From Mobula hypostoma (lineage: Eukaryota), in NCBI RefSeq assembly GCF_963921235.1, contig NC_086107.1:107758001-107822000 (forward strand): DNA of 64,000 nt, read 5' to 3'. The notes beneath the pieces were generated by a model. That model did not search any database, was not told the DNA's origin, and was given only the letters and a program-made list of their open reading frames with translations. Within the stretch, counting starts at the first letter, position 1. Every line of letters begins with the position of its first letter. Position numbers and translations under genes: made by a program. Positions 1-64,000 of this stretch are shown here, in pieces.

Positions 1-597
1 CTTCATCCTGATTCCAAAGTTCATTGTCGCCAGGTCGTGGTCACTTCCAATATCATCACCTGGGAACGTCCTTGATGTGACTCTCTTGATCCCAGACTGA
101 AACCAGTTCTGCACCAATATGTAATCAATCTGGCTATGACATTTTCTATTGGCCACATGCCAGATCCAGCATCATGATGCCTTGTGTTCTCTAAGAGTGT
201 TCACAAGCACCGCGTTGTTGAGGTTGGTGAACTCAAGTAGGCGTAATCCTCGCTCATTGGTTACAGCATTACAGGAGGGGCCGCAGAATTCCTTCTAGTC
301 TTTCAGTGCGTCTGCACCCACCTTGGCATTCCCGTCCCCCTGGACGATTAGAATGTCCTTTTTGTCCACCTTGTCAATAATGGCCTGGAGCTGGTTGTAG
401 AATTCCTCCATGTGGTCATTGTCATGGTCAGTAGTTGGTGTAGGCCTGTATTTCTGTGCTGTTGAAAGGCGCTGCTCTAAGGCGGGTGGAAATCAGCCCG
501 CTGGATACTGGGCGGCACCCGAGTACAGAGTTCTTGATGCTCTTGTTGACCAGAAATCCTGCACCATTGGCACATTTGTCAAATTCTCCACTGTAGT
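1..597 (-). mobile_element. Decayed RTE-clade LINE, APE endonuclease fragment
   Basis: Minus-strand peptides GAGFLV..PVSSGLIS.RL.A.PFN, EEFYNQLQ..ILIVQGDGNAKVG, NERGLRLLEF, QIDYILV and GSDHDL, with stops and frameshifts. Confidence 0.8.
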
Positions 598-674
598 ACA
601 GAACATACAGCAGAATTTCAATAACATAACACAATAAAACATGAAAACTTCCTGGGTGGGGGGGGGGTGAATAC

Positions 675-886
675 TTTTTATAGGCACTGTATATAGAGAT
701 AAAGGCTCTTCCAACCCAATTACACCCATGTGACTAATTAACCAGGTAACCGGTACGTCTTTGGAATGTGGGAGGAAACCAGAGCACTTAGAGGAAACCC
801 ATACCGTCATGGGGAGAACGTACAGATTGAGGCAGAATTGCTGCCTCTGTAAAGGTTTATGCTAACCACTACACAACTTTGCCACC
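675..886 (-). mobile_element. V-SINE (HE1-like) copy
   Basis: Reverse complement of the V-domain-like GGGTTTCCTC..GTGCTCTGGTTTCCTCCCACATTCCAAAGACGTAC. Confidence 0.7.
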
Positions 887-1261
887 CTTATGAAGCTGGA
901 AATCTAGAGAAAGCATGGCTCTGGGCTTCACCCTGCCTACTTGCACCTCCGCAGGCCCAGCAACCCTTAGACCTCCATATTCCTTCACCTCTGGTTTCCT
1001 GCTCACCTCCAGGTTACACTGTTGACCAAGCCTCCTTCACCAGGTACACAGACTCTGCTCTTCACCTTTCCACCCCCTCTCCTTTCAACGGCACGACTCA
1101 GAAGTGATCTCTTTGATCAAAGTGTCACCAGCCCTATCGCCCTTTTTATCTGGCCCTCTCCGACTTTAAGAAAGGCTCCACAAAAATTAGTTGAACTGAA
1201 GGAAAAAACCTGCAGATGCCGAAAACTTGAGACAAAATGGGACTGCCGGAAACACTGAGTG

Positions 1262-1556
1262 GAACGGTGGTGTAGCGGTTCGCACGTTGCTTTACAGCAC
1301 ATCGATCACCGACTGGGGTTCAATTCCCACCGCTGCCTGTAAGGAGTTTGTATGTTCTCCCTGTGGCCGTGTGGGTGCTTCAGTATCCCCCCACATTCTA
1401 AAGATGTATGGTTAGAGAGTTGTGGGCATGGTAGGTTGGCACTAGAAGTGTGGAGACACTTGCGGGCTGCCCAATATCATCCTCGCTGATTTGATTTGAT
1501 TTGATGCAGTTCACTGCATGTTTTGATGTACAAATAAAGCTAATCTATCTAATCTA
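1262..1556 (+). mobile_element. tRNA-derived V-SINE-like element
   Basis: A/B-box-like head (TAGCGGTT...GGGTTCAATTCCC), V-domain, then AATAAA and (ATCTA)n tail. Confidence 0.7.
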
Positions 1557-1724
1557 AGCAACATCTGTGGAGGGGGGAGGAGGAAGAATTGTCAATGTTA
1601 AAACTCTTTTGGAAGCTTTGGGAATATTATTGCTCCCAGCTTCCTTAGTAAGTTGCAGTTAGTCCTGACTGGAAGTGCATTTGCTGCCTTATTGTCGCTA
1701 GGCCAAAACGGTCAGAAAGTGGAT

Positions 1725-2765
1725 CAGAATGAGAATCAGGTTTAATATCACCACCATAATGTCATGAAGTTTGTTGTCTTTGTGGCAGCTGTACAATGCA
1801 ATACATAATAATAGAGAAAAGCTGTGAATTACAGTAAATATAGATATTTTAAATAGTAAAATGAAACAAGAAGTGCAAAAATAGAAATAAAAAAGTAGTG
1901 AGGTAGTGTTCATGGGTTCAATGCCCATTCAGAAATCAGATGGCAGAGGGGAAGAAGCTGTTCCTGAATCATTGAGTGTGTGCCTTCAGGCTCCTGTACC
2001 TCCTCCCTGATGGTAGCAATGAGAAGAGGGCATAATAGACAGGTATATGGAGGAATTTAAGGTGGGGGGGTTATATGGGAGGCAGGGTTTGAGGGTCGGC
2101 ACGACTTTGTGGGCCGAAGGGCCCGTACTGTGGTGTACTGTTCTATGTTCTATATCCTGGGTGATGGGGGTCCTTAATGATGGATGCTGCCTTTTTGAGG
2201 CATCACTCCTTGAAAATACACTGGATACTACGGAGGCTAGAGACCATGATGGAGTTGATTAAGTTTAAAAGTCACTGCAGCTATTTTGGTTCTGTGTAGT
2301 AGCCACCCACCATAGCAGATGGTGATGCAGCCAGTTAGAATGCTCTCCACAGTAACTCTAAAAATTTGCGAGTGTCTTTGGTGACATAACAAAGCTTCTC
2401 AAACTCGTAATTAAATACTGTAGAGCTGCTGTCCTGCCTTCTTTGTGACAGCATCAATACGCTGGGCCCAGGTTAGATCCCCAGAGATGCTGACACCCAG
2501 GAACTTTGAAATTGCTCACTCTTTCCACTTCTGATCCCTCGATGAGGACTGGTGTGTGTTCCCTCATCTTACCCTTTCTGAAGTCCACAATCAGCTCTTT
2601 GGTCTTACTGAGGCTGAGTGCAACGTTGTTACTGCGACAACACTCGACTATCTGATACCTCTCGCTCCTGTCACCCTCTCATGACCAGCAGAAATTCTGC
2701 CAACTACAGCAAATTTGTGGATGGCATTTCAGCTGTGCCTAGCCACACAGTCATGGGTGTAGAGA
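1725..2765 (-). mobile_element. Rex1/Babar-like LINE 3' fragment, interrupted by a CR1 3' tail (about 2035-2152)
   Basis: Similar to the 8195-8945 and 53860-54310 copies. The insert matches the CR1 tail seen at 32140-32260. Confidence 0.6.
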
Positions 2766-3842
2766 AGGCAGCTCACCATCACCTTTTTACCAGCAATTCA
2801 GGAATACGTGAAAGAGTAGTAAAGAAAAAGTGAAAAGGTGTTTAAAGTCCAGCCATGTCCATGAATGTTGGGGGAAGTTTGTGTCCGAGAGCAGCAATGG
2901 GGGAGAAGCTGGTGTCGGGTCTAGTGTGTATCAGCTCCCTCCGGTGGAACAGATATCACATTACAGCAGTGGCCTTGCTTAGAGACAATGAAGCCATTTT
3001 AAGTTGTTGTCAAGTCTCTAAAAATGCAAAGATTCTGCAAACGTTTGGAGTCCGAACCAAAAATAGACGCAGGCCTCAAATCCGCTAGAATCCGGAAAAG
3101 GGAACTGTTGTTGGGAAAGGCTGGGTTTGAGAAGATTGTGCTGTGGTCCAAAATGGATGTCAGGTTGACAAAATTAACCTAACAGGAGAGGTGCCTTTCT
3201 CTAGAGTGTGGTCACTGCTTTAGGTCAAACGGTGATGGATTTCAACAGATCTCCTTTCTCCCCAGTACAGCAGTGACTAGGTTTCAGAAGCACCTCGTTA
3301 GCCATAGAGGAATTTGCACAGGATAGTTTGAAGTTATGAAAGGTGGCATATAATTATTGATCGAGGAGTTATGAGAGGGGCTGAATGGCCTCTAATGTCA
3401 ATCTAATTAGTATCTCCATTATGAGATATCTCAGCAAATGAGAAGGCATTTCTTTATGGTCTTCATTCAAAAGAGACAGAGACTCGATGCTTAGTTTTCA
3501 TTGAGGAATGATCAGTGAAGTCACTCAGCGTTAGGTGCGCCATGGTTGGAAGCGCCATTAGCTGAGATTTTTGATCAAGTCGACTTGCTCTGGGCTGCAC
3601 TGTGGGTTCTGTGGTGAAGTCTGTAGAACAGGAAGTTCTCCCAGAGTCCAGGCCAACGTTCCTTCCTCAGTTAACACCACCAGAAATAGATGCACTGGTA
3701 TTTATCTCGTCCGCTGTACTCTGCCCAGTTGTGCACTTTTAGATCAGTGCTAAAATATTTGCAATCTGTTGCTTAGCGTACAATTCAAACATAAAAATAA
3801 AAAACTCAAGTGAAATAAATCCGATTGATATTAAATTATATA

Positions 3843-5480
3843 TTCAAGATTCAAGTACAATTATTATCAAAAATGTATAAAGTATACAACCTTAAGATTT
3901 GCTTGCTTACAGGTGGTCACAAAGCAAGAAACCTGAAAGAACCCAATTTAAAGGGAAAAAAAAGAATAAAAATAAAAAATAAAAGACCAAGACTCGATGT
4001 GCAAAAGGCAGAAAAAAAAACACAAAGCATGCAAGCAGCATTCTGAACCAAAACGGGGTCCTCAGATCTGAAACCTGGAACAGCCAGGAGTAGGCCCAAA
4101 GCCTCGATTATCAGTTTATCAAATTAGGAGCCGTAGAGTACAGCAGCCGGGGCAGTCTTCTTGGCCTCAGAACCATGGAGAGGGCCATAGCAGAGAACGA
4201 GCGAAATCGGCTCTCTTCCTGACCAACACTCTGTCTTTTCAGTCCATCTGGGCCGGCGTTTATATTGACCAAAAGAAGATTGAAGATCACGGAGAGCCAG
4301 CAAAATTGGCTCTCCCCTCCAAGCTGGGCCGGCACTTAAATTCTCTAAACAGTATAAGGTGCCTTGCACTAGGACCCAGGACCTGCTGCTGTGAAGGGCC
4401 CCTGGCCTAGACCATGCTGCCGAGCGACTCGCTCCGGGCCAAGATTTTGCTGCCCAGCGACTTGCTTCAGGCCCAGATTTCACTGCCCAACGACTTTCTC
4501 TGGGCCCAGATTTTGTCGCCCAGCCTGAAACTGCTTTCAAGCTGGGGTGCCGTATTTGTCAAGTAGGGTGCCGTGCACAATCCTGATTTGATGGAGACGG
4601 ACGTGAGGGCATGGAGGAACATCTGGTGAAACTTCTGAAATGCCTGCTTCGCTGCTGCTGCTACTGTGCGATCCAGAATCTCTGGAGGAGAAGGCCCCGA
4701 GTCCTCGGCTTTGCTTGCTGCTCGGCAGCTGGGATGAGATTGAAGCGCTTGGCAGAGGATGGTTCTCGGAGAGGCTGTATCGGAGGGCTGGTCGAAGGCT
4801 CGAAGTTTTCGGACGGACTAAGAATCGGACTGAGGTTGGGTGCTTCCAGGGTGCTGCATCGGCAAGTTTGCGGCGTTTGGAGTTCATGGCAGGGAGAGTT
4901 TCTCCCTCCTACTGTCTGCGTGAGATGATGAGGCTATCGGGACTTTGAGACTTTTTTTTACTGTGCCCATAGTCTGCTCTTTATCAAATCATGGTATTGC
5001 TTTGCACTGTTGTAACTATATGTTATAATTATGTGGTTTTGTCAGCTTTAGTCTTGGTTTGTCCTGTGTTTCTTGTGATATCATTCTGGAGGAACATTGT
5101 ATCATTTTTTACTGCATGCATTTCTAAATGACAATAAACGAGGACTGAGTGTCCTCATAATCTAATCTAAGCTCTTCAAATCAGCTAGGCGCCCAGAACA
5201 ATCCATCCTTGCGCCCAGGCAAGTTGTACAGGCATCGAAATCGAATCTCCTCTGCCCGGGCCCCGACTTCTCCGATGGCGCCCAAACCGATCCAGCCTCA
5301 CTCTTGGGCCGACTTTACAGGCATCGGAACTCCATCTGCTACGATTCATCCCCCAAAGTCGCCCCGCCATTGTTCGCCGCTTCACTGTTTTCGGCGATAA
5401 TTTGACTCACTTTACTTCAGAAAAGGTATTTTTAGTGGTGTTTTTAGTCGGATTTATTAGGTATATAATCTACCATGATT
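3843..5480 (-). mobile_element. Unclassified non-LTR-like repeat with a nested plus-strand element (about 4540-5170)
   Basis: The host resembles 17250-17800 and 24330-24600. The nested element ends AATAAA...(ATCTA)n and is repeated at about 16880-17153. A 33-bp tandem (about 3 copies) lies at about 4419-4525. Confidence 0.5.
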
Positions 5481-5594
5481 TTTCCTGATGTTGGTGCCAA
5501 ATTTTATCTACTTTATAGGACTTGAGGCCTGTGACTAGCAGTGAGCCTCAGGGGTCAGTGCTAGGCCTATTGTTGTCTGCCATCTATGCCAACA

Positions 5595-6018
5595 TCCAAG
5601 AGGAACACAACCTTTTCATGGTTTAGAGGCCTGTGAGCCTCAATGACCTGGAGAGCTATGTTGGCTGGAGTCAGGGCTTTGTGCTTTGGCTCTTGGTAGG
5701 GTCACCCATGGCGAACAGGTCAAAGGGTAGAGGCCAGACTAAGAGTGGTCCACCGGTCCTCCAGGTTCAGGGGTTCGGCTCAGGGCTAACAACCCTGATT
5801 GGTAAAACAAAATTGTTATGGAAACGGCAACGAAGAAGCTTTCTACATCTGTGTGTGATGGTATTCCTGAGTCTCCCAGCTGGGATTTGCGTGGCTGACA
5901 GCAGTGAAAACAGAGAGGTAGCTACTGACATGATGAAGGAAGCCCTGAACACCGCCAGAGATGGAGGACCTTCAATGCTGCCCTAAATGCCAGTGGCGTA
6001 ACAGGAAGTAAGTAAGTA
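5595..6018 (+). mobile_element. Non-autonomous RTE-like short element with (AAGT)n tail
   Basis: TSD ATCTATRCCAACA at 5582-5594 and 6019-6031. Related copies at about 25760-26065 and 42175-42470. Confidence 0.65.
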
Positions 6019-6139
6019 ATCTATACCAACACGATGGATACACATACTTGGGCATAGTTAGTAAGCTTGCATTTTGTCATTAAAATACTTGATATAGTGG
6101 ACTTTGAAAAAGGTTATCAAAAATTACAGGGGGATTTAC

Positions 6140-7601
6140 AGTCATGGTCCGGATTTGGGTCCCTATAAATTTACTTTGTTTATGTTATGATCCGGACCGT
6201 TGACTCCCTGGTTCCTTTTTGTTCCCTGTTTTCCCGTGTCCCTCGGCTTTGGTGATTGGAGGCAATTTACTCTCGACTGAACCGGTAGTTTATAATCTCC
6301 TGCTTTCATCTGTTCGGCGCGAGAGCGTCTGCAAAGTCACCAAGGTACGGCGTGCCAATGTCATCTGGCCAGAGCAAGCCTAGTCTCCGCCCGAAGCGAG
6401 TGCCGGTAATTCGCCTTTCCTCACCGGAGCAACCTTGTCGAGTTACCTCGCCAAAGCGAGCCTGCAAAGTTTCCTCACCGAGGTGGATCCGTCAGTTAAC
6501 CCACTGGAGGGAATCAAGAACCGCTGTCTACTGTTCCCGGGCCGAGTCGAGAGCTCGCCACTACTTGGTGGCATCCAAGTTCCGAGTCAAGTCCTAGCCC
6601 TGGCGGTCTGTGATTCCTGTCCTATCCCCCAGTCTGAATCCCTTCTCTGTCCCTCTCGCCTCTAGCCCTCGTCTGCACCTCGGTCTAGTTCTATCGCCGG
6701 AGCTAGATAGGTACTGTCTGGTGTTCTTTCGTGTTGGTCTTGTATTGTTCTCGCCTCTGTGGGGTAACTCAGGCCATCTTGCCGTTGCCCCACGGGGGGT
6801 CATGTCTTGTCGTGTCTTGTCCTCGTATCCGTGGGGTAAGTCTGGCTGTCTTGCCGTTGCCCCACGGGGGGTCATGTCTTATCTCATCTTGTCCTCGCCT
6901 CCGTGGGGTAAGTCTGGCCGTCTTGCCGTTGCCCCACGGGGGGGGGGTCATGTCTTGTCGTGTCTTGTCCTCGCCTCCGTGGGGTAAGTCTGGCCGTCTT
7001 GCCGTTGCCCCACGGGGGGTCATGTCTTATCTCATCTTGTCCTCGCATCCGTGGGGTAAGTCAGGCCGTCTTGCCGTTGCCCCGCGGGGGGACGTGAGCT
7101 CCGGCCCTATGTCCTGTACCCAAGGAGGGGTCCCGGCTCTCTGTTCTGTGTGTGAGTCCCGGCCCTATGTCCTGTACCCAAGGAGGGGTCCCGACTCTGT
7201 GTTCTGCGTATGTGTTCATGGTTCCATGTACCTGCTCTTACGAGACCGAGGCTCTGTTTTTCCATGTTCCTCCTCTCCCTAGCGCATGTCATATCCATGC
7301 CTGGTTCTGGGGTCCAAGCCTGGGGCAAGACACAGGTACTGGGTCCTTGCCCAGTCCCTGGCTTGGAGTCCAAACCATAGCCTCTTCATATTGCCGCTAG
7401 TTCTGGGATCCGATTCCGAGTCCAAGCCCAGACCCCTAGTCCCAGCCTAGTCGTAGTCCTGAATCCTTGTCCAGTCAGCTATTCCTGCTCCTGCCTTGCT
7501 CTCCTGGTCTCAAACAATAAACTCAATTTACTTACCCTCACAAGATGTGTCTTGCATTTGGGTCCACCCTTGCTCCCTATGCCCCTCCCCCCACCGTGAC
7601 A
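6140..7601 (+). mobile_element. Solo LTR (Gypsy-like) with internal tandem repeats
   Basis: Termini (A)GTCATGG...CCGTGACA resemble the TGTCAYGG inverted ends of LTRs. AATAAA near 7515, followed by TGTGTCTTGCATTTGGGTCC. It interrupts a CR1; no clean TSD. Confidence 0.65.
6757..7092. repeat. 72-bp tandem repeat, about 4.6 copies, each with an internal hairpin
   Basis: Units start at 6757, 6829, 6901, 6977 and 7049. Arms CCGTGGGGTAA/TTGCCCCACGG. Confidence 0.9.
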
Positions 7602-8194
7602 GGATCTTAATCAGATGAGAAAGTGGGCCAAGAAGTGGCAAATGGAGTTTAATTCAGATAAGTGTGAGGTGTTGTATTTTGGAAAGTCAAATGTAGGTAG
7701 GACTTTCAGTGTGTATGCCAGGACCCTTGGCAGTGTTGAGGAATGGAGGGACCTTGGAATTCAAGTACATGATTCCTTGAAAGTGGAGTCACAAATAGAC
7801 AGAGTGGAGAAGAAGCGTTTTGGCACACTGGCATTAAAAGGTCAGGGTACTGAGTATAAAAGTTGGGAGCTTATCGTGTGGTTGCACAGGACACTGCTGA
7901 GGCCACACTTGGAGTATTGTATTCAGTTTTGGTCACCCCGTTGTAGAAGTGTGTTACTGAACTGGAAGGAGTGTAGACAAACTTTCCAAGGATTTTGCCA
8001 GGTCTCAAGGACCTGAGGTATAGGAAGAGGTTGAACATGTTAGAACTTCAGAATGACTGGTGATCTTATGGAGGCGTATACAATCATAAGGGACGTAGAT
8101 AGGGTGACTGCATTCAGTCTTTTTCCCTGGGATGGGGAATCAAGATCTAGAGGGCATAGATTTAAGATGAGACAGGAAAGATTTAATAGAAATT

Positions 8195-8945
8195 TAAAAA
8201 TTCAAAGTAAATAGTATTATCAAAGTACATACATGTCACTATATACAACCCTGAGATTTATTTTCTTGTGGGCATACTCAACAAATCTATAGAGTAATAA
8301 TTATATCAGAATCAATGAATGACTGCCCAACCAGATGCAGAAGACAACAAATTGTGAAAATGCAAAAAGAGGAAGCAAAAATATAAACAAATAAGCAATA
8401 AATATCGAGAACATGAGATGAAAAGTCCTTGAAGGTGGGTCCATTGATTGTGGGAACTGTTCAGTGATGGGGCAAGTGAAATTATCCTTTTTGGTTCAAA
8501 AGCTTGATGGTTGAGGGGTAATAACTGTTCCTGAACCTGGTGGTATGAGTCCGCGGCTCTTGTACCTTCTTCCTGAAGGGAGCAGTGAGAAGACAATATA
8601 TCCTGGGTGGTGGGTGTATCTGACAATGGATGCTGCTTTCCTGCTACAGTGTTTCATTTGGATGTGCTCAATGGTGGGGAGGGCTTTGTCCATGATGACT
8701 GGGCTGTATCCACTACTTTTTGTAAGATTCTCCTTTCAAAGGCTTTGGTGTTTCCATACCAGACTGTGAGGCAGCAAGTCAATATACTCTCCACTACACA
8801 TCTATAGAAGTTAGCCCAAGTTTTAGATGTCATGCTGAACCTTTGCAAACTTCTAAGGAAGTAGAGATGCTCCCATGCTTTCTTCATAATTGCACTTACC
8901 AACTGGGCCCAGGACAGATCCTCTGAAATAATTTAAAGTTGCTCA
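8195..8945 (-). mobile_element. Rex1/Babar LINE RT C-terminus and 3' UTR
   Basis: KKAWEHLYFLRSL..FYRCVVESILTCCLTVWYGN..ERRILQKVV. Confidence 0.8.
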
Positions 8946-9894
8946 CTTGAGGGGCAACTTTTTTTTACATAAAGCTGGTATGCATGTGAAACAAAAGGTA
9001 TGGGTGAGGCAGGTGCAATAATTTTTAAAAGACTGTTGGACAAGTGCATGGATAGGAAATTAGAAGGTTATGGGGCAAATGCTGAAAAATGGGGCTGTCT
9101 TGGGTGGGCTGAGCCGTGAATAAATAGGTTGGCTTTACTTGATTCAGCCTGGAAGAAAGATTAAGAAGAAAGAAGAGTTTATAAAGAAAAACTAGTTTAT
9201 GCGGGTTCATGTGGATTTCCAAAAGCTAAGCCTTCCCTCCCCCCACCCCCGCCACACCCAGCACCTCATCCATTTATCTTGTTGACCATTTTCAGTTTGT
9301 GACTCATGGTTACTGAAGTTGCTACTGCTGGAAAATCCTCACTTAAACCTCCAAACTCACTATGATTTTGAATGCCTTGTAACTTTCTCTGCTCTGAGGA
9401 GAATAGCCCAAGTTCTCCAAGCTCACACAGCCCCAAAACCAACTGAGTGAAGCTCCTCTGTACAACAGCAATGAGAGAATGGTGTGAGGATTAATATTTT
9501 TATCAAATATTTTATTTAAAGAATAGGGAAAAAAACTTCCAGACAGATGATTGGATGTCACTAGGAACACAGGATAGACATCTCGGCCAAAAGGGCAGGT
9601 GATAAATTCAGCTCTTCTACCCACTCCTGCACAGTCATCTCTGCTGGCAAAACCTTTGACCATGTCTTTGTAAAATATTTCAGTAAACACAAGAGATTCA
9701 GCAAGTGCTGGAAATCCAGAGTAACACACACAAAATGCTGGAGGAACTGTGCAAGTCAGGCAGCACCTATGGAGAGGAATAAAGAGCTGGCGGTTTGGGC
9801 TGAGACCCTTTATCAGGACCGCTGCCCTGCCAAGCTCCTCTGGCATTTTGTATGCGTTAAACTATTTAAATTCCAGTCTTGGCCTGTTCCCCAA

Positions 9895-10391
9895 GTATCT
9901 ACTGCTTGGTATGGGAACACCGATGACAAAGAACGCAAAAGCCTACAAAAAATGATGGGTACGGCCCAGTCCATCACAGGAAAAGCCCTCCCTGCCATCG
10001 AGGACAACTGCAAGGAGCATTGTCACAATCTTCATCAAAAGCCCTCACCATCTACACCGTGGTCTCTTCTCGCTGCTGCCAATGGGCAGGAGACACCAGA
10101 GCCTCACGTCACACACCACAGTTCTTACCCCTCAACCATCAGGTCTCTGAACCAACTTTGATAACTTCATTCACCTCAGCTCTGAACTGATGCTGCTCCC
10201 TTTCAAGGGCTCCACAACTCGTGTTCTAATGTTTGTATTTGCACAGATTGTCTTCTTTTGCACAGTGGTTGCTTGTCAGTCCTTGTGTGTAGTTCTTCAT
10301 TGCTCCTACTGCATTTCTCTGTTCTACTGTGTATTCAAACAAGAAAATTATTCTCGGGATAGCATATGGTGACATATACGTACTTTGATAT
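9895..10391 (+). mobile_element. Rex1/Babar LINE 3' fragment
   Basis: TAWYGN..ERKSLQK..AQSITG..LPAI. Its tail resumes after the Penelope-like insertion at about 10996. Confidence 0.7.
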
Positions 10392-10986
10392 GTCCGCCAG
10401 AGAAAGCAGCATCTCCCAGTGGCCACACATTTTAATTCCACGTCCCATTCCCATTCTGACATGTCTATCCACGGCCTCCTCTACTGTAAAGATGAAGCCA
10501 CACTCAGGTTGGAGAAACAACACTTCATATTCCATCTGGGTAGCCTCCAACCTGATAGCATGAACATTGACTTCTCAAACTTCCGCTAATGCCCCACCTC
10601 CCCCTCGTAACCCATCCGTTATTTATTTATATACACACATTCTTTTTCTCTCTCTCTCCTTTTTCTCCCTCTGTCCCTCTGACTATACCCCTTGCCCATC
10701 CTCTGGGCTTCCCCCCTCCCCCTTTTCCTTCTCCCTGGGTCTCCTGTCCCATGATCCTCTCATATCCCTTTTGCCAATCACCTGTCCAGCTCTTGGCTCC
10801 ATCCCTCCCCCTCCTGTCTTCTCCTATCATTTTGGATCTCCCCCTCCCCCTCCCACTTTCAAATCTCTTACTAGCTCTTCCTTCAGTTAGTCCTGACGAA
10901 GGGTCTCGGCCTAAAATGTCGACTGTACCTCTTCCTAGAGATGCTGCCTGGCCTGCTGCATTCACCAGCAACTTTTATGTGTGTTG
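10392..10986 (+). mobile_element. Penelope-like element 3' end (GIY-YIG C-terminus, pLTR, decayed hammerhead)
   Basis: Peptide PVATHFNSTSHSHSDMSIHGLLYCKDEATLRLE..LGSLQP..MNIDF. Motif CTGACGA..AAAATGTC at 10893-10920. TSD CTTTGATAT at 10383-10391 and 10987-10995. Confidence 0.8.
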
Positions 10987-11679
10987 CTTTGATATCAAAG
11001 TTACTGTGAACTTTAAACTTTTGAAGTATTTTTCCCACACCAATCTTGTGGCCCTTTGCTGGCTCCTACTGAAGCAATATTTACTTAGTTAAGCCCATCA
11101 GCCGTACTGGGACATAGGCTGCCAATAGCAGCTTGCCCATCTTGTCTACCCCAGGTGTAGCCCATCCTCTCCTTCCTTTCCCAGGGATGAGGTCCCTGGG
11201 GCTTTTGTTGGCATCTCCGTAGCACTGTGCTTTTACGGGATGGAGTTGCTAGCCCCATGCAGGATCCTCCTTTCACAGCCGGGCTTGGGGCTATCCATGG
11301 TGGAGTTCATTTAAGCAATCCTTCAATTCTAAGGTTTACATCCTTGCTTTCGAATTGTTCCTACCTCCATGACCTCTCCCGGCACCGAAGCACTCAATGA
11401 ACCTTCAATTTTCATGACCTACACATCTCCAGATTTAGTCCGCCCTCCCCTCTGGTGGGCGTGCCTTTGGCTGTCACAACTCAAGCTCTGGAACTCCCTC
11501 CCTAAAACTCTCCAACTCTAGCTCTCCATCCTCCATCGATACAGTCCTTTACACTTTCCTCTCTTACCAATCATCTGCTCCTCAGCCGCAGTCTTCTGTT
11601 GCATCTTGGCAAATTTTCTTTGATAGAGTTCTTGGGAAATACTTTGGACAATTAGAGACAGGATTTACGATGGGATATT

Positions 11680-12680
11680 CACAAATGATTTGGATGAAGA
11701 AGTGGGAGGATGGGCTCGTAGGTTTGCAGATTACTTGAAGGTTGGTGGTGCTGTGGAAAGTGTAGAAGGTTGTCGTAGCTTATAGTGGGATATTGACAGG
11801 ATGCAGAGCTGGGCTGAGAAATTCAATCCAGAAAATTGTGAAGCTGTACACTTTGAAAGGTCATACTTGAAGGCAGAGTACAGGGTTAAAGGAAGGATTA
11901 TTAACAATGTGGAGGAACTGATGGATCCATTGTGTCCCTGAAGGTTACTGCACAAGTTGATAGGGTTGTTAAGATGGCGTTATGGTGTGTTAGCCTTCGG
12001 TAGTTGGGTATTGATTTCAAAACCACGAAGTAATGTCACATTTCCGTAAAACTCTGGTTAGACCACACTTGGAATATTGTGTTCAGTCAGCTGTGGAAGT
12101 TTTAGAAGGGGTGTAGAAGAGATTTACCAGAACACTGCCAGGATAAGAAAGCATTTCTTATGAGGATAGGTTGAGCAAACTTGGGCTTTTCTCTTAGGAG
12201 CAAAGGTGGGTGAGAAGTGACTTGTTGAGGGTGTACAAGATGATAAGAAGCATAGATGGCATGGATAGCCAGAGACTTTTACCCAGGGCAGAAATGGCTA
12301 ATACGTGGGTCTTATTTTAAGGTAACACACAGAAGATGCTGAAGGAATTCAGCAGGTCAGGCAGTTTCCGTGGAAACGAACAAATGAGCCGAGACCCTTC
12401 TTCAGGACTTTTCGCTCATCTATGCACCTAATTTTAAGGTGATTGGAGGAAAGTCTAGGGGGAATGTCAGAGCTAGGTTTTATTAGGTAGCGACTGGTAA
12501 GTGCGTGGAACGAGCTGCTGGGGTAGTGGTAAAGGCAGATACGTCAGGGGCATTTAAAAAACTCTTAGATAGGTGCACAGATGAGAGAACAATGGAGGGT
12601 TATGTGGGTGGGAAGGGTTAGATTGTTCCTGGAGTAGGTTAAAGGGTTAGCACAGCGTTGTGAGGTGAAGGTTCCAATCT
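11680..12680 (+). mobile_element. Decayed CR1 LINE RT/3' region
   Basis: Recognisable CR1 stretches (AGACCACACTTGGAATATTGTGTTCAG and others). Contains a short pLTR fragment at about 12325-12410. Confidence 0.7.
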
Positions 12681-12699
12681 TTGCTGCATTATAACTGTG

Positions 12700-13250
12700 A
12701 GTGAGGCCTCTGTCAGTTAAGGTCAACCATGGATGTTGTGTCCTAGCTGTCTAGATATGCAAGCCTGAGCAGTACAATATGGAGACCATGCAGCAAGTCC
12801 TCTCTCTCCAGGCATCTGATAAACCTAAAGGAATGCAGAGACCGATACAGTTTGGTACCAGCAGCGTCGCAGGAGTTGCTAGTCAGTGTTGAACTCAAAG
12901 TAGAACCTGCTTCAGGGACCCCAGCTCCAGATTTTTCCCTTGGGGTTTACTCCAGAAGACTTCCCCATGAGTGGGTATAACCGCAAGGCAACGGAGGTGT
13001 CCTTCTCCTCGGTGAGCTGCCGACCTCGGCTGACGAGCCCCATCTGCCCAAAGCGACTGGCTTTATGGCACCAGTAACCCACCCTTGCCCTTTCTCCTGT
13101 CAGTAGAAACGGTTCGGCCGGGATTAGTAGCTAAGCCACACGTGAAGGCCAGGAGTTGGACTTGGTTGTCAGAGGCTATTTGAGACGCACGTGACTGGGA
13201 GCATTTAATAGGTAGAGGGAGCTTATCCCCACCACCACCCCCGGCGATAG
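12700..13250 (-). mobile_element. Interspersed repeat, probably RTE-derived and non-autonomous
   Basis: Shares blocks with about 38435-38850 (GGGTTTACTCC..CCCATGAGTGGGTAT..GACGAGCCCCATCT). Confidence 0.5.
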
Positions 13251-13289
13251 CAACCTTAAGGAAGCATAACGATGATATAAATGCAAATA

Positions 13290-13515
13290 ACAGGAATTCT
13301 GCAGATGCTGGAAATTCAAGCAACACACATCAAAGTTGCTGGTGAACACAGCAGGCCAGGCAGCATCTCTAGGAAGAGGAACAGTCGACGTTTCAGGCCG
13401 AGACCCTTCGTCAGGACTAACTGAAGGAAGAGTGAGCCTGAAACGTCGACTGTACCTCTTTCTAGAGATGCTGCCTGGCCTGCTGCGTTCACCAGCAACT
13501 TTGATGTGTGTTGCC
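13290..13515. mobile_element. Penelope-like pLTR fold-back insertion
   Basis: Inverted arms at about 13320-13397 and 13436-13514. Perfect 12-bp TSD TAAATGCAAATA at 13278-13289 and 13516-13527. Confidence 0.85.
13382..13419 (-). ncRNA. Minimal type I hammerhead ribozyme motif, intact core
   Basis: Minus strand reads UAGUC CUGACGA AGG-GUCUCGG-CCU GAAA CGUC^GACUG: stem I AGUC/GACU, conserved core, stem II, palindromic ACGU stem III and a GUC cleavage triplet. Confidence 0.75.
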
Positions 13516-13820
13516 TAAATGCAAATAGTTGTTGTTGACGAACGGTTCTTGCAGAAATGGGGTCATCGGATCATTAATGTATTTTCCTGGACTTACTAAT
13601 TTATTTTAGGAGCCCTCCTTAATTTTCCTTCTGTCGAGATAATGGATAGAATGCTGCCCAAGGGATCAGAGTAGTCGCTGACACACCAGAAGTTAATAGG
13701 TGCAAACTTTCATATTCTGCCACCAGCAGATAAACATAACGTACTTTTAATATAAATTTCAACAGAAAGTAAACGTTCAGTGATTGTAGGCATTTTTAGA
13801 GACAAAACCACGGGCGTATA

Positions 13821-14396
13821 TGTAACACTGTGGTTCCGTTGGCTGTGTAAGTCAAGAGAAGGCACCCTCCAGCTCCACCAAATGGGGGAGATTGAAGTGC
13901 ACGCCCCCCAAATCCCCCTGTTTGTGTGGCTGCTGCGTGATTTGTTACCCTGTCACAAATATGTACCGCAGAATAACAGACAGTACACTGCATACAATTA
14001 AAAGATTTAGCTTTATAATTCTTAATTTGACTAAAGGGTTAGTAAAGAAAAAGCCAAAACAGGAAAGGGCCCATTTTAAATGAAACAGTTTAATGTGCAC
14101 AAGTTGGAGCTCACAGTTTCCCCTTCGCTGATCCTCCCTCGATCTCCCCGGGCTTCATCGAATCCTGGCTCCATTCCGGGTCGTCTCCTCCGACCTCTTC
14201 TCCCCTCTCAAAAGCCCCAAGCCCAACCTTAGTGTCCCTTAACAGAGGAACCTCCCTGAATCCGTTCATCCCAATCGGATGGCACACATTTCTCCCCTGT
14301 CTTATCTTCAACAGTAACCCAAACAAGCAGCTTACACAGAGATCAGAAAAGCATAACAGAGAAAAAAATATGAACCATGTGAACCAGGGCATCAGA
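13821..14396 (-). mobile_element. Possible solo LTR
   Basis: Begins TGTAACA and ends GGGCATCAGA (near-TG..CA ends). No TSD found. Confidence 0.35.
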
Positions 14397-14809
14397 GATG
14401 TTTCATTGTGTGGACAAGTGAAGGTGTCGCAGGAACAGAAAGCACAAGGAGATTATCCTGTTGCATTACTGAGCACCACTGCACTGTTTCTATGATTACT
14501 GTGCACCAGTGCTACTTTACTGGCTGCAAATTTCATCAGAACTGTGTGCCAGAACGTACGACGCACCATTAGTGCATCCTTACACCCACTGTGCTCCGTT
14601 CCCTGCAGGCACATCATTAGTGTGAACCCTACAGTTATTTGTGCAAATACATTCTCAATAAAAGTAATTTTAATAAAAGGACCATTCATTTCAAAGTAAT
14701 TTTAACAAATTGCAGGCCGGTCTAAAACTCAGGCCATTGAGTCTGTGCCAATATAATTTTCCACACTAGAGTCTGGGTCTAATTGCATTCTCCTCCTATT
14801 AACTGCTTC

Positions 14810-15222
14810 CTTTAAATATCCTATAATCTAATCCTGCTCTCTGTTTAATCACTGCACCCCTTTAAATATCGTACAATCTAATCCCACTCTCTGTTTAACC
14901 GCTGCATCCTTTAAATATCCTGCAATCTAATCCCACTCTCTGTTTGATCAATGCATACTTTAAATACCCCACCAATCTAATCCCACTCTCTGTTTAATCT
15001 CTACACCCTTTAAATATCCTACAACCTAATCCTGCTCTCCAGTTAATCAACGCATACTTTAAATACCCCACCAATCTGATCCCACTTTCTGTTTAATCTC
15101 TACACCCTTTAAATATTCTACAATCTAATCCCGGTCTCTCTCTAATCACTGCACCCCTTTAAATATCCCACCAGTCTAATCCCGCTCTCTGTTTAATTGC
15201 TGCACCCTTTAAATATCCCACC
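14810..15222. repeat. About 50-bp minisatellite, about 8.5 diverged copies
   Basis: TTTAAATA(T/C)C..CAATCTAATCCC.CTCTCTGTTTAAT recurs every 49-50 bp. Confidence 0.9.
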
Positions 15223-15833
15223 CGACAAATCCCGTACTCTCCTGATTTCCACAGCCTCTATCAGCGCAGCCAAATTATTCCCTCTCTGTCTTGGCTTCCC
15301 AGTTCCTTTTGCATCCCAGCCTATGTAAACCCATTCCCCTCAGACCTCTTAATAGTCGATATTCATAAGCAACAATCAGAGGATCTAAAAGCGGTGGAGG
15401 AATCTTTTTGGCCCCTGTACTCTGCCAGCTCTTCAGTAGAACTATTCAGTCAACCCCATTCTCTCTATTCTGTTTACATTGTAATACAAATGTTTTGAAG
15501 TTTTGATGTCTTTTAAAATTTAGAATTGCTCATTCTGGGTTTCCTCCTCCTTTCTCTCGTGCAGTTATTCCCAGTCACTTTACCTCCTACCTAAAATGCG
15601 TTTATTCAACCTCTCAGAATTATTGTGGAGCCCAAGAGTATTCTCCTATTACTACTTCACTGCTTGAGGGTTACAATCGCCTGCTACTTACCTTCTCTCA
15701 ATCTTGAGGTTTCACCGCCCTTCCTCCATCACACCTTCCTCTATCCTTCTACAATAAAATGAGTTCCTCGTTAACTGATATCCCTTGCCTGTCTAAACTT
15801 ATTTTTCAACTGTACGGTATCTATTCTATGATA

Positions 15834-16431
15834 TAGTCAGTGCCCACTTTATTCAGTACCCCCCGTACCTAATAAAGTGGCCACTGAGTGGACGTTCATG
15901 ATCTTCTGCTGCTGTAGCCCATCCATTTCAAAGTTTGACATGATGCTTTTCTGCACACCACTGTTGTAACATGTGGTTATTTGGGTTACAGCTTGAACCA
16001 GTCTGGCCATGCTCCTCTGACCTCTCTCGTTTTCAAGGCATTTTTGCTCACTGGATGTTTTTTGATTTGTGCACCATTCTCTGTAAACTCTAGAGCAGGG
16101 GTTCCCAACCTTTTTAATGCCATGGACCAATACCATTAACCAAGGGTTCCATGGACCCCAGATTGGTAACCCCTGCTCTAGAGACTGTTGTGTGTAAAAA
16201 TCCCGGGAGATCAGCAGTTTTTGAGATACTCAGACCACCCCATCTGGCACCAATATTCCACAGTCAAAGTCACTTAGATTGCATTTCTTCCCCGTCTGAT
16301 GTTTGGTCTGAACTGAATCTCATGACCATGTCTGCATGCTTTTATGTATTGAGTTGCTGCCACGTGATTGTCTGATTAGAAATTTGATTAGATAGGTGCA
16401 CAGGTGTACCTACTTAAGTGGCCACCGAGTG
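15834..16431 (-). mobile_element. Non-autonomous Tc1/mariner element
   Basis: Terminal inverted repeats similar to CACTCAGTGGCCACTTTATTAGGTAC, with TA flanks at 15832-33 and 16432-33. Transposase remnant SRVYREW. Confidence 0.85.
16096..16175. mobile_element. 80-bp hAT (Charlie-type) MITE nested in the Tc1 element
   Basis: Terminal inverted repeats CAGGGGTTCCCAA / TTGGTAACCCCTG. 8-bp TSD CTCTAGAG at 16088-16095 and 16176-16183. Confidence 0.9.
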
Positions 16432-16511
16432 TAAATAAGTGATTTTGATTTATACAATCCCAAAGATGTACCAGTTAGTAAGTTAATCAGTCATTGTGAA
16501 TTGTCCTGTTC

Positions 16512-16850
16512 CACACCATCAGAGGGTCAGTACTGAGGGAGTGTCACACTGTCAGAGGGACAGTACTGAGGGAGTGTCTCACTATCAGAGGGACAGTACT
16601 GAGGGAGTGTCTCACTGTCAGAGGGACTGTATTGAGGGAGTGTCACACTGTCAGAGGGACAGTACTGAGGGAGTGTCTCACTGTCAGAGGGACAGTACTG
16701 AGGTAGTGCCTCACTTTCAGAGGGACAGTACTGAGGGAGTGTCACATTGTCTGAGGGACAGTACTGAGGGAGTGTCTCACTGTCAGAGGGATAGTACTGA
16801 GGGAATGCCTCACTGTTGGAGAGACGGTACTGAGGTAGAACTGCACCATC
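16512..16850. repeat. 33-bp minisatellite, about 10 copies
   Basis: Unit CAGTACTGAGGGAGTGTCWCACTGTCAGAGGGA starting at 16528, 16561, 16594 and onward. Confidence 0.95.
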
Positions 16851-19654
16851 AAACTCACACACATGGCAGAGAGAGTTTTCTTCCTTCTCCCATCTGCGTG
16901 AGATCATGGAACTTTCGAGAGACTTTGAAATATTTTTTACCGTGCCCATGGCCTGTTCTTCATCAAGTTACGGTATTGCTTGCACTGTTGTAACTATATG
17001 TTATAATTATATGGTTTTTGTCAGTTTTTCAGTCTTGGTCTGTCTTGTGTTTCTGTGATATCACACCGGAGGAACATTGTATCATTTCTTAATGCATGCA
17101 TTACTAAACGACAATAAAAGTGGACTGTGTGTCCTCATAATCTAATCTAATCTAATACCCTTCTAAGCCTTTCCTATCCATGTACACGTCCAAATGAATT
17201 TTGAAAGTTCTTATTGTACCTGCCTCAACCACTTCCTCTGGTAGCTCAAAGTTCAAAGTATATTTATTAAAAACTATGTATACATTATACAATCTTGATA
17301 TTCGTTTCCCTGCAGGCAGCCACAAAACCAAGAAACCCCAAAAGAACCTATTTGAAAAAAAAAGACCGTCAAACACCCAATGCGCAGACAGAAAAAAAAA
17401 TCATGCAAGCGATAAAAGTAAGCAAATAGCACTCAGAACTGAAGTTTTATGAAAGACGGAAAGGCAGGAATCACTACGACTGAAGCAGGCCACAGCCTCA
17501 GTTCAGTGCAGAGCTGAGTAAGTGTCGTGGGGCTGCGAGCAGAACCGGCCCATCTCTCATCTTCGGTCCTGCCACCCTGACCTTTTCAATCCGGCCTGGC
17601 GCTTTAGTCACCCAAACATCTGGCCATTCCTCACTCTTGGACTGCTCTGGCGCTTGGATCCTATTGCCACAATTCAGCCCATATCCGACCATTCCAATTC
17701 AGCTGGACCTTCCTCGATCCAACCTCTGCCATGCCTTATCTTCACCTCCACTCGCCTAGCCTTGCCTCTGATGGTGATCGTTATTAATAAAGCACTATTA
17801 ATTCACTCATTCCGCACATTTTATTTAATAAAGTTGTCCCTCAGGTTCCTATTTTTATCTCTTCCCCTCGCACCTTACACCAAAATCTTCTTGTTCTTGA
17901 TTTCCCAACCCAGGGATAAGGACTGACTGAGTTCACCCTGGCAGGATTTTAGCAGTGTGGAGGAACAGAGGGATCTTGCGGCCCCACGTTCACAGATCCC
18001 TCAACGTTGCTGTGCATGCTGTTAGGGGTGTTGAGAAGGCATGAGATATGTTGCCTTTCATTTGCTGGGGATTTGAGTCCAAGAGCCACGGGACAGTGTT
18101 GCAGCTCTGTAAATTTTAGACCAACACACCACAGTGAATTTCTATTGCATGTAAACACATAGGGCAAATAAAGCTGATCCTTGAATATTGTGTCCAGTTC
18201 CGGTCACCTCATCATAGGAAGGATGTGGGAGGTATAGGGAAGGTGGAGGGAAGATCTACCAGAATCTGTACTGTGCTGTAATATGCTACGTTAGCTACCT
18301 TTCGTAATTTTACAAGCCTCTCTAACAGGGTTTTCCAACCTGGGGAGCCTTGGTAGGGGGCCATGCCATAAAAAAGGTCGGGAACACCTTGCTCTGTAAG
18401 ATTGTTTCTCGGTCTCCTACACGCCAGGGATTGAAGTCCTAGGCTGTTCAACCACTTCCTTTAACTCAGGTGAAGGGTTTTTGGATATTGTTATAAAAAG
18501 ATCACCAGACAGGTTATTGAGTGACAGATCAGGCAAGAGGGGGAGATTAGCTATTGCCTTCTTATTTTTCTTCTTAAACCCCTCTCTCCTGACCACCTCT
18601 GCCAGTGCCTCTGGGGGCAGCTTCTCCATTTTCAGGATGAAGTTATTACCCGTCACCCTGAAAATGGAGTCGTTATGGCGATGGCCCTGAGCCTTGTTCT
18701 TCATACCAATGGAAACGTCTCCACACCAATTGTACGGTCACTTACCGTATGGTATTGAAGTGTTCCTGCAACTAATGATCTCACTTTATCTCATGTTCTC
18801 ACTATTTATTGCTATTTATTTACATTAGCACAGTTTGTTGTCTTCTGCACTCTGGCTGATCTTTCACTGATCCTGTTATACTGACTATTCTTTAGATTTG
18901 ATGAGTATGCCCACAAGAAAATGAATCTCAGGATCGTATATGGTGACATATATGTACTTTAATAATAAAGTTTACTTTGACTTTGGTATTGCATTGTCAT
19001 CTTCACCCACCTGAACACTGAACGGATCACTCAGCACAACCTGTGGATTCACTTCCAAGGATTATATAACTCATGTTCTCTGTATGTACGTATATGTTTA
19101 TTTATTTATCTATTTATTCATTTTTTAATTTTGTATTTTCTCAGTTTGTCTTCTTTTGCACATTAGTTGCTTGTCAGTCTTTGCGTTTTTCAATGATTCA
19201 CTCATATTGCTTTGTTCTACTGTGAATGCCTGCAAGAAAAAGAACCTCAGGGTCATATCTGGTGACGGCAGATTTAATACTTTGAACTTTGAACTCATTA
19301 TAACACACCTTTTTTTTTATCCTTCTAAAGACCTCTACTGGGTCAACTCATGGGTTTCTTTTACCAAAGGAACCCCAAACTCTTCCACCATTTCCAACTG
19401 GCAGTGACGATAACAGTTCAGGTGTCGTCCCAGAAACAGCTCGTCAGAACTACAAGTCTCTTGTTCTTCACCCTTTTATTCCTCAAACAGTTAAATCAAA
19501 ACATACGCACAAATCAGCACATATGAGCCCTGAAGAAGAGGCAGCCCTTGGTCCGTGTGACAGCAGCCCTCTCACTGAACTCTCCCTCGCGGACGTGGGC
19601 TGTAAGTGATATTTTCATTTGATAAAGGCTGCCTCTGGTATCAGTGTAAGGTGG

Positions 19655-19850
19655 AACAATGGCTGGTTTTATGGTGACTGTGCGCTGATATCCCTGAGAA
19701 GGCCCTGGAGCCAACTTCTCGCTCCCTCTCTCCCTCTCTCTCTCCGAGAGGAAATTGGGCGTTGCCATGGTAACCGGTTTAAGGCCTCCTGAGCACAATG
19801 CGCTGCCTGTGACAGGCGGGGGGGGGGAAGAAGTGATAAACAAAAGAGGA
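19655..19850. promoter_or_regulatory. Candidate enhancer with an RFX X-box and SOX motifs
   Basis: GTTGCCATGGTAAC at 19761-19774, AACAATGG at 19655-19662, CACAATG at 19794-19800, AACAAAAG at about 19839-19846. Unique, CpG-retaining sequence. Confidence 0.4.
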
Positions 19851-20293
19851 GAGGAAGCCGGCCAGGAATGGATTGCTGAGGCGATGTCGTGTTTGGAGCT
19901 TAAAAAGTTTCTCATCAATCGCCACAGAGCACGGAAGGAGGCCATTCGGCCCGATATGTATGTGCTAGCCTTTGAGAGTAGCTTTACAATTATGACACCA
20001 CTTACTTCTTTTCCCCAGATCTATGGAAGCATGTTCCCTTTCCAAATAGACGTTAAATTCTCTTTTTAAGTTCCCTTTTGAATCGGCTCTCATCACCCTT
20101 TAGGTGGCCACACGCTACAACACAACAGCCCCTGTGAAAGGTATGATTTTGGTTGAAGAACTACGTTCATGTAGATGGTAAGATATTAAATGGAGGGGAT
20201 GAGAAATGAAGATAATCTATGTACATTACATGGAGGATAGAATTTTCAATTGAATGTCTGGTCCATTCCAGAGACAGAACCTGAATAGCAGGA

Positions 20294-20428
20294 AACAACA
20301 GGAATTCTGCAGATGCTGGAAATTCAAGCAACACACATAAAAGTTGCTGGTGAATGCAGCAGGCCAGGCAGCATCTGTAGGAAGAGGTGCAGTCGATGTT
20401 TCAGGCCGAGACCCTTTGTCAGGACTCT
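20294..20428 (-). mobile_element. Penelope-like pLTR fragment with decayed hammerhead
   Basis: Same family as 13290. TSD ATAGCAGGA at 20285-20293 and 20429-20437. Confidence 0.8.
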
Positions 20429-20834
20429 ATAGCAGGAGTTAGTCAAGGATTTTGCCAGGTATTCTTGACGCACTCCATGGCCACATTACTTCTAGAGGTT
20501 TGCAAATCAAGAACGAGGCGTTAAAACTTGCTTCTTTATAAGCAATCCTACACGCTCATTCAATGAGAAGTAATGCTGTCTTGTCTTGAGACTGGAGATC
20601 ACCATTTTCTTGTGGTCTTGACAGTACCTTCAGCTTCATACTAACATCAAATCAAATCACCTTACAAAACACAGTCAGGGAAACGGCCAAAACAGTATTG
20701 GACTGATTTGCATCCAGGAACTGTGCTCAGATATAACCTGTGTGTTTCTTGGCAGGTCCATTCCCAATAAAGGATGAGTATCCAGCACGTAAAGGCACAA
20801 TCCCCATGACAAGCAGACATCTACAACTCTCTGG

Positions 20835-21148
20835 GATGAAAGCGAGAGAGAAAGGGAGAAAGGAGGAAAGAGAGAGAAAGAGTGAGAGAAAAAGAGGAAA
20901 ACAGAAAGCAAGAGAAAGGGAGAGGGGAAGGAGAAAGAGTGAAGAAAAGGTGAGTGTGTATGAGGGAGAGAGGAGGAGAGAGGTTGGGGAGGCAGGGGAG
21001 ATTGGAAGATAGAAAGAGAGAGGAGGGGGAGATAGATGGGGGGAGAGAGAGTGAGAGAGAGAAAGAGGGGACAGTGATGGGGAAGTAGGAGAGATTGATA
21101 GAAGAGGGAGGGGAAAAAGCGAGAGAGAGATCCCAAACAGAGGAGAAA
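20835..21148. repeat. Polypurine (GA-rich) low-complexity tract
   Basis: About 310 bp almost entirely A/G on the plus strand. Confidence 0.9.
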
Positions 21149-21455
21149 CATAGAAACATAGAAAATAGGTGCAGGAGTAGGCCATTCAGCCCTTCGAGCC
21201 TGCACCACCATTCAGTGCGATCATGGTTGATCATCCAACTCAGAACCCTGTACCTGCCTTCTCTCCATACCCCCTGATCCCTTTAGCCACAAGGGCCATA
21301 TCTAACTCCCTCTTAAATATAGCCAATGAACTGGCCTCAACTGTTTCCTGTGGCAGAGAATTCCACAGATTCACCACTCTCTGTGTGAAGAAGTTTTTCC
21401 TCATCTCGGTCCTAAAAGGCTTCCCCTTTATCCTTAAACTGTGACCCCTCGTTCG
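21145..21455 (-). mobile_element. CR1 3' end with (TAGAAACA)n tail; near-identical copy at 28572-28838
   Basis: RTRGHSLRIKGKPFRTEMRKNFFTQRVVNLWNSLP. Confidence 0.85.
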
Positions 21456-21804
21456 AAAGACTGCCAATACAATATGTTAGGGTGTACTACTGCCCAACAC
21501 CTTCACCAAGTGGGTTATTTTGCCCGCTAATGACACTGGAACAAAATGGGAAAGGCACCAGCATTCTGACAAAAACTTTTCCTGTTTGTAGTTTTGTTGT
21601 TATAAAAGATATTGAATAAACGATATTGACAGCAGGCTGTCAGCTGCTGGTTCTTTCGCAGGCCCTGTGATACCTCACTTCTGCAGTTTGATAATGAAAT
21701 GCTCTCAGCCCTGCCACCCACTGTATGAAAATGTCAGCAGCCAAATGCTGGAGAAAGCACTCCCAGTTAGTTTTAGGACACTCTGTGGACTTTGGAAGGT
21801 GTTA

Positions 21805-22216
21805 ATAGACAATAGACAACAGGTGTAGGAGTAGGCCATTCGGCCCTTTGAGCCAGCACCGCCATTCACTGTGATCATGGCTGATCATCCACAATCAGTA
21901 TCCAGTTCCTGCCTTATCCCCATAACCTTTGATTCCGCTATCTTTAAGAGCTCTATCCATCTCTTTCTTGAAAGCTTCCAGAGACTTGGCCTCCACAGCC
22001 TTCTGGGGCAGAACATTCCACATATCCACCACTCTCTAGGTGAAAAAGTTTTTCCTCAACTCCGTTCTAAATGGCCTACCCCTTATTCTTAAACTGTGGC
22101 CTCTGGTTCTGGACTCACCCATCAGCAGGAACATGCTTCCTGCCTCCAGCGTGCCCAATCCCTTAATAATCTTATATATTTCAATCAGATCCCCTCTCAG
22201 CTTTCTAAATTCCAGT
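21805..22216 (-). mobile_element. CR1 3' fragment
   Basis: Reverse complement of about 23168-23583. LEFRKLRGDLIE..RTRGHSLRI. Confidence 0.9.
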
Positions 22217-22350
22217 GTTGAACAGCACACGGCGAGTTGGGAAGCTTCTCACTTGGGTCTCCCAATATCAGCAGTGTTTCCATTTACACGATGATAATAG
22301 CAAGAGAGTGATATGCTCCAGGTTATACTCAGACTGTATATGATGCAACT

Positions 22351-23583
22351 ATGAAAATGGACAAGGGAGAGCCAGTGGATGTAGTGTACCTGGACTTTCA
22401 GAAAGCCTTTGATGAAGTCCCACATAGGAGATTGGTGGGCAAAATTAGGGCACACGGTATTGGGGGCAGAGTACTGATATGGATTGAAAATTGGCTGGCT
22501 GACAGAAAACAAAGAGTAGTGATTAACGGGTCCCTTTCGGAATGGCAGGCGGTGACCAGTGGCGTACCACAGGGTTCAGTGCTGGGACCGCAGCTGTTTA
22601 CAATATATGTTAATGATTTAGATGAGGGAATTAAAAGTAACATCAGCAAATTTGCCAATGACACAAAGCTGGGAGGCAGTGTGAAATGTGAGGAGGATGT
22701 TATGAGAATGCAGGGTGACTTGGACAGGCTGGGAGAGTGGGCAGATGCATGGCAGATGCAGTTTAATGTGGATAAATGTGAGGTTATCCACTTTGGTGGT
22801 AAGAACGGGAAAGCAGATTATTATCTAAATGGAGTCAAGTTAGGAAAAGGGGAAGCACAACGAGAGCTAGGTGTTCTTGTACATCAGTCACTGGAAGCAA
22901 GCATGCAAGTACAGCAGGCAGTGAAGAAAGCTAATGGCATGCTGGCCTTCATAACAAGGGGAATTGAGTATAAGAGCAAAGAGGTCCTTCTGCAGCTGTA
23001 CAGGGCCCTGGTGAGACCACACCTGGAGTACTGTGTGCAGTTTTGGTCTCCAAATTTGAGGAAGGACATTCTTGCTATCGAGGGAGTGCAGCGTAGGTTC
23101 ACAAGGTTAATTCCTGGGATGGCGGGACTGTCATATGTCGAAAGATTGGAGCAACTGGGCTTGTATACTCTGGAATTTAGAAGGCTGAGAGGGGATCTGA
23201 TTGAAACATATAAGATTATTAAGGGATTGGACACGCTGCAGGCAGGAAGCTTGTTCCCGCTGATTGGTGAGTCCAGAACCAGAGGCCACAGTTTAAGAAT
23301 TAGGAGTAGGCCATTTACAACGGAGTTGAGGAAAAACTTTTTCACCCAGGGAGTGGTGGATGTATGGAATGCTCTGCCCCAGAAGGCTGTGGAGGCCAAG
23401 TCTCTGGATGCTTTCAAGAAAGAGATGGATAGAGCTCTTAAAGATAGCGGAATTAAAGGTTATGGGGATAAGGCGGGAACTGGATACTGATAGTGGATGA
23501 TCAGCCATGATCACAGTGAATGGCGGTGCTGGCTCGAAGGGCCGAATGGCCTACTCCTGCACCTATTGTCTATTGTCTATTGA
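22351..23583 (+). mobile_element. 5'-truncated CR1 LINE with an open 379-aa RT/C-terminal frame
   Basis: YLDFQKAFD, GVPQGSVLGP, SKFANDTKL (FADD motif altered to FAND), RPHLEYCVQFWSP. 3' UTR and (TATTGTC)n tail. Confidence 0.93.
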
Positions 23584-23638
23584 CTGCACTATGATAATTG
23601 TAGGTTGTACCTATGAGTTCCAAAAAGTGAGAAAGTTA

Positions 23639-24205
23639 TACTCAGTGGTCACTTTATTAGGTACACCTACTCGTTAATGCAAATATCCAATCAGCTGATC
23701 ATGTGGCAGCAACAAAATGTACAAGACATGTAGACATACTCATGAGGTTCAGTTGTTGCTCAGATCAAACATCAGAATGGGGATGAAATGTGATCCAAGT
23801 GACTTTGACCGCGGAATGATTTTTGGCGTCTCTCGGGGTGGTTCGAGTATCTCAGAAACTATTGATCTCCTGGGATTTTTACGCACACTAGTCTCTAGGG
23901 TTTACAGAAGATGAAATTAAAAAAAAACAGAAACATCCAGTGAGCCGCAGTTCTGGGGGTGAAAACGCCTTGTTAATGAGAGAGGTCAGAGGAGAATGGC
24001 CAGACTGGTTCAAATTGACAGGAAGGCGACAGCAACTTAAATAACCACGTGTTACAACAGTGGCGTGCGGAAGAGATGTCTGAATGCACAACATATCGAA
24101 CCTTGAAGTGGTTGGGCTACAGCAGCAGAAGACCATGAACACACACTCAGTGGCCACTTTATTAAGTACAGGAGATCCATACAGTAATAAAGTGGCCAGT
24201 GAGTG
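23639..24205 (+). mobile_element. Non-autonomous Tc1/mariner element with transposase HTH remnant
   Basis: Terminal inverted repeats with TA flanks. MGMKCDPSDFDRGMIFG..SISETIDLLGF..VSRVYR. Confidence 0.85.
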
Positions 24206-26549
24206 TAGGCGTCATACATGGTGAAACCTCGATGCTGATACTTGGCAGTGGATAAATGTCACTGTTGATAGTGAACCGAGTGCCTGGTTCATTTTCAAGA
24301 TGGGCACAGAGGTTGTCAGGGCCGGAGGTGAGGGTCAGGCCAGTTCAGCTTGCTGCTCCACAAAGTTTACTCATCTCTGCATTGAACTGAGGCTGTGGCC
24401 TGCAAGTAACGGGCTTCGGAATCGGCTGCAGTGATGCCTGGCTTCGCGTCTGTGGCTCACTTTCATAAACTTCACTTCTAAATGCTACTTGCTCACTTTT
24501 ATTCTCTGCGCAATGATTTGTTTCTATTGGGTTTCTTTGTTTTGTGGCCTGCAAGGAGTCAAATCTCAAGGCTGTGTAAAGATAATAAATGTACTTTGAA
24601 CTTGGATATCATCAGCAAATGATCATTGACCATCTATTCTGGAATAAATATCTTACGTAGGATTGCAGACGGAAATGGGCAGTAATTTTTCCAATTTCCA
24701 CTCTCCTATGCATGGACCCTTTTGGTATTGACTGTAGTAGTAGTGCGATCACTCTAGTTGATGTTCTTCTAAGCGCCTGTCTATTGGTGGGTCTTCAAAC
24801 GGCTGCAGAAGCTGATCCGGGATCCACGTAACCAGGATGTTAGGTGGATTCTGTTAATGGAGAACATCTGAGCATGACTTTCTTTAATACAGGGAGTCTG
24901 TTGCATGGGCAGCCACCACAAGGTCCTTGACAGAGTGGTCCTTGACAAGGTCAGGACACAGTGAAACACAACTGGGGTCCCAGCACTTCTGCAGCCTTCC
25001 TCCATCTTCACTGCATTGTGATTATGTTTCGCCAACTCCACCGTTGAGGTCCTGGTTGGATCGCTCTTTGTCTGGAACTTCCCCCTTGACCTTACCGTCG
25101 TGGGTGCCCCTGCAAGGAGCAAAGCGCCAGATGGCTAAAGTCCAGATGCATTCGCTCTCGGAAACCTCTCCACCACGACAAGGTGACGATCCTTGGAGAA
25201 GTTATTGACTGTATGACATGCCATCTCTTTAACCTTTGATGTTTTAGTTAATGTTACCATGACACCAATTTCCCAATATGCTTTGTAAGATGAACTGCTT
25301 CCTGATTTCACTCTCAGATGGCTGGATCTGATTTTAGGATTGATTTTCCCACTGATAAATTATGGATTGTGGACATTGCTGGCAAGAACAGTATTGTTGC
25401 CCCTGATTACCCACCCTACAGCAGGTGATAGAGGCTCACCTCCTTGACTCAGGTGAAGGTGCTCTCATGGTGCTGTTAAGTTGGGTGTTTTGGGATTTAG
25501 ACAGTGATAATGATGGAACTGCTACTCGGACATGGTGATGTTCCCATGGGCTAGCCTCCTTTGTCTTTCTTGGTGCAGGGAATCGCAGATTTGGGAGGTA
25601 CTGTTGAAGGTATCTTGGTGAGTAACTGCAGTACATCTTGTAGATAGTACACACAGCAGCCACAGTGCAACTGTTGTGGAGGAAATGAAGGTTTGTGGAG
25701 GGTGGGGTGGGTGAGGTACCAATCAAGCAGGTTGTATCTTACCTCCACTTTTATGCACCTCTAAGAGGGGACCACAATCTTGTCGTAGGGTTTGGAAGCT
25801 TGCGTGTCTCAATGACCTGGAGAGCCACGTTGGCTGGAGCCAGGGCATTGCTCCTTGGCTCTTGGGAGGGTCACCCCTGCCAAACAGGTCAAAGTAGAGG
25901 CCAGACGAAGAGTGGTCTACCAGTCCTCCAGGTTCAGGGATTCAGCTCAGGGCCAACGACCCTGACCGGTCAAAAAACAATTGTTGCGGAAACAGCAATG
26001 AAGTATCCTCCTATACAGGCAGAGATGGAGGCCATTCGATGCTGCCCTAAGCACCATGGTGCATGCAAAAATATTAATAACTACAGCAGATTTTCAGACC
26101 TGTCAACCTGTGTCAGTTGATTGTTCCATGCCTCTCTGATCTCCCCATTCAATACATCTTTTTATCCAACTCTCCCTTGTGTATGTTATCCCTTAAACTC
26201 ATCTCTCTGCTATTTACCTCAGATTGCTTCCCACCCCACTCCTCACTCTCCATAGACGAGTTACTCCTTAATTCATAATCATAGAGTCATAGAGCGCTAC
26301 AGACAGAAACAGAGCCTTTGACTTATCTGCCAAGTCTCATTTGGACCTTTGTCCTCCCTACCCCACCCATTTTAAGTATTTATCTGGACTTCTCTTAAAT
26401 GTTGAAATCGAACACAGATCCACCACTTGTGCTGGCAGCTCGTTCCACATTTTCACCACCCTCTGAGTGAAGACGTTCCCTCTCATGTTCCCCTTAAATA
26501 TTTCACCTTTCACCCTTAACCCATGACCTCTAGTTTCAGTCTCACACAA

Positions 26550-27100
26550 TTTGATTCACCAGGATGCTGCCTGGTTTAGAGGGCATGAGCTATCACGAGA
26601 GGCTGGATAAACTTGGGTTGTTTTCACTGGAGCAGCGGAGGCTGAGGAGAGGTCTGATAGAGGTTTATAAGAATATGAGAGACACAGATAGAGTAGACAG
26701 GGAATAAGAGAGTAAGAGTTCGGCATGGACTAGAAGGGCCGAGATGGCCTGTTTCCGTGCTGTAATTGTTATATGGTTATATGGTTATATGGAATAGCTT
26801 TTTCACAGGGTAGAAACGTCTAATACCAGAGGGCATGCATTGAAGATGAGAGGGGGTAGGTTCGAAGGGGATGATTTTTACTCAGAGTGGTGGATGCCTT
26901 GAATGTGCTGCCTGGTATGGTGGTAGGGACAAATACATGAGAGGCTTTTAAGAGATTTTAGATGGATGTAAGGAGGATGGAGGGATATGGACATGGGATA
27001 TATAGGAGGGATCGACGTTTAAGTGTTTTTGACTTGCTCTTTAGCTGGTTTGGCACAACATCTTGGGCTCAAGGGCCTGTTCCTGTGCTGTGCTGTTCTA
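26550..27100 (+). mobile_element. Decayed CR1 3' fragments
   Basis: TTCACCAGGATGCTGCCTGG...GAGGCTGAG...GGGCCTGTTCCTGTGCTG. An opposite-strand CR1 piece lies at about 26280-26545. Confidence 0.7.
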
Positions 27101-29676
27101 TGATGGTCTTATATTTATTCAATTCCCCACATCTGAGTGAGAGTGATGACTCCATGTTCCCCACTCAGAGCAGCCCTACTGCTTTATATGTGGGCACAGT
27201 CCTGTCATACAGAATTAATCTTCATTCTGGCTGCAGGCCTATTCTAACTGATCTCAACATGCCAGGGGTGGGGTGGGGGGGCTTCAATCTGATCATTATC
27301 TGATGACCTTGTCAAGTGAACCTCCATAAGGTCTTCCACAATTGGATACTCTGCTGGTGTTTTCTGGTGACCCAGGGAATCACTCCAGTGGGAGTCAGCT
27401 CCGCTGGAAATGGAGAGGAGATACTTACAGGGAACTGTAAACCCACTAAGGACCATGCAGAGCCCTAGGGTCAAAAGAGCATAAGAAACAGGAACAGGGT
27501 CAGGGAGCGATTCTAGTTTTTTTTTGGGGGGGGCGCTTTTGAACGAAAGGGTTAATCTGTGTGCCCAAGCGACACTGTATCTAACCTGGTTATTTTGAAA
27601 TCCTGTAATCGTATTAGTGGTGTGGGATTTGCTGCCTGCTATAAGGGAACCCATTGTATAGGAGCAGGGCTTAAGCTTGCAGTCAGTCCTAACCACACTG
27701 CTGCTCTCTAAATGGCCTCTTTGTTCCCCATGGTCTCAAGAGCAAGTCTGCAAATTGCAGACTCACGTTTAGCTGAGAGTCGAGCAGTTCAACCTCTCAC
27801 TCCAACCTACACACCGGCCTCCCCCCGGCACCCACCCCCTCTACCACTGAAAGGCTTCACTCCTGAGAGGAAATGTACGGTGGGGACAGCAGCAGTTCAA
27901 AACAGCAATCTGTCAAGATCTTCACTGAGGTGGTCTTTGGGATTTTAATTTTGTAGCTCGAAATAGAAATGGTCAGCTTAATGAACTTGTTGTGTTTCAC
28001 TCTACAACCCACCCAATCTTTGTTTTCCAAGATACCATGATCTGGGAGTGTTGTGGTCATGTTCTCAGACTGGTAATCCAAGGAATGAGGTTTCAGATCT
28101 GATGGAGGACAGGTAGAGAGTTTTAATTTAAGGTAAAGAATATGGAAATAAAGAGATGTGAAAGGATTTTCCTAGAAGCTCATTTAGTTCACTAATATTG
28201 TTTGCAAGAAAGATTTCTGTTGTACCTGCTTGGCTTCTAAGTGTGACTCTATATCCAACACCATCTCAGTACTGTCCTCTGAACTGAAATATATGGGATC
28301 CTGGGATTCATAGCACGGGGGCTACAGTGATGGCAAGGGCACAACTGGTATACTGTACCCATCCTGAACTCCACACTTTAGAAAGGTTGTGAAGCGACTA
28401 GCAAAGAAGTCTACAAGCATAGTTCTCAGAATCGAGGACTCGGGCTACAAGGTTACACTGGAGAAGCAGTCACCCTCTTTTGAACAAAGAAGTTGGTAAT
28501 TTGATTGGACCGTACAATATTATGGGTGATTTACACAGAGTGAACGGAGGGAAACTTGCCTTATTAGTGAATAGAAACATAGAAACATAGAAACATAGAA
28601 AATAGGTGCAGGAGTAGGCCATTCGGCCCTTCGAGCCTGCACCGCCATTTATTATGATCATGGCTGATCATCCAACTCAGAACCCCGCCCCAGCCTTCTC
28701 TCCATACCCCCTGATCCCCGTAGCCACAAGGGCCATATCTAACTCCCTCTTAAATATAGCCAATGAACTGGCCTCAACTGTTTCCTGTGGCAGAGAATTC
28801 CACAGATTCACCACTCTCTGTGTGAAGAAGTTTTTCCTAATGACTCAAGAATAAGCAGATCCCGTTTGTAGGTTCTGCCCGTGACCACATGGGTTTCCTC
28901 CGGGTGCTCCGGTTTCCCCCCACAGTCCAAAGATGTACCTGTTGGTAGGTTAAATGGTCATTGTGAATTGTCCGGTGATCAGGCTTGGATTAAATCTGGG
29001 GGTTGCCGGGTGGCACAATTCCCAGGGCCAGGAGGGCCACGCTGTATCTCAATAAATAAAAATAAATATATATTTTTAATGAAGAGGGAAAAAACAAGAA
29101 TACAGTGGGAGACACACAAAATGGTGGAGGAACTCAGCAGGCCAGGCAGCATCTATGGAAAAAAGTAGTCAACATTTTGAGCTGAGAACCTTTGGCATGA
29201 CTGGAGAAAAAAATACCTGCTGAAGGGTCTCGGCCCGAAAAATCGACTGTACTTTTTTCCACAGATGCTTCCTGGCCTGCTGAGTTCCTCCAGCACTTCG
29301 TGTGTGTTGCTTGGATTTCCAGCTTCTGCCGATTTTCTCGTGTAGATGGGGGGGGGGGGGGATGTCTTTTTACATATGATCATCTTCTAGAAATCACAGA
29401 AGCATAATTAGTGCTTTTGAGAAAGGATTGGACAGGCAGTGAAGTGAATACTTAGCAGGGCAATGAGGAAAGAGCGGGGACATTAGATTGATGTGATTGT
29501 TCTTCTAGAGGCTGGCATGGATTTAGTTAGTTGAATGGCCTTCCTTTGTGCTGAGTCAATTCTACGGTCCAATGAAGTGGGGCATATATGATGCTCTGTT
29601 AGCTTCTCAAGGATAACTTACAGAAATCTCTTAAACTCGTGACTTCTGAAGAACAGGGGCAGAAGATGCATGGGAG

Positions 29677-30485
29677 CAATATTCGCTCTCAGCTGTGTAT
29701 GTGTGCGTGTACACACATCTTTTGCTACTAACTCACAAAGGAATTTAAACTGTGCACAAAAAGTTGTCACCTTCTACCTCGTGGCATGTTAAGTATATTT
29801 CACGATCGTACACAATCACATTTTCTTTTCAGTTTCTGATGCAGACAGTGTTGACAATGTGGAGTTTGTCGTGATTTGTCTGCAGGTTTTAGAACTGGCT
29901 TACTTATTCTGTTTTTATTGAAGAAATTATTGATTCACTATGTCAAATTCCAAAGAGGCAAAGGGTGTGAAGTGTAAAAGAACTGCGAGTTCATTTAAAA
30001 GCGGAATGGCTTAATGAAACCGAAGAAACTGGTACACCGAAAGCTCATGAGGTCAGGAATGTGCAACTACAAGAAATATTTATGTACAATACAGAAAATG
30101 GTGTTACCTGCATGTATTGTGGCGATGCAAAAGTTGCCGGAGAATTTGCAAGTGGAAGAAGCGGAGTGATATTTGGAAACTTGACTTTTTAAAGTCTGAT
30201 TTAGCAAACAAATCACAAATGGATGGTGTGCAGAAGTTCCGGTGAGAAAATACTTCATTACCTGCTACAGGCTTACTACTTATGTTTTTATGAGTGCAGA
30301 TGAACGAGAGCAAAAACGATCAAACCCTGACAAGATCCAGGTTCTTATTGACAGTGTTTTGCTAGCTGTTAGAATGAATACCTCTACATATAAAATTCAG
30401 TGCGAACATGTTGTCACTGGGTAAAAGCTTGCACAGCACAAGATTTTTTGTGCACTCTGGCCATTCCAAATTAGAGGGAACATTG
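29677..30485 (+). mobile_element. Internally deleted hAT DNA transposon
   Basis: Terminal inverted repeats CAATATTCGCTCT / TAGAGGGAACATTG. Perfect 8-bp TSD CATGGGAG at 29669-29676 and 30486-30493. Broken Cys-containing peptide (VTCMYCGDAK) resembling a transposase N-terminal zinc finger. Confidence 0.8.
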
Positions 30486-31754
30486 CATGGGAGCTACTTT
30501 CTTCCCAGGTAACACCATGTCAATGCAAACATATTCAGGGGAAATGAGAACAAGTCCTTGATCTTCATTTAACGTTGACATTTAGGCATCCTAGAGAATT
30601 GGCAGCCTCCAGTTTCTGTCTTCTTTTTTTAAATGGGGGTTGAAGAACCTCAGGACAGAAAAGTGGAAGGGTTAAGTCAAATTCAGGCTTTGGTCATTCT
30701 CCAGTGATCTATTTTAGCTTTGTGGGAATTTATCAAAAGCAAATTGAAAAACACCCGAACACTAATCCCTCCTACTGACACAATGTCCATATCCCTCCAT
30801 CCTCTTCACATCCATGTGCCTATAAACATCTCTTAACAGCCTCTGTTGTATTTGCCTCTACCAGCACACCAGGCAGCACATTCCAGACGACATGACTCTC
30901 TGAGTAAAAAGCTTATCCCTCACATCCCCGTGGAACCTACCCCCTCCCTGCCCTGTGGCATTAGACATTTCAACCCTGGGAAACAGATATTCTCTGTCCA
31001 CTCTATGTATGCCTCTCATAATCTTGTAAACCTCTATCAGCCTCTGGTGCTCTAGAGAAAACAACCTAGCCACTCGAGATAGCACATGCCCTCTCTAAAC
31101 CAGGCAGCATCCTGGTAAATCTCTGCAAAGCCTTCCTATAGTGGGGCGACCAGAAGAAGGATCTGGAAAATGGTCAGGAATGAGTGGTATCCCTACCCCT
31201 GAAGCTACAGGCTCTGAGTTCAGCTCTACTGTGGAGTCTTGTACTCTTGGTTGGCAGTGTTAATAAAAATCCTGCCCCATCTGAGATACCCTATTGGATG
31301 AGATGTTAAACTGAGACTTCACCTGCTCTTTCAGTCATATGTTAAAAAGTATCCAAGGAACTATAATTTCAGAGAATAATTCTCCCTGAGGACCTGGGGC
31401 CGATATTTATCCTTTAGACGACATCGCTAAGTCAGATCATTTTGTAATACAGCGATTATATTTCAAAAGCTCTTCTGAAGTGTTTTGGGAGAACCTGAGG
31501 TTATAAAGAAATACAAGTCTATTTTGCTCTCTTCTCAGAGACCGAGAGAGTGTGAATACAACCACATCCCAGGAATCAGGATAAACGAGAGGGTGCAGTT
31601 CATATAGTTCATAAACTAAAATAAATATATTATAGGAATCGAAGAATATGGCTTTGGTATTTACATAAATGAAGATGTGTGTGTGTGTGTGCGTTTGTAA
31701 TCTTGAAGAGGTTTGTTCGAAGTAAATTTATTATCATAGTATGTATATAGTAGT

Positions 31755-32255
31755 AGTTCTGGTCGCCTCACTATAGAAAGGATGTGGAAGCACTGGAAAG
31801 GGTACAGAGGAGACTTACCAGGATGCTGCCTGGTTTAGAGAGTATGCTTTATGATCAGAGACTAAGGGAGCTAGGGCTTTACTCTTTGGAGAGAAGGAGG
31901 ATGAGAGCAGACATGATAGAGGTGTACAAGATAATAAGGGGAATAGATAGAGTGGATAGCCAGCACCCCTTCCCCAGGGCACTACTGCTCAATACAAGAG
32001 GACATGACTTTAAGTTAAGGGGTGGGAAGTTCAAGGGGGATATTAGAGGAAGGTTTTTTACTCAGAGAGTGGTTGGTGCGTGGAATGCACTGCCTGAGTC
32101 AGTGGTGGAGGCAGATACACCAGTGAAATTTAAGAGACTACTGGACAGGTATATGGAGGAATTTAAGTTGGGGGCTTATATGGGAGGCAGGGTTTGAAGG
32201 TCGGCACAACATTGTGGGCCGAAGGGCCTGTACTGTGCTGTACTATTCTATGTTC
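31755..32255 (+). mobile_element. CR1 3' end
   Basis: ALERVQRRLTRMLPGL..FFTQRVVGAWNALP. (TTCTATG) tail. TATGTATAT flanks. Confidence 0.85.
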
Positions 32256-32685
32256 TATGTATATGTCACCATATACTACCTTGACATTCATTTTCTTCCA
32301 GGAAAATAAAGAAACATAATAGAGTTTATGAAAAAATATTACATATAACAAAGACTGAAAAACATGCAATGTGCTAATGAGGATGAATTATGCCAATAAT
32401 AAATGAAAAATGTAAGAAATAATACCGAGAATATGAGTTGCCTTCCTCTTGCTGTGGCAGGAGCGATTCCTCTCTCTCCCTTGTTAAGTGAGAGTGAGAA
32501 TGAGAGTGAGTGAGAGTGAGAGAGAGTGAGAGTGCGAGAGAGGGAAAGAGAGAGAGAGAGCGAGACAGACAGACAGACACTGTGGCATGTCGAACTGATG
32601 GGTGAGCAGGTTTTTTTGATGGCCTCTAGATTATGGTCTCTGGGGACTTTGCTATTCCTTGCATGGTGGGTGATGGAGGAGGCTC

Positions 32686-32874
32686 AAACACGAGGAAATC
32701 TGCAGATGCTGGAATTTCAGGCAACACACACAAAAAATGCTGGTGAACGCAGCAGGTCAGGCAGCATCTATAGGAAGAGATACAGTCAAAGGGTCCCGGC
32801 CTGAAATGTCGACTGTATCTCTTCCTATAGATGCTGCCTGGCCTGCTGCTTTCACCAGCATTTTTTGTGTGTGT
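32686..32874. mobile_element. Penelope-like pLTR fold-back
   Basis: Inverted arms meeting at about 32787. TGATGGAGGAG on both sides (32671-32681 and 32875-32885). Confidence 0.75.
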
Positions 32875-35252
32875 TGATGGAGGAGTCTGTTGCTTTTTGC
32901 TGAGATAGGTGGGGGAAGGGGTGGAGGGTTGATGCTTTCACTGCTGCTTGTGCGTGAGAGGGGGCAAGGGGGGAGTTTGGGGTTCTAACTTTTTTTCCTG
33001 TCATTCATTCTTTGGGGTTTTTCTTCTGTTTTGTGGATGTCTGTGGAGAGTAAGAATTTCAGGTTGTATACTGCACACATTCTCTGATATTGTAGAGTCC
33101 TTGAAAGTGAGTCCATAGGGTGTGGAGTCAGTTCAGCATTGAGGTTAGTGAAATTATCCACACTGATTCAGGAGCCTGATGGTTAAAGGATAATAACTGT
33201 TCTTTAACCTGGTGGTGTGGGACATAAGGATATAACACACTTTTCATCTCTCTTCCCTCCGGATGAAGGCTCAGGAGCTTGAAGACTCATACGGCCAGAT
33301 TTGGGAACAGCTTCTTTCCAACTGTGATAAGACTGCTGAACGGATCCTGACCCAGATCAGGGCCGTACCCTCCAAATATCTGGACCTGCCTCTCGGTTTT
33401 TTTGCACTACCTTACTTTGCATTGTTCTATTTTCTATTTATGATTTATAATTTAAATTTTTAATATTTACTATCGATTTGTAATCCAGGGAGCGGGAAGG
33501 GCAGAATCAAATATCGCTGTGATGATTGTACGCTCTATTATCAATTGTTTGGCGACAATAAAGTATGAAGTATAAAGTATATATATATCCCTACGAGGAG
33601 GTGTGAGTGTGTATGTGAGATTCCATATTTATGTGTACACAGATGTGTTTGTGTGTGAGTCAAGAGAAAGTGTGAATGTGTAAATACACTTGATTGCATG
33701 AGGTGTGTGTACTGTGACAGTATGAGTTATCAGCGTGAGCCTGTATGAAGAGGTAAGTACTTGTGTCTCAGCCTGTATGAGATAAAGGCAAGAGATTCTG
33801 CAGATGCTGGAAATCCAGAGTGAAACACACAAAATGCTGGAGGAGCTCAGTAGGGCAGGCCACATCTATGGCGAGGATTGAAGAGCCAGCGTTTCGGGAT
33901 GAGACCCTTCATCTGAGTTTGTGAGACAACGTACAAGGTGGTGCGAGTGTGTGAGAGGCCATATCAGGAAGCATAAATACATGTTTGGGAGACTGTAGAT
34001 GGAGGTATGTGTGTGTGTGTGTGTGTGTGTGTGTCATTGTGTATTTATGTGAGGCTGTGTGAGAGAGTGCATGTCTGTGTGTGGTGCCCCAACCGAAAAC
34101 CTGAGACAGAGATTTCCACTGACTACCTTGCATGGCACTAATTCCTTGGCTACCTGCCATAAAATATATTTTTCCAAGGAAGTTTTTGCCTGCTGCCGGG
34201 CTGATTCGAGGGCTCCCCACCTCTTCTAGTCTCAATCCCCTGCTGCCCTCCACCCCTTTGCGGACTCCCTCTCGGCCCCGGCGCTGTCTACGTGTGCGCC
34301 TATGAAAAATAAACGCTACAACTTCATTAAAATAACAGACACCATCCAAGGGAGTAACAGGCCTACAATTCTATCTGGGTGATGTTATAGACCGCAATGG
34401 CAGCTTAGGAAAGAGCGTCCAAGTCCTTGGTCTAAACACCAGCCAGCACCCTCCCTCCCAGGTATTTACATTACAGAACAGAGCTTCACTGTGTGGTGTC
34501 AGCTCAGGGAAAGGTTGAGAAATCACACAACCTCCGCCCAATCAAGACCACTCCTGGGCTATGTTGGACTATGTCTGTTTCAGTAACCTGGCTGGATGGG
34601 TCAGATCTGAATTGTCTGCATCTGCATTTACCCCCTCAAACCTCTTCATACCCCTCTAGGTCCTTGGAATCTGACTTGTCAGAATGGTTTTTTTAGAGTT
34701 GTGGGTCCAGAGGATTGGTTTTGATCTATACCACAGGGCGATCTAGTATCGAAGACTTCGAGGTGGAGTGAGTGTGTGACAGATAAGAGTGACACATGAA
34801 CAACCAAACACAGAAATTGGAGGTGCAATCTAGCAGAGACAGGAGCACGAATAGCTGTAGCATTAGAGTCACAGAAATCGGGACAATTAACCTTAAAGAG
34901 CAGGTAATGATGGGAATTCATCAGGATCCAGCAGGAGTCTGGGCTCAGTGGAATAAACCTTGGCAATGCTTCCCAGGTGGCACCTATTAAGGATTGTCAA
35001 ATTATGTTAGGCAGGTAACAAACACAAGTATAGCCTATTGGACCAATGCCTACTGATAGGCCATCAATTTTGCTGCTTCAGTTAGAACTCAGGTATCTTG
35101 CACTCAATTGTAACACCGCTCGACTGAACTTGGCTCTGGACTGCAGTGACAGTCACTAACCTCGACAGGAGTCAGCTCATCTTGCAAGAATCTGGTACCA
35201 GTTGGAGATTTAGGTTGAAATTGCACGTGATATAGCAATGTCCATGTGATAA

Positions 35253-36135
35253 ACACTCAGTGGTCACTTAGGTACAGGAAGTACCTGATAAGGTAGCTGC
35301 TGAGTTTATGGTTGTTGTCTTCTGCTGCTGGAGCTCATCCACTTCAACGTCCGACGTACTGTGCATCAGAGATGCTCTTCAGTACTCTCTCTGTGGGTTT
35401 GCACATTCTTCCTGTGACTGCGGGGTTTTCCCCCGGACGCTCTGGTTTCCTCCCACATCCTGCAGATGTGTTGCTTGGTTTATTGGTTACTGATAAGCAT
35501 TCCTAATGAGTAGATAAGTCAGCAGCGATCTGATGGGCATGTGGGAGAGAACAGATTATAAGGAAGTAAGTGGGGGAATGGGATCGATGGGGATACTCGG
35601 AGACAGACTCAATGAGCCGAATGGCTTTCTTCTGTATTGTAAGGAAATACATAAAATTTCTACTTTATTAGGAACTGTACCTCCTGTATTTAATAAAGTT
35701 CCCCCAAGTGTATGTTTGTGGTCTTCCACTGCTGTAGCCCATCCACCTCAAGGTTCAACATGTTGTGCATTCAGAGATGCTCTTCTGCACGTCACTGTTG
35801 TAATGTGTGGTTATTTGAGTTGCTGTTGTCTTCCTGTCAGCTTGAATCACTCTGGCCATTCTCCTCTGACCTCTCATTAACAAGGCATTTTCACCCCCAG
35901 AACTGCTGCTCACTGGATGATTTTTGTTTCTCGCACCATTCTCTGTAAACTCTAGAGACAATTGTGCATGAAAATTCCAGGAAATCAACAGATCCTGAGA
36001 TACTAAAACCAAGAAACATTCCACCAGCAAAATCATTTAGCCCACATTTGTTCCCCATTTTGACGTTTGGTCTGAACAACAACTAAACCTCTTGACCATG
36101 TTTGCCTGCTTTTATGCACTGAGTTGCTGCCACAT
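35253..36135 (-). mobile_element. Tc1-family remnant(s) with a V-SINE-like insert
   Basis: CACTCAGTGGTCACTT start. Peptide GNKCGLNDFAGG...IVSRVYREWCEK. Confidence 0.7.
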
Positions 36136-36399
36136 GAAGCAACTGAATGTATTCTGCTTCCAAATTTTTTCAAATTATTTCAATAGAGTCAAATTTTAGG
36201 CAGACATTTGCAGCACTCGAGAGAAAGGAGACTGGACTCTAGGACCTGCAGAAAATGAAGCTGTCGTGCCGTGAAATGGGACTGGGATTAAAGTAGGTCA
36301 GATAGATATTTAAACTCAAGAATGGTACATTACCCATCTATGTGACTAGAAGTTTTATCTGAATTAAGAAGTTGAAAGTACAAGTATTGCAAGCGGTTT

Positions 36400-36902
36400 T
36401 AGGCCCCTTATCTAAGAAAGCATGTGCTGGCATTGGAGAGAGTCCAGAGGCGGTTCACGACAATAATTCCGGGTATGAAAGGGTTAATGTGTGAGGAGCA
36501 TTTGATGCCTCTGGACCTGTACTCTCTGGAGTTTAGAAGAATGAGGGGGAATCTTATTGAAACTTACCAAATATTGAAAGGCTCAGGTAGAGTGGATGTA
36601 GAGAGGATGTTTCCTGTAGTAGGGGAGACTAGGACCAGAAGGCACAGCCTCAGAATAGAGTGACATATCTTCACAACAGAGATGAGGAGGAATTTCATTA
36701 GCCAGAGGATGGTGAATCTGTCACAGACAGCCAAGTCACTAGGTATATTTAAAACAGAAGCTGATAGGTTCTTGATTAGTAAGGGTGTCAAAAGTTACGA
36801 GGAGAAGGAGGTGAATGGGGCTTAGAGGGATAATAAATCAGCCATGATGGAATGGCAGAGCAGACTTGATAACCTGAATTCTGCTCCTAGGTCTTATGGT
36901 CT
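36400..36902 (+). mobile_element. CR1 3' end
   Basis: LALERVQRRFT..LEFRRMRGNLIETY..RTRRHSLRI. Confidence 0.8.
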
Positions 36903-37094
36903 TGCCCGAGCAGAAAAATCCATTTTAGATGTGCTGCGTTCTAACAAGACACAATAAACCTGTGGTGTTCTTTCTGGCTGCAAAGATGGTTTGTTGCTCC
37001 TGAAAACATCTCAGTCAGGAAGCAAGGGCTTCCCAAAAATCCTCCAGCCTTTGCTTCGCTCTCTGTTTCAGGATATATTAACCCACATCTAATG

Positions 37095-37600
37095 GAAGAG
37101 GTGGTTGTCCCTCGGGGTCCAAGGAAGACTGAACATTGTGCAGTCATCTGTGGATACGCATGTGGCTTCGGAGGCCGAAGGACAAAGCACACACGTGGTT
37201 GCAGGTTGGACATGGAATGGCGGTTGTTAGAACAGGTGCATACACAGCTTTGTGGTGTCGGTCTCGTGCCGCTGCAAGGCGCTGATTTCGGTCATCCTCA
37301 AAGTCAGATACAGCTTTTCTAATCAGGGCGCGCCACGCAGCCCTGTCGGCTGCGGACTCCCCGGGTTGTCGAGGCTGGAGGTCTGCCCATTTGATGTACG
37401 ATTTCAGATTGTCTTTGAATCTTTTTTTGGGGTGGCCTTGATTGCGACTGCCATGCTCAGGCTCACCGTAGAGCAGCTGCCTGGGGATTCTTGTTTCACC
37501 CATGTGGATTACATGGGCAGTCCAGCGTAGCAGGGCCTGGAGGATCCTTGCCTCAATGCTTGTGCTGTTGGCTCTGTCAAGTACTTCCTGGTTGGTGAAC
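37095..37600 (-). mobile_element. RTE-clade LINE C-terminus with C2H2 zinc finger and 3' UTR
   Basis: TNQEVLDRA..LRWTAHVIHM..RIPRQLLYGE..GHPKKRFKDNLK..CPTCNHVCALSFGLRSHMRIH. Confidence 0.85.
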
Positions 37601-39517
37601 ATTCTATAGAACAACACGAGTTCTCTCATCTATGTAATAAGGTATTTATACCTGTTTATCACCAGACAATGGAAAGCATTCCATTACTTTTACCTCAATT
37701 TGCTGAGCATAGAGTCTCACAGCACAGAATGCAGACATTTCGTCCACTGTATCTATGCCAACACTTTAATAGTGTTACCACACACTTCCAACCCCTCTGT
37801 TCTTTCTGTGCAACTCTTCTAATTTCCCATTCAAGTACTTATCCAATCCTTTTCGAAAGTTCCTGTTAAATCTACTTCTACCTCCCCTGTTAAGGCAGCA
37901 AGTTCCAGATTTCAGCAACTCACTGGGACAAAAAAGAAATCTTTTCATCTCTCCCACCCCATCAGTATCTTTGCCAGATGCCTTCAAATACTCCATATTT
38001 TGTTTGTTTGGAGTCTTCACTGTGCATCCTGCCGGCCTTATTCCCAAAGGAATATGCAAATATGTGTTTCCCTGCCGCTCCTGTAGACTCCTTCTCTTGC
38101 TGGACTGGATTTAAGTGCTCAGGAGCATGTTTTTTTTTTAAACTGGTGAAGATAATTTAAATTTGAGTTGCCAAGCTGGCATTTTATCTAAGCTTTTTTT
38201 GCAGAAAGGCGGCCTTGCATTTCTAAAACACCTGAAAATTGAAAGACTGCAGATGGAGAAAATCTGAACTAAAAAAAACAAAATGGTGGAAACACTCAAC
38301 AAATTTTACCTGAAGTTCTACCTCTGTTTCTCTCTCCAAAGATCTGCTGTGCATTTCCAGTAGTTTTCATTTTCATTTTTAAAGCATCTGCTCTGTTTCA
38401 GTCAAAGCAATTTACAAATTCATCTTGAGGTCTCCATTGGTAAGGGTCGCCCATGGATATTGCATCTCAGCTCTCTATGTGACAGGCAAACCAGGGAAGT
38501 ATGACATGTAGAGCAAGTTTTGGGTTCATAGCAGACTCCCCCCTCTCCATGCAGCTGATGAATCCAAAGGAACAGCAGACACCGATGCAGTTTGGCACCA
38601 TCAGTGTCACAGGAGTTGCCAGTCAGTGTTGAACTCAACACAAAACTGCCTTAGGACTCCACCATCGAATTTTTCTTCAGGGTTTACTCCCAAAGCCTTC
38701 CCCATGAGTGGGTATAGCCACAAGGCAGTGGAGGTTTGAGATCAGAATTTTCCTTCTTCTAAATGAGCTACCAACTGTTGCTGACGAGCCCCATCTACCC
38801 GAAAGGTTCTGAGGCACCGGTGACCTGCCTTTGTGCCTTCTCCTGTCAGACTCTACTTTAAAAACCGTTTCAATAGCTTTAAAGTGCTTGAGAACATCCT
38901 GAGGTTCCAAAAGAGCCAACAAAATATAATTTGAAAAAGGTATTTATACCATCTTTTGATTATCCTATTTTGCATTGGTTACATTGAGAAATAATATGGG
39001 ATTAAAATGATTTCAAAACACAATTTGGCTCCAAAAGATGAAGGTGAAAAGTAAAGAAATTTATTGCTAATTATAAACATTGAGTCAAAAATATAGTCTT
39101 GATCAACATTGATTTCCCTCCCATCTTAGACCTGTTTCAGACTGCTGCAGACTAAATAAACGCGAGGCTTTGGGAAGGGGTAGGAGAAACCAATGGAACA
39201 TTGTACTAGAGGAAGGAATTTACGTGCAACACTTATAAATCAGTGGTCAGGGCTTAGCTAGAGCGTTGCCACAATTCTGGGCCCCATGTGTTTTCTTTTC
39301 CTCAGATGGATGTAAAAGGCCTTGGAAATTTACAGAACAGTCCCAAGGCATTTAGCCCTGCCGTGACTGGAGAAGCTGGGGCTGTCATCCAGAGCTGATA
39401 TCAGAGCTGTTCAAAATTACAAAGGGTTCTCATAAGAGTAAATGGGGAGAGATTGACTCCAGCCATGGAAGGGTTGTTAGCCAGACAGCAAAGTTTTAGA
39501 GTGATGGAAATGATAAT

Positions 39518-40300
39518 AGAGTGGATTCCAGTTAACTGGGACACATCTGAACCAGTACATTTTGGCCCAATTAAGTGGCTGCCCAATTTGCCGAAGTTTC
39601 ATGGAAATAGTTAAAAAGGTATAAAAAGGACCAACTAACAAATTATGTTTTTAAATAAAATACGGAACAAATTAGAACACTACCAATAGAACTCAGTACT
39701 ATAAGAGCATGTACTAGTTTCTAATAGTTATCGACGGAGGTTTTCATGCAGTGTACGCAATGAACCAAATCAGTGCAGATACCGAGTGCAGATAATAGAC
39801 TGCCTTCATACGATGCTATCGATGATTTGTATCCTTCAAATCTTCATTCTCATTGTAACATTCAAGATGATGATCGATACCTTCAAATTCTTCATAGTTC
39901 CTAACTTGTCGAAGTAGTGAAATCATTTCATTTTCACTCCCGGATGTTTCTGGCATCTCCAAGTTTGAAGGCTTTAAACCACAGTGAGCAAAACAGTTTG
40001 GAATTGTCTTACTGCTATTTCTCGCCGACTATCAATGAAAAAAAAATCACTGCTTTTTGAATACAAAAACTGATGCTATTTCAAAGTTGCTTGCTCTAGG
40101 CATGGTGTAGTGTCTAATGGTTACAAAAGTGTGCACAACTTATGCTGGTTAGAAACTTCGTCAATGTTCTCCTGCCCCAATTAAGCATTAGTGTCCCAGA
40201 TAAATGAAGGGAATCCTGGCAATTTTTTTGATTAGATTTTGTTCTTTTAAGGGTTGTCCCAAATAAGTGGCTGCCCTGATTAACCGATGGCCCAATTAAC
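39518..40300. mobile_element. Probable Tigger/pogo-like DNA transposon remnant
   Basis: Left GTGGATTCCAGTTAACTGGG, right GGCCCAATTAAC. Subterminal repeat TAAGTGGCTGCCC occurs near both ends. Confidence 0.5.
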
Positions 40301-43300
40301 TATGTTATTTTGAGCAACATACACAAAATGCTGGAGGAACTCAGCAAGTTAGAGAGCAACTATGGAGAGCAATAAACGGTCAATGTTTTGGGCTGAGGCA
40401 CTGCATCGGGATGGAAAACGAAGGGGACAGAAGTTAGAATAAGCAGGTGGGGTGGGAGGGGAAGGAGCATAAGCTGGCAGGTGATAGAAGAGACGAGGTG
40501 AGAGGGAAGGTGGGTGGAGGGAGGATGAAGTGAGAAGCTGGAGGTGATAGGTGCAGGAGGCAAAGGGCTGTAGAAGGTTGTACAGAAGGACATTCTGCCT
40601 ATTAAAGTGGACAAAGTATTGTAGGAACTCAGCAGGTCAGGAAGCATCTATGGAAAGGAATAACCAGTTGTTGTTTTGCGGCAAAGCCCTGCATCAGTCA
40701 AATTTCAAGGTTTTATACTGCATGCATACTTTGATAATAAATGTACCTTGAACACTGAACTTTGAACCTTGTGATCTGGAGCAATGAAAGCTCTAACAGG
40801 AAACTGAATAAATTGATGTGGAGGGGAGAGGGAATTGACAAGACTCTGGGTTAAAGGCTAGGCAGGTATTGTCGGAGTGTAAGTGCTGAAAGAGAGAAAA
40901 AAAACTTATGGCTGACTGAATGGAAAGGCCTCCTTTAAGTTTGAGACTTTGAAGCATTTAGGAAAGTAAGTGTCACAATGGCCTTCACTGCAAGGAGCTT
41001 GAAGCACAAGAAAGATTTTTGCCTCAGCTGAGCAGGGTTTGATGATATTACACCTGGAGTACCTCATGGAGCTTCAGTCATTGTTTCTGAAGTAGGTCTC
41101 ATTGACTGTGCAACTGGTGCAGTGTGAAATCACTTGATTTCTGGAGGGGTGGGATGTTTGTGGGGAGAAGCGATCTTTCAGGGAAAAATTGAGCAAGGCT
41201 GCCTGGTACTGATTGGAGTTGGAAAGAACAAGAAGGGATGCTAAATGAAATATACCACATTTTGAAAGGAATTGTCTCCTCAGGCTGGAAGACCTAAAAC
41301 TAATGCCATGGTCTCATCTAAGGGGTAGAGGTGAGGAGAAAACCCTTTCCTCCAGATAATTGTAAGCCCTTAGAATTCTCTACCCAGGAGCATTTGGATG
41401 TTCAGTGATTGGCACATTCAATACCAGGATTAAAAGATATTTGGACACCAAAGGTAATCAGAAGATCAGGGAAGAATTTGGCCCTGAGACACAGGATATG
41501 TGGGAAAGTGGGACAGGTGCAGAAATATCGAATACTAGAGGGCATAGCTTTAAGGTGAGGGGCTGAAGTTTAAAGGGAATGTGCAAGACAAATTTTTGTT
41601 TTTACACAGCAAGTAGTAGGTGCCTGGAACCCATTGCCAGGGTGATAGCGGAACAGATATACCAGCAATGCTCAAGAGGCACATGAATATGGAGGGAAAT
41701 GCCTCACGTACAGGCCAAAGATTAGGTTAATTTGGAATCATGTTCGGCTCAGGCATCATGAGCCAAAATGCTTTTTCCAGTTCTATATAGATAGGTATAC
41801 TTGCTATGTTGGACATGGTGGGCTATTTCTATGTTCTAAGACTATATAAGCTACAAACAATTTTGCCCAGTAGACCACCCTGATGTTTATAGTCTACTGG
41901 ATTTTCCATGGACTTTCTTTGCTCAAAGCTATCACTGTAACCCTCCTTTTCCTTCATTGGATAATGTTACTGATAAGTTTTCAGACTATAAGGTAACCAG
42001 AGAATGTGAAGGACGAAAGTAAAGGCATGTTTGAAACGACTCATGATCTTATCATAGAGCAGGTTCAGAGCTGAATTCCAATCCTGCTCCTAATTATCCT
42101 GCAAAAATTGGTGTCAAATGATGCCTGTATGAAGGTCAGAGATGACTTAGGACTGTGGTGTCTAGTCCAACCTCCAAGAGGACCACAAGCTTGTCGGAGG
42201 GTTTCGAGGCTTGCGCCCCTCAATGACCTAGAGAGCTGTTTTGGTTCAGGGCCTTATGCTTTGGCTTTTGGTAGGGTCACCCATGCCACATAGTTCAAAG
42301 GGTAAAGGCCAAACTAAGAGTGGTCCAGATTCAGGGGTTCAGCTCAGGGCTAACAGCCCTGCCTGGTGAAACAAAACTGTTATTGAAACAGCAATGAGGA
42401 ATCCTTCTATGCAGGAGAGATGCAGGACCATCATTTATTTTTGAAATGCTAGCAGCGTAACAGGTAGTAAGTTTTGGCCAAGCAGCACAACCAATGGCTT
42501 GTCAATCTTTACACATTTATTTTTTGAAAGCAGTTACAACATAATAAACCTAGTAATAACAAAAACAAGCTATGGTACTCACACATTGTAAATATTCTAT
42601 AATACAATTTCAAACCTGCCCAACAGGGTATAAATACTCCAGTTTACATCATTACCATGAAGTGAGGATGAATTTGAACTGACTGTTGTTCTCCAAAGAG
42701 TTGTGTCCTGGGACATGCCAGGGACTTGGAGAGTACTTGCCTCTCCTTCAGCCAAACTGATTGGGACTTTCTCAGCTCTCAGGCCCACCATCTCTTCACC
42801 ATCCCACCCAGATCATGCACCATTGGAGAAAACAGAAGGATGGCATCTTAATTCCAGTTATTCCAGGAATACGGAAGACGAGAACTCTGAGGGGAAGACT
42901 GCATGTCACCTCTTCCCATGGAGGGCACTGTGTGGGAGGACGGGCTTAAGGATTGCCCAAACCATTCGGCCCACCCATAAATATTAACAAATCATCCCTC
43001 CAGCCAAGCCACCAGAAAGGACCTCCTGACGGGGAGCTTTCTCCAACCCCCCCCCCCCCACTGAGTCTGACGCCATTGGTGTGGAAACAGTAATAAATAA
43101 TGTTAGAAATCCTGTGACAAAATGGACCTCCTCTCCTCCCCCCATCCCCCCATTATTGAGGATCCGCTCGCAGATCCCCCTACCCTCTCAGAACCAGGAT
43201 CCCATGCAGGAGGAAGCCCCCTTTCGGTAGGTATCTTTTGGAAAAGCAAATCAAAATAAAGGGGACAGATAAGAGCAAGGCAAAAACCAATCTCTTTTTA

Positions 43301-43779
43301 AAAAAAATCAGGCTTTTCAAAATCAAGTTCAGGTCTGAAAGAATCAACACACACACACACACACACACACACACGCGCGCTGACACCAACACAAGATCTC
43401 AAGGCCTGTTTAAAAAGGTATCGGTGAGAGATTTTGGCTTGCCTGCATCGAGATCCACCCCCCCCCCAGTTTGGATAAAGAAATATATACAGCTATTCTG
43501 ACATTTCTCCTGTCCTCTTTTTTCCTGAACATGCCAGATCTTGTTTGGTAGCTCATCCAAAGCAGCATTCTTTTCACACAAGATGAGGCTGAAAACAGTT
43601 GTTAGATTGATCTTAGAGTAGGTTAAAGTCTCAGCACAAGCTTGGGCCAAAGGGCCTCTACTGTGCTGAGGTGTTCTATGTTCGGCAGTGGCAGGGCAGC
43701 CGTGCGAAATATAGTTCTGTAGGTGAGGGGATCCAGACCCATTACAAAACTCCTCTGCATAATGGCAGATTTCACAAAT

Positions 43780-44365
43780 CAAAGCATGAGTACATGAGTT
43801 AGAGTGTTATGTTGAAGTTGGAAAAGCCATGGTAAGGTCTACTTTGGAGTATTGTGTGCAATTCTGGTCACCTACCTACAGGAAAAATATCAGTAAGATT
43901 GAAAGAGTGCAGAGAAAATTTACAAGGATGTTGCCAGAACTTCTAGGGAAAAGGCTGAATAGGTTAGGATTTCATTCCCTGGGAGAGTCTGGAGAGATTT
44001 GACAGAGGTATGCAAGATTATGATGGATATAGATGGGGTAAATGCAAGCAGGCTTTTTCCACTGAGGTCAGGCGAGACTAGAACTAGATTTCATGGGTTA
44101 AAGATGAAAGGTGAAATGTTTTAAGGGGAGCCTGATGGGGTGCTCCTCTTCACCACTGGGTGGTGAGAGTGTGGAACAAGCTGCCAGCGGAAGTGGTGGA
44201 TGTGGGTTCGATCTCAACATTTAAGAGAAATTTGGATAAGTACATGGATAGGAGGGGTAAGGAGGACTATGGTCCGGGTCCAAGTTGATAGGACTACGGA
44301 CAATAATAGTTCAACGTGGATTAGATTGGTCAAAGGGCCTGTTTCTGTGCTGTGTTATGACTCCA
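43780..44365 (+). mobile_element. Decayed CR1 3' region
   Basis: TTGGAGTATTGTGTGCAATTCTGGTCACC and other CR1 motifs. Confidence 0.75.
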
Positions 44366-45319
44366 TGCCTTTGATTATGAGGGAAGCCAGGGGAAAAATA
44401 AGGTTGTTCACCTCAGAGCAGAGAAGGTTAAGAGGAGATTTGAAAGAGGCACTCAGAATTGAGTTTCTTCCACTGGCAGGAATGTCATGAACGAGAGGGC
44501 ACAAGTTCAAGATGATTGGTAGAATCACTAAAGGTAATTTCCTCTCTCCACTTCCAGTTCAACAAGTTCATTTATTTATTTATTATTCATTGAGATACAG
44601 TGCAAAATAGGCTCTTCGAGCCATGGCCCCAGCACCCCCCCCCCATATAACCCCTAGCTTAATCATAGAACAATTTACAATGGCCAATTAACCTACCAAC
44701 TGGTAGGTCTTTGGACTGTGGGAGGAAACCCATGCAGTCATGGGGAGAACGTACAAACTCCTTACAGGCAGTGATGGGAAATGAACCTGGGTCGCCTGTA
44801 CTGTCCAGAGTTGAGCTAACCAGTTGTAACCTGAGATAGGCTGTCTGAAAAATCAGTTTCAATCAGGCCTTCCAAAAGTGAATTGATACTTGCAAAAGGA
44901 GACACTTGAATGTTCATGAAAAATTCACACTCCAACCTGTGGGACTAATTGAAGGCTTCTTTTAAAGGGCTTTATACACTGAATAGGCTTCCCCTGTAGA
45001 TTGAGGATCTACTGGATATCGGGCTGAGGGGCTTGGATGTGTGCCTAATTGAATTCCCCCAACTCAATGCCAGAGCAAAAAACTAGGATGAGGAAAGGCT
45101 CTGGTCTGGTTGATGGTCATCAATGATAAACCCTAACGTCACAGGTAACTACCCCAGTGAGGGAGAGTTCACAAAATAATTCCTCAGTAGACCTTCAGCA
45201 AAACACAATATCCACCTCTGCTGCAGGTTCAAAATGGCTGCTGAAGAACAGGGATTGGGGGCAATGAGAATCCTGCCATTAAAATTAGGATTATTAAATA
45301 TATTCAACAAAACAAGCAA

Positions 45320-47388
45320 CAAAGTTCCTTTAATGTTACACCCTTACTACATCCAGTAAGAGTTCCAACCATTCGGCTATAGAGGCAAACAACACAGTCC
45401 CCATAGTGATCTGGTCTCAAACTTGTATAGTTATGGAGTGGGTGAAGTTTAATCTTACTTCTCCCACTTCTTGAAAGATAGGGCCCTATTTTGAGGAGCT
45501 GGCGATGGTTTCTCATTATGACTTTTGGAATAGGGATACATGGCCAATTCTAATAAGCCTCAAGGGAATTTAAGGAGCAGAACTCTTCTGGGAGGGCTAA
45601 TTGGAAAACTGACCAGTGAGATTATAGCCCAAGCAACCTTGAGCGAGAAGCTCATTGTATGGGAGGCAGAAAATTCTGCCAAGGCTGATGTTTATTTCCC
45701 ATCCCAATGATGGCTTTCCCAGAACTACAATTTCATATAAATATTTGGTGTAGAAATTGAGTCACCCATCTTCCAAATCAGGGAAGCCCAGTAGATTTCC
45801 TGTCCTAAAAGATACAAGTGGTTTTTGGTTCATGGTCACTATTACTGAGACAAACATTGTATTTCTGTTTCCCAAAACTGTCATGGCAGGATTGAACTCT
45901 GTCTTTGGATCATTAATCCAAAATTACCACACTACCTTTTACATCTTTATATACTGTATACAAAAGACTGTTTAATAAATTAAGTACTTTGTTCAACTTT
46001 TAATGGTCCTACATACTCCCTGTACTTATCTGCTGAAGGAGATCTGTGATCCAGTGTTTGCAACTGGATAAGGCCTCCAAACTTTTGCATTTCTTTCTCC
46101 TGTGTCATCACAATGCAAACTGGGTCTACAAGAGATTCAAGAGACCCAAACAGTCCAATACCATAGTGTTTGTGGCACATTCCCGGGCCCAAATGGAAAA
46201 CTCTTCATCCTGATCAAATGATTCTTGAATGTCAAAGAGGCTTCCTCCTCCATTCCACATCCTTTCTCCAACTACAACTAACAAAACACATCCGGACAGA
46301 AATATCCATATTGCTGTTTAAGCATCCCTGTAATTCTTCTCCCAGAACTGCTGAAAGCACCTGGGATCTTTAGTCCCTGGATTTACCAGGAAGGCTTGCC
46401 AAACCCTAGATTAGCCTCCTGCAAGCCTAAAATAGCCAACACTCCATCAATGGAGTAAACTCTCAAGGAGGTGAATTAAAACGGCTCCTCGTCAGTCCAG
46501 AGGAAGTGGACAGGGCCAAAACTCTGCCCGCTCCACAACAGGTGGGACTTTAAAAAAAAACAGGAGGAATCTTGCCCCAATGCATTTTACACTGGGGATT
46601 TTTTTTGCCGCACCTCTGGAAATTATAAAAAAGGGGCCGAAAGACTCTTAAAAGTCTTTGGAGTATGTACAAGTTTTCCACCCTACCAGGTCGCCAAGGC
46701 GATCACACATTCACACACTCACACACACACACTTGCACAACGTTAGCAATGGTGAAAAGTCCCTCCCTCCCCCGCCCCCCAGTTAAACCAAACAGCAGCC
46801 TGTGTGAGAGCTAAGCAGGTTAAAACAAACTAAAACGACATTTACTCGCTAGTTGAAGCAAAGCAGGCTTAAGGCTTCCCCGCGGTTCCTCACTCAGGCG
46901 GAGGTGGGGGGAACATCTTGAGCAAGTCCACAAGTTTGGTCAACACCTCACTCACTCGGTTGGTGTGTGGGGGTGAGGTGGGGGGAACTTCCACGCTTTC
47001 GATCATAGCCCGAGAGGTGGTTATTTTGGGAGGGAGAGGGATTGGAGTTGTTAAAAAAAACGGGAGAGAGGATGACTATTGGCAGAGGCGCCATGAGCCA
47101 ACGTCTCCCCTCAACTGACAGCGATCACACATGGCGCCGGCCTGGCGTCAACCCTCTTGTCCATAGGCGCGAAAAACCCTGCGGCTCCGTCCGGACGCGC
47201 GGAGAATATTGCGAGCCGCTCGTCAGCGGGAGGGGGTCAATCTTCGGAACCGTACGTTTTTAATTGTTTGTTTTGTTTTAAAAGCTGTGGTATTTCGTAT
47301 TTTTATTTCTCCTTCAGTCAGGTGCAAAGAAAACAAAAAAGGCGGGTGGCCATTGGTAGGAGGTAAAAAGGGGGGTTGGGGGTAGTCA
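45320..47388 (-). other. SOX10: Probable SOX10 3' UTR (end uncertain)
   Basis: Mostly repeat-poor stretch after the stop codon. Candidate minus-strand signals are ATTAAA at 45976-45971 and ATTAAA at 45334-45329, the latter followed by GU-rich TTGCTTGTTTTGTTG. Confidence 0.45.
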
Positions 47389-48095
47389 TTATGGGCGGGT
47401 GAGCGTCGTGTAGACGGGCTGCTCCCAATGGGTGGGACTGCGGGACTGGGGCACCGACTGCGGGTCACTGATGGAGGTGTAGAGCGGGCGCTGCGAGGCG
47501 CCCATGTAAGAGAAGGCGGTGTAGAGTCCGGAGGTCTGGGCGGACGGGCTGTAGTAAGGCCCGGTGGCCTGGTGCTCGGGGTAGTCGAACTGGGACCTGG
47601 TGATGCTGGGGAAGGCTGTGCCGTAGTGCGGGAGGCTGAGGGAGGTGTAAGTGATCTGCGCCGAGGAGTGCTGCTGCTCCGAGTAGTGGCTCGGGTGCGA
47701 CTGCTCAGTCTTGATCTGGGTCTTGGACTCGGCCGAGGCGGCGGCCGGGCCCGACGGGGCTGAGCCGCTGGCGTGTTGCTTGGAGATCCAGGCGGAATGT
47801 CCACCGGCCAGTGCCCCTCCGAGCCCGTAGTTTCCACCGTAGGCCCCGGCGCCCAGGGCTTGCCCGTGGCTGGGATGCCCGTTGGGCGGCAGGTACTGGT
47901 CAAATTCATGGACATCGAAGGTCTCCATGTTGGACATAACGTCGTGACTGAGGTCCCCGATGTCCATGTTGCTGAAATCGATGTGCGGCTTCCCTCCTTC
48001 TACCAGCGGGCGTCCTTCCCGTTTCCCCTCCGCTTTTCCGGGCTGCATCTCTGTCTTTGGGGTGGTGGGGGGAGTTGGGGGGCCATGGCTCTGCC
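47389..48095 (-). CDS. SOX10: SOX10 last coding exon (K2 and C-terminal transactivation domains)
   Basis: Acceptor ttctAG at 48097-48096, with phase compatible with the previous exon. Peptide [16 protein letters not shown]...GGKPHIDF...GHSAWISK...[10 protein letters not shown]...SQRPLYT...[16 protein letters not shown] has SOX10-type motifs rather than SOX9/SOX8 ones. TAA at 47391-47389. Confidence 0.95.
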
Positions 48096-48949
48096 CTAGA
48101 AGCAAATGAACAAAAAAAACCTTCAGACCCTCTCACAGGAGAAACATTGGCACAAAATACGGGCAAAACGAAGTACAGATGGAGGGGTTTGAACTAAAAA
48201 AAAATTGGCAATTCCTTTCCAACCCCCACAGATGCTGTTTGAGCTGCACTCCTTTAGCAGACTGTTTGCTGGTGGATACATATGACTGGAGTCTGGACAG
48301 ACATACAAGAACACAGTGGGTCAGGCACAATATATTATGAGAAATGGACAGTCGATGTTTTGGGTTCAGAACCTTCAAATGTCAGGATGAAGGATCTCTG
48401 CCCAAAACATCAACTGTCCATTTTCCTCTATAGATGCTACCAGATCCACTGAGCTCCTTCACCATCTTGTGTGTTGAACAGGGAAAACCAAGGTGGATGT
48501 TGAGGAAGAGTGGAAAAAATCATACTACATCTGTGCAAAGCTCTCATTGCACAAGAAGTCTGTCCTTATGAAGAACTGGAGGGAGGATACTTGGATCCCA
48601 GATGTTAAATTGTAAAGAGAAGTTAGAAATCTTGAATTGTATTATCTGGAATTTGGAAGGTTAATGAATGGTTTGATCGAACTCCTGCAGATATTACAGG
48701 ATACCGATGAAGATTATAGAATCTGACAATTGGAGTTAGAACATACAGAAGTAAAAAAAGTAATAAACAATTTTAATCAAAATGAATTTGGACCTCTTCC
48801 ATGAAGGATATTTATTTATTTATTGAGATACAGCATGGAATAGGCCCTTCTAGAATGTGCCACCCAGCAATCCCAGATCCTAGCAGACAATTTACAACGT
48901 CCAATTAACCTACCAACCAGTACATCTGTGGACAACAACCATCAAATTA

Positions 48950-49158
48950 ACCATGGCCTAATCATGGGTCAATTTACAATGACCAATTAACCAACCAACT
49001 GGTACATCTTTGGACTGTGGGAGGAAACTGGAAGACCTAGAGGAAACCCACGTGGTGACGAGGACAATGTACAAACTCCTTACAGGCAGTGGCGGGAAAT
49101 GAACCTGAGTACCGGCACTGTAAAGTGTTGTGCTAACCACAATGCTACTGTGCCCCCT
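48950..49158 (-). mobile_element. V-SINE in SOX10 intron (another copy at about 44660-44825)
   Basis: Reverse complement of the tRNA-like head plus V-domain. Confidence 0.75.
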
Positions 49159-49724
49159 CACAGTGTTAGATAAATTGTTAGTTTTAAATGGCATTGTTTT
49201 TAACCAAATATATTAAGGAAACAGGGTGAAGGTGTGTACATGAGGTGCAATCACAGATCTGCCTTGATCTTATTGAATGAGAAAACAAGGTTATGCAGCT
49301 CAGTAACTTTTTCATAAGTGTGAAGAATAGGTAAATGTGTCACAAATGTAGTTCATGCCCATCTACGTATGTCACCTTTTATGTGGAACACCAACTACAT
49401 ATTTAAGGGCGTAGGTATTTTTTTAACAGCCTAGAGACTACTAGACAGGTATATGGAGGAATTTAAGGTGGGGGGGGGTATATGGGAGGCAGGGTTTGAG
49501 GGTCGGCACAACATTGTGGGCCGAAGGGCCTGTACTGTGCTGTACTATTCTATTCTATTCTAGTTTAATGCATCCTTGGGAAAGAAAGTTAGTAATAGGT
49601 ATTTCATATATCAGAGAGATCTAAGGAGCAAAGGTCTTGCTTTGATAGATACAAGCATTAAAGCAATGTCCAACACACTGGCAAAAGGTCGCTATTGACA
49701 ACAGCAGTATGGCCAACCCATTCT

Positions 49725-50082
49725 GGGTGGTGGGGTGGAGATCAGTCTCTAGCAAAGGAGGTGTAAGGTACTCCTTTGCTAGCTGCAGGTCACCATTGGG
49801 CAAGGTGGTAGCACTTGCTTAGCCTCCCTGATCAGGGTCACGTGAAGTCATGGGAGCAGGTGGTGGGTATCTCAAATCTTGATTATGCGACCACCGACGC
49901 CAGGCAGACAATCTCTGTAGAATATTGATAATGGCTAGGGTCACCTGTCTTTATAAAGACACTGCCCAGAAGAAGGCAATGGCAAACCACTTCTGTGGAA
50001 AAATTTTGCCAAGAGCAATCATAGTTATGGAAAGACCACGATCACTTACGTCATACAACATGGCACATGATGATGATGATGA
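49725..50082 (+). mobile_element. RTE/BovB-related short element with (GAT)n tail
   Basis: GAAGGCAATGGCAAACCACTTC resembles the BovB/Sauria-SINE 3' motif. Tail (TGA)n. Confidence 0.55.
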
Positions 50083-51067
50083 TCTCATTCAGGAATAACA
50101 AAACAGTTTAAAACATGTAGTTTAGATTCACTAAGGATGGCAAGGTTCAGTTATTGGGGCCTCAACTATTTGGGTTATATTTCAGTTCCGAGGAAGGGTA
50201 CTATGTGATAACGGTTCTCATCTTGTCAAAATCTTTTCATAAGTTAGAAAGTAGAGCCAGGAACATGCAGTACCCTCCACTCACTTGGTTCTGCGCAGCT
50301 CCAAAAACACTGAAGAAGCTTAGTGCCATTCAAGACAATTCAGTCTTCATTTTTATCCCACCTACCTCCCTAATCATTCGTACCTTCCACCATGATGTAA
50401 TGTGGGCTACCCACAAAACGAACTGCAGCTATTCTGGTAGATACTCCAACAACACCTCCCAAAACACTGACCTGTACTGCCAAGAACAGCAAAGGCACCG
50501 TCAGTTGCAGGTCTCCCTCTGAGTTACACCCCATCTCTCAATGTTATTCTCAGTATCTCATGTTTTCAGTATTATTTATTATTATTATTTCTAGCTGCAT
50601 AGCTTGCTTTTTTGCACATTGGTTATTTATCAGTCTTTGTGTAGTTTTTCATTGATTCCATTGTATTTGTCTGTTCTACTGTGAATGCCTGCAAGAAAAT
50701 GAATCTCAAGATAGTATATGGTGATATATACATACTTTGGTAATAAATTTACTTTGAACTTTGATCCTGAATTGGAACATCATTATTACTGGGTCTAAAT
50801 CCTGGTAACCCCCTACCTAGCTGCACTCTGAACTGGAGCAGCACAAGGCTCACCAATACTTTTCAAGGGGCAATTAGAAATGGGTAACAAATGATGACCT
50901 AGCTAGCGATACCTATATTCCATAAGTAAATAAAAAATTGCCATCGAGTTGGATTCAAACTATAAAAATATGTAAACACAAGAGATTCCTCGGATGCTGG
51001 AAAATCAAAGCAACACACAAAATGCTGGAGGAACTCAGCAGGCCAAGCAACATCTATGAAGTAGCAA

Positions 51068-51599
51068 CTTTGCTTCCCATTCCCGTTCTGACATGTCAGC
51101 CGATGGATTCCTCTAGTGCCATGATGAGGTGACACTAAGCAACACCTTATCTTCTGTCTGGGTAGCCTCCAACCTGATGAAATGAACATCAGTTTCTCAA
51201 ACGTCTGATGAAGGAGACTCCCTACCCTAATCATTCCCTATTTTTTGCTTTCTTGTCTCACATTATCTCCTTACCTGCCGATCAACTCTCTCCAGTGCTC
51301 CTCCCATTCCCTTTCTTCCATGGGCTTCTATCCTCTGCTATCAGATTTCCCCTTCTCCAGCCCTTTACCTCTCTCACCGATGAACTTCCCAGCTCTTTAC
51401 TTCACCCCCTCCCCCTCTCCTGGTTTCACCTATTGCCTGCCACCTTGAACTTCTTCCTCCCCTCCTCCTACCTACTTACTCTGACTTCTCAACTTTCTCT
51501 CCAGTCCTGATGAAGGGTCTCAGCCCAAAACAGAGGCTGTTTACTCTTTTCCAGAGAGGCTGCCTGATCTGCTGAGTTCCTTTAGCATTTTGTGTGTTG
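51068..51599 (+). mobile_element. Penelope-like 3' fragment
   Basis: GIY-YIG-tail-like DNA (CAACACCTTATCTTCTGTCTGGGTAGCCTCCAACC) and CTGATGAAGGGTCTC. 15-bp TSD TCTATGAAGTAGCAA at 51053-51067 and 51600-51614. Confidence 0.75.
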
Positions 51600-51881
51600 T
51601 CTATGAAGTAGCAAATAGATTTTAAGATCTGACTGCAAAGTAACGAGAGGAAACTCGATGAAAATAAAAAAAGGGTGACAGAGATTAATTAATGTTCTAA
51701 TGTAAAGTGCTATTGGCAAGTGAACTTTATCCACATACTTGAAGTGTCTGCAGCAGAGCTTATCACATTTAAAGAGGGAATTTGTTGAAAGTGATTGGGT
51801 ACAGGATAAAGTAGAAAATGGAGATTCAGAAACAACACCATGAGCTGAATGCTCTACTTGTATGATTGACTAAATTGTAAA

Positions 51882-52356
51882 TAACTTGGAAAATGTGTAG
51901 CTTGGGTAGTTGATGGTTGGGTTGAGTCATTCCCCGATCCTGCCGATTCATTTGCAAACATTTCTTCACCCATGAAGATCGAGAGAGGCACAAATTCGAC
52001 TAGTCATCAGTGAAAGTCACGGTGCAAGCAAACTCATGGCATGCAAAAGAATTCTTAGAACTGTGGTTTTCTGCGAACAATTCTGCAAACAGATATGTAG
52101 ACTTCAATCCTTTATGAGTTGATGTGGGCAAAACTCCAGACCACAATACATAGAGTTTGCCATGCAATGAGATCCCCTCCCTACATCACAATTCAGTTTC
52201 CATTATAACGACCAATCGGCTGATTGATAAGAATATGAAGGCCAAGCATTCGGAGGACACAAGCCCAAGTTAACAGCACACTGATGATGTATCCTTGTAT
52301 GGTAATGAAACATTTGCAAATGAATTGCCAAACTCGGAGAGCAACACAACCCAAAC
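51882..52356 (+). mobile_element. Second Penelope-like family fragment with inverted pLTR and hammerhead-like motif
   Basis: Peptide HEDRERHKFD*..AKEFLELWFS..NRYVDFNP. Motif CTGATGA..GAAACATT at 52281-52314. Inverted pLTR at about 51882-51970. ATTGACTAA on both flanks. Confidence 0.6.
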
Positions 52357-52668
52357 ATTGACTAATTTTATAAAGGAAATAATTTTGTTGATAAATTAGT
52401 CTTCTCTTAACTCTGCTGCCAATGAAGTACCACCATTCATGATGACATAAATATTAGGAGGTTGGATGGCCTGATAACCTTCATGATTGGGAAAGCAATG
52501 AGAGGAAATTAAATGTCAGATGCATATTGTTGAAAAGGATCGGAAACTCCAAGAGGAGAATGATGTTCCTACCCTCAAGACCTTCCCTGCTGGTAATAAT
52601 TTTGCCCATTCAAGACTGCTGCAATTGTAGAAAGAGTCAGATTGAGATATGGCCAGAAAATGCATCAC

Positions 52669-52925
52669 CTGTGTGCTCACCATGACCCTCTGCAAGTGGA
52701 GAGCTCCCAGTTGTGCGCCCACGATCCTGAGGCACAGCCTTGTAGTGGGGCTGGACAGAGGAGATGTGGCCATCCTCCGGGTGTGCATCGGCATCACCTT
52801 GACCAGGCTTCATGTTCTTCCGTCGGCGGGGCTGGTACTTGTAGTCCGGGTGGTCCTTCTTGTGCTGGGATCGCAGTCTCTCAGCCTCTTCCACAAAGGG
52901 CCTCTTGTCATTCTCATTTAGTAAC
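52669..52925 (-). CDS. SOX10: SOX10 second coding exon (C-terminal part of HMG box and linker)
   Basis: Translates (R)[37 protein letters not shown]...EGHGEHT(G). Acceptor ccgcAG at 52927-52926 (phase 2) and donor GT at 52668-52667 (phase 1). Length 257 nt = 1+255+1, which matches the SoxE exon structure. Confidence 0.96.
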
Positions 52926-53155
52926 CTGCGGTGAATAGGGAAGAAAAGTAGTTCTGTAATTCTTCAATTTGAGTTCATGCAACTGAAGAAAAATGAATTT
53001 ATTATTTATTAATTTATACATTTTGGAGAATGCCACTCAACCCATTGTGTACTAGCAACATGATAGGGTTGTCCTATTTCTCCTATTTGTTCCTGTTCTT
53101 TTCCTTTAGCATTGAGAGTGTCTCCTCCAAGAACTTATCAATGCTTAAATCATAG

Positions 53156-53405
53156 GCGGCATGGGAGCATGGTGGTTAGCATAACACTTTGCAGTGCCAG
53201 TGACCTGGGTTCAATTCCCACCACTGTCTGTAAGGAGTTTGTATGTTCTCCCCGTAACCACACGGGTTTCCTCCAGGTGCTCCGGTTTCCTACCACATTC
53301 CAAGGAAATACAGGTTAGTAGGTTAATTAGTCACTTAAATGTATTTAGATGGCATTGGCTTATTGGACTAGTAATGCCTGTTACTGTGCTGTATCTCTAA
53401 ATAAA
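53156..53405 (+). mobile_element. V-SINE (another copy at about 59445-59695)
   Basis: tRNA-like head GGGTTCAATTCCC, V-domain, A-rich tail. Confidence 0.8.
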
Positions 53406-53459
53406 AATAAAATACAACAAGTACATTGCTTTTTTGTTAATGGTCAAGTTTGAAAATTC

Positions 53460-53700
53460 AGGGGCTGAGCCCACTCCTGAGATTCAAACATATAATCTAG
53501 GCTGATAATTCCAGTGCAGTGTTGAGGGAGCATGGTTAGAAGTGAGATATTAAAACTGAGTCCTTGCCAACCCTCTCAGATGGCTGTTAAAATCCCATGG
53601 CTACTTTACAAGGAGCAAGTTTTCCGCAACCAGCTCTTGGGCCAATATTTATTCCTAGCCCATAGTTATACTAATGATCAGACTTCACTGGGTGTAAAGT
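53460..53700 (+). mobile_element. Ancient DeuSINE (SacSINE1/AmnSINE1-like) remnant
   Basis: CCAGTGCAGTGTTGAGGGAG..GAGATATTAAAACTGAG..CCCTCTCAGATGG..AAATCCCATGGC..GGCCAATATTTATTCC resembles the Deu domain. Confidence 0.6.
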
Positions 53701-54629
53701 GATTTGAGATGTGTTGATCATGATGCAGAAATGCAAATCTTTTGTTCCATTTTCTCCCACTGGATTTTCAGCTAGTTAGCTTGTAACACCATCACCTTCT
53801 GCTAACACAAAGTTCTCATCGATCTCCATCTCTCACTGGGAGCAGGACAGATCCGGAATCAAATTTAGTATCACTGACATGTGTCTTGAAATTTGTTGTT
53901 TTGTAGCATCAGTACAAGGCAATGCATAAATTAAAAATTACAATAAGAAATATGAAAAAATAAATAATGCAAGAAGAGAGCAAAAATAGTGAGGTGGTGT
54001 TCATGGGCTGGCTTGTTGTCCGTTCAGCTGTCTGATGGCAGAGAGGGAAAAAGGTGTGTGTCTTCAGGCTCCTGTACCTCCTCCCTAATGGTGTTGATGG
54101 AAGGAGGACATGTCTTAAGTCATGGGAGTCCTTAATGGTGGATGCTGCCCTTTTGAGGCATTGCCTTTTGAAGCTGCCCTCAATGCTGGGGAGGTTAGTG
54201 CCTGTGATGGAGCTGGCTGAATTTACAACTCTCTGCAGCTCTTTCCAATCCTGTTCGGTGGCTGCACCATACCAGACGCAATGGAGCCCGTTAGAATGCT
54301 GCTCACAGTACAGTACTGGACTCCAAGTGTAATATTATGGTACTTCCCTTGGGTCAAAATCATGAATGGGATTGATGTGATGAATAAGGATAAAATGGGG
54401 AGCGCTCGATCAAGAGAGCTGATGGGCTCAGTAATCTCCTGCGATCCCACATACGGCATGCCTCAGTTCTCTTTCCACAATCAGTGAGAAAGCTGCCTCA
54501 ATTAAAAAATAACACTGGGACAGATACACTCATTTCATCATCATCAGAAATCAAGAAACAATTTTCCTAGATCCCATTGTTATTATTGAATATGGTTTTA
54601 ACTAGGATACAAGGCCAGTGGGTCTATAA

Positions 54630-54900
54630 GTTGTGGTTCAGTGGGTACTGAGGTTCCCCCCCTCCCCGCCAAGGTCAAGGTTGCACGTTTAATCCTCACA
54701 CCAGAGACTTGAGCGTATTATGCCGGCAGCATTCTGCTATGGCATTGAGGGATTGTTGCACTATCAGAGGTGTCCTCTTGAGGAGACTCGAAATGAAACC
54801 TTAGTTTGGCTTGATGTTAAATATTCTAGAATGCCCTTTAAACAGTAGGGCAGTTCTCACTACCCTGACCAACTTCTATTCCCTGACCAACAGCACTAAA
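54630..54900 (+). mobile_element. Ancient DeuSINE remnant (others at about 31190-31440 plus and 63400-63480 minus)
   Basis: TGAGGGATTGTTGCACTATCAGAGGTGTCCTCTT and the downstream CCTGACCAAC..TCCC..CAACAGCACTAAA. Confidence 0.55.
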
Positions 54901-57094
54901 GTGGGTTAGATGAAGTGTCTTGGCCCGAAACGTAGACTATTTCTTTCTGTAGTTGCTGCCTGACCTGCTGAGTTCCTTCAGCATTTTGTGTGTTACTAAA
55001 AGGGGTTATCCAGTCATCATGGTATTGCTGTTGTGGGATCTTGCTGAGCATCTGACTACAGTTCACAAAAAAAACTTGCACTGTTTATTGTCAGAAGTTA
55101 TCTTCTTAAACCTACACTCAGGCTAGGCCCAGGACCCAAAACCGTAGGCTCCAATTCAGACCAGGAGCTCGGCCAGCGAGCTGCTTAAAGTGATCTCATT
55201 CACTTTAATACTGGAGTCAAGTATTATAAAAGTGGTGACGTTACCAACTTCCTGAAACAGGGTTTGGTCAGGTCAGCCCAGTGTTGCCTGGCAGACAAAA
55301 TAGCGACACAGGGAGGTTCTCTGTTATCCAAATGGGTGAATGTGTCATGGACCATGTTCACTCAGGAAATTTCACTAAATTGTTAACAGAAAAGTGTCTG
55401 CGGATGCTGGAAATCCAGAGTTACGCATATAAAATGCTGGAGGAACTTAGGTTAGGCAGCATGATGGAGAGGAATAAAGACTCGGGCCGAGACCCTTCAT
55501 TAGGACTCACTGAATTATCTCAGTATGTCCAAGAGAAAGGAGAGACCTCCACATTTAGTCTCTCAGATCCTCTCCACGCGGGAGATGCCGACTTAATTAC
55601 TAGAGCTCCTCAATTCTCATTCCCTCAGAGACATACTGATACAGTGAATGGTGCCTCCCACAGCTTCCTCACAGATATGTCTGATCATTCTTGCTCTTTT
55701 GGGATTACCATAGTGTCTTTCACTTTCTCGGGGAAATACGTAGACAGTGGCATTTCCCTTTACCTTCTCCAAGAAATCTTTATATCGACTAGTCTCTTAT
55801 GGAAATAACTGTACAATCACAGCCATCTCTCAGGGAAGTTGCCTCCTTCTACCAGTTTGCATCCTTCCTATTTCCCCCCCACTGCTTTTCCAGACTGCAT
55901 CTCCATCTTTGGGTTGGTCAGGGGAAGTTAAACTGTAACTTTACAGATATCGCAAATGGATATTGCGTGGGTCACATTATTGCCAATCTGAATGTGCATT
56001 CACATCAATATGGCAAGGATACAGAGATGATTCACAAAAGGATACAACTCAGGTGAGCAAAGGACAGGGTTAATGGGTGTGACCATGCAGAGATATTGGA
56101 AGTTACGGAGAAGTTTGTGAAGTTCTAAGGAACTGTGGATTAGACAAGGTGCAGAGTGTGAGCTGAAGAATCTGTCCATCGGAACAGAGGAGGGTAGCAG
56201 GGTATGAAAATCAGCAGTGTAGCTGCATATATAACAGAAAACTAACTGGCTCTGGGGCTTGTACTTGCTGAAGCTTAGAAGAATGAGGGGTGAATCTCTT
56301 TGAAACCTCTTGAATATTGTAAGGACTAGGTAGAGTGGACACGGAGAGAATGTTTCCAATAGTGGGGGAATCTAGGGACAGACAGCACAGCCTCTTAAAA
56401 GCAGAGATGAGGAATTTTAGCCAGAGGGTGCTGAATCTGCTGAATTAATTGCCATGAATAGCTGTGGAGGCCAAGTCATAGGGTATATTGAAGGCAGAGG
56501 TTAATAGGTTCGTGATAAGTCAGGGCATCAAAGGTTATGGGGAGAAGGCAGGAGAATGGGGTTAAGAGGGATAACAAAACTTCCACAATAGAATGGCAGA
56601 GCAGACGATGGGCCAAATAGGCTAATTCTGTGCTTAGAATGCTTTGGAAAATAAAGATTACTATAGTACCTTTCAGTCAGGTTGTGTAATTACATTTCCA
56701 GTATGTCTGAAATGGGATTGAGGCACACAGCAAGATCCCATAAGCTGCAAATTGACAATCTGTTTCAATGATCATAGCTACATAAATATTGGCCAAGGAC
56801 ACAAGTAAGATTTACTATAAGAAATATGCTGCTGAGTCAATGGGGTCTTGATTTAATACTGCATCTAACAGTCCCAAACTCTATCAGTAAAGGCCCTGAA
56901 ACAATCAGCTTGGACTATAGACAGGAGTAATTGGAGGAATTTAACTAATGTCTCTGGATATGGGGGCGGGGGAGTGGTGGTGACTGAGCAATTATCCCAC
57001 TCAGTGCTGGAGATCACAGAATTTTCATGCTTTGGAGCTAGGGAAAAAGGGTCATGCAAGGGAGATAAGTCATAGTCATGTGTCAACTAGTATA

Positions 57095-58050
57095 CTCATA
57101 GTCATAGTCATACTTTATTGATCCCAGGAGAAATTGGTTTTCATTACAGTTGCACCATAACTAATTAAATAGTAATAAAACCATAAATAATTAAATAATA
57201 ATATGTAAATTATGCCAGGAAATAAGTCCAGGACCAGCCTATTGGCTCAGGGTGTCTGACCCTCCAAGGGAGGAGTTGTGAAGTTTGATGGCCACAGGCA
57301 GGAATGACTTCCTATGACACTCTGTGTTGCATCTCGGTGAAATGAGTCTCTGGCTGAATGTACTCCTGTGCCCAACCAGTCCATTACGTAGTGGATGGGA
57401 GACATTGTCCAAGATAGCATGCAACTTGGACAGCATCCTCTTCTTAGACACCACCATCAGAGAGTCCAGTTAACCCAGTTATTCCTCATGTTAACCCATC
57501 GACCAAATGCCCTTTACTGGATAGGATCAGTGAAAGGTAAATGAAGATATTACATTTGGTCATCTGTTATTCTTGTATGATCTTAGGCCTGTGGCTACTC
57601 TGCCATTCTATCACAAGAAAGCAGCATTCATCATCAAGGACACCTACCATCCAGACCATGTCCTTTGCTCACTACTGCTATTGAGGAGGTGGTACAGGAT
57701 CCTCAGGCCTCACACCATCAGGTTCAGGAACAGTTATTACCTCTCAACCATCAGGATCCTGATCTGGTGTGGATAACTTCACTCACCCAACACTGACTTG
57801 ATTCCACAACCTATAGACTCATTTTCAAGGACTCTACAACTCATGTTCTCAGTATTATGTATTATTTGTTTTTTTTTGGATTTGCACAGTTTGCTTTCTT
57901 TAGCACATTGGTTGTTTGCCAGTCTTTATGTGTAGCTTTTCATTGATTCTATTGTATTTCTTTGTTCTACTGTGAATGCCTGCAAGAAAATGAATCTCAG
58001 AGTAGTACAAGGTAACATATATGAACTTTGATAATAAAATTACTTTGATC
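57095..58050. mobile_element. Two Rex1/Babar-like 3' fragments in opposite orientations
   Basis: KLHAILDNVSHPL..FSQRLI..RKSFLPVAIKL (minus). IIKD..HP.H..RFRNSY (plus). Confidence 0.65.
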
Positions 58051-60147
58051 TTTTTTGTCATCTTAAATAGCCTTCATTTACATTAATGCCCAATGGCACC
58101 AGAGAACAGGAATTCACAGCAACTGCAGAGATCACCTAGGATTTTTTGCTCCACTTGGTCAGGAACATCCTTCACCCCTAATACTTTATACTTTATTGTC
58201 ACCAAACAATTGGTACTAGAACGTACAATCATCACAGCGATATTTGATTCTGCGCTTCCCACTCCCTGGATTACAAATATTAAATATTAAAAATAGTAAA
58301 AATTAGTAAATATTAAAAAATTAAATTATAAATCATAAATAGAAAATAGAAATAGCTTGCTTACATTATTTCCAACACAGTAAACTGCCCTAAAGGCTGT
58401 CCCAGAAGTTACAGTTAAAGTTACTCAGTGGGATCATAAGCACAGGTGACACAAATGTAATTGAGAGCTTGCTTTTGGGATGTCTAAGGGGAAGAGGGAC
58501 AGCTGGAGAGGTTTTGAGGGGAATTTTAGAAATTAGTGCTCAGCCACCTAAAAGGCACAGTCGTCAGTGGTGGAATGTTTTAAATCAGAGGCTGGATTTA
58601 GAGGACTGCAAGGATTTCAAGGTTTTAAGTCAAAGAAGCCAGTGTAATCCAACAGGTTGCTGTTAAATTGGGTCATACAAGTTAACAAATCACATGCAAG
58701 TAAAACATTTTTTACCCCTCCAGAGACCTTTCCCTGGCCATTTTACTTTATGCTGTACTCTATTCAAATACAATCCATGATGTTAAAGAGAAGTCCCACA
58801 AGGGAATCACTCTCCATATGGTCAAAGCTAACAGCAATGTAGCAATTAGGCATGCGATAGAGAGTGAGAGCCGGCGTACAGGGGCGTAACCGCAGGGCCG
58901 TGAGCAAGACCACGACCGTGCATGGTGTGTATTTTATTACAGCTGGTGCTGCTTCACTTTGCTGGGCTCTGCTTTGAACTAACCCATTCCACTCACGATG
59001 TCTGAGGGAGAAAAGAAAGAAGTTTCATTTGAATGATGTTCCTGCAAGGAGGTCTGTGACCCTGAACTGGTGCCAGAGGCAGCCGAGAATTCCTGTCCCC
59101 ATCACTCCTACACTCCTTTTCTCCGTAAAAGAATCTCAGAAAAAGTAGCCAGTTTATGACATATCCCAAATCTTTGAGAATATGACCAAAAAAACTATGC
59201 ACTGACCTTTAACCCCTTCCTGCCTTCTGAAAGTCAAAGTCAGGCTATCTCAATATTCCTCTCAGACTCAGTTAAAATTAAGCAGTAGGGGCAACTAAAT
59301 TTGAATATGTAAGTACAAGGATCAGTAAAATGTGACTCAAATTTTTGCCTTTGATTTACTGACATCTTCATTGCTTTCCACTTTGGGCCTTTATGTGACT
59401 CTAGCCCTGCACCTGCTGCTTTCTGAAGTGGCCTGAGATTCGGGGCGGCGCAGTAACCCAGCGGTTAGCCCACCGCTTTTACAGTGGCAGCGACCCAGGT
59501 TCAATTCTGCCACTGTCTGTAAGGAACCTGTACGCTCTCCCCATGACCTGCGTGTGTTTCCTCTGGGTGGTCCTGTTTCCTCCCACATTCCAAAGACGTG
59601 CAGGTTAACAGGTTTATTGATCACATGGGTGTTATTGGGCAGCACAGGCTCGTTGAGCTGGAAGGACCTGTTACCGTGCAGTACATCTAAAATAAAAGCA
59701 ACATTATTCCATTAAAATATAAAACATCATGACCACTTGGCTTCAATTTAGGACCCTGTGGAGACCCATGCAATATGATTGAAGCAGCTCAAGGTAGCTG
59801 ATCAGTTTTAAGGGACAGCCAAGATGGACAATGAATGCTGGCCTTGCCAGAATAGTTTACATCCATGAGATAAAGAAAAGTAAGTTATAAACTGTTAAAC
59901 TGTGGATCCTTTGAATGTGGAATGTGGATTAAGAATGGAGGATTCATTCAGTGTTCAAGCAGCACTCCTGTGCCATACTGTTAGAAGCCATTAAAGGCAG
60001 AGGTGTTTTTAAAGCCCCATGTTACATCATGCCAACACCTGCAAATTTATTGTTCTAGAGCGCCACAACTATCTCACCTCCCACCACCAAATCCACCTGA
60101 CCAATTGCTCTAACCAGTACCAAACTGAACCTGCAAAGTTGTCAGAT

Positions 60148-60559
60148 AACACACATCAAAGTTGCTGGTAAGTTGTCAGATAACACACATCAAAGTTGCT
60201 GGTGAACGCAGCAGGCCAGGCAGCATCTCTAGGAAGAGGTACAGTTGACGTTTCGGGCCGAGACCCTTCGTCAGGACTAACTGAAAGAGGAGCTAGTAAG
60301 AGATTTGAAAGTGGGAGGGGGAGGGGGAGATCCTAAATGATAGGAGTAGACAGAAGGGGGAGGAATGGAGCCAAGAGCTGGACAGTCGATTGGCAAAAGG
60401 GATATGAGAGGATCATGGGACAGGAGGCCTAGGGAGAAAGAAAAGGGGGGGGGGAACCCAGAGGGACAGAGGGAGAAAAAGGAGAGAGAGAAAAAGAATG
60501 TGTGTATATAAATAATGGATGGGGTATGAGGGGGAGGTGGGGCATAGCAGAAGTTTGAA
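60148..60559 (-). mobile_element. Penelope-like pLTR/3' fragment in SOX10 intron with near-intact hammerhead (60242-60279)
   Basis: Reverse complement of the 10580-10986 region. TTGTCAGAT at 60139-60147, 60173-60181 and 60560-60568. Confidence 0.8.
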
Positions 60560-61078
60560 TTGTCAGATGCTCTTTTGATCTCTGGAAAGAACAGAACCCA
60601 CCCATATCATGGACACAGCCAGCAGAGAGTCCATGGAGGTTTTACCACTGACTGCGGTATTAAAATTTTTCAGGTTCACGGGTACATGTGCATTGCAAAC
60701 ACCCATCAACACCTCAACAATAAAGGCATGCATTTACAGTTACAGGAACATTCTTAGACAAAATGACACCAAACTGCTTAACATCAGGCGTGTCAACAAA
60801 AGCTTGGTCAGAGAGCTGGCTTTTAAGAAGAAAAATTAGAGGTGAAAGAAAACTTCTAAGACCAGAAAACACAACTACCAATTGAAATGTTTGGGGAGAA
60901 TCAAGAATTTGAATAGCTCAAAGATCTCAGATTTGGACGAGTTTAATTTTATGGAGATTGGAATGTGGGATGACAGCCAGGAGTGTTTAGGAATGGTCAT
61001 ATCTGAAAGTAACAGAGGCCTTCTAATTCATTCGGAACTGAGAGAATTTGAGTGGTGAGGGAATAAATCTTTTATATT

Positions 61079-61203
61079 CACGAGGAATTCTGCAGATGCT
61101 GGAAATTCAAGCAACACACATCAAAGTTGCTGGTGAACATAGCAGGCCAGGTAGCATCTCTAGGAAGAGGTACAGTCGACACTTCGGGCTGAGACCCTTC
61201 GTC
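61079..61203 (-). mobile_element. Penelope-like pLTR fragment truncated inside the hammerhead core
   Basis: Flanks AATCTTTTATATT and AATCTTTTACATT. Confidence 0.75.
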
Positions 61204-64000
61204 AATCTTTTACATTGATGGCTAAACTTCCATTGCCTATAGATAACATGAAGAATCCTTGTCAAAATTGACGTTGGAGAGAATTTATCAGCCTTTTTAA
61301 TTTCACAGTCTGGTAAACCATAAGACATAGGAGCAGAATTAGGCAATTTGGCCCATCAAGCTCTGCCATTTTATCATGACTAATCTATTATCCCTCAACT
61401 CCATTTTCCTGCCTTCTCTCTGTAACCTTTAATGCCCTCATTACTCAAGAACCTATCAACCTCGGCTTTAAATATACCCAATGATTTGACCTCCATAGCT
61501 GTCTATGGCAATAAATTCCACAGATTCACCACCCTCTGGCTAAAATTACTCTCACTTCCCCATACAGTTATGTTCTGCTTGGTTTATCCTCATCTCCAAT
61601 CCAGAATAAAACTCTGAAAAGAGGATGGGGGAAGAAATATGACATCTGCATTAGTGCAGTTGGACTCCTTCTTTGCCCCAGCACCCTCCCCCTTCCTGTG
61701 TACCTTTCCTGGCCACACCCATCTCGCCACATGTACTTGGCCCTATCCCGCCAAGAAGCACAAGGCAGCAATTCAATCCCTGACGACATCATCAACCGCG
61801 AGAGGTTTCAGGAATTGTCAGCACGAGCCAGGGATCGGATTTCTGTCTCCAGCTCACTGCCAGACGCCAGTTACACTTTCCCCGATTATAAATAGATTCA
61901 AGTTTATTTTTCAAAAGGTAGGCTTAATTCCACTGGTGAGCAGTTCGGATCCCACCTCAAAATCCCCTAGTTTTTTTTTTAACATCCCCCTCCCGTGGTT
62001 TTCTCCCTCAGATCTGAAAGCTGGGTGGTCATCCTGCTCTTGGGTCCTCAGTGCAGGCCAACCTCCTGCTTATGCCCAGGAGGTTCATTGGAGAGGGAGG
62101 ATAGGGAAGAAGGTGGCAGGAGAAATGAAAGCTGGTCAGAGTGGGTCAATTCTAACTGCATTCCTTTTCTCAGGGATGTAGTTCTGCACCCCTCACACAT
62201 CACTGCCTCCAACTTGCCATCTCACGGGCAATTCAGTGATAGCAAGATGTGCAATTACGTTGCGTTGTTCCACCACACTAGTGTGTCCATGACACACAGA
62301 AGCAGAATTAGGCCATTCGGTTCGGCAGGTCAGCTCCACCATTCCATTATGGCTGATTTATCATCCCCCTCAACTGCACTCTCCGGCCTTCTCCCCTTAA
62401 CCTTTGACAACTTAACCATGGACTTATCAACCTCAGCTTTAAACGTACCCAATGGCATGGCCTCCACTGCCGTCTATAGCAATGAATTCCACAGATTCAC
62501 CATCCTCTGGCTAAAAAAAAATCCTTCTGTCTCTGTTCTGAAAGGATGTCGTTCTATTCTGAGGCTACACCCTCTGGTCCTAGACTCCCCACATTTGCAG
62601 TGATACTGAAAGTGGCCACTGTGTGACACAGCCTGCATTTTTATAGCATCTACTGTTGTAATTTATTCCCAGGGGACATCAAAAGTTAAAAACTAAAATC
62701 AACACGCATTAGGAGATAAAGGCAAAGACCAAAAGCCTAATCAAAGAATTAGTTGTTGATGGCCGCCTTAAAGGGAAGTCACAAGGATTTTAGGGAGAGT
62801 TTTCTAAAGCTTGGGGGTCAGACAGTTGAAGGCGTGGCCATCAATGAAAGATCGATTATATTTTAAAACGATCAAGAGACTGGAATTCTAGCGGAGATTT
62901 CAGAGGACTGAAGGAGGTACAAGATAGTGTCAGACATGAAGACAAGGGTGAAAAACTTTACGTTGGCTAGCTTGCCAAGCAGTAGATGGGCGCCATTCAG
63001 TGCAAGTTAGGGCAAGGGCAGCAATTTTGAGCAATTTAGGGTTTATGGAGGTGGATTTAGGAGGCCAGATGAGAGTGCATTGGAACTGTTGACTGGAGAT
63101 TGCTCATGATCAGAAAAAAAACAAGCTTTAGATCAAGTACGGAGCCAGCACCCAAACTGGACAAGCGTGCCTTCTCTCTTATGAATTTTGTGACGCAACT
63201 TTTCGTAACTCCAAAGAGCTTTACAGCTAACGAAGTTCTTTCTAAGTGTCAGCATTGATGTAATGTTGGAAACAACGGCAAATTTGTATACAGAAGCCAG
63301 CAATGTGCTTTTCGGAAGACTGCTCGATGGTCAAATATTGACAAGAACAGTATCCATCCCTTTTCTTCCGATTCATACAGTCTTCTACTGAAAGCGATAC
63401 CTGGGCTACTGGTCCAAAAGACACCACCTCCAACAATGCAGCAGTCCCTCGGTACTACATTGGTAAAGTCAGCCTAGCTGGATCTTGCGGTTTAAGCTGA
63501 GACGAATCCACCAAGAGAACTAGCTCATAAGCCCTGTCTGACAACTTGTAGACAACAGCACGTGTATGGAGAAAAGAGTGAACAGTAATTGATGACTAAA
63601 GTTTGGTTCACCTCGCTATTAGTATAGCGAAAACAAAGCAGTAAGCACACAGAAACATTCCAATTGAAGACCGGGAGCCTGTCTCCGCATTGACAGGCCT
63701 GCCATCTCCTCCGAGGGCCTTCAATGTCACTTGAGTCGAGAGAGCCAGAGCAAGCAAGCCGAGTTTGTGGCTACCTGCCCGAACCCCACCGCAGGTTCCC
63801 AGTGTCTAAACAACCTCTATCCGCCCCACGGAGCTGGGATCTTCTCCGTGCGCAAGCATCTGCTGCTGGTGAACATTATTCGGACGATTTGGCGTTTGCA
63901 CCTCCCAAGATCGCCAGTGAATTTACCAGTAATTCACACAAAACGATGGACCCTAGGCGTGATTTCCGCCAGGCCCGGCAATGTTCCTTCTATTTCCTTC

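Follow-up and report, generated by a model that had tools for sequence, protein, structure and literature searches.

EN+ Penelope-like elements (PLEs) of the Penelope/Poseidon and Neptune types are described, in the available parts of PMC8557442 and PMC3846280, as leaving complex insertions: a 5′-truncated copy – with a hammerhead in its pLTR – adjacent to an inverted, 5′-truncated pLTR, with a tail of 30-40 bp on one side only and a TSD of about 8-12 bp. A CX2-5CxxC linker marks Neptune and is also present in Nematis (PMC8557442, in part). The minimal hammerheads of PLE pLTRs number thousands per genome in several vertebrates, and in metazoan PLEs they are type I motifs with no helix III, a palindrome at 15.1-16.1, 4-5 bp in helix I, a single base left unpaired between positions 9 and 10.1, and G10.1; the unpaired base after A9 and the G10.1-C11.1 pair are named as conserved (PMC4209133, in part). 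The same portions of that source give the helix II of the Schistosoma families as 7-8 bp, report no cleavage of a Schistosoma minimal hammerhead as a monomer and weak cleavage as a dimer or trimer, and map the intron end of D. virilis Penelope to helix I.

The Poseidon element PAc of Anolis carolinensis has had its activity measured, and the available parts of its description (PMC11167929) show a protein that cuts and extends both strands and prefers AT-rich DNA, with reverse transcription starting at two internal sites that bound the tail. The PAc motif cleaved only with protein, no RNA ends were seen at the cut site, and insertion in vitro did not need ribozyme cleavage. Non-LTR retrozymes, as far as the available text goes (bioRxiv 10.64898/2026.07.22.740005), are non-coding, pLTR-related and arranged as tandem units, each with a type I hammerhead.

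Here, we analyze an insertion of 226 bp at positions 13290-13515 of a 64-kb stretch of ray DNA (the window, to which all coordinates refer; Table 1). We read it as a dead-on-arrival insertion of a Neptune-type PLE whose hammerhead is inactive in place, with a probability of about 0.88. Its layout of inverted pLTR plus tail is already published (PMC8557442, PMC3846280, both in part), and as a single copy it is an ordinary fossil. It shares 5′ truncation, the adjacent inverted pLTR, the pLTR hammerhead, the one-sided tail and the TSD length with canonical EN+ complex insertions, but is extremely short, has no ORF between its arms and resides in a ray. Its hammerhead has the metazoan PLE features listed above, including the missing helix III, the palindrome, the short helix I, the unpaired base and G10.1, but its helix II is 3-4 bp long, unlike that of the Schistosoma families, and it differs from the motifs in the available part of PMC4209133 in having U11.1 for the conserved C, as do three other loci, and in having its 3′ half duplicated in antisense alongside. 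Like PAc, the family has a tail bounded by two ends, an AT-rich target and a hammerhead upstream of the region where reverse transcription starts; unlike PAc, which belongs to the Poseidon clade and lacks such a linker, it carries a zinc-finger-like linker. Like the retrozymes it is pLTR-related and non-coding with a type I hammerhead, but it holds a single motif and an inverted half copy in place of tandem units.

The copy offers a natural, core-intact template for work in vitro from a Neptune-type clade and a ray host, and is usable as such because it is the only core-intact copy in the window; in the literature consulted we found no assay of a Neptune-type or ray hammerhead. The many copies of this kind could be used to ask how PLEs generate inverted pLTRs, and whether the hammerhead has any part in insertion.

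Table 1. Features of the insertion and of its sister copy (window coordinates; minus-strand features of the hammerhead are given in reading direction).
Feature	Position	Strand	Basis or remark
TSD, left copy	13278-13289	.	12 bp, AT-rich; identical to 13516-13527
PLE tail, 30 nt	13290-13319	-	3′ end of direct pLTR; missing in inverted arm
Direct pLTR, 5′-truncated, sense strand of element	13320-13432	-	95% identical to longer copies at their 3′ ends
Minimal type I hammerhead	13419-13382	-	descriptor match and family alignment
Stem I	13419-13415 with 13386-13382	-	5 bp including terminal U·G
Core CUGACGA, C3 to A9	13414-13408	-	sequence read directly
Extra unpaired A	13407	-	A in 13 of 13 aligned rows with a letter
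Stem II	13406-13403 with 13398-13395	-	G10.1·U11.1 in this copy
GAAA, G12-A15.1	13394-13391	-	sequence read directly
ACGU palindrome	13391-13388	-	U16.1 = 13388
GUC triplet, C17 = 13387	predicted cut between 13387 and 13386	-	
Pyrimidine tract ending CAG, just before helix I	13421-13432	-	candidate 3′ splice site / intron end
Junction, 3 nt	13433-13435	.	fits neither continuation; joins direct and inverted parts
Inverted partial pLTR, 79 nt	13436-13514	+	begins in stem II, stops at pLTR end, tail-less
Single extra base	13515	+	beyond inverted arm, before right TSD
TSD, right copy	13516-13527	.	organism C contig aligns from exactly 13516
Sister copy, not part of the 13290 insertion	10392-10986	+	endonuclease end, 3′ UTR, same pLTR, decayed hammerhead

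An earlier note on this DNA, made from the letters alone, had described a 226-bp inverted-arm unit with a perfect 12-bp TSD. The TSD is as described: its two copies agree at 12 of 12 positions and bound the insert exactly, and an exact 12-mer is expected by chance at about 1e-5 with junction slack allowed. Along the minus strand the order is TSD, 13515, inverted arm (13514-13436), 13435-13433, direct pLTR (13432-13320), tail (13319-13290) and TSD. The arms are likewise real, 13320-13398 and 13436-13514 being complementary at 76 of 79 positions with three mismatches, but the unit is asymmetric, with the 30-nt tail outside them. When the mismatches are compared with other young copies, 13380 and 13348 are changed in the direct arm and 13461 in the inverted arm; the other letter at 13380 makes up 86-97% of family contig depth. 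Since the inverted arm begins inside stem II, it contains only the 3′ half of the ribozyme. The longer copies matched by the direct pLTR in BLAST within the window do so at their 3′ ends (10875-10989 and 60182-60292), and family contigs part from the insert sequence behind 13432. The tail is common to this copy, to those at 20290, 32693 and 61075, and to older copies.

BLAST recovers 15 loci of the family in the 64 kb. The insert itself has no ORF, and its link to a reverse transcriptase (RT) and a GIY-YIG endonuclease (EN) runs through the sister copy, in which the endonuclease C-terminus occupies 10392-10589 (stop at 10587-10589) and the hammerhead pLTR lies 3′ of the ORF on the ORF sense strand (C3 at 10893, plus strand); this copy has no tail and an 11-bp TSD candidate. 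Its endonuclease end is 88% identical to residues 305-387 of P0001 by tblastn, and the fragment retrieves seven homologues from nine candidates, all named from rays, with identities of 91% for Mobula hypostoma (the best) and 71-82% for Hypanus sabinus. The homologues carry a YIDD-type RT motif together with GIY-YIG; Pfam GIY-YIG matches five of the seven at E 5e-4 to 2e-3 (18.7-20.9 bits, under the 22.6 cut-off), and NCBIfam gave no matches. A CX3-4CxxC linker is present in six of the seven, the Neptune criterion being CX2-5CxxC between RT and EN. Judged from these sequences, the parent is an EN+ PLE, probably of Neptune type by its linker motif, and very abundant in rays. The Penelope-like origin and the minimal type I hammerhead proposed in the earlier note are thus borne out by the core, the pLTR layout, the endonuclease-linked sister copy and the ray homologues. 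We found no description of the pLTR of this ray family in the literature consulted, although supplementary lists and subscription papers may hold elasmobranch motifs. A search of metagenomes with a 20-mer of the pLTR returned 32 loci, and all 32 were chance matches with no similarity to the family past the motif.

The hammerhead itself was read correctly by the earlier note as to core nucleotides, ACGU palindrome and stem I. Its core fits the CUGANGA, GAAA and NUH pattern of minimal type I PLE hammerheads. A minimal-hammerhead descriptor matches the window once, at this site, against 1 of 300 dinucleotide-shuffled windows with a match; by the same search this copy is the only one with an intact core among the 15 loci, as expected for a young copy. 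A model search had been proposed as a check; the Rfam covariance models return no match at gathering score in the 64-kb window. Weak Rfam matches (8 and 1) include no hammerhead family, and those to microRNAs only mirror the hairpin. Rfam hammerhead models expect helix III, and their miss therefore says little about a motif without it. A second hammerhead on the plus strand was considered but not upheld, as its core is disrupted and the descriptor has no match on that strand.

The stem II register of the earlier note, AGG/CCU, has to be replaced. We aligned 15 segments from 12 of the 15 loci (alignment A1; the loci at 12388, 40625 and 50985 were left out), and among the rows with letters on both sides the first A-U pair of that register forms in 4 of 13, versus 13 of 13 for G10.1-Y11.1 (G-C in nine, G·U in four). 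The family therefore has an unpaired A after A9 followed by a G10.1-C11.1 pair, which the family majority retains and the 13290 copy, with G·U, does not. The derived U11.1 occurs in both arms of this copy and at the loci at 10875, 20290 and 32693, and is absent from all seven old rows, which makes a template variant at a CpG its probable source. Position 13395, that of U11.1, is not among the 40 listed of 253 differences in the family contigs. The change is predicted to weaken stem II, whose energy goes from -5.1 to about -2.5 kcal/mol. Taken alone, the two registers are predicted to be close in the 13290 copy (-2.5 and -2.2 kcal/mol), and constrained folds favor the G·U register by 1.2-1.4 kcal/mol.

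For the origin of the fold-back we favor, at somewhat better than even odds, double priming from both nicks. The element protein would nick the two strands of the AT-rich site 12 nt apart; one nick would prime reverse transcription at the distal start site, at the tail end, to give a 143-nt cDNA, and the other would prime at the proximal start site, at the pLTR end, to give a cDNA of about 80 nt. Joined head to head, the two would yield TSD, tail, pLTR, junction, inverted pLTR and TSD. By analogy with PAc, exactly the structure of the insert would result if one nick primed at the tail end, the other primed at the pLTR end, and the products were joined in this way. Manual reading of the window finds four fold-backs; in all four the tail is on the direct arm and missing from the inverted one, and the junction is different each time.

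The same PLE could instead have acquired the inverted arm by self-priming, by template switching of one cDNA or from an antisense template, which we consider possible but distinctly less probable. Self-priming has been proposed for head-to-head PLE repeats (PMC3846280, in part), and the derived U11.1 shared by both arms is what a copy of a copy would show. However, the arm is no continuation of a hairpin, as 37 nt lie unpaired between the arms and it starts inside stem II; it stops in four of four fold-backs at the pLTR end, where all three long copies end; and there is no palindrome at the junction.

A MITE is a unit of constant make-up with a terminal inverted repeat at each end. It is very unlikely that the 226-bp fold-back is itself the mobile unit, as a non-autonomous family of MITE, SINE or retrozyme type, even though it is discrete and TSD-bounded, fold-back copies occur four times in the window, and pLTR-derived retrozymes are reported from vertebrates including one chondrichthyan (bioRxiv 10.64898/2026.07.22.740005, in part): the four fold-backs have four different junctions and arm lengths, 1,254 different joints are recorded across the stretch, there is no tandem array, and, with the tail positioned beyond the arm, the unit does not end in terminal inverted repeats.

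Two features of individual fold-backs were noted alongside. The TSD at 13278-13289 resembles the family's tail continuation, as read from a loose-end consensus at 0.5 agreement, with 9 of 12 letters alike, two G·T-compatible and one mismatched (binomial P ~0.002); no such resemblance was seen at 20290, 32693 or 61075. In the fold-back at 32671-32888 only 1-2 nt at most separate the start of the direct arm from the hammerhead cut site; this is one instance, which may or may not reflect a cleaved template.

The suggestion that the 13290 copy is possibly still cleavable finds no support in its genomic context, where the inverted arm precedes the ribozyme, a second intact motif is missing and stem II carries G10.1·U11.1. 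Cleavage in place is unlikely because transcription reaches the inverted arm before the ribozyme, whose 3′ half the arm is predicted to bind, and because there is no tandem partner; neither a second intact hammerhead nor a tandem copy was found in the 64-kb window or near the locus. The minus-strand unit is predicted to fold as one long hairpin of -174.8 kcal/mol (z -25). Within the whole unit, stems I and II have a predicted probability of 0 and opening the hammerhead would cost 40.6-41.9 kcal/mol, as compared with 4.8-6.0 kcal/mol for the hammerhead alone. The arm duplex is predicted to take over once its partner emerges, leaving the ribozyme sequestered at every transcript length scored, and without the arm the upstream pyrimidine tract would still keep stem I at a probability of about 0.01-0.1. 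Only RNAs starting at 13426-13419 are predicted to escape the arm (stem I probability 0.43-0.83).

These predictions and the analogies with described hammerheads all point against activity in place, which we regard as unlikely; the motif, once excised, may cleave when placed in an engineered dimer or when the element protein is present. The hammerhead would be inherited pLTR cargo, needing a second copy (with an ACGU:ACGU helix III) or help from protein, and, masked by the inverted arm, it would decay neutrally with no local function. That the copy is instead a live, locally used ribozyme, in a transcript running on downstream of a presumed SoxE-type gene or begun at an internal pLTR promoter, is very unlikely, since against its intact core (the only such copy in the window), its strand shared with the exons at 52670-52930 and 47389-48132, and the stems I and II predicted for RNAs beginning at 13419-13426, the gene's last coding exon is about 34 kb away, read-through RNA would meet the inverted arm first and is predicted never to form the ribozyme at scorable lengths, the best predicted monomer fold pairs core GACG with CGUC, the designed dimer is predicted at -12 to -13 versus -31.5 kcal/mol for the free co-fold, and the minimal hammerheads of metazoans show no activity as monomers and little as dimers (PMC4209133, in part). 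We also considered, and rejected, the upstream pyrimidine tract as a conserved anti-ribozyme switch: it blocks folding in the 13290 copy and at 10875 but not at 60182, and 102 of 300 shuffled tracts are predicted to block folding too.

The earlier note had looked to family-wide conservation of the core relative to its flanks, and here the comparison between subfamilies leans toward conservation, whereas that among copies does not. Among copies of the young group, non-CpG differences number 3 of 55 in the core and 6 of 276 in the flank; the core is thus no better kept, as expected for neutral fossils. Between the young and old majorities, the hammerhead differs at 3 of 36 sites, all outside the invariant core, and the flank at 11 of 48 (P=0.14). 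Contigs of other subfamilies stop matching at 13380 and 13418, the edges of the motif, by the hundreds per run in four of four runs, the break-off at 13418 also including 5′ truncations. Together, the subfamily comparison and the contig breaks point to, without proving, conservation in the master elements. Stem covariation in the 15 rows of alignment A1 was not above that in shuffles.

The same note had called the insertion recent, which holds only in a relative sense. The copy departs from the young-group majority at 2 of 91 sites, which places it with the least diverged of the window, but its arms differ at 3 of 79 positions, a divergence of 3.8% with a 95% interval of 0.8-11%, and its end appears to be shared with organism B. 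A contig of organism A matches 13491-13932 with no differences. That of organism B can be aligned over its full length, to 13495-13933; it shows 13 differences in 439 letters (~3%) and includes 21 letters of the insertion end, an overlap below the 31-letter bar set for a bridge; an empty site would mismatch 17 of these 21 letters, and the insertion is therefore probably present in organism B. For organism C, the alignment does not begin until 13516, where the TSD starts; of the 335 letters of this contig the first 89 do not fit, and 246 align with 17 differences, which suggests an empty site. For organism D, no contig covers the single-copy flank. The insertion thus probably dates to between the split from C (~7% divergence) and that of A and B (~3%), young for the window but not current. 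At the 13331 marker the alternative letter, A, accounts for 29% and 37% of the depth in organisms A and B and for 94% in C and D, indicating that the subfamily of the 13290 copy expanded in the A/B lineage. No empty-site joint of organism A is among the 15 listed of the 1,254 joints.

Ends were mapped for 14 copies (9690, 10392, 12388, 13290, 20290, 29212, 32693, 33790, 50985, 51066-51600, 54905, 55392, 60182 and 61075), with 40625 left out. Because automatic local alignments over-extended the ends at 20290, 54905, 55392 and 60182, end classes were read by hand with the aid of TSD candidates. None of the three long copies, which all end at the pLTR end, has a tail, compared with nine of the ten classifiable short copies (Fisher P=0.014, post hoc and hand-read, with the ambiguous 54905 counted as tail-less and 12388 unclassifiable). 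Of the 11 short copies, eight have their start between -4 and +2 relative to C3, and the 13290 copy starts at -18. Since these eight starts lie upstream of the cut site, the templates would have been uncleaved. Small as the numbers are, they fit an origin of the short copies from the 5′ pLTR of a transcript, and the distribution of tails and 5′ ends among the copies is consistent with reverse transcription primed by both nicked strands, from two start sites within the RNA. The pyrimidine tract and its CAG are present in the 13290 copy, at 10392, 60182 and 51490, in the inverted arm of 29108, and in the older subfamily.

These patterns admit a joint reading, which we offer tentatively and at well below even odds, in which ray genomes would amount to a very large natural archive of intermediates in Penelope integration. 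Each short tail-bearing copy would be a complete cDNA of the element RNA's 5′ pLTR. The 5′ end of that RNA – a start site or a splice junction – would lie at the edge of helix I and not at the cut site, and the long tail-less copies would come from the 3′ pLTR. Fold-backs would arise by dual-nick priming, sometimes aided by pairing of target and tail RNA (at 13290, nine Watson-Crick and two G·T pairs in 12 nt). The templates would be uncleaved, and as the subfamily with the weakened G10.1·U11.1 still spread, cleavage would be dispensable for insertion in vivo, or opposed to it.

Several other features of the window were recorded. Within 50978-51615, the long copy at 51066-51600 (plus strand), which has the endonuclease end, adjoins an older pLTR fragment on the opposite strand, and a 14-bp direct repeat on either side makes this probably a nested insertion; at 60150-60182, after the 60182 copy, the pLTR end and TSD are duplicated in tandem over a short distance. 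Another high-copy repeat occupies 12700-13265, ending about 12 bp left of the TSD, with a second copy at 38426-38849; it has no Rfam ribozyme match, and we take it to resemble the 5′ region of an RTE-type LINE. The minus-strand segments 52670-52930 and 47389-48132 are exons of an HMG-box gene, the C-terminal sequence of which we take to resemble the SoxE group, probably sox10. On the plus strand, an open frame of 392 amino acids at 22312-23490 contains RVT_1 (E 5.5e-20) and presumably belongs to a CR1-like LINE.
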